Shown here in pieces: positions 1 to 64,000 of a stretch of 64,000 nucleotides of DNA. The DNA is from Camelus ferus. Lineage: Eukaryota. The first letter of the stretch is position 1. Every line of letters starts with the position of its first letter. The notes beneath the pieces were generated by a model that made no database searches, was not told the origin of the DNA, and worked only from the letters and a program-made list of their open reading frames with translations. Both the position numbers and the translations under genes were made by a program. Location: assembly GCF_009834535.1 (NCBI RefSeq), contig NC_045696.1, positions 76,200,001-76,264,000 of the forward strand, read 5' to 3'.

Positions 1-480
1 AGAGATCAGGGAGATCCTCTAATCCAACTCCTCGCTTTGAAAAGGAGCACACTGAAGCACAGAGCACCTTCCCCAGAGAGGCTTCCACTTAGGGCTGCCA
101 TCTGCAACAGGGAGGTCTCTCTTAAGTTCTAGCTTAAAATCTTCTATGACTGGTCGAGCTTCCACTGAGGACTCTGTTTTCTACTTATCGACACCATTTT
201 CATAAGATGTATCACAAGCTCCAGCACGTATTTATTGTGTATTATTTACTGTGGCTTTATGTAGGTTAGTCCTCTCTTCGGATTACCAAGAGCTCCTTGA
301 AGGCTACATAATTTGAATCCTCTCACCCTGCCTCCTAGCAGCAGAGCTGAAAATTCAACATTTACTGAATCCTTTCCCTTTACAAATGGGTCTAGAAGGG
401 CCAAAATGAGTGGGAAGAGTTCAACAGAGCTCTTGTCCTCCTGAGGTTTAAAATGGAATAGGCAGAGAGTGGAACAGCTC

Positions 481-549
481 TAATATAGTCTGCTTGAGTG
501 GAGGTGTAGACAGTTTTAATACAGTCTTCTGCGGTGGAGGTGTAGACAG
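481..549. repeat. Two-copy tandem duplication, 36-bp period
   Basis: 481-513 TAATATAGTCTGCTTGAGTGGAGGTGTAGACAG vs 517-549 TAATACAGTCTTCTGCGGTGGAGGTGTAGACAG, 28/33 identical. Confidence 0.75.
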
Positions 550-1227
550 CGAATGCAGGTAACAAGGAGGTTAGTTTACCTGAGAGCATCTGAGAAACGC
601 TATTCAATGTGTGGTCCAAGGACAGGTGTTGGTTACATATGAAATAAATGCAGAAACTGAGAATAAACATTTAGAATCGCTTATAGCCATTGACAAAGTA
701 AAATCATGTCTCCTGAGTCTAATAATAAAAAATTACGACTTGTGCTTTGTATGTCTGTGAACAGCGTAGAAATTTTAAAAAGAAAGGAAAGCAGCAAGGA
801 AGAGAAAAAGAAGGAATCTGGCCTTTTCTCACAGAGAATTTGAGCAGCACTGTCCTAAATGAACCGGGCTTGACCTGGACCCCGCAGAGGAGGGGGACTT
901 CCCCACCAAATAAGTGGAAGAAGGTGGGACAAGGATGGTCAGAAGCACCAACTCAGAGGAGAGGGTGCAGGGAATTAATGAGAAATAACAAACCAGTGAC
1001 ATGAGACGATTCTACTGTATGTGGATTTTACTGTATGTGGGAAGAAAACCCACAACAAGTGAACAATACCAAAGGTTAGGAGATTTCATTCCAAGCTGAA
1101 GAGTCTGGACCTTATTGCACTGGCAATGGAGAACTATGGAAAGTTTTTGACTAGAAAGTACCATAATGGATTCTGCACATGGGTAGAAGATGCTCAGTAG
1201 CTCCTTGGTAATTGAACTCATTTGCCT

Positions 1228-1544
1228 CAGTGGCTTTCACTTAAATGCCTACCTAGGCAGGCAGACCCCATAAGCAGAAGGGCAAGGCTTGGCCATCTAA
1301 CTAGCACTTGCCTCATCTGATGGACCTACTATCTAGATCCAGCAACTATTTTCATCTGGATTATACACTCCATGTGCCAGATATACAATCTTTCAAGAGA
1401 AGCTGAAAACCTGTACCTATATAGGTACTCCTAAATTTCAAATGTTAACACTAATTCAAAAACTTGTTAAAAGATACTGTTAAGGCCAAAACAAACAGGT
1501 CTGAAAGTTGGATTTGAGGTTCAGGTCCCCAATATGTACCTCTG
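1228..1544 (+). mobile_element. MER102-like hAT-Charlie non-autonomous DNA transposon
   Basis: Collinear with the recalled MER102 consensus: CAG..AAATGCCTAC..GGCAGGCAG start, TTTCAAGAGAAGCTGAAAA, AAATGTTAACACTAATTCAAA, GGCCAAAACAAACA, ..CCTCTG end. Confidence 0.7.
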
Positions 1545-3437
1545 CTTTTGCACATAAAAAAGAGATTTATTAGGTCTTCTAAAGTGATAAGCTGCTCCTC
1601 ACATATTTTTTGGTCCCCAAAGCCTATGAAGATTATTTTTATACTCAAAAATATAATGTCTATACTGTCCTGTGGTCCTCTGTCTCCAGAGATGATTGCT
1701 GGCATTAGTGATTACTGCTGATGTGTGCTGCTGATATGACCAAATCTCATGCATCCCTCAGTTCCTTCTCTCTTCGTTCAGCAGTAAAAATTATGTGCAA
1801 TTATAGCCACCCTTTATAGCCCCTGTAAGTACTACCATCGCTAAGAGGTAGAACTGTGTCTGATTTTTAGTATCTTTATCTCTTAAAACCAGAGTACTCA
1901 GCACTCTTAATCCTGGACTGAAACTGGGCTACTCTATCCAGCCCCCAGTGAAATAGCAGGGCATTCTGCCCAGGGCATTTCACTTTTCCCTTTTCTCTGG
2001 GGATCTTTGTTTAGCTAAGATTGCCAGGGCCCAAGGTAAAAGCAATATTAGGGTGCAGCTGGTAGACCCATTAGGATGTTTTCAATCTATGGGTCCCTTG
2101 GAAGGGAAAAGTTTTTATTCCAACAGGTTACAGAAAATTAAAAAAAAAAAAAAAAAACACCTGTCTGCCAGTAAATTTTAAATGTGTTTGTTAGAAAGGG
2201 TGGGGGAAGGGGTGAAGAGGAGAGGGAAATAAAAAGAATCAATAAAGCCTCTTCCCAGCTGTTCTTTCCACAGCCTGCATAAAGAATGTACATCCTTTTG
2301 ATTAAAGTGCAGCTTTCATGCCCTGTGATGGCAGGCTGCCAAAAGCTGCCTTAAGGTGAGTTCTGCTATTTTAAGGTGGAATTGTTTGCATTTGACTTGA
2401 AAAGATTTGTTCTTCCACAGTTCACTTTCACACTGCCTCAGAAGGCTAGCAGCAATCTGAACCCAAAGAAACAAACAATATGGAGGAAATGACCCCTGGC
2501 CCCTTGGGGAAAAAAAAATTTTTTAAGTCAAATGACCATAATTTCAACAGCTTTCATCATTCCCTGTGGTACTTTTTACTGTTCCAAGAAACTTGAATTA
2601 GACTTGATAGGGCTACATCATAAACTTCCACAGTAAAAGATTAATATTCAATTATAAAAATCACTCAAGGTTCAGATTTACTTAGTTTAGGTGGCCATGT
2701 TTTCACTCATTTATCTTATAAATGTATCCATTCAGAAATCCATATCAATGCTCAGAATTTGAATTGCTTCCAAAGAAGGATAAACATTCTGGGATGTTGT
2801 CGTTGTCACTAGCCTGGTCGTTTTTATATTTTTCCAGTAAAATGTGTTGGTCTTTTAGCCTGAAAAGCGACTGGGTTTGTGTTTGAAAAAAACAAATCAC
2901 TGTGCACATACACACATGTAGCCGAGCTGTGCTGTTCAGCCTGGATATGTCTCCCCCTCTGTCCTCTGCATCCTAGAACTCCATTCCTGGCTACCCTGTG
3001 TAAGCTGAGCTACCTCCTCCCAGTTAAGATGTGCTCAATGCACTAGAATTGCCTGAACTAATTACTAGTGTTTCTTAACCAACCCATTTTATAATTTTTC
3101 TGTTTGTCAGTCTTGAGTTTCTAAAAAACTTATTATTAATTACAGTTTGTCCTTGTGGGCCCAGAGTTGATGAGGCATTTAACATGATTCTTGACTACCT
3201 TCTAACAAGACTGCTTTTCACAAGCATAAAACAAGAATTTTAAGCTTCTTTTTTCCTTCTCTTCTGAAGCTCATTGTTCTTTTGTTATCAGCACTTAGAA
3301 CTTATATTTGAGGATTCCCTCACTGTGCTGTAGTAATGGGGAAATATCTGTAAATACCTTGTACAGAATGACGATTTTCCTAAAAGAGAGAAGATAGGCT
3401 TGTCTTGGGATGTTAAGAAAATAAAGTCATAAGTTGA

Positions 3438-4192
3438 GGGTGTGGAGAAAAGGGAACTCTCCTACACTGTTGGTGGGAATGTAAATTGGTGCAGCCACTA
3501 TGGCGAACAGTACGAAGGTTCCTTAAAAAACTACAAATAGAGTTGCCATATGATCCAGTAATCCCATTCCTGGACATATATCCAGAGAAAACTCTAACTT
3601 GAGAAGATACATGCACCCCAATATTCATAGCAGCATTATTTACAACAGCCAAGACATGGAAGCAACCTAAATGTCCATTGACTGATGACTGGATAAAGAT
3701 GTGATACACACACACACACACACTGGAATATTACTCAGCCACAAAAAAGAATGAAATAATGCCATTTGTAGCAACATGGATGGACCTAGAGATTATCATA
3801 TTAAATAAGTCAGAGAAAGACAAATATTGTATGATATCACTTACATGTGCAATCTAAAAAATAAATGATACAAATGGAAATAGACTCACAGACATAGAAA
3901 ACAAATTGGCTCCCAAAAGGAAAGGGGTGAGGGAAAGGGATAAATTAGGAATTTGGGATTAACATATATACACTATTATATATAAAATAGATAAACAACA
4001 AGGACCTACTGTATAGCACAAGGAACTATATTCAATATCTTATAATAACCTATATTGGAAAAGAATCTGAAAAAGAATATATGTATGTATAATTGAATCA
4101 CTTTGCTGTACACCTGAAACTAATACAACATTGTAAATCAAATACTTCAATAAAAATAAACTATATTTAAAAATGAGTAAAAGAAAAACAAA
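3438..4192 (+). mobile_element. 5'-truncated LINE-1 (ORF2 3' end plus 3' UTR, artiodactyl-type)
   Basis: GAGGGTGTGGAGAAAAGGGAAC..CACTGTTGGTGGGAATGTAAATTGG is ORF2 C-terminal sequence; 3' UTR ends TACTTCAATAAAA plus A-rich tail; degenerate TSD AAGAAAATAAAGTCATAAGTTGA (3415-3437) / AAGGAAATAGTCATAAATTGA (4193-4213) at a TT|AAGA endonuclease site. Confidence 0.92.
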
Positions 4193-7100
4193 AAGGAAAT
4201 AGTCATAAATTGAAATATCTATGTCATCATTAATTTCTTAAAGCTAGGGAGTAAAATAATACTACACAGAACAGATGTGAAATGAAAGAGTGCTTTTCTC
4301 CAGCCAGATGAGATGGGTTTTCTTTTCCCATTCTCTCTATCCTCTTTCCATCTCTTCTCTCAAGTTCTGGGGTTTTTTTTTTTTGTTTGTTTGTTTGTTT
4401 CTTTAATTAAACAGCTTGCTGTTAACATAAGCAGGGGAGAGCTTCAATGTAACTGCTCATAAGACACTAGTGGAAATCACTGAGTTCATGGGTACCATTC
4501 TGTAAAAAGGTGCTCCAGGGAAGTGGAATAATTTACTTCCTTTAAAGATTGAATCAAGCACTTTGGACTCCCAGAAGGGTACAATCTACCTCATCTAAAA
4601 GGTGTGATGAAAGTGTCACTGATAGCTTTAGGCAGAGACTTTCCTGTGTCCAGTTCTGGAAAGGGTCATTCCAGGCCCAGGTGTGGTCTCAGCTTCAATA
4701 TAATGTCATGGGGATCTTCAGCCTTCTGTGTCAGGTCCCACTTGAGAATTCAAAAAATGCCATGAGCTTTCTTCCTCTGTAATTACATATATGTCTGTCC
4801 ACTCCCACCCAAACCCCAAACACAAAAAGTCCTTTCCTAGATCCCACTGGCCAATTTTAAGCTTGTCTAGAGATGTATCATGTCTGGTGTCAGATTCATG
4901 CAAAGGAAATCCAGAGTCTGATACACTAAACAGGATGCCAATTTATTAATTTAGATCTGGAGACATGGCTTGGTCCAGGAGCTAGGCCAACTGTCTCAAC
5001 TTCCTTCTGGTAGGTAGAGCTACACAGGAAATTAAATTACAGATCAGAAGGCTTCCTGATGATTTTAGAAACATAACAAAGAAGGTGGATGTTACTAAGC
5101 CACAGCAGCCTAATCAATTTCCCTTCTCCATTCCAAGGATATTTGTGTCTGCCCACAAACCTTAAAATCCCTTCTCCTCGAGTCACCATTTCACTGAATT
5201 TCAATATCCAAAGTGGGGAGGACTCAGAAAATTAGAGCCTGCCTATCACCCATACACCATTACTTACGCCAAACAAGTTACAAACAACTGTGGGTGTTAA
5301 CAGATTTCAGCTACACTCCATTTCTTCTTCAGGACGTATTCTTGTTAAGATCCTGTACATTTGGAAGATTTCAGAATTACTTTCTCTCTTTAGTAATGAC
5401 TACAAAACATGTCTTCCTGAGGTGGCTGTAAGTTGAATGTTTCTTTTACACGTCAAAGAGAATTTAACCTGACTTTGTCTCTAAGTTCTGTGAGCACATT
5501 ATGGGGGGATTATCAGCTACCACATATCAACTACAGCATGAACTCTATCGTTTATTTGAAGTAATGCAGAGCGATCATGGCAGAGATCATCTAAAGCACC
5601 TATTTGCATGCATTATGATACTTTCCAAGGATGTTTGCCTCCTTGGGTTTTTCTTAGATTATTATTTCATTGTGTTTACTTTCGATGAGCCAGACAGTGG
5701 AGTCCAGAAACACTGTGAGCTAGAAGGAATATAATATTCTCTCCTTGGTGCTTGGCCAACAGGTAGTATTCTTCTTCCTCTCTCTTCTACCTCCCATTCC
5801 TCTTCCCTCCTTCCTTCTCTCCCTCTCTCTGTAATCCTATTCAAAGCTAAGAATCCAAAATTTCTTCTTCAGCATATCCATTACCACAGCAGAACTCTCA
5901 ATCTCTGTTGGTAAAACTCAAAATTTTCTCCTAAATTAAGCTACTGAAACAGTTTATACAGTGAGTTTTTTCAAAGGCTTGTCTTACGCTCTTTTCTAGT
6001 GAGGGACCAGGTGAAGCAAGCTGTGGAAGGTTTTCTAAGTGTATAGAATAGAATGGCAAACAGGAGGACTGTGTCCAAGGCAAAGGCCAAAGCTGAACCA
6101 CTGAAGAAGGCACCAAGCAGCCTTTCAGAACACCACGGAGCAGACTGTGTGATGGAGGCAAACAAGCCAGACAACAGACAAAAGTCAGAGTAGACAAAGA
6201 GACAACAGGAAGACTTCTGAAGGCAGGGAGAGGACTCCCCCAGCTCATGAAGTTATCTTTGTAAGAGGGCTAAGATGACATGAACTGAGTAAAACTGCAG
6301 TTCACAACTGCAAACAAGAAGAACTGTATGAAAGCTGCATGAGGGCAGTGACAGGTGAAGCAAATCATTCCAGTGTGACCCAGGTGTTCACAGGAACCTG
6401 TAGGAACTCTCCCTCCATGGGGTTAAGTGTAAAGATGCTGCCTGGCTCCTTTCTCTAGCTGCTTCAGTTGAGACGTCCTGAAAATCAGCACAAGATACTC
6501 CCAAGTATAGCCATTATCTACAAGCCTCCTGACAAGTTAGAGTTCCTTGGAACTAGTGAATAGGAAATAAGATGTAAGAGAGCCCAGATTCACAAAAGCT
6601 TCACCTTGGCTTGGCAGGACTCCTGGGTGGTATCACCTTTCCAGGATTCTCATTTGTTCTGTTTTCCTTTGAAACTAAATGGAAGCTTCCAACAGACTCT
6701 TCTCTCTGCTTCCAAAACATTTTAAAGTTTGCCAGGAGTTTAATTCATATTTTGGACAAAATGGCATCACTTAATATTCTTCAGTAAATACTGATTAAGT
6801 ATATACTCAGAAAAAGGTTTGCATTTATGTAATACCAGTGAAAAACTTCTTCTGAAGATGAACACAAATTCTATAAGAAATATTTCCCATTAAATGATGC
6901 CATGGTCTTTATTTTGTGGACACACAAGGAAGTTAAATGCCTTCCCACCAAAACCCCACAGTCAGCCAGGGACCACACTCACCACTATTACAACATTGAG
7001 GCACCACCAGCTAAACAACACTAAGAGATCAAAGTCATCATATTTTCCCACCAAATGTTATATAGAAAGTGTTTTCAGCTTTTCATTTAATTGCATTAAA

Positions 7101-7517
7101 AAGAGAGCCAATACAACAATTGCATTAACAAATGTTTAATGATTTGTGAAGAACCTGAGTGATCCTAACACTGGTGGCACAAAGGCTACATTGAAAATAT
7201 AAGTTGTTAGGTATCTCTGAAACCCTGAATCAGCAGCACAGTTCTGGAGAAAAGCCATCCTTTTACCTTTTTCCCTTCGCAAACCTGATCATTCCAAACA
7301 GAACTTCTAATTCACAGCTGGCAGCTCCCATTCCTTTTAAGGAATTGGGCAATTGCTATTGCTGACCCACAATTTTCAATAAAAGCAATTACCTGTCTAT
7401 AAATTGATTAATAGTTCAAGCAACAAGCAATGGATCGATCATTTCCTTTGAGTAAGATAATATGGCAAGTGTTGGAGTGGCCACAGAAGCATAAGGCTAT
7501 CTTCTCTGGTTATTGCC

Positions 7518-8008
7518 TGTTTGCTCTTTATACTCCCAAATCCATTCTCCACGTTTCTCTGCCCTGCTTTGTTCCCAAGGAGGTTGACCTCTACGCTCAA
7601 CTATATGATCTGGGTCCCCTCATCCTCTGGTTTACAGTTGGGTTTGACCAGTGGAAGGCACCAGCAAGAGATCAAAGGGTTGCCTAAGCAGAAGTCAGAG
7701 TCTTTATCTCCAAGCTCCCTCCCCACCTGGCTTGGGTTCAGACAGTGGTTGGGATCCTTTAGGCTACAGTTGCTGTCAGATGTCATTTCCCTTCTGAGAG
7801 GCTCAAGCTCTCACCAGGCCTTCACAACAAGTAAAAGTTCTCTTCTTCAGACCTAGAGCTCGTAATCATTTCCAACTGTTACTAGTCTCTGGGTGCCTCA
7901 CAATTTCTTGCTGACTCCCAAACTTCTGTAGACAGGCCCTTTGTTAAGGTATTTCAGTCAAGCCTCTTTGAGTATGCCATCTGTCTTCTGCCCTGACCCT
8001 GAGATACA
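7518..8008 (+). mobile_element. LTR33-like ERVL solo LTR
   Basis: TG...CA ends; 3' end TTTGAGTATGCCATCTGTCTTCTGCCCTGACCCTGAGATACA and internal GTTGGGTTTGACCAGTGGAAGGCACCAGCAAGAGATC match the recalled LTR33 consensus. Confidence 0.7.
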
Positions 8009-10689
8009 TGATCTCTGCCCCTGCAGCTTTTACAGTTGATACTGGAGAATAAATAACATGAAAATAGAGCCAATACCTTTAGCACGGGATGGAAATCTTT
8101 CATTCTTATCTTGATCCAGGTGATGGACACTGATCCTTAAGATTTGTGTACGTTACTATACACGTAGGTAATCAGTTAAACAAGTTGATGTCATAAAAAC
8201 CAAGTGTCAGGTGAATTCTAAGGAAAAGAATGCCATGTTTAGAGGAGGAAAATAACATTTAGGGACAAGGAAGGAGAATGTTTTAGAGAAAGAGAGATTT
8301 GAGCTGGCATTGAGGGATGGGTAGCACTTGAACTAGCAGAAAGAGAGCAGACTGTTTCTGAGAGGAGGCTCTCAGAGTGTCCAGAAGTGTGGAAGTGGGA
8401 AATGACATGGGAGCCAATAAATAGATGGACTAGACACTGGCAGATATTTCTTTGGTCTCCATCAAAAGATCACTTTACTTATATACTCTCCACTTTTACT
8501 AGGTCACCATCCTCAAGCAATCTGAGCTCAACTGGTCAATATGTGACCATTTCAAGTCAATTACTCTGAAGAAATATCTTTACTCATACGACCTATCCTT
8601 TCCCATAAGATATCAAACACAACAAACAAAAAAATCTCTAATAACCAGAGAATGCCCTCATATTTTCCATGGCATGACATCATCTCAGATAATCTCGCAG
8701 AGTAGAAACTCAGCAGCACTCCTTTTCCAATGAGCCTTAGACAGTCATTTATTTTCCACTTAATCAGTTTAGTCCTTGGAGCCTGCACTTCCCTAGGAAA
8801 CCATTTTGAAGGAGGAGAGGTATTCATTCAATACACCTTGGTTCATTGAGCCAGTCAGAAAATCAGAGATAGGAGCCCTCATTCTTGCTGATGCTTTCCA
8901 TGTTTGTTTTAGGGAAGTCAAATTTGAAGAGGGTCTCTGGCACACTGAGTGTGACATCATGGTCTGTTCACTTCAAACATTGCTTAGAAACCTCCTGTAT
9001 ATAAAAAATAACTGTATCCAGCTCCACACAGGGCTAAGAGAGTTCTCCATTAGTCTCCTTTTTAGTCATAAAATGGTAAGAAAATGACAGGAAGACTGAG
9101 CAGCTGAGATGTAGTAGTGATGAATGGAACTACACTGAAAGTTCAGGTTAGTTGACTGAACTAAGCTAGATTAGAGAAGAGGAAAGTTGCTGAGAGACAG
9201 GGGGAAAAAACTATGTAAAATCAGGCACTTCCTGCATGCATTTTGAAATGCAAATACATTTAGCACCCAGAGAGGTGCAGGGGAATCAAGCTATTTTGGG
9301 CTATTCTGAACAAGGACAGCTTATGTTCTGAAACATATGGCTCAATATTTATAAAGCAGAGTAGTGGGGCAGGGGGAGACAAGAAATTACTGAATGGCAT
9401 CTTTGAATTGGTCATTTTAAGATTCCTTAACAGTTTTGATATGCAAATATGATTCCCTAATAATTAACATATCAAGAATCAGTCACGGGGAAATAGTCTG
9501 TTAACTGATGCTTCGATTGGACTATGTGGAGATGGTGTTCCTTCTACACAACAGGCCAGTTCAGCTTGCCCCATCTCATTTTGTCTGCCCCTGTGCAAAT
9601 GTTTGGAGGAAGGGGTGATGACAAGGGGTAGCTTGCTCTCTATATATGACATTGGTTCTCTCAAGGTAGCTGAGAGCCTATGGACCTATATTTCTTATTT
9701 TCTCATTGTTTCCAGTGGCAAAAAGTCTCTCTGGAACCTCTAAGCAATAACTAGTGCTCATTTCATATCTGATGTTTCTTTTTCCATTAACAAATATTAA
9801 CTGCTAAATCTGTTAGCAAGTGTTTAACGAACTCTTATCATGATCTCAGTACTGTGCTAGGGGCTTTGGAAGAAAATAAAACATGATCCCTGACCTCAAA
9901 GAGCTTACAGAATAGTTTGTTGGAACAAGACCAAAGCATATGAAATAAATCTAGCAAAGATACAGGAATCTGTAGAAATATAGTTCAGCTTTACATATAG
10001 GACCAGTTCTCTAGACCCTCCAACACCGTGCCTATTTATTAAGGATTTTCCCCTCTTACCTGGGAATGGTTGGGTTTTGGAGCTTTGTGGAAGTACTTCC
10101 CCTTACATTCCTACCATCCTGGCATACAATTGTTGGATGACAATCTACTTCATATCCTTCTTCCTCCCTCTCTTATCTCTTCCTGATGCATGATGTACCC
10201 TCCCCTGGAGTTCCCACCATCTGTATCAGACTTTTTGCCTCCCTGGACCTAATTATGTCCCTGATTCTCTAGAGCTATCTCTTCCTTTTTGCCAGTGACT
10301 CAACCTTCTATTAGTGAACAATTAATTATTTGCTCTTCCAATGTTCTTTGTTTTATTTTCCTTTCCTAAGTGCATGTTGACAGGTAAATATAAAAGTATC
10401 GTATGTTGCTACTCACCCCCAACACACCACACACACGGAGTAAACCTTTTCTTAATTTCACTGGAGTCATTGTGCAAGTAACAGCACCACAGAGACTGAA
10501 GCTTGAAATGCCCAATCCAATGAAGATGAAATATAGTTAAATTTCACAAGGCAAATGAGAAGTAAAGAAACATAAATGAGTAACAAGACAATGTGGCAAT
10601 GAAAGAATACAGAATGCCAGATACTAAAGAACAAGAGAAAATAAGGATGAGATAACAAGAGAAATGTAGTGTCTTAAAAGCGGTGGAGA

Positions 10690-10835
10690 TTAAGAGGCAT
10701 TTTCATGATTTCTAGATAGTAGACCTGGGACCCAATCTTCATTTTGAGTCAGCTATCACCTGTTGTATCCTATGGCAAGTCACTTACTCCTCTTGTGTCT
10801 CAGTTTCAAAATCTATAAAACTGTATATAATAAAT
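10690..10835 (+). mobile_element. MIR SINE fragment
   Basis: AGACCTGGG..GGCAAGTCACTTA..GTCTCAGTTTC..ATCTATAAAA resembles the MIR core. Confidence 0.6.
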
Positions 10836-11479
10836 CTAAACTATGGCCCCTGTACAATCTAAGGAATATCTAGTTTAAGATTACCAAGGGTGATACAGGA
10901 TGCATTCTCAGGGACCATGATGGGTTTCCCCATTGCCTGGGAGTGATTAGGTTTTGCTGCTGTTTAAAAGTGTTCCCTCTTACATTCCTATCATCAGGGC
11001 ATGTTCATACTGAAAAGCAGCTTGCTGGCAGGAGTGTGTGCTGGCTGTGATAGAGGAACAATGCTTGCTAATTAAGAAGAGGATCAAGTAACAAGAAATC
11101 ACAAGTCTCTTGGTACCACAAACATACTCGACTACTTGCCTTGGCAATGCCTTCAGACCCTTGAGCAAGTTCGGCCTGTTGGGCTTCAAAGAGTTATTCT
11201 AATTGGTACAGAAAAGTCTGAGAAATTCTCAAACAAAACGGCTACTATTTCCTAGAGAGAGTTGCAACATGGGGAATCTTCATTTGAAAACTTATCAAAT
11301 GTTTTTGAGCAATTCATGTAAAATATCTCCAAAGAAAAACATGTCCCAATTTTCATTGGTGGATATAACAAGAAGAATCCTTTCCATTGGTACAATACTT
11401 TGCAGTTTGCATGTAACCCACATATGTCCTCTCACTTGCTCCCCCTCCCATCCCCTTCCCACTCCAGCAACCTTCAAAA

Positions 11480-11635
11480 TGAGCATTATCATTCCCCATT
11501 TACAGATGAGAAATCTGTGGCCTGGATAAATTTGCTCATTTGGCTGCATGTTATAAAGCTCTTAAGAAACCTAACCAGGATTTAATCACAGATTCTCTGA
11601 CTCCAAGTTCACTGTTACTTATATTACTACTGCTT
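11480..11635 (-). mobile_element. MIR SINE fragment
   Basis: CCCCATTTACAGATGAGAAATCTG..CTGACTCCAAG is the reverse complement of the MIR core. Confidence 0.65.
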
Positions 11636-12167
11636 CAAGAGATTAAAATGTATCAATTTAGAGAAAAAAAGAAGAGTTAGGGAAAAAAATTAAAAGCCAG
11701 GCGATGAGTATTTGCTGCTTGCATAAAGTCCTTGATTTGTGATATTAAGATTAAGCTGACTGGGAAATCACCAAAATGGCAGAGTAGAAGACTCAACCTT
11801 CATTCCCCACAATTATTAACAATTAGACAGCTATCTGTGAACAAAAATAGCTCTGTGAGAGCTCAGGAGTCTACCCAAGGAAACTCAGCAAATAGTTTAA
11901 TTTAAAAAACCTGAGAATAACTGCACAAAAAGAAAGAATAGCTTGATTTCACCTTTCTCATCCCATCTCCCAGCTTGGCACTGCTCAGCACCAGGAGGGA
12001 ACTCCCTAGGTAGAAAGAGTTCCCCTCAGTGGGAAAGGGACAGCAGTGAGAGTGATCAGCTTCCCCAGCCTTTCAGGACACTGTATGAGAGACTCACATC
12101 AGTTTTACCACACCCTGAGAATAATTAAATTCTCCAATCAAAATGTGTAGAGTGGCTGAATGGTTTT

Positions 12168-12170
<3 letters not shown>

Positions 12171-12202
<32 letters not shown>
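12171..12202. repeat. (CA)16 microsatellite inside L1 ORF2
   Basis: Read directly. Confidence 0.95.
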
Positions 12203-12205
<3 letters not shown>

Positions 12206-14657
12206 CCAACTATATGCTGCCTATAAGAGACTCACTTCAGCTTTAAAGATACCCACAGGGATCAAAGTGAAGGAACAGAAAAAGAAATTCCATGCAAATG
12301 GAAAATAAAATGTGTGTAGCTACATTTATATCAGGTAAAATAGACTTCAAGTCAAAAACCGTAACAAGAGACCAAGAAGTCATTATATAATGATAAAAGG
12401 ACCAATTAATCAAGAGGATATAACAATTATAAATACATATACATCCAACATCAAAGCACCTAAATACACTGAGCAAATACTAACAGATCTGAAGAAAGAA
12501 ACAGACAACAATATAGTAATAGTAGGGGACTTCAACACACGACTTTCATCAATGGAAAGATCATCCAGACAGAAAAATCAATAAGGAAACATTGGACTTG
12601 AAGTATACTTTAGATCAAATGGACCTAACAGACATTACAGATCATTCTGTCCAACCACAGCAGAATACATATTTTCTCAAGTACACACAGAACATTCTTC
12701 AGGATAGATCATATCATAGGCCATAAAACAGACTTCGTAAATGTAACAAGACTAAAATTATATTAAGTATTTTTTCTGACCACAACAGTATGAAATCAGA
12801 ATCTACAATAAGAGGAAAAATGGAAAATTACAAATGTGTGGAAATTAAATAACATACTCTGAACAATCAATGGGTCAAAGAAGAAATCAACAGTGAAATA
12901 AAAAATTATCTTAAAACAATTTGTTGTTTAATGAAAATTGAAACAACATAGCAAAACTAATGAGATGCAGCAAAAGCAGTTCTAAGAGGGAAGTTTACAG
13001 CAACTAATGCCTATCTTAAAAAGAAAAAGAAAGATCATAAATAAACAAGCTAACTTTGCAAAATAAGAATATATCAAGCACAAAGTTAGCAAAGGAGATA
13101 ACAAAGATCAAAGGAAAAAATAAATGAAATAGAGAATAGAAAAACAATAGAAAAATCAACTAGGAGCTATTTTTTTAAACTATACACAAAATAGACAAAC
13201 CCTTAGCTAGGCTAACCAAGTACAAAAGAAAAAACCCAAATAAAAATTTTAAATAAAGAGGAGACATTACAAGTGACACCACAGAAATACATAGGATCAT
13301 AAGAGACCATTATGAACAATTTTACACCAACAAATTGGACACCCTAGAAGAAATGAACAAATTTCTAAAAGCATACAACTTATTAAGACTGAATTATAAA
13401 GAAACAGAGAATCTGAATAGACCAATAATGAGTAATGAGATTCAATTAGTAATCAAAAATCTTCCAACAAAGAAAGCCTAGGACCAAATGGCTTCACAGG
13501 TGAATTCTACTGAACATTTAAATCATTAATGCTAACCCTTTCCAAATTCCTCCCAAAAGTTGAGGAAGAGGGATCACTCCCAAATTCATTTTACAAAGCC
13601 AGCATTACCCTCATAACAAAGCCAGGTAAGGAAACTACAGGAAAAGTAAACTATAGGTCAATATCCTCAATGAATACAATGCAGAAACCCTCAACAAAAT
13701 ACTAGAAAACTGGATTCAACAGCACAGTTAAGGATCATACATCATGATCAAGTAAGATTTATCCCCGATATGTAAGGATGTTTCAACATATGCAAATCAA
13801 TAAATGTGATACACCACATTAACAGAATGAAAGATAAAAATCATATAATTCTCTCAATATATGAATAAAAAGCATTTGACATAATTCAACATTCTTTTAT
13901 GTTAACAAACTGAATATAGAAGGAACATACCTTCACATAATAAAGATCACATATGACAAGCCTGTAGCTAATATCATACTCAACAGTGAAAAGTTGAATG
14001 CTTTTCCTCCAAGATCAGAAACAAAACAAGGGTACCCACTATCACCACTGCTATTTAACATAGTAATGGAAGTCCTAGCCAGAGAAATTAGGCAAGAAAA
14101 AGAAATAAAAGACATCTAAATCAAATAGGAGAAAGTAAAATGGTCTCTGTTGGCTGATGACATGATCTTGTATTTAGAAAATCCTAAAGACTCGACCCAA
14201 AAACTTTTAAAATAAACAAATTCAATGTTTCAGGATACAAAATCAATATGCAAAAATCAGTCACATTTCTATATACTAATAATGAACTACCTGAAAATTA
14301 ATTTTTTAAAAGATAACATTTCTAATAGCATCAAAAAGAATACTTAGTAATAAATTTAACCAAGGACGTTAAAGATCTATAAACCAAAAATTGTCACTGA
14401 TGAGAGAAATTGAAGAAGACACAAGTAAATAGAAAGATATCCTATGTTCATGGATGGGAAGAGTTGATAAGATTGTTAAAATGTCCATATGACACAAAGC
14501 CATCTATAGATTTAATATAATCTCTATCAAAATCATAGTGGCATTTTTCACAGAATTGTAAGAAACAATCCTAAATTTGTGTGAAACCACAAAAGACCCC
14601 AAACTGCCAAAGCAATCTTGAGAAAGACCAAAGCTTACACTTCCTGACTTCAAACTA

Positions 14658-15144
14658 CAGGCATACCTCATTATATTGTCCTTTACTGTGCTGCACAGAC
14701 ACTGTATTTTTTTTTATCAAATTGAAGATTTGTGGCAACCCTACATGGAGCAAGTCTATCAGCATTATTTTTCCAACAGTATTTTCTCACTTTGTGTCTC
14801 TGTATCACATCTTGGTAATTCTTGAAATATTTCAAACTTTTTCAGTATGATTATATTTCTTATGGTGATCTGTGATCCATGGTCTTTCAAGTTACTATTG
14901 CAAGAAGATTACAACTCAATGAAGGCTCATGATGGTTAGCATTTTTAGCAATAAAGTATTTTTAATTAAGAATTGTACATTTTTAGACATAATGTTGTTG
15001 CACACTTAACAGACTACAGTATAGTGTAAACATAACTTTTACATGCATTGGAAAACCAAAAATTTGTGTGATTCACTTTATTGCAATATTTGCTATATTG
15101 TGGTGGTCTGGAACCAAACCTGCAATATCTCCAATGCATGCCTA
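14658..15144 (+). mobile_element. Tigger1-derived internally deleted DNA transposon (Tigger1a-type) nested in L1
   Basis: TA|CAGGCATACCTC...TGCAATATCTCCAATGCATGCCTA|TA termini with TA duplication; L1 reading PDFKL|YYKAIVIK resumes across it. Confidence 0.9.
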
Positions 15145-18100
15145 TAATATTACAAAGCTATAGTAATCAAAAGAGTTTGATACTGGCATAAAAACAGACA
15201 CACAGACCATTGGAACAGAAATCAGAGCCCAGAAATAAACCTATACATAATATTTGGTCAACTAATACTTGACAAGGTAGCCAAGAATACTCAATTGGGA
15301 AAGGATAGTCTCTTTAATAAACAGTTTAAGGGAAACTGGATACCTACATGGAAAAGAATGAAACTGAATCCCTATCTTACACCACTCACAAATACTAACT
15401 CAAAATGGATTAGGACTTAACATAAGACCTGAAACTCTAAAATTCATAGAACACATAGGAGAAAAGCTCCTTGACATGGGTCTTGGCAATGGTTTTTTTG
15501 GATATGACACCAAAAGTACAAGAAATAAAAGGAAAAATCAACAAGTGGGGCTACACGAAACTAAAAGCTTCTGCATAGTCAATAAAATCAAAAGGCAATC
15601 TATGGAATTGGAGAAAACATTTGCAAATTATATATATATATATCTCTAATAAAGGGTTAATACCCAAAATATAGGATATATATACAACAACATATTGGCT
15701 GTATATACAACTATATACACAACTCAATAGCAAACAAGTAAGAACAAATAATCTGATTTAAAAATGAGCAAATGATTTGAATAGACATTTTTCCAAAGAA
15801 GATATACAGATGGCTGACAGGTACATGAAATGGTGCTCAGCATCCTTAATCATCAGGGAAATGCAAACCAAAATCACCTCACACCTCCTAGAATGGCTAT
15901 TATCAAAAAAGGCAAGAGATAACAAGTATTGGCAATGAGTTGGAGAAAAGGGAACCCTTGTGTACTGTAGGTAGGAATGTAGACTGGTACAGCCACTATG
16001 GAAAACAGTATGGAGGTTCCTCAAAAAATTAAAACTACAACTACCATAAGGTCTAGAAATTCTACTCTGGGTATATACCCAAAGGAAATGAAATCACTAT
16101 ATCAAAGGGATAGATACACTCTCATGTTCATTGCAACATTATTCACGATAGCCAAGATATGGAAACAACCTAGGTGTCCACTAGCAGATGAATGGATAAA
16201 GAAAATGTGGTGTATATAAACAATGGAGTATTATCCAGCCAAATAAATAAATAAATAAGAAAATCCTGCCATTTGTGACAAGATGGATGGACCTTGAGGA
16301 CATTCCACTAAGTTTAATGAGACAGGAAAAAAACATATAATCTCACTTACATGGGGAATCAAAAAAGTCATATTAATAGTAGCAAAGAGTAGAAAGGTGG
16401 TTGCCAGGGGCTGGGGGTTAGGGGAATGAGAAGACATTGGTCAAAGGGTACAAACTTCCAGATATAAGAGGAATAAGTTCCAGTGATCTAATTTATAGCA
16501 CGGTGACTATCATTAACAGTACCATATTGTACACTTGAAAGTTGCTACAATAGTAGATTTTAATTGTTCTCACCATAACAACAACAGCAACTAAATGGGA
16601 ATTATGTGAGGAAAAGAATGTGTTAATGATCACATTGTACATCCTAAACTTACACAAGGTTGTATGTCAATTTATATGTTAATAAAGTTGGGGGAGAAAG
16701 GAATAAGCTGACTGATTTCCCTAAATAATGATGACTGCAGCATTCTAGACATATGCTTGGTTTCCTGAAAAGATTGGTTAATTCCACTAAAGTCTCCTAA
16801 GCAAGCAGTTTATAAACTTTCTTAGTCACTTGGAGCTCACTGGTTGAGTTAAACTCCAGACATACTAACCAACGGATAAACATATCATCAAAATGAATTG
16901 GGTGAGGGGAAGAACCGTAGACTGTCAAGATAAACACAAAATCCTAACAGCGGGTGATGTCTGGAATTATGGGTGATTTTACTTCTTAGCTGGACTTTTC
17001 TGCATTCTTCAAATGTCCTACAACAAGCAAGCATCACCTCTGTAACTAGGAAGAAAGTTATACGTTTTAATATATTTTAAGAATGATGCCCTGTTAGATG
17101 ATGAATGAAATATAAAATTATCATTAAGATCAAGAAGCCATCACATAAATTAGTGATAAAAGAAACCAGCCCAAGATATTTCTCCTTAATAAGTCTCTCG
17201 CAAATCATTAGGGGCCCTCACCCTCCGGATCATTCTTAGAGAAAACTGTCCTGGAGGATTCTGAGGGAATGACAGGACATACTTACTTCCTTTCCTACAT
17301 CAGTGCAAATTACAGTCAAACTTTAATAGATTTTTAGTCTTCCTTTGTTGTGTTACTTATTTAAACTCAGTGTTTTAGAAACGTATTCATTGGAGACATT
17401 ACAGGTACCTGTGTCAGGAGGGACAGAAATCTTCCTGAATGTAGAGCAGGCACAGAGAGATGATGGGCTTGTGTGGAAAGTAAACAATGGTTATCATGGG
17501 CTTTACCCAAATGCTGTGTGATGTTTCTGAAGCCATCCTAATGTCCACCCCTAGGACAGACCCACACATGGCATTTCCCCATCTTCCATCTCCCATCCTA
17601 ACTTCTCCTTTCTCCATTCTTTTCCATCATCTTTTCCTCTTCTGCCCTTTGCTTCTAACCAGAGGTTCTCTTGTCAAGGGCCTAGATGATGATTTATTAT
17701 GTCATTTTAAAGACTTATAAAGGCCTACAGTGCTAAAACATAAAATGAACAAGAACTGACTTGTGTGCGTAAAATACGTCTCTTCCCTCAGAAGAGGGAG
17801 TGGTTTAAAAAGAAAAACAACTTAATCAGCAGAATAGTTTCCAACATAACTGCATTCTGGAAGCCAGGCTAGAGGAAACAAGTTGGATGCTTACTTAACA
17901 GCCCTCGCCAACAATGGTTTCTGAGACCAAAAGAATGGAGCTTTTTGTTTTGTTTCCAGCCTACTTTGTAATAACCACTTGGAGTTTTTCAGTATACTCT
18001 CTGCTCTACATTCAGTTCTTACCTCATTTCTTCCCTCATCTTTGCTTCTAATAGTTGGAGAAGAGTCTCTTACATTTGATTATTGGCAAGTATTCCTATA

Positions 18101-21100
18101 ATTCATTAGTTGAATCCTATTTCCCACAATATCCATAACATGAATTATTTTACATTTCTGATCGTAGAGCAGACAGACTTGAGCCTGTTTTAAAACACTC
18201 ATGTAATACAATTGAACTATTCTGGATGGGATGAAATGCAGTTTGAGCACTGCATGACGGCATCCTAATTTGTCAGGGCCAAGTTTATAAATATGAAAAA
18301 GTTAAGCTCGGCTCTAAGCTCCATGAGAGTAGGGACCATGCCCCTTTGCTCCCCATCTCCAGTATCTAACACACGCCTGGCACCTAGAAGGCAACAATGT
18401 TTAAATTGAAATGTAATTTAACTGAAATAAGTGTTCAATGATATCTCCAGGCTTCATAAGGCTGTAGCATCATTAAAACTGGGTCCCAAATAGGCTAGCT
18501 GGTTCAGAAAACCCTCTGTGATGGGTGCGCAGCTGCACAGGGTAACCAAACAACCTCAGTGATAGAGAGAGAACCTTGAGGGATGGCGTTGCCTATGCAA
18601 AACTGACTGAGCTGGCACTCCCCACAACTGGGTGTGAACCCTGGTGAGATTTGACAGTCAGTCCTAGCCAAGGGCCAAAGAAGCCACTCTGTCTTTGAAG
18701 ACAGCCTTTCTGGAGAGGCCTGCTCTGAAAAATCTCAAAGCTGTGACAAGTCACCACAAAACAGACTCCTTCACTAAACAGACTCCAAAGTGAAGCCAGG
18801 CATAAAATGAAAGACACCCCAACTTACGTGTGGAAATACTGCCAAAAGGCATTACTGCAGGAGCCAGATTTGCATCTCATGATTGAAGAGGTCCAGCCTC
18901 ATCCTCGGTTCACCAAAACCTGCTATAGGATAGAAGGAGGCTGTGCTGATGAGCAGAGCAGTCAGATGGTAGGAGACTAAGAACCTATTTAAAAATATGT
19001 TTAAGGTTGGCGTTAGTCCATGATCTCAATTTTCAACTGGGCACATTTTAAATGCCCCCTAGCTCCTAAAATAGAGGCAAGGACTATACACCAGAAGAGC
19101 TCAGGGTGAAGAGAGGTCCTGCGGAGAAAATTAACGCCTTTTAAAAGGCACTCCAAAGGAGCAGCCCAAAAAAGAGGCTTCCCTGAGGCTCAGTTACCCC
19201 AGCACAACCCCACCCTGCTGTGTTCTAAAAGGTTTTACATATTCAAGAGTCTTTTTCATACAGCAGCTTCAGAAAGACCTTTTTGTTTTTTTCTTTTCTT
19301 TTTTTTTTTTTTTTTTTCCATTTTAGAGATCTTTTGCCTAGACTGGCAAATAAAGTCATCCTTCATCGTTTTAATGTTTAAAACATTTCCAGCCAAAATG
19401 TGATTGAACTGTGCCAGAGCAAAGGTTCCAACACAATTTTTCCAAGTCAGTAGGAACATAGAGTGTTAAACATGAGAAGCCTATTCTGAAAGAGCACAAG
19501 CAGAAGGTAGACTCCTCTCTAATGGGTCACAGAGAAGAAAAGACTGGGAAACCTAGGGAAAATGATTTAGGAAAAAAAATTCAAAAGCCCCGGAAAGAAT
19601 TGTGACAGGCTTGAGAGGTACTAGAGAAGCCAGGGAGAACAGCATGTGAATGAGGAGTGGGACTGAAGAAGAAACCTTTCAGGAAGTAGAGGATGCTAGA
19701 AGTCAACAAGAAATGGACTGGGTTTTTGAAGGTCACCTGAGAGTTAAATGTGCCCAGAATGTGACCCCTGGTAAAAAAGGCTGGGTCTCTATGGGGGACA
19801 TTAAGATAATGTCTGGCTGGTTCTGGTTGCACTGGAGTGGATCCCAGAGTGCCTTGTCAATATGTGATCCAAAAATCACCTCCAAGGGGTCCCTCCTCCA
19901 TGAAGCCAGCCCCACAAACTAAAGATGCACACTGGGCTGCCTGTGTTTGAGAGACCGGTAGGTACACACCTCCTATCTCACTCCTGCCTGCATGTGTTTC
20001 TAATGCACTCCACAAAGGCCTAACCTAGCAAGGCTCTAGCCATGAGGCACGAGGCTGGAGAGCAGCTTTTTTGTCTTCAGCAACCAAACATCCATTTCCT
20101 GTGAAGCCAGATAGGTAATTAAGGAGAAAACAAAACCACATTTTGGGGTCATCAGTCCAGCCTTGCAGCTTCTCAACAGAAATCAACGTAGTGAGTCAAA
20201 AAGTCTTGTCTGGACGTGCCTCAGTCTAAGTGGTGAGATTGTACCTGGAGCATTCAGCAAAGTCTACAGCACTCTAGAAGCCATCTCCAGGAAAGGTGAA
20301 GCCACCGCCCAAATTCAGGCATGGATTTTCACAAGAGTCTGTTTTATCCAGGCGGAGAGTTTAAAAAGGGCTGGTGAGCTGGAGCACCAATTTGAATTGG
20401 CTTAGGCAATACTGAATTCTGTTAGATTGCAACCCTCTACTGCCAAACTCGGGGAAAACTGCTTAAATTATGGCCCTAATGTCTCTTGTCAGAACACAAA
20501 TGGATAAAGTCTTCTCCCACTTCCTGGGAAAAAACCAGTAGCTGGAATAGCTAGGCGCATACTGGAACATGCAAGCCACAAATATCTAAACAACCCAGCC
20601 AAGTGAGTCTATCCAGTTTTCATCGGAAAGGTGCCCTGAAGCAACACAGACTCACAGAGCAGACTCTCAATGACAGACCTGGTAGTGCAGAAAGTCCGGG
20701 AAGCCTGCATGATTAAAACTAATGGATGAGCATGGGAGTTGTGTGCATGGGCAGAAGGCGTGGCTTTTGATACAATCTTGCTCTGTTGGTATGGAACATT
20801 TACACCTCTGGTTCTCATTTGCAAAAAGAAAACAAAAAAGCAAAGGAATAAACAGAAAGCATGCTTTTGGTTGGTTCTGCCAACATCTGAGCAAACCTTT
20901 AAGGAGATTCCAGGCAATAGAACCTGGCACTGTGCTTCACAAGTTGGTACAAAATTCTTGGTGCCAAATGTTCAGGAAGTACATGCCTATGACTGCAGGA
21001 AAACTCTGGCGAAGTCCACTCCCTTGTAAAGGGGCCTTCTGTAATGTCTTTGCTGTGCGAATCGGATGCAATTCCATGGCACTCGGGGCCAGCACCTTGT

Positions 21101-21999
21101 CCCAGCATGGCAAATGGCCTAGTGTCCTATGTGTATAGCCAGGTACCTATACTAATGAGTGTGCACTCAAATTCTATCCGACTCTCCTGGTTCATAATGC
21201 TTGGACAGTTGGGAATGTGTTGGAGAATCACAGCATGGTTTGGAGACACAGAGAGTGTTCTCTTCCCGTAAAGCCCCTAGCAGTTCACACACTGGACAAA
21301 GCCACTCGAATAGGGCCACGGCCTGAGCCAGAACCTGTGGCCTCTATGAGTGATCAGGCCCCCAGAGTGTCAGGAGGGCTTCAGCGCAGTCTCCCTCAGC
21401 AAGTGAATTACTCCCACTTCCATCTCAAGTACATCATTGACCCTGGACAGCAAGTTGCCTTACAATCTGTAGACAATGAACGTTAGTTTGAAAGCCAAGT
21501 AGGAAGGATAAAACAGAGGGAAACAATATCGATAGCAGGGGTTTACATAAGGACACATGAGCACATGAGGAAAAACTCAGGTCACAACTGATCTTTATCT
21601 TTAGCAATATGGACAAAGTCATCGCTCATCCAACTATTCATTGACATAATACAGTCACTAAGGTTGAACAAGAGAAACTATACTCTCATTTCACTGACCT
21701 CAAGGAGCTTACAACAATCATTATAACAAATAATACCTGCAGAAATGTTTTACATTTTACAAGATGCTTTTGCATGTATGAATATGGAGATAAACAAGAG
21801 AAGTGTAAATTAAGTGAGAATAAAAGAGAGATCACAGATTGAATAAATAGGACCAGCAGCAAACACTGAGATATCAGAGGAGAGAAGAGCCTGGGTGGAT
21901 GTGAGAAAGGAAAGTTTAATGGGGCAGAGGAGATTTGAAAGATGGAGAAGTGGGAGAACCAGATTGTATCCTCTTACCAGAGAATATAAGCATCTTTTT

Positions 22000-22195
22000 T
22001 TCAATCAGATAAAAAATTATCTTTTGAACCTTTTATGTCCCAGGCAATGTGCCAGGTGCTAGATTTACAGCAATAAAAAAAGACAGTCTCTGCATTTCCA
22101 GTGGGCAAGATAGACCATGTGTAATGAAATAAATAAACAAGATAATTAGGTAACGCAATAAGTGCTGTGAAGGAAATAACTGACAATGTGACAGG
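22000..22195 (-). mobile_element. L2 LINE 3' fragment
   Basis: ATGTGCCAGGTGCTAGATTTACAGCAATAAAAAAAGACAGTCTCTGC..TAAGTGCTGTGAAGGAAATAA is typical of the reverse L2 3' end. Confidence 0.55.
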
Positions 22196-23369
22196 GACTT
22201 TTTCTTCTTACAGCTTTCCACTGTGCAACTCTCTGCACGTAACAAGTGCTCAGTTAATTTAATTAAACATGTGATAACACAACACTACACTTCAGAATAA
22301 AAGGTCCAAGCACAAGGTCATGAACTCTTCTGCAGTTGGGATCCACCAAATGTAAATCTACTTTAGCTGGCTGGTTACCCTCAAAATATCAATGGCACGT
22401 CTCCTCATTCAGTGTTCCCTGTCAGTATGAGCCAAACATACACTCAAATTACAACAAAACAATGAGGGCAGATGAGTCAAATGATGTATAAAAATGAATA
22501 AAACATTATTATATTATTGTTGTGGCAAAATTATGATTTAAATGGAAAATTCCTAATATATTCTCTAGTCATGACTTTGAAAAGGCAGAAAGTGATGTTG
22601 GAAAGACAATTAAAGATTGTCTCCCTGAGGACAGGATGCAACTTCCTGAAAAATGAGATAATCCAAATAAAATAATAGTCATATAACTGGGTATACAGTG
22701 CCCAAAAACCAGTCTGATGGATCCCTTGTCATTAATTGGTTAAATAAGATAATTTTTTTGTTGTTGTTGTTATAAGGTCACAGTCTTAGTCTCAGGCACT
22801 TTGTGCCATACTCAGATATTTAGATCCTGGTCCCAAAACATTAACCCTTGAGAACAGCTAGAGAGGGGACTCCTGTGAAAGAATCAGGGATTACTGAAAA
22901 GAGGAAAGATGTGTTAACAAGGTAGTAGTATGAAAAATGTTCATGTCCTTTTCCCTTCTGCGTGAGGTTGACTGAGGTTGCCTTCCCATGGCAGTGTCAG
23001 GGAGAACATTATAAAAGGAAAGGAAAGAGAAAAGCCACGATAATATACAGTTTCTGATATTTAAAATAGGATTTTTCATCAAGGCCATAGGCTTGAGAGC
23101 AGAATATATCAAGAAAAAGAAAGAAAGCATATTCTTTAATGTTGTATAATATCAAAATGCAAACCTAAAGAACTCAATTGTGGTGTCTTCTATTCAGAAA
23201 ATAGAATCCTTTGATCTATTAATAACTAGGCCCTCATCTTAGTATGAAACAGAGAAGGAAGAATCTTGAAACTTTTTCCTTTTATCCTGCAATATTCTAG
23301 GAGGGCTTGCTTCTCTCTTGCTGGCTAAATGGAGGTGATAAAGTGGAGAACTCCAAGGAAGCCCTAAAC

Positions 23370-23975
23370 CAGCGCTGTCCAATATGGTAACCACTAGACA
23401 CATTTGTCTCCTGAGCACTTGAGATGTGGCTAGGGTAACTCAATTTTAGTATTTTATTTTAATTAACTTAAATATCCAACTGTGGTTAGTGTGCTTACTA
23501 TATTAATTAATTAATTTATTTATTTTTATTGAAGTATAGTTGATTTACATTTTGTTAGTTTCTGGTGTACAGCATAGTCATTCAGTTATACATATATATT
23601 ATTTTTCATATTTTTATTATAGGCTATTACAACTTATTAAATGTAGTTCCCTGTGCTATATGTAGTAGGAACTTGTTGTTAATTTTATATATAGTATGGT
23701 GTGCTTGCTAATTCCAAACTTCCAATTTATCCGCCCCCTGTCCTTTCCTCTTTGGTAACCATAAGTTTGTTTTTTATGTCTGTTTCTGTTCTGTAATAAG
23801 TTCACTGGTATCACTTTTTTGGATTCCACACATAAAAGATATCATATATACTTGTCTTTATCTGACTTACTTCACTTAATATGATAATCATTAGGTCCAT
23901 CCACATTGCTGCAAATGACATTATTCCATTCTTTTTTATGGCTGAGTAGTGGGCTTGCCGTATTAGATGGCATGA
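23370..23975 (+). mobile_element. MER3/MER33-like hAT element split by an L1 insertion
   Basis: CAGCGCTGTCCAATATGGTAACCACTAG..GAGCACTTGAGATGTGGCTAG start; end resumes TAGTGGGCTTGCCGTATTAGATGGCATG; 8-bp TSD CCCTAAAC / CCCTAAAA. Confidence 0.7.
23506..23946 (-). mobile_element. 5'-truncated LINE-1 3' end
   Basis: TTTATTGAAGTATAGTTGATTTAC..TTCCCTGTGCTATA..TTTGGTAACCATAAGTTTGTTT is the reverse complement of the 3' UTR type seen at 3438-4192; degenerate 19-bp TSD 23487-23505 / 23947-23965. Confidence 0.9.
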
Positions 23976-24139
23976 CCCTAAAAGATGAGCAAGTACCATA
24001 ATGGAAGATGTCTAGATCCAATCACTTCTTGGAAGGGAGCGACCCAGGTGAACCTTGTGATTCCCATCAGACTGTGATATGAGTAAGAAATACACGTACA
24101 CTGTTCTAAGATTTGGAAAGCTATTACAACAGATAGTGT

Positions 24140-24295
24140 TAATTATCTTAAATAACACTGGCAGGTACTCTTACTCAACCTTTTTATAGATGAGAAAAGT
24201 GAGGCACAGAGGAATTTATTAATTTGCCCAAGGTCACATGGCTACTAAGTGGTGGAATTAGGATAGAGCCAGTAGTCTGACTAGAGAGTGCTCGC
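24140..24295 (-). mobile_element. MIR SINE
   Basis: TTTTATAGATGAGAAAAGTGAGGCACAGAGG..AATTTGCCCAAGGTCACATGGCTACTAAGTGGTGGA. Confidence 0.8.
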
Positions 24296-24387
24296 CCACA
24301 CTCCCAGAATCATTTGTGTACTGCAGTCCCTCGGTGTAAATGTGAGTAAAAGAAAGGGGATGGTTCATGGTCCAGACGTCACTGCTT

Positions 24388-24390
<3 letters not shown>

Positions 24391-24423
<33 letters not shown>
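24391..24423. repeat. (AC)16 microsatellite
   Basis: Read directly. Confidence 0.95.
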
Positions 24424-24425
<2 letters not shown>

Positions 24426-25239
24426 GGTAAATTTGCTACCTTATACCTTTTCTTTGCCATATGAATCACAAGTAATCAAATCCTTAGACAGCCTTACCAA
24501 TTAGAAAGGGTAAGCATGCACATTTCTCATGCACACAAAACCTGCTGTCTGGTTTCTTTGGAAATGACAGAACACTCTGCCATAGGAATACAATGAAAAG
24601 TGAGTCAGCTGTGCCCAGACCAAAGGAACGAGGAGTTCTGTAAATAAGAAACAGATGGGATTTCCGGAGCCATTCTCATGCATTTTAGCAGTTTTTAAAT
24701 GATCTAGGTTTTAACAATCCATTTGATTTTTCACCAGGATCTGAGTTGATTTCAACAATAACAATCATCCAGGCTTCTGAAATTGTTCTCAGCACTACTC
24801 ATCCGCAGTAACGTTCAGGCAACGGATGTACTCCTCTCCCCTCAGAAGAGCTCTAGTGTCTGATTCTCTCACCTGGGGCATGACTGTAAATTGGGCTTGA
24901 GGAAGGCTCTTCTAACATCTTTCTTTACCTGGGGTCTCTTAAGTACTTATGTACTCAGTTTGTAATATAATAATGAGGTCTCCTATAGACCACGTTTGTA
25001 AACATTCTCACGTAGCCTGCTCATAATAAAGATAAAGAAGATACTCTTTATTGAGCATCAACTTCATAACAGGTAATTTATTTACGTCACCTTATATGTA
25101 AAAATCTTAACAAAAAATGGGAAAAGAATATTATCCATTGTTTAATATTAACAATAAATGCCTAGTCTTTACAATGAATCAGATACCTCTCCAAGTAAAT
25201 TAATGTAATAATTCAGTCTTCATAAAAAATGAGAAAAGT

Positions 25240-25510
25240 ACTCTAATCATCATTCCTGTTTTGTAGGTTGGAAACTGAGGTGAAAGCAAGTTAAACAGCT
25301 TGCCTAATGTCACAGGCCAAATAAGAACAGAGCCAGGATTTCAAACCCAGGCACTCTGCCTCCAGAAGCTATATCCTTGACCTCTTCACTATACCTCTTC
25401 ACTTCTCAGTTACAGTTCAGAAAACACTTGCTCAAGATTACAAAGCAAACATAGGATAGAACAATGTTCAAAACCCAGATTCATCTGATTCCAAAGCCCA
25501 GGCTCCACCC
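25240..25510 (-). mobile_element. Two adjacent MIR fragments
   Basis: GGAAACTGAGG..GTTAAACAGCTTGCCTAATGTCACA..GGATTTCAAACCCAGGCACTCTGCCTCCAGA, then CTTGCTCAAGATTACA..AAACCCAGATTCATCTGATTCCAAAGCCC. Confidence 0.7.
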
Positions 25511-25639
25511 TCCCCATCAGTGTTTCCCCAAACATGCCTCTTTCCAGAATCACTTTGATAGCGTGCTCAAGGAGATGCCCAAGCCCCTTCAGACTCCCCC
25601 TGGGACCTGGGAAACAGCAGAAACTGCACACTGAGCAAC

Positions 25640-26300
25640 AGGCACAGGTGATTCCCACGTTGGGAGACTTGGGAAGCACGCCAGGCCACACAGTGCTCCC
25701 TTCTCTAGACTCTGAGCTCTTCTACAGCAGGGTTGTGGGCCTCCACGTCAGTGGAGTGCATGGCAGTTTATCCAGCTTCGTGGAGGAGCCAGGGAAGGCG
25801 ACTTAGGCTTGGGATAGCACGGCTTTGCGGGCTCTGGCTGCCTCCCACTGCTGTGTGCATGAGTGTACCAGTGAGAGTGCGGGATGTGTCAGGACATGCG
25901 TCATCTGAGTGTGTGTCTCTGCGTCTTCCTGCTGGAGCCACTGCTCCTGCCCTGTTTCACTTTCCAGCCAAAGGGCTCGTCTGTTCCCTACGTGGCCTCC
26001 TACCCTTTGTTCCTCCCCATTACCAGATGTCAGGAACGTGAAGCTGACCAGGCAGCTCCAGCAATCGCAAGTCAGCTCCTGGCAGAGTCTAAACGGCCTG
26101 AGGGGAGTCTTGGTGGGGTCTTTCAACTGACAAACCCTCCTCCTCCAGGTACCCTTAGGAGAGGAGCAAAGGAGAGGAGACAGCCAGCTCCCCACCCTGG
26201 GCACCCCAAGAGAGGACTTAAAATTAAAAGCCACGGCTGTGCTGCCTTAGCCACTGAAACTGCACCTGTGTCAGCGTGAGTTCTGTCACCTCCAGCAAAC
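25640..26300. promoter_or_regulatory. GC/CpG-enriched unique segment, candidate enhancer or alternative promoter
   Basis: Visibly more CpGs than the background; CCACGTCA (TGACGTGG) 25743-25750, TGCGTCA 25897-25903, IRF-type GTTTCACTTTCC 25954-25965. Confidence 0.4.
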
Positions 26301-29300
26301 TACCACAGCCCCTTTCATTCCTCTGTCCTTCTCCTCCTTCCCAGGATTTGTTTTTTGTGTTTTGTTTGTTTATTTTGCCACACCCTGAGCACTTTTAGAT
26401 CCCTGTCTGTGGATCATGTCCCAGGATGTATATGTTGAGAACAATAGTGCTTATTTACAACAAATAGATTGATGAAGCCAACAGAGAACATCAGAGATGT
26501 CCAAGGACAAACCACGCCAACAGGAAGCAGCACAGAAGAGGGTTCTGAAATAAGCAGCTGACTTGGAATCAGGAACTTGGCCCTTTAGACCTGACTCTTC
26601 CACTTAGCAGCTCTGTGGCCTTGAGCGAGTCAAGGATGCTTTCTCCATGTGTCTCCCCTCATCTCTACAGAGTGGGCTGCATTATTTAACCTCTCGATTG
26701 TCTCCTCATACTAATATTCTATTTTTAAAAGGCAAATTCTATTAAATATGCGGTCCTAAGAATTGAAAAAATTCAAGTGCAACATAAATTTAAATCATAA
26801 ACGAGGAAACTTGAGCTAAGAGCTCACTAGCCCCTTCCCCAAAGTACAAATAAGTGCCACCGAATATTGCAGCCAGCCAGGCACGATCTCGTCATCTGCC
26901 CTCAAGCACAGCAACCTCAATTTTGGCCTCTCTGCCTTCCCACCCACTCCCAGGACAACATCTGACCTGAATTACAGGGGAGACTTGGAATTTGCAACCT
27001 TATTACCTAGTAATGTGGCTAACCATTTCCAGAAATATAAATATCAGGCACAGCATGACAGGTCAGGGTTGAGTCAGCTGGGAAAGCAGCACACAATAGC
27101 TGGTAGGGCCGCAGGAAATTCTGATTGAGAAACCTGAAACCTTTTGTCTGCATCTCTCATTTTCTAGGCCACTCCTGGATTCGGACCAGAATCATTTCAG
27201 ACTGGCCTTGAAGCAGCTGTACTCAGTTAAAATGAGTCTGGCCAGCCTGGCAAAGACGACACTCCCCCAAAGAAATTGCCTAATAAAAAGCCCTGGCTCC
27301 TGAAAGCATAGATTTGAAGGTTTAGAAGGAAACTTAGCAATGATTTCGGACAAACCCTATTACATAGATGAGAAAGCGCCTCAAACACCCAGAAATACAC
27401 ATCTCACTAAGACTTGAAATATGAAATACCATTTCATACTAAATCTGGAATCTTCCCTCATCTGTAGTTTGGGTACATTGTTCGTGCTATCTTTGTCACA
27501 TTGCAGAGACTGGAACTCCTGAATCACAGCTAATTTTTCTTCTTATGAAACATTTCCATAGAAAAGCCTCTTCTGAGTCTCATCAAAAACAAACCAGCCC
27601 TGGGAAGTAGACATGATTCTCCTTCAGAAATGAGAAAACTAAGGCCAAAATTACACAGCTAGGAAATGACAGTGGCAGGATGTGAACAGAAGCCTCATGT
27701 TTTCAAATCCCAGATTCTTTCCACCAGCCCACAGCTGCTACCATAGAAGTACATGGCCCAGTAACAGAGCAAAGAACTCAAGGGTCTGTAATATGATTTA
27801 CCAAGATCAACATACATCCAGTACAGACTGTCTGGCCAAACCAGTTGTTTTCTGTCAACATCCAGGCTGATGAGGAAAAACCAGTTGGTTAAATATTATG
27901 AATATCAACCTTGTTATTACTGGCCATCATGGTAGACTCACTCATGGTAAGCAAGGTAAATCAATCCCCACCAACTGGGTTTTTATCTTGCCCTGCCCAA
28001 TGGCAAACATCTGACATTCCAGTTAGAACATTACCCACTATCTGGTAACATGATCTTTAAGTACCTAATCATTACTGACATATGTGGTATGGAAGTAAGG
28101 ATCTGAAAGCTGGGCTTTTAACAGGAAGAAGAGAGAACACAGGGTCCCTGGGAACCAAAGGTGGAAAAAGAGAAAAGAACTGACAGAGCAAAGAGGAGAG
28201 AAAAGAAAAACTCAGAGCAGGAAGGCAGGGCTCCCAGGCTAGACAGTAACATTTGCTGGCTTCTTTTTAGATGTCAGTCTCAGTGGCTGGTGCTTTCTCT
28301 CACTATCTAATGTCTGTCCTCATGACAATCCTACGATATGGACACTTACCGCATATTACAGATGAGTAAGCTCAGTCTCAAAAGTCATTCTATTTCACAA
28401 TTGTGTCTCAGGCCAATCTTCCAACTTTAACTTCCTAAGTTATTTTATCAAGCATTTATTAATCCCACACAACAGCCCTGTGTAATGTTCAAGGTAAATT
28501 TAGAATGTCTTGCCTTCTAGATGGAAATGGAGACAGTGAGACGACATGACATAGCCAAGTCTGAGAAAGGAGGACCAGCTGGCATTCTGAAAACCATACC
28601 TCATCTCACTAGTATTTTAAGTTTTTCTGAAGCCACACTGAAGTATAACTGCACAATAAAGTGCTGTGCTGTCATTAGAAATGATACTGTGTGAGTTTTT
28701 GTTGACATTGAAACTTTTCATGATACAGGATGAAGAGTACATTTCTATTGCAGTTGATGACAATGAGGAACACATCACACGAGTGTGTGTGAGAGAGAGA
28801 CAGAGAGAGAGAGAGAGGAGGGAAAGAAAATCAGCAGGAGGAGGAGTTGGTGAAGAAAAGGAAAAGTGGTACTATTAACCTAACAATACGTTGGGCAGGA
28901 AAATGAGTAGTGATTTTTTATTTATTTATTTTTCTTCATTTCTTCACATTTAACAGTGGGAAATGTATTACATGTATAATTTTTAAAATGTTAAGTTGGG
29001 GGGAAAAAGGGTGTTAGCTAGATTCTCACTGAGGAGAGAGATAGATGCAAGAGGTATTTTAATGATACAAAAGAGTCTTAGCGGTTAAAGAGAAAATGTT
29101 ACAAAAATAGCACTTTCAAATAGAAGACACAGCTCTTCTCTGGGACGGATGAGCTAGGGAGAGTTCTGGTTAGGCACTGTCATTCAAAGGCAGAGAAACA
29201 AATTTGTGGTTACTCCAGAAGAGGAAAAGATAACAACAACAGCAAAAACTTGAAACTTTTCCAAAGCATATACTTTTTATTATGCTATTAATTTTTAAAG

Positions 29301-30267
29301 AATGTCTTAGTAAGTTTAGAAGTAACTTCATATGTGAATATTAGTTACAGATTTTCTGAATACATCTCACTTAATAGAGATTCATTAAGTACCTGCTATT
29401 TACCTAGAACTCTACTATGTCCTAATCTAATCACTCCTAAGGCATTTTCCACACGACTATTCAGTCTACACGAGGGGTAAGAGGGTACTTGGCATTCAGC
29501 TCTTAAGAAGCACCACCACACTCTAGAAAAAGAGCCCTCCAGTGACAGGGAAGACCAGTCTTTACTCCTTAAACTACTGAGAAAAATAACCCATCAGCTG
29601 CAATGTGCAACGCAAAACGCAAATTAAAAACAAAAACAAATAAATAAGATAAAACAAAAACACTAATGAAGAGCTATCATATGTGCTTAGTTTCTTTACT
29701 TCCTACTGGTTTGCACCAATAGAGGGAGAATGGATGACTGAATTCAGAGTATTTTATTAAATTAAAATTCCTTGGAACCCCAAAAAAGCATTCTCTTGAT
29801 TATGGTGTACATTACCATAAAAGATAAAGTCTAGGGGCCAGTTTCTGGTCCACAGCTGATTTAGAATCCAGAGGATTCTAAGAAAATGAAAGTTATCACT
29901 GAATGCCTTCATTTCCCCATGGTCACATAATTCTAATGAGTTCAATTTGGGGCTCCATCTATATTTTTTTCAGCATTGTACACCTGAGAGTTTTGCCACA
30001 AAATTATTTACAGTGGGGAGCCTCAAAATTACTTAGCTGTTCAAAACGTGAGTGGCTGTTTAAATGCACTCTTGATAAGAATACCTTTCAGCATGGAAAA
30101 AATGCCATGAGCTTAGCAGGTATTTGATAAAAGTGTTAGAGGAAAGTGTTGATTTGGTAAGACCTACACCAATTATTGATTCGGGGTCATGCCAAGATCT
30201 CAGGCATTGAAAGAAAGAGAAATTAGAAATATATTTCTTAGATACATAGTAAACTGTTAACAATATT

Positions 30268-30780
30268 TGTCATGTCAGGAGCCTAATTTAAAGTAACTTG
30301 ATGAATGAGGAAATTATCAGCACACAAACTATAAGGAAAAGTGGGAAAAAGAAAAACATAGAAAGGTCAGGGATATCACTGGTTCTCAGGAACAGACGGA
30401 ACCAGAACCGGAACCTCAAACAATGCCAGTATCCTCTGTAGCTCTCGTTTCTGCTTCTCCTGCTGTTGACGTCATTCTCACTGCACACTGACTCCCTCCC
30501 TGTGTAAGGAAACAGGGATATCACCAGTTGAAAACCCCACATCCTACAGCTTCTACCTCTATGAAAGGGTTAATTCATCCCAGTGTTAGTAAGAAAAACC
30601 CCAGGGAGTGACCTAACTAGACTCAAGTGCCCACCCATCAGTCATGTCTAGAGGAGCAGGTATTCCTCCTGCATCTCCATGATTAGAGTGAAGAAAGGAA
30701 CAGTAACCTAAAGAATGGATGTGCTTCTTCCAGAAGGAAAGAGGCAGGGGGTGCAGCACAAAGGAGCAGGTGCTCACAAC
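30268..30780 (-). mobile_element. Old MaLR LTR (MLT1K/L-like)
   Basis: Layout resembles a reverse MLT1 LTR; highly diverged, boundaries approximate. Confidence 0.4.
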
Positions 30781-30932
30781 AGTTAAAAACTAAAACAGTG
30801 ATGGTTCACACAAACAGGTCATTTTTTAATAGGTATCTTTATTATTATTACTAGAATAGTGAAACAGCAAAGTGAATTTAAGCCTGCCACAGGTTGTAAA
30901 CAGAACTATAACCTACTTCATAGCTTTTTGTT

Positions 30933-32175
30933 AAAAAAAAAAAAAAACTAAGGTGTAGTCGAAATGCAGTGAACTATACATATTTAAAATGTACAATGTG
31001 AAACATTTTGACACATAGGTACAACCATGGAACCTTCACCATAACCAAGAAAAAGAACCCATCCATCACCTCCAAAAGTTTCCTCCTGCCCCTTCTAGTC
31101 CTCCCTTACTCCTCTTCAAATCCCCTCACATTCAGTGCTACCAATAATCTCCTTCACTTTAGATTTGCAGTTCCTAGAATTTTGTATAAGTGGAGTCACA
31201 CAGTATGTACTCTTTCCTGTCTGACTTACTTCATTTAGCATTATTATTTTGAGATTTACCCATACTGTGCCCCATGTATCAACAGTTTGTTTCTTTTCAT
31301 TGCTGAGTAGGATTCCACAGTGTAGAGGCTGATTGTGCCACATCCCGCCCCACCCCCAAATCATATGTTGAAGCTCTAACCTCCAGGACTTCAGAATATG
31401 ACTGCCTTTGGAGATAACTACCTCTTTAAAGGTCCTAAGTTAAAATGGGGTTGTTAGGTTGGTTCCTAAGCCAATATGGTTGGTCCTCTTATAAGAAGAG
31501 ATTAGGATATACAGATGGATGTGACACATAGAGGAAAGACCATGTTAGGACAAGGCAAGAAGGCATCTGTAAGCCAAAGAGAGAAATCAAACCTGCCAAC
31601 ACCTGTTCTTGGACTTCTGCTTCCAGAACTGTCAGAAAATACATTTCTGTTGTTTAAGCCGCCCAGCCTGTGGTGTTCTGTTATCGTAGCCCTAGCAAAC
31701 TCATACATACAGGTTTATTGTGATTTGTTCGTTATCCTGCTGATGGGCACTTGGGTTGTTTCTAGTTTGCAGTTATTACAAATCAAGCTACTACGAAAAT
31801 TCATGCACAAATCTTTGTAGAGATACAAGCTATTATTTCTCTTGGGTAAATACCTAGGTATTTAGGCCTGGTAATACTGTGTTATAACAAACCATCAGTT
31901 TTCAAAAGTGGTTTAGTATTTTATATTCAGTATTTTATACTATTTTATATATGTGAGATCCAGTTGCTCCATATCCTTACAAAAACAGTATACACAATCC
32001 TTTTAAATGTAGACATCCTAATAGGTATATGGTAGCACCTTGTTGTGGTTTTACTTTGAATTTCCCTAATAACTAATGCACTGGAACATCTTTCACATGG
32101 TTAGTTACCATCCCTGTATCTTCTTTGATGAAATGTCTGTTAAGTTCTCATTTTTTTAATTGACATGGTGATCTT
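30933..32175 (-). mobile_element. Old LINE-1 (L1MC/MD-like) 3' region, interrupted by MLT1
   Basis: TGGAGTCACACAGTATGTACTCTT..TTCATTTAGCATTATTATTTTGAGATTTACCCAT; TGATGGGCACTTGGGTTGTTTCTAGTTT; CTTGGGTAAATACCTAGG. Confidence 0.8.
31321..31707 (+). mobile_element. MLT1A/B-type MaLR solo LTR
   Basis: TG...CA; CATATGTTGAAGCTCTAACC, CTTATAAGAAGAG, TTGGACTTCTGCTTCCAGAACTGT, CTAGCAAACTCATACA; 5-bp TSD CACAG / TACAG. Confidence 0.88.
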
Positions 32176-32189
32176 TTTTACTGAATGCC

Positions 32190-32913
32190 CAACATAAATT
32201 TTACCTTTTTAGAATTGGTTATTTTTGTTTTCCTACAAGTATTTTTGAGCTGTGTTCTGGGATGCCAGTAAGTTACATGTTAAAAGTTTAATCCTTTCGG
32301 ACCTTGCTTTAAACTCCATGAGGTAGGACTAGAGTAGTATTCCAGGGCTATTTTGCCCTACTCTTAAGGCAAAGCCTTTCTGAGTAGTCCACCTAGGGTC
32401 CCAGGTATTACAAGATTTTCTACTCTGTTTGGTGGGAATAGAAACTGACCCCAGCCCAGCCTACACTACCTCCAAGGATTGTTTCTTCTAATTCTTTTGA
32501 ATGGTTTTTCCCTCAGACTCACATAATTCCTTCACACACGTGTGTGGATCAGTACTTGAGGGGGACTCTGCTTCTCTCCAAAGTTCTGTCCAATCTAGTT
32601 CTCGCTCATGCAGGCAAGCCACCTTGGCCTCTCAGGTGCCCAGCCTGTCTCCTCAACTCAGACAGGCTGTCAGACACCTCTTGGGTCCTCTCGCTCTCCA
32701 ATAAGACCTGGAAATTCTATCTGTGCAGTAAACTGAGGGCCACCACAGAGCTCACCTCATTTGTTTCCCACATTTCAGGGATTACTGTTCTTTGTAGCTG
32801 ATAATTCACTGTCTTGAAACCCATTTATATATTTGGAGTTTTTTCTTTTTCCAATTGTTTCAGTTCAAAAGGTAAACCAGTCCCTGTTATTCCATTTTTT
32901 CTGGAAGTGGAAA
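32190..32913 (-). mobile_element. Old LINE-1 5' UTR (L1MD/L1M-like)
   Basis: Minus strand starts TTCCACTTCCAGAAAAAATGGAATAACAGGGACTGG, resembling the old L1M 5' terminus (..CTTCC..AAGATGGAGTAACAGGGACC). Confidence 0.55.
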
Positions 32914-33035
32914 TATAGTTTTTTTTTTCAGTATAGTATATATAATTATATATTTAAGGTTATTTGTAATTAGAAGACTTTTTATCTGCCTAGAATCTAA
33001 GGTCTCTGTCATATGAAATGTCTCTATTGATTACA

Positions 33036-33506
33036 CAGGCATTGGCAAACTTTTCTATAAAGAGCTAGACAGTAAATATTTTAGACTTTCTGGGCCATGT
33101 ATGGTCTCTTACATAGTCTTTTGTTTTCTTAAATAACCCTTGAAAATGTAAGGACTCAAAGACATAGAAAACAAACTTATGGTTACCAAAGGGGAGTGGG
33201 AGGGAAGGATGGACAAACTAGGGATATGGGATTAATAGATACAAACTACTATACATAAAATAGATAAGCAGCAAGGATTTACTATATAGCACAGGAACTA
33301 TATTCAATATCTTGTAATAATCTATAATGGAAAAGAGTCTGAAAAAAAATACTGGATCACTGTGCTACATACCTAACACTAACACAATATTGTAAATCAA
33401 CTATACTTCAATTTTTTTACTGTAAAAAAAAATTAAAACTATTCTCATGAGCTTTTCAACAATAAGCCAAGAGCTAGATCTGACCTGTGGGCTATAGTTT
33501 GTTGGG
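33036..33506 (+). mobile_element. MER58-like hAT element split by an L1 fragment
   Basis: CAGGCATTGGCAAACTTTTCTATAAAGAGCTAGACAGTAAATATTTTAGACTTT start; end GATCTGACCTGTGGGCTATAGTTTG. Confidence 0.8.
33152..33415 (+). mobile_element. LINE-1 3' UTR fragment
   Basis: GACTCAAAGACATAGAAAACAAACTTATGGTTACCAAAGGGGA..GTAAATCAACTATACTTCAAT, the same type as 3880-4150. Confidence 0.88.
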
Positions 33507-34250
33507 AAGCATAAGTAATTTTAAACACGGTAAATATATTTAATGTGAGTTTGCTTAAGTAATGTAACTAAGTGGTTTGACACTTCACCTGCTAACCTAG
33601 ACTTATCCTCTCAGAAATTTACTTTATCTGCACAGAAGAAAATCACCAACCTTGACACACCAACACCACAGAAAATCACTCCCCTTCCCCACCAGCCTTG
33701 CTTTTAAAAACAATGCCAAGTCCCTGATTAAGTCAGTAATCAGTCCCTTGTAAAGGGAAACACACTAAAAAAGAACATGCATCTCTGGAAGAAAATGTGG
33801 ACTTTTGCATCAATATCCTATAGTACGCACAGCCAAAAAATTGGTGTTTTAAAAATCAGGCATATAATTTGTTGTCTGCTATACAATTGGCTATTTTTAT
33901 ATTTGTAGAGACAAATATAAACTGGCAAGTCAACTGCTTATCATTAAACTGATATATTTTGAATGAGATTAACCAGTTTAAATAAAAACAGAATCTTACT
34001 TGGCAAAAACCTTTAAAGGTTATCTAATTCAAGCATTCAGCTTATGTTAGAGTGCTATTTTCACCAACAGCCATGGAGCCTACAGTCATTCACTTCCAGT
34101 AATGGGTGATCTAGTCCATTTTTTTGATAGTTCTGTTAGGAAGATTTCCTAAGTAGAACCAAAATCTATCTCCCTGTGTCATCTAAGCATTGGTTCTATT
34201 TCTACCCTGTATGGACTTTTGAAAAAATCTAGTCTCTCTCTCTCTCTCTC

Positions 34251-34368
34251 TTTTTTTTTGGGGGGGGGGGGGCGGGAGTGGTGGTGATAATTAGATTTAT
34301 TTATTTATTTTTAATTTTTTTTAATGTGGGTACTGGGGATTGAACCCTGAACCCAGGACCTCGTGCAC
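34251..34368 (-). mobile_element. 5'-truncated tRNA-Ala-derived SINE (camelid vic-1-like, long-tail form)
   Basis: Minus strand GTGCACGAGGTCCTGGGTTCAGGGTTCAATCCCCAGTACC (7-bp internal duplication), then AATAAATAAATCTAATTATCACC and C-rich and A-rich tails. Confidence 0.8.
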
Positions 34369-34734
34369 TTCCTTTTCTTTTTATTGTAATAGTTCCTCTT
34401 AAGGTCATTAACTGAGCCTCCAATGGCACTGTGTTAAGTCTTTTATAATCCAAGGTTTAGCCATAGCCCCTACTATGGGATGGGTAAAGTAATTCCAAAC
34501 TGGTTCCCCCACTTGTTAATAGATGCACCCTTAAAAAACAATCTCTTTGATCAAATATGTTCTATATGCAACTCTGAGCTAAAAAAAAAAAAAAGTTAAT
34601 TAGACTTCTTTGTCACAGGAATTTTCAGCCTTTAATATGCTGGTAGGCATTATGAACCTCCAAGAGGAAATAAAGTATTTCCCCAAACATACAACTACAC
34701 AACTTCTTTATAAACAATAATATTTAGAAAGCAC

Positions 34735-34960
34735 ATCGACGTTCAAGTTGGAGTGTCCTGAGTCCCATACTCAACTTTTCCACTTCCTATGTGAGCTTGG
34801 GGAAATTCCTCAACCTCTCAGAGACTCATGTTTTCTCTTACGTGAAACTGAGATAATAATGCCTGTCTCCACGGCAATTGGAGAACTAGAGGTACAGTCG
34901 GTAACACAGTTTACACGGTGTCTAACCCATAGTTAGTGCTCAATAAATAGTAGTAATTAT
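34735..34960 (+). mobile_element. MIR SINE
   Basis: CACTTCCTATGTGAGCTTGGGGAAATTCCTCAACCTCTC..GAGATAATAATGCCTG..TAGTTAGTGCTCAATAAAT. Confidence 0.75.
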
Positions 34961-35916
34961 TATACTCTCATGTGGTCCAATCAATTTCTAGCTCTTTCCA
35001 AATTAATCATATCAAATACAACTACTTCCAAATGTGTAAGATAAAGGAAATTCCTCTGTGTGTGTGAAGGGGGTGAAATCTAGGCAGCCTCTGAGGACTA
35101 TGTATGTTGGATCAGTACCAGAGTCACATAGGTTGCCTCTGCAGTTGCAGTATCAACCCACTCCTTGGAAACAAGAAGCAAAGGGAAGAGTTGTCAGGCT
35201 TAACAAGCACAAATATGTACTTCCCAAACTCTCTGAAAATTATTGCAACTTTAAGATGGGTTCTGTTGTTCTTGAGGCATTCTTGGGGAGAGTAAAAATT
35301 AGAGTTAGCAGCATGAAAACCTAGTGGATCAACCTTAGCAACAAATAATAGCTACCTTATTGGTTATTTTAGTGATTAAAATGCTATGTGTAAAATGCTT
35401 AAAACTGAAGAAATCAACTATTTTCATGATCATTATTATCACCATCAGAGAAGATGAGAGAGTTGTGGAAGTAAGCAGAGAGGTAGACTTTTGATCCCAG
35501 TGTGGTAAAGCAGAATCACCCAGAGCAGGAAAAGTTCTGGCTGAGGGTCAGTTCCAGTGCCAGCCTGGCCCTCTTTCTAGCTGTGTGACTTTGAACAAGC
35601 AATTTTTGTTGTCTTAGAGGTCCTCAGTTTCCTCACTTGTGAAACAATTTCCATGAGTCTTTCCAGCTCTAAACTCTGACTCCAGAATCACATGTGCTGA
35701 ATGTGATGGTGGTGATTGGCATGTTTGGGATCAGGGAAGGAAATATAGATAAGGGAGAAGGAGGAGAACCAAGCCTGGCTCACAGTGTGTGGCTCTTGAG
35801 CCAGGAGCTCCAAATGGGAGGGAGAAGTTTCTGGGAAAGACCAGCCCAAGGGGAAACCCCAACATGAAATGTCCTCCCTGGGCACTGCTCTGGATCATGA
35901 TGTGCATGTTGGCAGC

Positions 35917-35962
35917 TGTGTGAGTGAGTGAGTGAGTGAGTGTGTGTGTGTGTGTGTGTGTG
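35917..35962. repeat. Compound (TGAG)5(TG)11 microsatellite
   Basis: Read directly. Confidence 0.9.
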
Positions 35963-36053
35963 TTTCTGGTCTTAGTCAGGGCAGTAGGGTTCAGTGTTAG
36001 GCAAGACAGTGAAGAATAAGCACATACTTTGCAGTAACAGAACCTAGCCCCTG

Positions 36054-36241
36054 TAGGGTTGCCTAATACAGTGCAGGACATCCAGTAAAATTTGAATTTC
36101 AGATAAACAATGAATTTTTAGTATAAGTATATCCCAAATATTGCAAAGGATATACTTATACTAAGTATTTTTTATTGTTTATTTGAAATTTAAATCTAAA
36201 TGGCCACCATGTCACTTTATTTGCTAAATCCAGCAATTCTG
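36054..36241. mobile_element. MER53 palindromic hAT MITE
   Basis: TAGGGTTGCC...CAGCAATTCTG termini; long internal inverted repeat TTTGAATTTCAGATAAACAAT..TAGTATAAGTATATCC / GGATATACTTATACTAA..ATTGTTTATTTGAAATTTAAAT. Confidence 0.9.
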
Positions 36242-39200
36242 AGTCCCACAGTTAGCCATGCATAAACAAGCACTGTGTACGCAGCTGTTGTAAACCATGG
36301 ACAGAGAGATGAATCTCACCACTTGGAATTTTAGGTAGGATCTTCTATACACTTGACTTTTACCTCTGGAGGCATAAGCTTTATTTGATAACTTGTCTCT
36401 GTACCTGGCATTTGAAGGTACGTGCTTAAGTAGGAAACTCAATTCTTTTCCCTGCTCATGCGGGCAGCATAGTTAGTAACCGAGTAAATATCTCTGGCAT
36501 TCAATTGACATGGATCCCAATCCCAGATCTTTGGTGACTCAGTATGTGGCGTTAACCAAGGTATATACATTTGCAAGCCTCAACCCCCTCACTGTAAAAC
36601 AGGGGCAATAGCATCCACTTCCTAGGGTTTTCCTAATGCGACCATCAAAGTACTTAGAGTACCAGGTAGTGAGCACCCAACAATGGTCACTGAGATGCCT
36701 TTGCATTCATATACATCAATTCACTCACTTTGCCTAAATGATTAATTTGACAGAACAAAATAAATGCATTTATTCTTACCCCCATTCATTCCCAGAAAGG
36801 ATGATGTCAATAAGAAGCATAAAGCCATGTTCAGGATAGAGAACATATCTAGGGCAGGTAATAATGAGGTTAAGGAAGCAAATGCAGTGGCAGATGTAGC
36901 GCTGAGAACTTCCAAATGAGCTACTTATTTCTGCATTTGGAGGAGGTGGATTTCCAAACCAGCTTGCAGGAATAGGAGGGGGAGAAAGGCTAGTATCCAG
37001 TTCACTTATCCTTTGATTCTTTCAGGGAAAATCTACCTTTTACTTCTTGACCTTCATAATAAAAACAGTTTTTTAATTTGGTAAGTGTCACTTTTTTGTC
37101 CACCACTACTTTTCACAACTGTAATATGAATCTCTGTCCATAAACTCAAAATGCAAAACATATAACTTTGTCTTTCCTTACATCTACCTACTTCTGCCCT
37201 GAGCCTCATTCTACTGAATGCTAGAAATTTAAACTTGGCCACTTCAGAGTGTTGTCCCTGTCCCCTCCATTCCCAACTGCTGCATCTAAATTGCATCCAG
37301 GGGTTTTAAAATACACCGAGGGAAGATTGGGGGGATGAAGGAGATGCCTTCAGGTTCTGAGTCTTCAGCTGTACACTGTGGCCCCTCTGAGCCTTTCCTC
37401 ATCCAGCTCCTCTGCAATTCTTGGTCCACTTCAGCTATTTGCCCAGAAGGTTATAAAAGTACAGAGCTTAGCAAAGAAGCGATTTAATGTTAATTGAATA
37501 TTGATAAAGGAGGAGGGGAAAAGTTAATTGAGTTAATTAGTTGCTAAGGTAACTTTTCTCCCAGTTGGAAAGAAATTGTCTCAGGATTAGAGCCAGCCTT
37601 TAGAGAAAGAGATAACACTATCAGCTTTTCTCTTTCAGTCTTAGAAAAAGTCTGAATAATTAAAGCAAGGTGGGGTGCAAAAAAGAGGCTCTATGAATAA
37701 AAGACAGTGCAGAGCTTCCCAGCACAGTGACATCAGTCCCAAGAAAAAGCAACAAGCTCTCATCCAGAAGAGCTAGCTAATTAGTGGGTGAGCACGACAG
37801 CTGAGTACGGAAGCCACTGGCCCATGATCCTAGATGAATTTTGAGCAGCAAGAAAAGGGCAGCAAACATTTTTAATACTCAAATCACAAGGGCCTCCCAG
37901 GCCGAGGGAAAATGCGGAGAAATTTTATAGGCAAGAGAAAGTAGATGTTTTCAAGAGGCAGAAAGAGAAGTAAAGTTATATTAGGTCCAGAGGATGCTTG
38001 TAAGGTTAAAAGAAGTGGTACTTCACTTGCCTTTTCCAAAAGTATTTTAATCTTTATCTCTGATACAAAACAAATAAACAAACAAAAACAGTAATTAGAG
38101 ATCACTAATTTCTCATCCTGTTATTTTAGTGATATATTTCATGGAAAAATTAAAATTTGCTGAGTTGTGTGCCATTTCTGTCCCGTCAGTTAACCGTGTC
38201 TAAAACATTCCACTCACTGGGCCTCTTTACCAATTAGCGGACTCCTCCAAATATTGTCCAGTGGTAGCTCCCAAAAGTATAGCTATTACGGCTAGAAGAG
38301 AATAATTTGCCTTGTGTTTTTAAAACCTGTTTTGGAAGCCTGAGGCGCGAGAGTCCTCCCTTTGGCATGAGAAGCAGAGACCAGACCCCCACCGAATGTA
38401 CTTGTTCAGGGCTGCAAGAAATTTCAGTTACTGAACAAAATGTTAACTGCCTCAAACAGGGATCTGTATATCCAACTGCCTGTCTGATGTCTCTTCTTGG
38501 ATGTCTTAATGTCACTTCAAAGGAAGCTCCTCTCATAATCTTCCCTCCACAAATCGGGTCATCTCCCAGGGTTCCCTCTCTCAGTGGAGTCATTTCCAGC
38601 CTTTCCAGGCCAGGAGCTTCCACGCCTTCCTTAACTAGGTTCTACCCATGTCCAACCAACCCCCAACTTCTATATTGTTCCATCCTCCAAATATTTTTGG
38701 AAATTCTCCCTCTTCTACAAATCTCCAGCTCTACCTCCCCAGTGTAAGCTACATCACCTCTCACCTGCCAGAGCTTCCTATGTGTGACTGAATGTGCCCT
38801 CATCCAGTCTGCATTGCGCCCAACTATTCTCCAAACTCCGCTGGAGTGATGGTTATGATATGCAAATCAGGCATGGCCACCCTCATGGCATCCTTGCCTT
38901 CCCAAACTCCAGTACAGCTTAAACCCTTCAACAGCTTCCTGATTCTCTCAGGATGAGGATACAAATGCCCAGTGTTGAGCTCTACACCCCGCACGGTCTG
39001 GTAATGACCAGCCTCTGGGGCACTGATCATCCTGGTCTCAGTCCTTTGCTTTCTCCACTCCAGGCCCTCTAGTCTTTGGTACTCCCATCCTTCTTTCTCT
39101 CAGGGTATTTCTGCATGTGCTGATTGCTCTGCCCACCCCTCTGCACCTAGCTAGTACTTACTCAGCCCAAGCATACTTTCTGCAGAATCCAGACCAAGTT

Positions 39201-39335
39201 TAATCCTCATTGTGGGAGATACTGGAGCACCCTGTCTCTCTCCCATGTAGTCCTTCACTCTTAAGTTACTTTGTATCTGTTTTTCTGATGACAAGTAAAT
39301 GCCTGTCTGCCCCACTAGAGTAAAACCTTAGACTC

Positions 39336-40105
39336 TGATATGGGTTGCACTGTGTCCCCTCAAAAAAGATGGGTTGAAGTTCTACCCCCCCCCCCCTAGT
39401 AGTTGTGAATGTGATCTTATCTGGGACCAGGGATTTTGCAGATTTAAGATTTAGGTTAAAATGAGGTCACAGAATTGGCCTTAATCCAATATCACCAGCG
39501 TCCTTTTAAGAGGGAAATCTGCTCACAGAACACAGAGAGAGCACCTGTGCAGACAGGGATACAGAGGGAAGACACTCGTGTGAAGCTAGAGACAGAGGCT
39601 GTAGCTACCATAAGCCAAGGGACACCTGAGGCTTCCAGACACTAGGAGAGACAAAGAAGTGTCCTTCTCTAAGAGCCTTGGAGGGAGCATGGCCCCTAAA
39701 ACACCTTGATTTTGGACTTCCCACCTCCAGAAATGTGAGAGGATAAATTTCTGTGGTTTTTGACGAACAAATGTAATAAAGCAGAAACAGACTCACAGAT
39801 ATAGAGAACTAGTGGTTACCAGAGGGGAGTGCGGTGGCGGGAGGGGCAAAATAGGTGAAGGAGATTAAGTGGTACAAACCACTAGGTATAAAATAAGTAA
39901 GTTACAGTGATGTAATGTACAGCACAGGAGATACAGTCAATATTTTATAATAACCTTGTTGGAGTATAATCTATAAAAATATTTAATTACAATCTTGTAC
40001 ACCTAAAACCAATATTGTAACTCAACTATACTATACTTCAATTTCTGTTGTTTTTAAGTCACCCAATTTGTGGTGCTTTGTTATAGCAACTCTGTGAAAC
40101 TAACA
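39336..40105 (+). mobile_element. MLT1C-type MaLR solo LTR containing an L1 insertion
   Basis: TGATATGGGTTGCACTGTGTCCCC..GAGGGAGCATGGCCC..ACACCTTGATTTTGGACTTC..GAAACTAACA; TSD GACTC / GACTG. Confidence 0.88.
39762..40039 (+). mobile_element. LINE-1 3' UTR fragment without an A-tail
   Basis: CAGAAACAGACTCACAGATATAGAGAACTAGTGGTTACCAGAGGGGAG..CTATACTTC; 16-bp TSD AATTTCTGTGGTTTTT (39746-39761) / AATTTCTGTTGTTTTT (40040-40055). Confidence 0.88.
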
Positions 40106-41160
40106 GACTGTAAGCTATGTGAGGGCAGAGACCTTATGTATTTTTACTCATCATTGCTCTCAACCTCCAGCACAATGCCAGGTTACATAATCACTTTCTG
40201 TAACAATAATCTTCAAATAGAGAAGGTGATTTTCACAATTACCTGGGAAGCCTTTACAAAGCATTCTTGCCCACTCACAAAATTCAACCCATCCCCAACA
40301 GGGTTCATCCCCATAGCTTTGAAACGACAAAGGAAAGAATTTGTTCCCTCTATACAAGGTCCAGTAGCCAAGATCACCTGAATCATTCAGGCAGACTCCC
40401 TTCTTTCCCTGAATTATCTAAGTAATTGCGTAATTGTTTGCTTCACTTTGGTTGCACAGATATTTAGCTCTGCACATAGGTGTGGAAATTGGTTAGTGGC
40501 CAGAGAACATGAAACACATTGCTCCAAAGCATATGTCTACAAACAGGAGTCTGTTTAAATTAAACTGAAATTCAGCCCTAAGAGTTGATTAAAAACAACT
40601 CTAAACCATCAGTTACTGAGTGGTAAGCCCTGAAAGATAAAGCCATCTTTGTCTTTAAATCTAGTTGGAGTGAGAAAACAAGACCACATGAAACTAGAGT
40701 AGTAAACACAGGAACATACCAGGGTCCACAGGTGACAGATTCATGGCACAGAGCAGACATCTTGTAACAGAGTTCAGAAGAGAGGACGAGTGGAAAAATC
40801 CACGACATAAGTTAATAAATAAATAAATGATAGACAGAAAATAATTAAATAAACAAATAAAGCAAGTTACAGTGCAGTATGTTCAGTATGAGCCTCCAGT
40901 GTAAATATTCTTAAATAGAAAGAAAACAAAGCTCCCATACATGTGGCTATATGCTTATATAATCACAGCAAGATAAAAATTAGGAAACTATACAGTAGCA
41001 TATGAGTGGGAGAAGAGACAACTTGAGAAGACTTTTAATTGTTACCTTAAATACAGCTGCAGTATTTGAATCGTTAAAATGAGAGATGATTAGTTTTCTA
41101 ACTCAAGTGACTGAAATTTAAAAATCACCACTATCAAAAATAAATAAATAAATAAAATAG

Positions 41161-41256
41161 AGGTGAGGGATATAGCTCAGTAGTAGAGTGCATGCTTAGC
41201 ATGCACGAGGTCCTGGGTTCAATCCCCAATAGCTTCATTTAAAAAAAAATAAGTTA
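41161..41256 (+). mobile_element. tRNA-Ala(AGC)-derived SINE (vic-1-like, short form)
   Basis: A-box TAGCTCAGTAGTAGAG, anticodon arm GCATGCTTAGCATGC, B-box GGTTCAATCCC, A-tail; flanked on both sides by (TAAA)n as an apparent TSD. Confidence 0.88.
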
Positions 41257-42439
41257 AAAAATAAATAAATAAAGTAAAATATTGTTTAAAGTATTTATCT
41301 TCACATCCACCCCAAAATGATATCAGTCTGAGAGTGGCAGTCTTGGCTCTGTCAATCCTTCTATTATTTTCTCAGGTACAATTAAGTTGAGGAGAAACCC
41401 TCACTTTCCCTGAGTGAGAAGCCCACAGGCTGCTCTCCATCAGGGATCCCTCTCTGCAAAGGGGAACCTTACAGCACATGGGCTGCAGAGAAGCTAGGGA
41501 TTTGGGTTCCACACCCTCCACCCTAGAAAATAAACACATAAATAATACATTTGGTGCCGAAAGAAAATCCTATCACCGTGATTCACAGGCTTACAGTTAG
41601 CAGAAGGCTGCTGGGGTGTGCAATACTTAGGTGGTTGGTGAGGGTGAGTGAAGTTTTAATGTATCTGATAATGCCAAGTGTGAGGAATTAGTCAGAGCTG
41701 GGCTTGTGAGCAGCAGCATTTTAATGATTTACTGAATTTCTCTTAAGGTCAGTAGTTTATGATTTGCCATTTTAAAAATGCAGTGTAAAAAAAATAGATG
41801 TGTATTTTGCTTTACAGGAACTGAATCGTTTTCTAAATGCATTTCTTAAGAGGAGAAAATCAGTACAAATAGCCACTGCCAGCATACCCTGTGTCTAACC
41901 TAATCACATGAACTCCAGCCCAGATAAGCAGCTTTCTGAATGTTATTGGTGGAAATACAGTTTCCAGAAGGAAAAGAGACCATCCTTGGGTCAGAAAGTT
42001 GGTGTTATCAGCTTGCAACATTATTCCTGTTGTATAATTTTACCTCTGAAACTATTATTTCAATTCAAGTGTACTGGAAATTCAGAGTTAGCCTAATCAG
42101 TCATCTCACTCAGGGGCCTTCAAATATATTTCATCATATTCTTAGGTGTCTATATGGCATTCACATTTTCCCTTAGTAGTTAGAGTCATAGGTAGAAAAT
42201 ATGAGTTAATCAAAAAGAGCTGCTGAGCACTGCCTCCAGAAGCACAGCTCTCTGCCCGGAGCCCCAAACTAAGGACCAGACACTTTCCCAACAGGGTGTG
42301 AGCTCTCATCTAAGTGGAAAATTCATGTAGCATCTTACATAAAAATCATACAGAGAGTGAAAAAAACATGGCAAAATTCTCCCCCTCTGACTCCCAGTGA
42401 AAACTCTCTCCCCTGGACCCTGCTGCCTTCTGAGGTGTA

Positions 42440-43240
42440 TTAATGTACTTACTATTTAAATAAATATGTATTGGGTGCTCATTATGCACAGGCGCTGTTC
42501 TACTGCCTGAGAGCATGACAGTCCATGAGCAGACATGGCTGGATGTCTTCATGAAGCTTGATGTCTTGTGGACAGGAAAGGCAATTTAAGGAGCAATGAT
42601 GTATAGGGTGACATGGGAGAGAATATACAGGTGGGGCATCTCAACCAGGCTAGGGGAATGCTGGCAATCTGAACTTAGGTACCAATACACACAACATCAA
42701 GAAAGAGGAAGTGGGGAGGGAAGTTTCCAGAGAGTAGGAACTGCACAAGCAATAGATCCAGAAGTCAGAGAGCCTGGACCCCCACATAAGTGTGAGGACT
42801 TGGCATAGGCAGAACAAAGACTGTGAAAAAGGAAATAGTGAGAGACAAGCTGGAGAGATGAGAAAGATCCTGGACTGTTTCTGGAATCTTACCTAAAGAC
42901 AATGGGAAGCCACCTGTAAGCTGTACGCAGGGGAGTCACATGATCACACCTGCATTTTAGTGAAAGCCCAGGCTACAGTGTGGACACCAGGTCAGAAGGG
43001 CCTGCTGGAGAGGTCCAGAGGAGAGACTAAGAAAGTTCATGGGAATGGGATGGAAGGAAATACAATCAACTGATATTTAGGAAGTAGAAATGACAACACT
43101 TGCTAATTGCTCAAATGGAGTAGGGAAGTTAAAAAAAGAAAAAAGAGCCAAACCTGACTTCCAGTTCTCTGCCTTGGTCATCTGGGTAGAAAGAGATGCC
43201 ACTGATTCATAAACATGGGGAACACATCAGGAGGGACAAG
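42440..43240 (-). mobile_element. L2 LINE fragment
   Basis: AAATATGTATTGGGTGCTCATTATGCACAGGCGCTGTTCTA..AATGGGAAGCCAC..GATATTTAGGAAGTAGAAATGACAACACTTG. Confidence 0.7.
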
Positions 43241-44299
43241 CTAGAGGCAGAAATCCAGGTTTTCCTTTGTGTTCCGAGGATGCCCAGGGAGGGAGAATTT
43301 TTTAATGATTATGCCAGCCTTATACCATCTGGAAAGAGAAAGTCTCCTTGAGGAAGACTTTGTTGTTTTGGAACAGGTGCCTGGCTGTTTTGTAAAAATT
43401 AGAGTTAAGAAGCACCCCCTTGCTCTGAGAATAAAACTTCCTCCTCCCAAAAGCTTGGGAAGGAAAAAAAATTTCCCTCTTTAGGGAATGAGAAGATAAA
43501 CCAATTTGCTTAAGGAGCCCAGATGTCTTTCTGAGAGAAACTCACTCAGGTTCCTACCAAGACTCAAGGGTATAGACACCAGTGGGCAAGGACTACAGGA
43601 TACGGCCAAGGTTTACTGTCAATGTAGGACCCCAAGATTCCCAGGGAGAACTTACCAGAAACAGGGGCTTGTGGTCTTGCAATCTATCCTACTGGCCAAA
43701 AAACCCATAGGAAATAGCCAGCTCCTGCACAGTATTAAGCTGAAGTTGGAATCTCCCAGCCTGAGTGTTGGTAAATAGTATTTGTGCAAGTGAGCTGGAG
43801 TCCTGGAGCCCAAGACAGCCCACTGAAGCTCTGCCAGTGTGAAGAAGCAGATTCAATGCAAAAAACAGAGAAATGTCATTGGGGTATGCAGGCCCACTCT
43901 TCCACAGGAACACTATATGGTAATAAGAGCAGAAGCAAGAAAGAATCCTAAGGACATCACGGATTGACTCTCTGGACAGAATCAATTTTGGAACATTCTG
44001 GACAAATCAGGGTTGACAGGAAGTCCAAGAAAGATGTCCTGGGATTTCTGTTCATAAAAGCAGGTGGGCATTTAAGCTACCAAATAGAAAAGTAAGAGAG
44101 CTGACTCTATACACATTAAAAACTGATGAAGTAGTGCACAATGCTAACATGTATGCTACATTTGTTAACATAACTGCTTGATTTTTAAGCATTATTTTTA
44201 ATCTATACTAGAACAAAAGAAGGAAATCAATGCTATATGTTTGTAGATTGTTACATAATGTTTAAAGTACTTTTGTAAGTGTGGGGAAACATTTACTTT

Positions 44300-44470
44300 T
44301 TTGCCAGCTTATCATCTCATCTCCTTTATTCTGGTCATAAAACTGCTCTTTTCTGTCAGGGGCCCATTTCATGTGGTTCAGATGGGGCTGATCCTATCCA
44401 GCGGGCTAGACCTGACGTCTGAGGAATGAACGGATATGTGACCCAAACTAGTAAGAATATTTCCCATAAC
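44300..44470 (+). mobile_element. Old LTR fragment (MLT1K/LTR16-like)
   Basis: TTCTGGTCATAA..CATGTGGTTCAGATGGGGCTGA..ATGTGACCCAAAC; diverged. Confidence 0.35.
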
Positions 44471-47254
44471 TTTCCTGAGTGAAGGGAGGGGGAAGGTCTC
44501 TAGGATCATGACTTAAAAGGATGATAAAAACCTGGGAAGGAGTTCATGAACATTTTCAGGTTGAAAAGTGCTATCATTCATACCCCAAAAGACTGGGAAC
44601 TACTGGATTAAGATAAGAAGATCAAATTTTGAAGGGAAGAGCCCCAGGCTGCAAGACTTGCCAAGTTCCCTAGGAGGGGATGTGGCCATTTGATGTGAAA
44701 GGAAAGGGAAGGATGAAGAAAACCCCCTTTTCCGTCCTGACCCTTCTCCAGGGGTAGCCCCTCCTCCCCTGAGATTCTGGCCAACTGGGAAGCCAGAACT
44801 CCTGCTGGAAGTAGAGTTTCTCTTCGTAAGTTTGCAAAAGAAAAGTAGAACCCAGAGTAAATGACAACAGTAAAAATGGCATATTTCTTGGGAGAAGACC
44901 TGCCACTACTTGAAGTGTGTCAGAGAAGGACAATGTAGCAAATGAGTTCACACAGTTTCTGATTTTGTTTTATTATGAAGATTTTTAAAATTAAGGTTCC
45001 CAATGTATATTAATGCATTAATACTTCTTAAATAAGTGAAATTCTGCTTTCTACAAGTATATTTTGTAAGCCACATATTTCACAGAAGGATCACAGACTC
45101 AGCACTGACCCTGCATCCAAGTGGAGAGCCTCACACAAGCAATGACCCTTTACTGTGGAAATTCACACTGAAATCTGGTTACTGGATTTGCTTTTCCTCT
45201 GGCTTTAGCTGTAACAGAACATAGACATTATGTGCACACACACCCTCAAGCGTGTGTAGGATGCATGCAGTATATTCTTAATATTCATCTATTTGTATAT
45301 ATGAATGTTTTTGCAATACATTGTGTGTACCACAAATGAATACATATATTATCATCTGTCAATAAGCATCAAACAACAAACAAAAATCACTTAGTCTCTA
45401 AGTCTTAACTTGCACATTATCTTGCTCTGAACTATCCAATTTTCCAGGTTTGCTAACAAGCAACAAATGAGCTTTTGTGTTTTATTTCCATTTAGTTTTT
45501 CATCTTTCTCTCTGAGGAGGTAGATGTGAGCTGTAAAATAGTCAGAAGAAAAGGAGCAATAACGTGCCTGAATAATCCACATTCTAGATAAATTCCTTTC
45601 TTTGTAATTAATTAAATTCCCAATACTTACATAGCAACTAATAAACACACACAACGGACATACAGCAGATTATATATTCCCTAAGTATTGACCCTACTCT
45701 GACTCAACCACAGTCCCTAACAGGATGCCCTGCACATGGCAGGCACTTAGTAAGTATTTAATTAAATCCCATAAATGATATAACCAATCCTATTACCTCA
45801 TAAGTAACTTGAGTATCTCAGATGCTATAGCTAACTAGGTCTTCCCCTCCCCCTCCCTCATCTTCCAACATACACACTGTCAGCAAGAATTACATCTGGG
45901 AAGGTCCTCTTCACTTGTAACCTGAGACCTAGTGTTTCAATGATGCTTAAAATAGCATGGATAATGGAGCAAGTGTGCCTATGATTGGTCATTGACAGAT
46001 ATTTTTGCATGCCTAATAAGCAGCAAATAGAGGCAACCCCTTGGAATTTACATTCATTGTTACAGTGGCTAAGTCTTGTTAAAATCCAGCAAACTTGGAG
46101 TTAATTTTATTTAGTAGAAAGAGGCTTAAAAATAGCCTCCCAAGTTAGCATAGTTCTGCAATTTTACCATCCCATAGTGATAATGAAAAAAATTCTGTTC
46201 GTTAGTTTTCCTCTTTCATTTGGTTAAAACCCCATCCTCCATATAAAATTAGATTCTATACTGATAGTATAATTACTGTATAATAGAGTTTGCTCAACTA
46301 CTCAACACAAAATGCTTTGCTTTCATAGCATTTTAATATGAGCAGCATAATGGGCACCAGCTTGAAAATCAGCATGCCGGGAAGGAATCTAGGACCCCAA
46401 ACGAGCTCGAGTTTGTAAAATTTGGTTCAGCTGCTCAGCAGACTAGTTAATTCTAACTGACTTGACATGTGGATATCAAAAATTTTCTGTTCCCAATCAT
46501 GTGTTTTGGTTAAAGAAAAAATGGTCTGGCTCCAGGCACACAGCAAGGCAGACACCGCCCTGTAGGTCCTCGAGGGCTCACCTTATGGGTGGGCCTTACT
46601 GCTTCACATGCAGCAGGGGAACTTTATCTGCTCCACATTCATGGCTCTGAGGCATAATATTGAAAAGCCAGACACTCCTCATGATGCATCAGTGTTAAAT
46701 TAAATTAGACTTTTCTATTTCTCCCACGACATACTGCTTTTATGGACGTAATGGCTCTGTGTTGTACACCACACACTAAAACCATTTACTCCTTTGGGAA
46801 TAAGAGATTAACACAAGTAATATAGTGAAACCCCCTATTTACATAATTGAAATTTTCCTTTTGCCATAACAGAGGCTTTTTTGACCTTTTAAATGTCCAG
46901 TACTGCCAGAGTTAGCATAGTTCGCACTGCATGTCCAATTATTCACTCATTTCTCTGAGTTAACTAGTAAATCTACCTATTGTTTGCTGAGAAACTATTC
47001 AATGACAGCCAGTTTCTGTTACATACTTCCAATGAGCGCGAGGGAAAGAGCCCCACGGAGGGGCTTTCTTCACCCCTTTTCACAGGGGTAACAAGTCCAG
47101 GAGTCCCATCAGATAACACAAAATTAGAAAATCAACTGAGGTAAGCAATAGGAAGTCACAGGGCCTGGGCCGTCCTGCAGGAAGCAAACCCCACCCACAC
47201 ACATTCCATTTTATATACACACTCACATACACATATCATATATATATGCATACA

Positions 47255-47471
47255 CAGCTGCCCCTTGAACCACACAGGTTTGAACTGTGTGGACCACTCA
47301 GACATGAATTTTTCTCAACAGTAAATGTTACAGTACCACATGATTCGGGGTTGGCTGAATCTGCAGGCACACAGGCACTGGAGTGTGAAAAGCTGACAAT
47401 AAATTACATGGGGATTTTTATTGCATGGAGGGTCAGTGCCCCTAACCTCTCCATTGTTCAAGGGTCAACTG
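47255..47471 (+). mobile_element. Tigger2-derived MITE (Tigger2a/MER8-like)
   Basis: TIRs CAGCTGCCCCTTGAAC / GTTCAAGGGTCAACTG followed by TA. Confidence 0.88.
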
Positions 47472-47959
47472 TATACACATGTGTACATACATATATACAC
47501 ATCCATGCATGGATATCAATCTGGTCAAAAGCACCACTATGGCTAGGCTAATGTAGCACAGTTCATAATCCCTCCCTATAGCACTGCCCCCAAAGAGGAT
47601 ACTCTTAAAAGAACATTCCTAAGTTGTCCCCTTTCAAAATGTTTTCTGAAATAAAGTCCAAAGGACACTAACTCTTGGAAATAGGAGATCTCAATATCCA
47701 TTATTTGAGAATTTTGGGGTCGAGGGTAAGGATATTTCATGTAATTATTTTGCTTGATGTTTTAAATATATTTTAATAATTATGCTGAATTGAAACTACA
47801 AGAAATATCTCAGCAGTTTAAGAATGGCCCTGTATTTGTATTACCTATTTGCAACATTTCTCTTGTCCTTGTTCCTAAAAGAAACAGAAGGCATGCATGA
47901 ATATACATATAAGTGTAAACACAGGACACATAGCAATCCTCATTAAGTATCCTCCGATA

Positions 47960-48308
47960 CACATACTCTTCCCAGCCCCCATGTCTAAAATTGGTCAGGA
48001 TGATGTTACTGGTTCTGGCCAGGGGGCTGTGAGAGGAAGTGGCACTGTCCCTTGTGGCTGAGACAATGAAAAGCCTTTGTACAGCTCTCTAGTCTCTTCA
48101 CCTGCTCTGGTAACCAAAGAGGGCGGATTGTTCCAGAAAACGCAGTTATAAGATGTTGAAGATTATATCAGTTAGGTTCCATGAGTGATCATATAAACAA
48201 ACTTTCTCCTCTCTTGCCCACAAGCAAAGGTCAGCAGGAAAGAAATTTGGTGTTTTTTGTTCTTTTTTTTTTTTAACCACAGTATACCTAACCTATCCCA
48301 ATTAAAGC
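47960..48308 (+). mobile_element. Old MaLR LTR (MLT1I/J-like)
   Basis: TTCTGGCCAGGGGGCTGTGAGAGGAAGTG..TTAACCACAGTATACCTAACCTATCC. Confidence 0.5.
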
Positions 48309-48329
48309 CACAATCAGACATCTTTGTGG

Positions 48330-48795
48330 TGACAAAACTCTGTCCTTGACTATACTTTAATCAGGCTCCTCTGAGCCCTCTGGGCTTCAACCTTGGTGTC
48401 CATCTTCCTTGGACCTTTATCACCCAGTTTTAGCAAGAATCCTGCTAAGTCAGTTTAGAGAGAATCCTCCAAATCTGATCACCCTTGATATCTGATCAAA
48501 TTCTTCATCCCCCATCATTCCCCAGGTGATATCTAATCACCCTGGCCTGACTTCAAGAATCCTGCTGGGTCTGTTTAACTGATACCCTCCCCCATCCCAT
48601 GCTTTCTCCTAGTAATTTTCCATCCACTGACCCCCACCTTGCTCCTTGGCTGTAAATCCCCATTTGTTCATGCTGTATTTGAAATTGAGCCCAGTTCTAT
48701 ACTGAGAACTGAAAACTCTTTCCCCCTACTGCAGTAGTTCCTGAGTAAAATCTGTTTTGGCTATTTTACTGTCAACCCCTGTTTTTTCTTTAACA
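48330..48795 (+). mobile_element. MER31/MER67-like ERV1 solo LTR
   Basis: TGACAAAACTCTGTCCTTGAC..CAGGCTCCTCTGAGCCCTCT start; repeated CAAGAATCCTGCT and GATATCT(G/A)ATCA motifs; ..CTTTAACA end. Confidence 0.8.
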
Positions 48796-49771
48796 GCAGT
48801 AATTCTTTTTACTGTCTTTGTCCATCCACTCATGCCACCTGGTTTCACTCACAGCTTCTAAGCTAGATCAATACAGAGCCACAATTACCCTGGCAATTCT
48901 GTAAAGTACAATTTTTATGAACCTCTCTGTTCACCCAAATTTGTTTATCAACATGAAATCAAATATAGAATCTGAAAATTAAATTTTAAGAAAAATGTTG
49001 TTTGAAATTGTCTTATGGGAAGGAGAGTTACTAGCTTTTATCCTTAATATTCTGTGAGTAGTTCTGAGCTACCAATCTTAATACATAATGCTGTACCTGC
49101 ACAGTAATGATTAATTATTACTTTTTTAGAAGCATACATAGGTTCATCACTGACACACTTAGTACTAAGTGTGGAGGCTTGATTGATTTAGGAAATTAAG
49201 GGACAATTTGTTTTCAAAACACAATTCTCCAAAGGTAGTATCTGTGTGTGGTGTGTCACCACTATAGATGCCTCCTGTCACTGTACTGTGATGGATGAAC
49301 ACACTATTCAGAACTCAGACTGTCTCCCATTTGTTCATAAAAGCTGGCAACACATAGAGAATGTACTGAAAATGCCACAGAAGAGTGAATTCCAGAGAAA
49401 TGTAAAACAACATGACAGAGGAGCATTGGGGCCAAAAATAAAGCAACCAAGTTCCACGAATCTAAAAGAGTGATTTTGTATTTTATTTTATTTTATTTTT
49501 CTGGCCAAATAGTACATTCAGATGTAGATTCAAACAGCAAGCCTGCTGGTTCTCTGTCAGCAGAAATGCTAAATAGGGGCGAACTTGCCTTCCTGGAGAG
49601 AGAGGAGCGCAGTCAAACTGAAAAACCACCTGAAGTTTGAGCCAAAAGCCAATTTAGATCAAGCTGAGCAAACAGACAGGTCTGCTGGCCAATTCAAAAC
49701 CAAAGTATTTAAAAAAAGAGAGAGAGAAAGAAAGAAAAAAGTATGTAAGTACAAAAAAGAACTGTACATAC

Positions 49772-49820
49772 CAAGGAAAACCCAGAGAGCAATTTCAGGG
49801 ACTAATAGCCCACTTCCCAT
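49772..49820 (-). CDS. Candidate coding part of a first exon, MGSGLLVPEIALWVFL (signal-peptide-like); product unknown
   Basis: ATG at 49820, 16 codons plus 1 nt, then donor TTG|GTATGT; no minus-strand ATG in 49821-50080; promoter-like motifs upstream; weak Kozak context. Confidence 0.35.
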
Positions 49821-50079
49821 TCAGATGGGGGTCTAGAGTGCAGCCCGGGGCAGTTCCTACTGTGCCTCCCTGGGCCTTGTCTTTGTTTTGTGCCGGTAAA
49901 ATCAGAATAAATGAAAGTCAAGGGCAGCCAGAGGACTGTGGGTGCTGATGGGGGAGGGGCAGTCCCACCCACTTGGCCCAGGTTAAAATGACGGAGGCTG
50001 TTACTTGCTGAGAGCAGATTTGCACTCTTTTTTTTTTTTTTTTCTTAAGCACCAGCTGAATCTCTCTCTCAGTTTCCCT

Positions 50080-50165
50080 CCATACTGAGTCAGTAACCAG
50101 CCCTGGGCGTGGGGTTCTGGCAGCAGTAGCTCTAGCTCTTATCGCTGACACTCCCCACCCCTGCC
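50080..50165 (-). promoter_or_regulatory. Promoter/enhancer motif cluster
   Basis: AP-1 site in pseudo-palindrome TACTGAGTCAGTA 50083-50095, KLF/SP box GGGCGTGGGG 50105-50114, GATA CTTATC 50138-50143, CCCCACCC 50153-50160. Confidence 0.45.
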
Positions 50166-53100
50166 TGCTCCTCCTCCTCTCTCAAGGCTTTCTTTGGTAA
50201 AGGAGAAAAAAACCTATTAAATCCTTTTAGCAGTTCCGAAAATTGTTTACAAGTGATTTTTTCTGAAGGGGCCCCGGGTGTTTGCAAAGCACAGTTGGGT
50301 TATGTGAGATTTTAAAACGTTATTGAACACATTTGCTCTTGTGCAGAATGCATGTACAATTTCACAGAAGAATACTGGGGAGGGGGGCATTTTCTGTAAT
50401 TTTTTCACATATTTATTCAAAGTGCTAAGTGATACTGCATGCATGAACACAACTATTCTTTAAAATTTACCTTTTTCAGATTACATGTTACTATATACTC
50501 ACAACTTCCAATTTTCTACTGAAAATGCATTATACTATATGAACAAAATAATGTATTTTCTCTTTTGATGACATAACTGCTCTAAAACGAATTCAGTATT
50601 TACATCTTCTTTCAGTCAGCAACCATGACTCATAAGATGCAAGTAAGTTTTTGATATATTTGGGGAAGGATGTGTCTTATACACCTGCAAATGCAGTGAT
50701 GTATCTGGATCTGAATGTCCTTATCTACAAAAAGAACTGAACTCCAAGTCCCTTTAGCTCTGAAAGTCTACAATTAGTAATGGCTGTGCCGCAAAGACAA
50801 AGCAAGGTGATTAATTCAGCAGCATTTAAGAAAAAAAAAGTCACTGAAATTAGATTACCTTGGCAGGCAAAAGAAACCCTTCCACTGACTACCTAAAAGT
50901 CATTTTGCAAATACTAATTTCTTAAGTAACTAAAGAATAATGATGTATGCCTTTTTTCCTTAGAAAGGAAATTCCTTTAGAATTGAAGTTAGACTGAAGT
51001 TCCTTGAGGCTAGAACCAATGTTTTGAACTAAGAATGAAATTTCCCAAAACAGAATCAGGAGACATCTCTCATCCTACCAGACAAACAGCCTAACAATGG
51101 AAAAACATACCAAATCCATCAAACAGAACCCAGGTCTCAGAGCTCCAAGCCCAAAGATGGTTTCTTTCCATTGCAATGTTCTGCCATCAAGAAGTCCAAT
51201 GTGAGAAGCTTCTAGGGAGAGACAATGAATTACAATTAGGAGGAAGACATCCAAGGCCACTGTGATAGTCATGAGCTATATAAGGATCCTAAAGTGCTGG
51301 CACTGGCACTGCCAGCAATATTTCCTTAAGGAAATGCTCCCCAGCAAGGAAACTTTATAAAACACTTGGACTGAGCACTTGAGGATGGGGCCTGTGTTGG
51401 CTGACATTTGCTCTGAGACCCTTCGCTACAGAGCCTGGTAGCACCCAGGTGAGCACTCATCTTGAGCAGACAGCGCTGGCCCAGTGCTATAAGGCAGCTC
51501 TAGGGATCTGGGGACCAGAGCAGTAATGCTCTCAGAGGTGGCATGCACATTCTCAGTTTCCAATTCTGTGTTGTCAGAACTGAAGGGAAACAGTGAGAAA
51601 CGACTTAGCCGCTTTTCCAGATGCTTTTGACCAAGCAGCATATATAAAAAAGAAAATCTGACTTGACAAAAGCAACAAAGAGAGAAATAGGTTCTATTTG
51701 CCCATTAATTTTAGCTGGAATGTGGTCTACTGATTATTTTAAAAAAATACTAACATAGCTTTTCTGTTTCCCTGTTGTACGCTAGCAATTTCATTCAGTC
51801 CAAGAGTCTTAAGACTGGCTGTTAGAAGCCTAGGGTTTTCATCCCTAGTCACCACCATCTCCTGGCCTTGGCCTTTGACTTCTTACTGCTTCACTGTGGC
51901 TCACTACAATGTCATTTTTAATTACTGTCCTTCCCTACATCAAACGAATGCTGTGAGGACAAATGAGATGGCTCAATGTTACCTACTTTTCTATCCATAT
52001 GATGCTCTGATTTGCAAAGACCACATTGGGTTCTGGACTGGAAAACTACAGGGTTGTGCCAGAAATGAAAGGAATCAGAATGCAACCAGGTGGAAACCCA
52101 GTAGGACACAGAGGCAGAGATCCAGGCCAGGGTTGGAACACTGAACTGGCCACAATCTCACATATCAAGGTTATGCCCAGTCCCCCAAAGTACACATTTG
52201 TGTGGTACATCTGTGAACATCTTGGAGTCATTCGGGACTCAATTGTATCATTGTTTGAACTGTCAGGTGCAAAATCAGAGGAATTATGCTACAGAGATTT
52301 TCTTCCTTTTACCACGGAGTATTTTTCTTTGTGTTGGCCAGGCCTTGAGTCCCTCTTTATTGCCAAAGTTCTTATAATGACTGAACAAATCATTTTAATT
52401 CACTTGGGTCCAACTAAGTTACTTTTGCAGCCCCTTCTGGCTTTGGCAAATCCAAGGGAACTTAAGCAGCCAGGCAACAGGAATGAAGTCCTCAAATGGG
52501 GCTGAACAACGCGGCCCTCCTCCCTTTACACCCAGTCTCTCTCTCCCTTCCTTTCCAGTTGTACTTATCACCTCCCAAAGTCCCAGAAGTGTCTCCCACC
52601 ATTGACACCCATGAGGAAACCAGCAGAAGGGGTAGGATGGGAGCAATGCTGCTCTTTGTCACTGTTAATTATGAGCTGGTTATCTGATCTGCTGTGACTT
52701 GCTCTTTCTGGAAAGGTCTGCATAATTTGGCAAAAGAATTCCAAGATTCTCATTTATTGTAAATCACGCCTTTGCCAATGGCTTTTGTCAGGGCTCCCGA
52801 TTTCACCTCATGTCTCTGCTCTCCACTTTTGCAAATGCACTCATCTGTGAAAATGAATTAAACAGATTAAAAAGCAGCTTTTCTTATTCACTGGAATAAA
52901 AATGGACAAATGCAGACATGGCACATCCTCATATGCAACTCCACGAAAAAAAATTACTTCAAACAGGAGGGTAGCCTGACTCTCCAGGGGAAACAAACCC
53001 AGAGAACACTCTATGACTCAAGTTAAACTGGTCCTGTAATCTAGAGTGACATTCTACTTAATGACAGCCCACAATGATAATCCAATTACTAGGCTTTCAA

Positions 53101-54011
53101 CAAACTCATACCATAATGACATCATACATTCTTGTAATTAAAGTTGATATTTATATAAAGTGGTTCTTCCTCTTTTTAGAGAGAGAAACATAATGTTAAA
53201 TAACTCTCATCTTATTGAGATCTCTCAGTTCACAAATCTGTAGATCCAAAACATTCAAAATGAGTGTTTACAGCTGCATGTTATCCTTAACAGATGAAGA
53301 TTCTAGGTGCCATTTTGACCCCACCTGCCAGACCAGGACTAAGCTAAAAGCAACTTCCACAGGAACGCTTGGAGTGTCCCAGAGCACCACCATGGTACAA
53401 CATGGGGGCTGAAGTCATTGGAGACCTTGCACATTTCAGACAAGTGGCACCGTTGAGGATTCCAGGACTGCCACACTGCACAGCTCCAGCAAGCAGCACT
53501 CACACGGAGGCGTCACATGTCTGGTGACCTCCAGAGATGGAATGCAGACTGTATGTGCAAACTAAACAGTAGCCTTGAATGTCTTTATGAAAGAATTCAC
53601 ACTTTGGTTTTCTTGTTTATTTGCTTAATGTTGTTTGCTTCCTGTAGAGGAAGGGCTAGTGGAAGCAGAGAGGAGAGGAAGCACACTTTGTTACCCAAGC
53701 AACGAGCCACCCTCACCACCCCTTGAAGCTCTGGTTCTTAATTTAAAATGAAGTTTGCAAGGTTTGGTAGCCAAAGTTCCCTCATCTCTGTGCTAGATAA
53801 TCTGATCTTCCGCTCCAGGGTTTGTCATGAAGAATAAATGAGTTAAAGCATGAATATTTTACAGTTCTGTACCTAGAGAATGGTTAAGTGCTCATTTAAG
53901 AGTAGTTATTTTTGCCATTGTGATTACTCATACTATTATTTCCTAAATAAGTTTAGATGAATAGAACATGAAACCACGGGTCTCACAACAAGCAGCAAGA
54001 AAGAGTTTCCC

Positions 54012-54516
54012 AGGGGAGAGTATAGCTTAAGTGGTAGAGTGCATGTTCAGCATGCACAAAGTCCTGGGTTTGATCCCTAGTACCTCCTCTAAAAATAAAT
54101 AAACCTGATTACCTCCTCCCCTAAAAACCAAAATAAACAAACAAACAAACAAATAAATAAATAAAATACAATAGCAAATAAATAAAATATTTTAGAAACA
54201 CAGCCTCTCAAGCCCCACCTTCCCCATAACCAGATATTGAGGCCAGGCTTGGTAAGCCTGAGTGACAGCAATACATCCTAAACATGACATGTCCATGGGC
54301 TACCCAAGGGAATTTTATTGCAAAAACATGAACAACACTAATATTCCTATAATTTCAATCACTGAGTTATACACCGATTATTGATTTCTAATCGTAACAG
54401 GGTCAGAAAAAAAATGGTCTGTATGCTACTTATTCTTCGGCTGATGGGGTTTATTTTTGCCGAAGTATTTTAATAAAGACTGCATGTTATCCGGGAAAAA
54501 AAAAAAAAAAAAAAAA
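54012..54516 (+). mobile_element. tRNA-Ala SINE (54013-~54189) plus ~305 bp unique 3' segment plus A21, all inside one TSD
   Basis: TSD AAGAGTTTCCC at 54001-54011 and 54518-54528; AATAAA 54472-54477; A21 54496-54516. Confidence 0.8.
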
Positions 54517-54687
54517 GAAGAGTTTCCCTCTTGCAGATGGGTAAAAGCATAGCTGAAGCCAGCGTCATCACAACACAGCAGCTCTTCAATGAACCAGCTC
54601 AGGACTCTCAGGAATATTGGCACAGTGACACAAGGTACTGAATCCTCTGCATTCACTTGTCATTTTAAACTTCTCACATATCTGTTT

Positions 54688-54880
54688 GCAATGTTTCTCA
54701 TTTTGGGTGCAGCCAGGTATTATGTGCACTGTCCTGTGTACTGCAAGACATTTAGCATCCTTGGCCCCCTTCCACTAATACCAGTAACTACCCAGTCCTT
54801 GCAACAACCCAAATAGCATCACACACATTTCCAATTGCTGCTCAGGAGACAGAACTACCCCATTTTTTGGTAGAGCAATT
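54688..54880 (+). mobile_element. MER20-like hAT element
   Basis: CTGTCCTGTGTACTGCAAGACATTTAGCATCCTTGGCCCC..CCACTAATACCAGTA..ACAACCCAAA. Confidence 0.6.
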
Positions 54881-56065
54881 ATCACTATGTCCACTTTACA
54901 ATGGAAGAGAACTGAGGCATAAAGAGTGACTGACCACGTTAATCAGAGAACACAGACAGTAGAAACAAACAGGAAATGATTTATGTATGTCACAAGCAGT
55001 GATGAAGTGGGATGAGGGGAGGGAAATTACTCTTTTCTAATTACACAGGAACCCCTTGTAGACATTCACCACAGTGAAAATTCAGTCATGATGAGTTACT
55101 GCTAATGACAGGAATGTGTTATATTCCTTAAGGTCTGAAGACCAAAAAAGGTAAAAGTGCTGAAAAGAACTCAAATTTTCTTTCAGTGTACTTGGGGGCA
55201 GAGTAAAGGGGAGAAATCACAAGTCTGAAACACCTCAATACAAGGAAAGCAAATCCCTCAACACCCCAGTTTCATCTCGGGACTTTAATACCTGTCAGCC
55301 ATATGTCACAAAACTGTATAGATCAGCACCCAGTGAAAGCCTGTATAATTTGTAATCCTCTTTAAGTGATATTAACATCCTATTTCCTCTCAGCCTCTCA
55401 TTCTGTCATTGGTAGTATAGCATTTAGAAGCCTTTTTTTTTTTTTTTGAAAGTCTTTACCACTGTTTTATTGAAGTCAGTGAAAAAGTACAATTCTACAT
55501 GATGAAATTCATGACACAGCCAACGCTTCAGGAACATGCCTATCTTCAAGTAAGGAGAGACACCTAAGCTGTGCTCCCTCAGCTTTGTGTAAAGAGGAGT
55601 AAACGGTGGTGTCCTGTGCCTATGTAGGGAGCACAGCTGGTTCAGTCCTGGGGCTTCATTTTGAGCCTCTGAATAAATTTCCTAGCTTGAAAGGAAGCTG
55701 TGGCTTCTGCTTTGCAATGAGCTCAGGCTTTCTTCGTTGGAAGTCTTCAGAGCTGAAAGCCAGGTTTGACCTGAGGTGATCCATGACTTTTTCCTGGGTA
55801 CTTTGGACCCTATGTATGAAAGGACACCTGAGCGTTTGCTAAGGGAAACAGAAGCTTCTGAACTCATTTGTGTGCTAGCAAAGGCTTGGCTTCCATGCAG
55901 GATCATGCACGATGAGCCTAACTTTTCCTTTATTTTTTTTTTCCCCACATCTAGCTGTTCTTTTCATTGCTTAGTTAAAAAAAAAAAAACATTCAAAAGT
56001 GTCGAAAAATTATAAATGTGATGCTAGGATCATAGAAAACATTTAGAATGATTTCAGCAAATCTT

Positions 56066-56152
56066 GGAGGGAGGGTATAGCTCACTGGTAGAGCACATGC
56101 TTAGCATGCACAAGGTCTTGGGCTTAATCCCCAGTACCTCCATTTAAAAAAA
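56066..56152 (+). mobile_element. tRNA-Ala(AGC)-derived SINE (vic-1-like, short form)
   Basis: GGGAGGGTATAGCTCACTGGTAGAGCACATGCTTAGCATGCACAAGGTCTTGGGCTTAATCCCCAGTACCTCCA plus A-tail; TSD GATTTCAGCAAATCT 56050-56064 / 56171-56185. Confidence 0.88.
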
Positions 56153-56859
56153 TTTCAGCAAATTTCAGTAGATTTCAGCAAATCTACTATACACACCCAT
56201 ACACACATACACACTGACTATGGGGACAGAGAAGTGGGAGAAGGGAGGATGGAAGTAATAATGTCTGCATTTAATTCCAAAACATTAAAAAGTTTCAAAA
56301 TCACATGCCTCATTTTCAAGTCAAGAAATATTTCTGGAACACCAATCATCCATGGGCCAACTACCAGGGGATGGGGTGTGTGAGGTGCTGAGGAAGAGAG
56401 TTGGAGGGGACAAGAGAGATCAAAAGCAATTAACACCAGTCCCTGGAATATGCAGAGCACTAGAGTTGGTGTGGGAAGGGCTAACGACACCTCTCAAACT
56501 TTTCCAGGCTTCCAGAAGCCTGCTGTCTAGCTGGAGGATGAGGAACACTGATGGAATAAAAAAGGAAAAAAAGAAAGAAAACCTCACAGACAACAAGTGG
56601 TAATAGTAAGTCAGAGAAAGGAAAGATTTCCTAAGAGACATTTAGGACATCTGACCTTCAGCAACCCTCAGGAGGCTCCTAATATCTAATGGTAAAGGAG
56701 CCAAATGCCATTTTAAAAATGGGAACATGTACCAATTTATTGTAGAAAATCCTATTTTAAAGGTATTCATTCTCAAATATTTATGGGGCATCTAATAAGC
56801 CAGCACTGGAGAAATACAGATACATTTGTCTGGGTCCGGGCATTCAAATTACTTGCTGA

Positions 56860-57332
56860 TTTCATAGATTAAATATTGTTCCTACTCCTCACTCCCTCCT
56901 TATAGAAGGAATATTCACCCATGCTCTTTGCCACATGACCTAACAGGAATATGACATCACAGAAAGTGGAGTGTATTTCTCCACTCCATTACTGTTGAGT
57001 TTGACCACATGACTTGCTTAAGCCAATGGAGCTTTAAAGCATGTGACACAAGCCAAGGTTTTAAGTGTGTTGGCATAATTTGTCTTGGCCTCTTGCCTTA
57101 TCCATTATCTTAAGAAGAAGTTGCTCTAAAACCATAGATTCAAAGAGATAAGAAGCATACAGAGGATACTTATTGTCAGTTCTCAAACTAGAGTCCCACC
57201 TGAGCCCGGCTTTGATCAGCCAAACCACAGCAGGTCTACAGAGCCAAAAGAGAAATGTTTGTGGTTGTAAGCCACTAAGAACTGGGGGTTGTTAGTTTTG
57301 TAGCATTATTGCAATAATGGCTTATTAATACA
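56860..57332 (+). mobile_element. MLT1G/H-type MaLR LTR
   Basis: TTTGACCACATGACTTGCTTAAGCCAATGG..GGTTGTAAGCCACTAAGA..GCATTATTG..TTAATACA; 5' boundary approximate. Confidence 0.7.
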
Positions 57333-57390
57333 CTGACCAATGGTATATTCACCTTAAACTACAACATATACAAAACTTGTTAGTGCCTTC

Positions 57391-57483
57391 TAGGGCAGCC
57401 AATCCTCCCAGTTTGCCCAGGACTGTCTATTTTAAAATTGAAAGTCCAGCATCCCAGATAAACTGGGACAGCTGGTCAGTCCA
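57391..57483 (+). mobile_element. MER81-like hAT-Blackjack MITE
   Basis: TAGGGCAGCCAA..CCAGTTTGCCCAGGACTGTC..AAACTGGGACAGCTGGTCAGTCCA; perfect 8-bp TSD GTGCCTTC 57383-57390 / 57484-57491. Confidence 0.85.
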
Positions 57484-57816
57484 GTGCCTTCCCACCTCTG
57501 ATTTCTGAATTCTTTCTGCCTGTTGGGACTAGCCATACCTCTGCTATAAATGTCCAGGGTACTTATTCTGCACTGATTTTTCTCGCTTGCCTAGACTCCC
57601 ACCCACCACTTCTGCAGCTCCCCAGCTGAGTCTGCCCTATGAACAACCCAAGTATCAGATCCACAGATCTTGTTTTTCTTCAAATCTCACCTATCTCCAG
57701 TAATTACTAGCTGCTGGTAAAGTTTATTTACCACAAGTTGTTAATGGGGATATATTACTCTAAAACATGTTTCTTTAAAAAACAAACATAACTCCTGGAG
57801 TGGCAATACCTTAACC

Positions 57817-57960
57817 CAGGGTTGGCAGATACAAGTGCTGCCATTATCCGCAACCTATACCCATGGCAGACATCAGTAATCAATTATGACAGTCTTCCCC
57901 ATTAAGCCCAGATATGCATTCAAATTCCTGCTCAACATAGTGCTTTTGGTAACCATTTCA
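57817..57960 (+). mobile_element. hAT-Charlie-type MER fragment (family uncertain)
   Basis: CAGGGTTGGCAGATAC start and CCCATGGCAGACATCAGTAATCAAT motif. Confidence 0.45.
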
Positions 57961-58799
57961 AATATATTCAAGTTGGAACACAAAATGAATCCCATATGTC
58001 AACCCTGCCTTAGGCCAGGAAAAAATGTAATTCTAATGGTGGGAACTTCACCTGATTCTACTTTTGAGAGGTGGGGTGGAGGCATAGAGTAAGCAGTAAA
58101 TTGAGAACCAAGCAGTCAGGAATCCATTTCTGTGACTCTGATCAAGTTATGGCAAATACCTTAAGCCTTTTAAACTTTCATTTACGTATCTCCAAAACTG
58201 GGAGAAACATACATACAAAATTACAGAAAAACATTTTAATAAGGCCTAGCTGAATGAGAATTACTCTATCACAGGGATTCACTATAACTTACCTAAAGCA
58301 TTTAGCCTGATACCCGTCACATTACGAGTGGTCTGCAAATGGCAGTGGCCATTAAATATTATTAAAGTTATAACTGCATCAATTGCCTAAACTATCTGAA
58401 GAAAGACCCTGTATAAGGAGGATGACACCCCTGGCCTCTAGGAAATGGGCAGCCAAGGAGGATTACCAGCCCTCTGGATGCTGGAAATGTGCACCCCTGT
58501 GAGAAGGGGTGGTCATTAGGCTCTTCTTGCCTGGATCAGAATCAGCTAACACGCTTCATTCTTTCAGGTGGCTCAACACTAGGAGGGATGGTCTGCACTG
58601 GGTAGCCCAGGAGAAGGGCACAGGGTTGACACAGCTGCCCCTGGGAGTGTGTGTGTGTGTGTCCAGGTCAGTGATCCAGCCAACTCTGAGGCTGGTGACA
58701 ATTCTGAGATCTGGACCCACCACTTCTATGTGAGTGGTCCTGTAGTAGAGAGGTCCCTGCACCAGAATGATGCCACCACTTCCATGAGGCAAGCAAGTA

Positions 58800-59466
58800 T
58801 CTCTCAGGACAGCTCTGTAGATTTCATTTACATGATATACTGGAAAAGGAAAACAATAGGAATGGAAAATATCAATGTTGCCAAAGGCTGGGGTCAGAGA
58901 AGGGGACTGACTAGAAAGGGGCACAAGAGAAATTTGGGGGTGATGGAAATTGCTATGAGCTGAACTGTCTCCTGCAAATATGTTGAAGTCCCTAACCCTT
59001 CAATTATTTGGAGATGGGGCCTTTAAAGAGATGACTAAGTTAAATGAGGACACTAGGGCAGGCCCTAATCCAGTATGACTGGTGTCCTTATAAGAACAGG
59101 AAATTTGGGCACTGGAGTCACCAGGGTATGCCTACACAGAGGAAAGACCGTGTGAGGACACAGCAAGAAGGTGCCATTTGCTAGTAAGGAAGGAGGTCTC
59201 AGAAGAAACCCAAACTGCCTACACCTTGATTTTGGACTTCCAGCCTCTGTAACTGTGAGAAAACACATTTCTGTTGTTTAAGTCACCTACTCTGTGGTAT
59301 TCTGTAGTGGCAGCCTTGGAAAACTAATACAGATATAGTCTATATTTTTATTGTGATGGCGATTACATGTTTATGTTACATTTGTCAAAACTCATATAAT
59401 TGTGTACCTACAAAGGGTAGCTTTCACTGTACATAGATCATACCCTAATAAGCCTGACTTTAAAAA
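58800..59466 (+). mobile_element. Old LINE-1 (L1MC/MD-like) 3' end, split by MLT1
   Basis: GTTGCCAAAGGCTGGGG..TTTGGGGGTGATGGAAAT|..TACATTTGTCAAAACTCAT..CTAATAAGCCTGACTTTAAAAA. Confidence 0.75.
58951..59331 (+). mobile_element. MLT1B-type MaLR solo LTR
   Basis: TGCTATGAGCTGAACTGT..CCCTAATCCAGTATGACTGGTGTCCTTATAAGAA..AAAACTAATACA; TSD GAAAT / GATAT. Confidence 0.9.
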
Positions 59467-61214
59467 TGCTACTAGTCAGATTCTTAAAGTTTGGCAGAAA
59501 AAAGGATATCTCTTTGAAGAATTTCCTAAATAGGACTGTTTTTGAAAAAAATTCACATTTAAATAGAATTAAATAATTAAAAAGCAAATAACATTCTTAA
59601 AGCTTTATTTTGTTTAGTTTTTCCAATGCAAACAAACAGTTCTACAATGCTGGTAACGATGATATAATGTAATTTCTATTATTATGGCTTTTTGTATTAT
59701 TTATTTGTCTATAAATATATGCTGGTTCAAACAGGACATAAATCCTTGAAGCCAGGGAGCTAATCTACTATCTATGAATATTAACATTAACCATCAATCC
59801 ATAGCCCTATTTATTTGAAGGTTCTTAATTATTTAGTTCATAAAATTATCAACATTCATGATTAATAATTGAAATATTCTATCTTACAACAATAAATATA
59901 TATTTGTTTTTAAATGGAGATTTCAATATATAAAGAACATTACATGGAGAATGTTTACAAGTACTTTTATGTGGTTATCCAGATGGACATGCTTTGTACC
60001 TATTACTGATTTTTTATGCCGATTATACATGATGATAACTAATACATACGATTGTTCAGTCATTGATCATCCCAAGTTTAGAGATGTCATCAACAACACT
60101 GAAGTGGGGCACTTGGTTACTCAGCCTTAAAGGCCATGGTCAAGACAAAGCTAAAGCCAAATAGACAATGTGGCCAAATACTCTACTCAGGTTGAAGCAA
60201 AAATTTAGTGCATTTCTATTGAATTGAACTACAGTATAATAAGTTAATCAGACTGAAAATAAAAAGGTAATCCATAAATACAAAAAGACATACTCATTGT
60301 ATCAGATGAGAAAAAGCATCTGACCTTAAAAACATGAAATTCTCATTCATACAGACAAACAAGTCCATGCTCAGGGCACCATCACTGCAATAATCCTAAA
60401 CATCCAGTCTTCCAGTTCCAAAAACTCAGCCTCCTGTATGTAACTGATCCTTTCCTTGATAGGTTTCTGAAGCTACAGTTCAGAAAATATTGAAGTAGAG
60501 TTTCAAGGGAGTCACTCTGCCCTTTCCTTTTTCCTGCCTAGAGATTTCTTTTGGGAACTCTTGATAATTTACAAGAAATTTTCAGCCAGGCAGCCCTGCC
60601 AGCAGGACTGGCACCCTTCCTGGGCCCGCCTGTAACTTCATGATGAATGCTTTAATAATCTGCCTGTTTGCTGCCTCTCACCCTTCAGTGCTTTGCTCTA
60701 AAGACATTTGTGTTTTTTAAATCCAGTTGAGGAAAAAGCCCTGAACAAAGCTGCTTTTTCCTGTGTTTCTTTCCATGGGCTGCCCATGGGTCAGCATTTA
60801 GCTATGTCAATGCCTCAAAGCATAATTACTAGATGAGATATTTCCTCCTGAGGCAGCACAAGCTGTTTCCTTCTTTTGTAAGGTAAAATGTGTGCACTAT
60901 TCCATAATCAAACAAGTAGGGAAAATCGCTACTTAGCATATGCACAGCCCAGAACACAAATTCTAACACCAATTAGTAACAATATGAATTTAAGTCAGAA
61001 TAGTCAATTTGCTAGTAAGAAAATCCCAGGCAAGAAAACGTTTCTTCCTTTTCTACCATAACAACCCTCTTGCACAAATAATTGAGTGTCTGAGGGTTAG
61101 AGATCGTCTATTAATATTTTTAATTGCTTCCATGTATAGCCATTGTCTTCATAGCAGCACTACCTAGGGATCATGACATGGAAGCTAGTGAGAGCAACCC
61201 TAAAGCTAAGAGAG

Positions 61215-61400
61215 CACTCAGAGAAAGAGCACTGGAGTTGATCAAGTTCTAGTCCAGCTCTTCCTTGACCTAGCTATGAAGCACTGAGCAAGTTCCTTAA
61301 TCTCTCTGAGCCTCAGTTTTTTTGTTATACAATAACAAAAGTAACATGGAGAAGTCCTTTGGAAACTAAAGTGCCATTCAAATGCAGGAGACTAACAGTA
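61215..61400 (+). mobile_element. MIR SINE
   Basis: GAAAGAGCACTGGAGT..GAGCAAGTTCCTTAATCTCTCTGAGCCTCAGTTT. Confidence 0.7.
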
Positions 61401-62346
61401 ATAGAATCACAACATAGTTTCTCATCAAGCCTAAATAAAAGTGTGAGCACCGCAGTCCTAGTCTGGTGCTACAGTGTGGGTGCGGCTAAGAGACCAACAG
61501 AAATAGACCCTTACTGTGCTTCACCCCTGTGTCCTCACGAGAGCAATTTTCCTTTCCCTGCACCTTATGCTTTTGGAAATAAATTTTTCCAAAAATTATT
61601 TAAAGTCACAAAAAGAAGTCTCAGCCAGAGTATGCACACCTGCTTCTTCGTATACATGATGCTTCTCTTACAGGCACTGAATTCAAGATACAAAGGCTTA
61701 AAGACAGGTGGACATGCTCCTCATATTCTGAGGGGAATATGTAGTGGCATCCTTCACAGAAAATGAATTCTCTTAACTGGTCCCAGTTAGTATAATGTTA
61801 AGATTTACAAATTTATATTCTATTCCCTCTGATGAATGCATAGCAATATATGGTAGAGATAAAATCAATTAAAGATACTTTCAGGACCTTGGGAGACTGA
61901 GTTGTAAGAAGAAAGAGTCAAGTACTGAAACTCAGATGATGTATGTGAAGTAAAGAGAATGTGGGAGCTTTGTTCAACAAAGAAAAACATATTAGACAGA
62001 GGTAAAGGAAAAAAAGAGCTGAATAAAGTAAAGCTAAGAAAAATTTAGATAACATTTAAGACATATGACAAAAATTTGTTGAGTAAGTAACAATCTTAGG
62101 ACTACTGTCAGGGGTGTACTAGAGTTTAATTATTAAAATCTTCAAGAATCCATGGAATTCATGTAACAAGCCCTCGCTGAAACCTGTTATGGGTAGAACA
62201 CTGTGCTCACTGTGGAAGTAATATAGGAGAAGTGGCTGATGATCTGGGTTTCCAGCGCTGCCTCTGAGCCATTGGATCTTCAGCAAGGCACTCACTTCTC
62301 TGGTCCTGGTTTCTACATCTATAAGATGTGTGATTAGGCTAGATGA

Positions 62347-62650
62347 AAAGTAGCAAACTGGAGACCAACAGGCTGATCACTGAATGAGTCAAAGCTTAAA
62401 CATTTTGGACATATTACATAAAAATCTAGAATTCTAGATTTTCCTGAAAAGTTGGAGCACCTCCTCATGCTGGGTCAGCTTCCTGTATGGCTGCAATAGG
62501 TTAGAGCTGATTACCTGTGCCAGGGTACTCTCCCCTTTCCCTAGTGATGCCTGGGGCTGCCCAATGTCTGCCTCTGTGCCTCTTCCCTGCTCTGCTTCAC
62601 TCTCATGAATTACCTGCTTGGGCACCAGAGAATTTACACTTGTGACCCTG
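62347..62650 (-). mobile_element. MER102-like hAT element
   Basis: ATATTACATAAAAATCTAGAATTCTAGATTTTCCTGAAAA..TTACCTGCTTGGGCACC..TGTGACCCTG is the reverse of the type at 1228-1544. Confidence 0.6.
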
Positions 62651-63725
62651 GATAGCTGTTCTCTACCATCCCTTTCAGTTCTCTGACTCCATAATTCTTT
62701 AAAGCCCTGCTCCTGGAATGAAAAATCCAGTGCAAGAAATTCTCTTCCGGCTTTATAATTTCAATCATCCCATTAGTTGGAGAAAAGCATATAAAGACTT
62801 GCACCTAGAAACTGAAACCAGCATACTGATGATCTAAATACTCCTTAAACCTTCCACCTCTAACATGTTGTCATGGTGTTTATTTTAGCTTCCTGCTCAT
62901 CCGTTTTCCTTCCTGTCCAGCTTGAGTTCTGTTTTACAGTCACATTTACATAGACTTACCACAGTAATTAATTTCACAGCATAACATTAAACTGGTTCCT
63001 TCAAACCAAACACATCAGAAACTGAAAAATGCTTATTTAATGAGAATAGCTGGATGCCAAAGATGGAATTCTTGAAGCTTAGGCAAACCTGAAGGATTTC
63101 CTGCAAACACTAAATCTTTGTCTTTTAGCCCACTTTTAAACTACTTCCATAAAAGAAAATCTATTCTATTTTGACCAGACCGCACACAAACATGAGGTTA
63201 AAAATGTTTGCTTGACACTTTTCAATACCCCTGCTTTTAATGCAGCAGTTTGTTTTGCTCCCATATTTCTTTCAAACGATGTGCTTTGTGAGAATTTTAG
63301 ATTCATCAAAATACCTATGAGCAAATTTTTTTAGTAGAAAGTGTTAGCTAGCTGCTTGCATGCTTTTCAATGTGAGAGATTTTACCATATGTTGCCGTAT
63401 CATTTAGATTATGTCTAAGTGATGCCAAAAATCTGGAGGGAAAAAAGGGAGATTCTATTATCTACATCCTTTACTTGCAACTCACCAAACAGCTAGCGGT
63501 TTCAGGTCACCCAGCTGTGTGGCACCATACAGCTGACACATCTGAGTGATTAGCTAAATTATTCAGTTTCATCAAGATATTCTGTTCTCCTATAGACAAT
63601 ATCTGAGCTTTACACATGGATGTGCATAGAATGTGCATGTGTTTACATACCACATATGTTTCTAAAAAGACAGATTTAAGCAACTGTTGCAAATACAAAA
63701 ATGCAGGATCGGACTCTTCTCTCAC

Positions 63726-63784
63726 CTCCTGCTGGACATTCCTAACAGTCAATGGCTCTTTTCCACCTGGGCCCATGCAACCCT
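63726..63784 (-). other. Candidate 59-nt internal exon
   Basis: Minus strand: branch-like CTGAC, pyrimidine tract CTCTGTTTTGCTCCCTCACCTGACAG|, donor GAG|GTGAGA; one open frame (x)GCMGPGGKEPLTVRNVQQE. Confidence 0.4.
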
Positions 63785-64000
63785 CTGTCAGGTGAGGGAG
63801 CAAAACAGAGGTCAGCCCGGTAAAGCCAAGGAAATGAGTGGGTAGTCCCATTCCGTGCAACCCACAGCCAGATGTTCTGACCTTGAGCACATGCACAGAA
63901 GCTGGCTGATGGGCACACCTACAGGAATGCAGCTCAGGCTGGAAGAAGCATGAAATGCAACTTTTCTGTCTACAGAGCCAGTATTATGCACCAGGCTTGG

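Follow-up and report, generated by a model that had tools for sequence, protein, structure and literature searches.

A decayed tRNA-Ala SINE and a copied polyadenylated RNA end within one target-site duplication in Camelus ferus

INTRODUCTION

Insertions in which a SINE and a second, polyadenylated sequence lie within one target-site duplication (TSD) are a known kind of event. In the Alu/LINE-1 chimeras described by Law and Burns (2026; PMC13174262), a full-length sense SINE stands on the 5′ side, a 5′-truncated polyadenylated partner on the 3′ side, and one TSD of 11–17 bp encloses both. The composite insertion reported here, from the genome of Camelus ferus, has the same layout, but the partner (hereafter the passenger) is not recognisably L1, and the SINE is tRNA-derived and looks older than the sequence behind it. 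For the Alu/LINE-1 chimeras, cross-species alignment showed the partners to be contemporaneous (PMC13174262), whereas our comparison draws on the sequence of one genome. The composite resembles an L1-made retrocopy joined to a SINE.

U6/L1 and U6/processed-pseudogene chimeras were reportedly described by Moldovan et al. in 2019. Chimeras of both kinds, as presented by Doucet et al. (2015; PMC4476161), share with our locus a copy of a Pol III RNA, a T-run at the junction, an mRNA-like 3′ end, a poly(A) and a single TSD. Unlike U6, which is a functional and abundant RNA, the SINE head at our locus is decayed and its B box is mutated. Successive insertion provides another precedent. Weber (2006; PMC1687206) described a SINE and a retrocopy lying side by side at one L1 target, and the type-2 and type-3 snoRNA retroposons of that study have a small-RNA 5′ end followed by host sequence up to a poly(A) signal. 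Both arrangements recall ours, but the dual insertions presented there each had a TSD or a triplicated site, of which none is visible here, and no snoRNA was found in our passenger.

The T+ SINEs B2, Dip, Ves and Can likewise have a tRNA-derived head first and an AATAAA before the poly(A) (PMC8466645, PMC12358842, PMC9599045). According to these papers, the AATAAA is part of the family consensus, polyadenylation of the Pol III transcript depends on AAUAAA, and the poly(A) follows TCTTT or TTTT. At our locus, by contrast, 300 bp of sequence foreign to the family and three T-runs precede the AATAAA, and GGG precedes the poly(A). Finally, a 3′ TSD that lies far from the element, after unique sequence and a poly(A), is seen here as it is in L1 and SVA 3′ transductions, and it is what Halabian et al. 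(10.1101/2024.04.29.591526) searched for in Alu. The distant-TSD AluY elements of that study were explained by mutated tails or chance; unlike them, our passenger is complex and carries a real poly(A) signal, its source element being putative.

RESULTS

The window, by which we mean the whole 64,000-nucleotide stretch that was analysed, has 39.7% GC and contains CpG at 0.14 of expectation. An 11-bp direct repeat in it encloses, in this order, a tRNA-Ala SINE, 306 bp that are single-copy in the window, an AATAAA and an A21, all on the + strand. The repeated word, AAGAGTTTCCC, is found at 54001–54011 and at 54518–54528, and these are its sole two copies in the 64 kb on either strand. Sequence comparison extends the repeat to 15 nt on the left (53997–54011) and 14 nt on the right (54515–54528), where one A is missing, so that 14 of 15 positions match with one indel. 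One extra A (54012) separates the left copy from the SINE head. In a null test with fixed geometry, in which a word had to end 0–3 nt before one point and start again 0–3 nt after another point 100–1,500 nt away, an exact match of at least 11 nt arose in only 3 of 200,000 random position pairs. The initial annotation had placed a TSD with these coordinates 1 nt before the head and extendable with one indel, as we confirm; the coincidental 11-bp match that it allowed for is ruled out for this geometry.

Since the TSD is far beyond the null expectation, the A21 is preceded by AATAAA and the passenger is without a second copy in the window, the polyadenylated composite bounded by the TSD is real: a decayed SINE and a copied polyadenylated RNA end lie within one duplication. 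The length of the TSD is within the roughly 7–20 bp expected for TPRT, and the poly(A) stands directly before the 3′ copy, as is typical of that process. These data support retroinsertion of the L1 type, with a processed and polyadenylated RNA end on the 3′ side. The L1 endonuclease prefers TT/AAAA (PMC13174262); the 15-nt reading of the TSD puts the bottom-strand nick at TCTT/GC, a weak fit, and the 11-nt reading gives none. Between head and passenger a third TSD copy is absent, the best match being 9 of 15, which was also the commonest value among 2,000 random stretches. Target-site triplication was rejected on this ground, and the earlier statement that the end of the SINE tail has no copy of the TSD agrees with this chance-level match.

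The SINE head (54013–54088) was identified as tRNA-Ala(AGC)-derived from an Rfam match, the anticodon loop and the other copies in the window. The Rfam tRNA alignment covers 54016–54088 (22.7 bits, E 0.13, under the gathering score), from which it follows that the SINE starts 3 nt ahead of tRNA position 1; ARAGORN found no tRNA in the head. The anticodon loop carries AGC (Ala) at 54049–54051. The A box (54023–54034) is intact and the B box (54067–54077) has a T in place of a conserved C at 54071, a change that may be later than the insertion event. By eye, about 9 of 73 head positions deviate from the majority of the other window copies. A linker, first A-rich and then C-rich, occupies 54089–54120; it is family sequence rather than passenger, since the 5′-truncated copy on the − strand also has it (34277–34306). 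What follows (54121–54187) reads as a decayed A-rich tail, now made of short-unit repeats, in which the longest pure A run is 5. This tail terminates in T/AAAA (54183/54184–54187), a canonical L1 endonuclease motif, and its boundary with the passenger is placed to within about 25 nt.

The family, which we take to be vic-1, has three further copies in the window (34.3 kb on the − strand, 41.2 kb and 56.1 kb). SINEBase lists vic-1 for camels as a simple SINE, and a survey of camel transposable elements classes nearly all camel SINEs as MIR. Identity of the focal SINE to the 41.2- and 56.1-kb copies is 81–82%. The SINE had been called visibly diverged, which holds in that it is decayed and without CpG, but its divergence is about equal to that of its neighbours. 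The 15-bp TSD of the 56.1-kb copy (56052–56185) is perfect, and, as in the focal copy, one extra base stands ahead of the head. Since an equally diverged element shows both, the focal event cannot be dated, or taken as young, from a near-perfect TSD or from the extra A. Between the short tail of that copy and its right TSD lie extra partial copies of the TSD word, which look like a local duplication of the target site. The 41.2-kb copy (41136–41282), with one CpG left, is inserted in an (AAAT)n tract and has a TSD of 17 bp exact, or about 24 bp with one indel. The copy at 34270–34370 (−) is a 5′-truncated long form in which a short internal piece at the B box is duplicated; it also has a C-rich stretch, and its tail is (GA)n.

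The passenger (54188–54495, about 306 bp, its boundary at the tail uncertain by about 25 nt) gave no second copy in the 64-kb window with blastn, and the best non-self hit with nhmmer had an E of 0.46. It had been called unique, which we can uphold as single-copy within the 64 kb. The Rfam search gave no RNA family homologue of the passenger, and no snoRNA was detected in it either; an 18-nt match to REN-SRE, at 19 bits against a cut-off of 41, was put down to chance. Its RNA folds no better than shuffled sequences (z 0.26). Searches with a 31-aa passenger frame returned two matches, both short and to unrelated repetitive proteins, and searches with 40-aa and 78-aa frames returned no protein homologue. 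These searches covered two forward frames, and one reverse frame was included in the Pfam scan described below. The idea that 54190–54196 is the splice acceptor of a last coding exon was dropped, as neither the 31-aa frame nor the second forward frame has a homologue. Neither coding homology nor exon junctions, as expected of a processed pseudogene of a coding gene, were thus seen, which still fits a copy of UTR sequence only.

Sources elsewhere were sought with pattern and word searches. The passenger matches no plasmid or phage, and a vector or phage origin was rejected. Pattern scans gave 0 hits in metagenome contigs and 0 in viral contigs, and no mammalian source was found in them; 12 exact 19-mer matches had no homology past the seed, and all 38 loci matching the SINE-head pattern were read as bacterial or phage tRNA genes. 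When 32 passenger words were looked up in sequencing runs, 20 of the 24 listed runs contained some of them, 19 at least half, and 4 none. All 32 words were present in six runs, of which two are recorded as RNA-seq, one is guessed to be RNA and three are of no stated type. Among the other runs, the fraction was 0.97 in 12 genome-sized contig sets from two organisms, 0.84 in one run guessed to be RNA and 0.31 in a third organism. We treat the matches in RNA runs as a lead towards an expressed, near-identical source and not as evidence, as they reflect word content rather than alignment to a locus. Given about 800 million letters of contigs, the two RNA-seq runs may carry the passenger as DNA or pre-mRNA. 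The fraction is 0.97 in all 12 genome-sized sets and 1.00 in the six smaller ones; should the poly(A) junction be the word that is missing, the former may lack the insertion.

At its 3′ end the passenger has the signals of a Pol II transcript, as read from the sequence of 54420–54477: TGTA at 54420, U-rich stretches and AATAAA at 54472–54477. The pure A21 (54496–54516) begins 18 nt after the AATAAA, as initially described. The window has 10 A/T runs of at least 12 nt, and this one exceeds the other nine in length. An AATAAA stands upstream of two of these 10 runs, the background being 2.8%. The A21 is joined after GGG, with no remnant of a T terminator, and no T-run of at least 3 lies between the AATAAA and the A21. 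A poly(A) set at a Pol III terminator just behind AATAAA, by which polyadenylation of the T+ SINE type would be recognised, is therefore not what this junction shows. The passenger contains T4 at 54190, 54313 and 54468 and T5 at 54454, the four runs already listed in the initial annotation. Ordinary Pol II cleavage and polyadenylation very probably, at the least, made this 3′ end. Just upstream of the AATAAA, 54435–54441 can pair with 54459–54465 in a perfect 7-bp stem with paired CpGs, the only one with CpG among 195 such stems in the window; it could be a conserved 3′-end element of the source transcript.

CpG content differs between the two parts of the insert, with 0 in 108 bp of SINE versus 5 in the passenger; at least 5 CpGs occur in 4.2% of 306-bp stretches of the window. 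All five lie in 54371–54495, the first 181 bp of the passenger being without CpG, and their clustering in the last 125 bp is not significant (permutation P 0.07). A two-part age of the passenger (0 CpG, then 5) was not relied on, since the split was picked post hoc and P is 0.07. By eye, the SINE family copies in the window retain about 2 of 8 scorable CpG sites. The probability of keeping 5 of 5–7 CpGs would be 0.001–0.10 at a retention of 0.25–0.4, and 0.08–0.59 at a retention of 0.6. Judged by composition, the SINE appears to have been at this site for longer than the passenger. The initial annotation had noted several CpGs and an uninterrupted A21 in the passenger, and these are indeed present. 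Its reading of an older SINE and a recent event finds agreement in the younger look of the passenger (5 versus 0 CpG, A21).

The window contains 567 stop-free frames of at least 45 aa, and a Pfam scan of the longest 150 gave pieces of L1 endonuclease and reverse transcriptase at 12–14 kb. It gave no clear host exon, in a scan that short exons escape. The L1 matches, under the curated cut-offs, belong to an old L1 fragment at 12300–16250 (+). A sub-threshold match to CID_GANP at 49921–50181 (−) (E 0.00026, 21.7 bits against 26.7) is probably due to chance among 150 frames. Immediately upstream of the insertion, 53840–53940 resembles what we assume to be the 3′ end of a MIR. Downstream, at 54520–54636, a pyrimidine tract and CAG come after the target site, and AG/GTACTG stands about 100 nt further on, an arrangement that resembles a small exon; since none of the three frames is open, this stretch is non-coding at most.

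DISCUSSION

The explanation that we place first, tentatively and at a probability of about 0.35, is that two insertions followed one another: an old SINE with its own TSD and, later, a 5′-truncated retrocopy at the T/AAAA end of the SINE tail. The odds behind this and all other readings are rough estimates of rates rather than values computed on genomes. Long ago, a camelid tRNA-Ala SINE would have inserted and created the 15-bp TSD, which on this reading belongs to the SINE alone. The head, now free of CpG, would then have lost its CpGs, while the tail decayed to the short repeats seen today. Much later, the L1 endonuclease would have cut the last T/AAAA of the tail, and L1 reverse transcriptase would have copied an unrelated Pol II transcript at its cleaved and polyadenylated 3′ end; candidates for this transcript are an mRNA 3′ UTR, a lncRNA, an orphan L1 transduction and an LTR transcript. 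Copying may have halted after about 300 nt and joined the A-rich tail, with a second duplication of at most 4–5 A hidden in the A21. The SINE would most likely be a landing pad and passive partner, next to which the L1 machinery placed an ordinary transcript end.

Successive insertion, which the initial annotation had not considered, is the simplest way to explain a young tail behind an old SINE. It predicts the age mismatch directly, that is, a SINE with 0 CpG and tail runs of at most 5 beside a passenger with 5 CpGs and A21. It is also consistent with the Pol II 3′-end signals without a terminator remnant, and it does without transcription of a head whose B box is broken and without a truncation that stops at the head by chance. 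The SINE tail ends in a canonical T/AAAA; the 41.2-kb SINE, with its 17-bp TSD in (AAAT)n, indicates that such tracts are targets in this window, and the perfect 15-bp TSD of the equally diverged 56.1-kb copy indicates that an old TSD can look good. Retroposons and SINEs do insert successively at overlapping or identical sites (Weber 2006, PMC1687206). Several observations count against it. Around the passenger no second TSD longer than 5 bp was found, a 4-A duplication at the T/AAAA site being possible; among dimorphic dog SINEs 83% are reported to have a TSD of at least 10 bp (PMC13141329), which makes 5 bp or fewer, or none, a minority outcome. Each element in the dual insertions presented by Weber had its own TSD (PMC1687206), and target-site triplication is lacking here. 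Since no remnant of the decayed tail lies between the A21 and the TSD, the nick must sit at the very last site of the tail. In addition, the CpG argument fails at a retention of 0.6, the clustering of the CpGs has a P of 0.07, and one-event insertions of a full-length SINE with a partner are common, with 452 Alu/L1 cases described (PMC13174262).

Alternatively, both parts may have arrived in one event, a possibility that ranks next behind two successive insertions and is a serious option. L1 reverse transcriptase, primed on an unrelated poly(A), would have switched to a free Pol III transcript of the SINE (or the RNAs would have been ligated) and copied it to its 5′ end. This is the architecture of the Alu/L1 chimeras, which lie in one TSD and whose Alu is mostly full-length and sense (PMC13174262), and of the U6/mRNA chimeras (PMC4476161). 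Consistent with it, the SINE's own 5′ end, 3 nt ahead of tRNA position 1, is where the insert begins, a full-length sense SINE stands 5′ of a 5′-truncated partner, and the TSD is single, without triplication. The first T4 (54190), where a Pol III transcript would be expected to end, is also at the junction, although a T4 is found in 18% of 30-nt stretches. However, the Alu families in the published chimeras were active when inserted (PMC13174262). If the event is old, the CpGs and A21 of the passenger should have decayed like the SINE, and the difference in CpG content speaks mildly against equal ages; a young event would require SINE RNA made from a decayed copy whose B box is mutated. The template switch named in the initial annotation thus keeps its weight as a contender without being the leading reading. 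Taken jointly with two successive insertions, it makes a passenger source with no SINE upstream somewhat probable.

A less likely explanation is that the SINE was already part of the Pol II transcript that was copied, in a 3′ UTR, a last exon or a read-through from an upstream L1, and that the L1 retrocopy was 5′-truncated at the SINE head, the SINE moving passively. An old SINE, a young tail, one TSD and a Pol II end would all be accounted for, and the T-runs would be irrelevant. The first 181 bp of the passenger, without CpG, look like DNA long resident beside the SINE. Parents of processed pseudogenes are reported to be enriched for 3′ UTR SINEs (PMC5199112), and the snoRNA retroposons illustrate that a structured RNA can set a 5′ end (PMC1687206). 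Against this, the truncation has to fall within about 1 nt of the SINE start, which we estimate to occur in a few per thousand cases unless a special mechanism acts, and the 5′ end is not at the RNase P position.

It is doubtful that the passenger comes from the 3′ end of a camelid repeat that has not been annotated (such as an LTR U3–R piece), that the locus is native sequence in which the direct repeat arose by chance, or that the assembly is in error here. In an LTR, U3 precedes R, and a TATA-like word at 54348 does stand ahead of the CpG-bearing last 125 bp. Yet chance is excluded for the TSD geometry by the null test (3/200,000), the 64 kb hold no second copy of the passenger, and even a passenger derived from a repeat would have to take one of the other routes to arrive with a poly(A).

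The least favoured route is transduction driven by the SINE, in which a Pol III transcript from the SINE 5′ end would run about 480 nt through four T-runs, undergo mRNA-type (CPSF) cleavage and polyadenylation at the AATAAA, and be retrotransposed. The start of the insert does coincide with that of the SINE, T4 lets some transcripts through (65% termination in B2; PMC8466645), CPSF components are recruited to Pol III SINE loci (PMC12358842), and Halabian et al. cite two Alu precedents (10.1101/2024.04.29.591526). At B2 efficiencies, however, all four T-runs would be read through in about 0.04–0.4% of cases, and T5, described as about 100% efficient in B2 (PMC8466645), is found here 18 nt upstream of the AATAAA. 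Known Pol III polyadenylation needs CPSF30 and not the CPSF73 nuclease, and follows the end of a T-tract (PMC12358842), whereas the A21 here follows GGG. The A box is intact, but the B box is mutated and the head is without CpG. Halabian et al. report 0 confirmed cases among 118,489 full-length AluY and require that transduced DNA contain no T4 or longer run (10.1101/2024.04.29.591526); ours contains T4, T4, T5 and T4. Nor did the literature searched, mostly papers outside subscription, describe 3′ transduction by any tRNA-SINE, camelid or otherwise, and the portions of the dog SINE literature that were consulted mention transduction only for L1. Given the Pol II-type 3′ end, the four T-runs and the mutated B box, SINE-driven transduction is improbable, and the proposal that this SINE family could move host sequence by Pol III read-through is not supported, the T5 before the AATAAA and the GGG junction also speaking against it.

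On the likely readings, the locus is one more composite retroinsertion, and a SINE head, unique DNA, a poly(A) and a distant TSD do not by themselves amount to SINE transduction. The composite is possibly useful as a presence/absence marker in camelids. Judged from its sequence, the insertion brings the complete upstream half of a poly(A) signal to a new place, where any effect is hypothetical. Should this SINE also stand upstream at the source, outside any longer Pol II transcript, the locus would be among very few SINE-led transductions; it would then bear on mRNA-like cleavage of Pol III transcripts, and the SINE family could move host 3′-end signals. A minor observation concerns the sequence downstream of the insertion: at 55433–55447 (−), an A15 has an AATAAA upstream, the sole other such pair in the window, and it is possibly the 3′ end of another retroinsertion.
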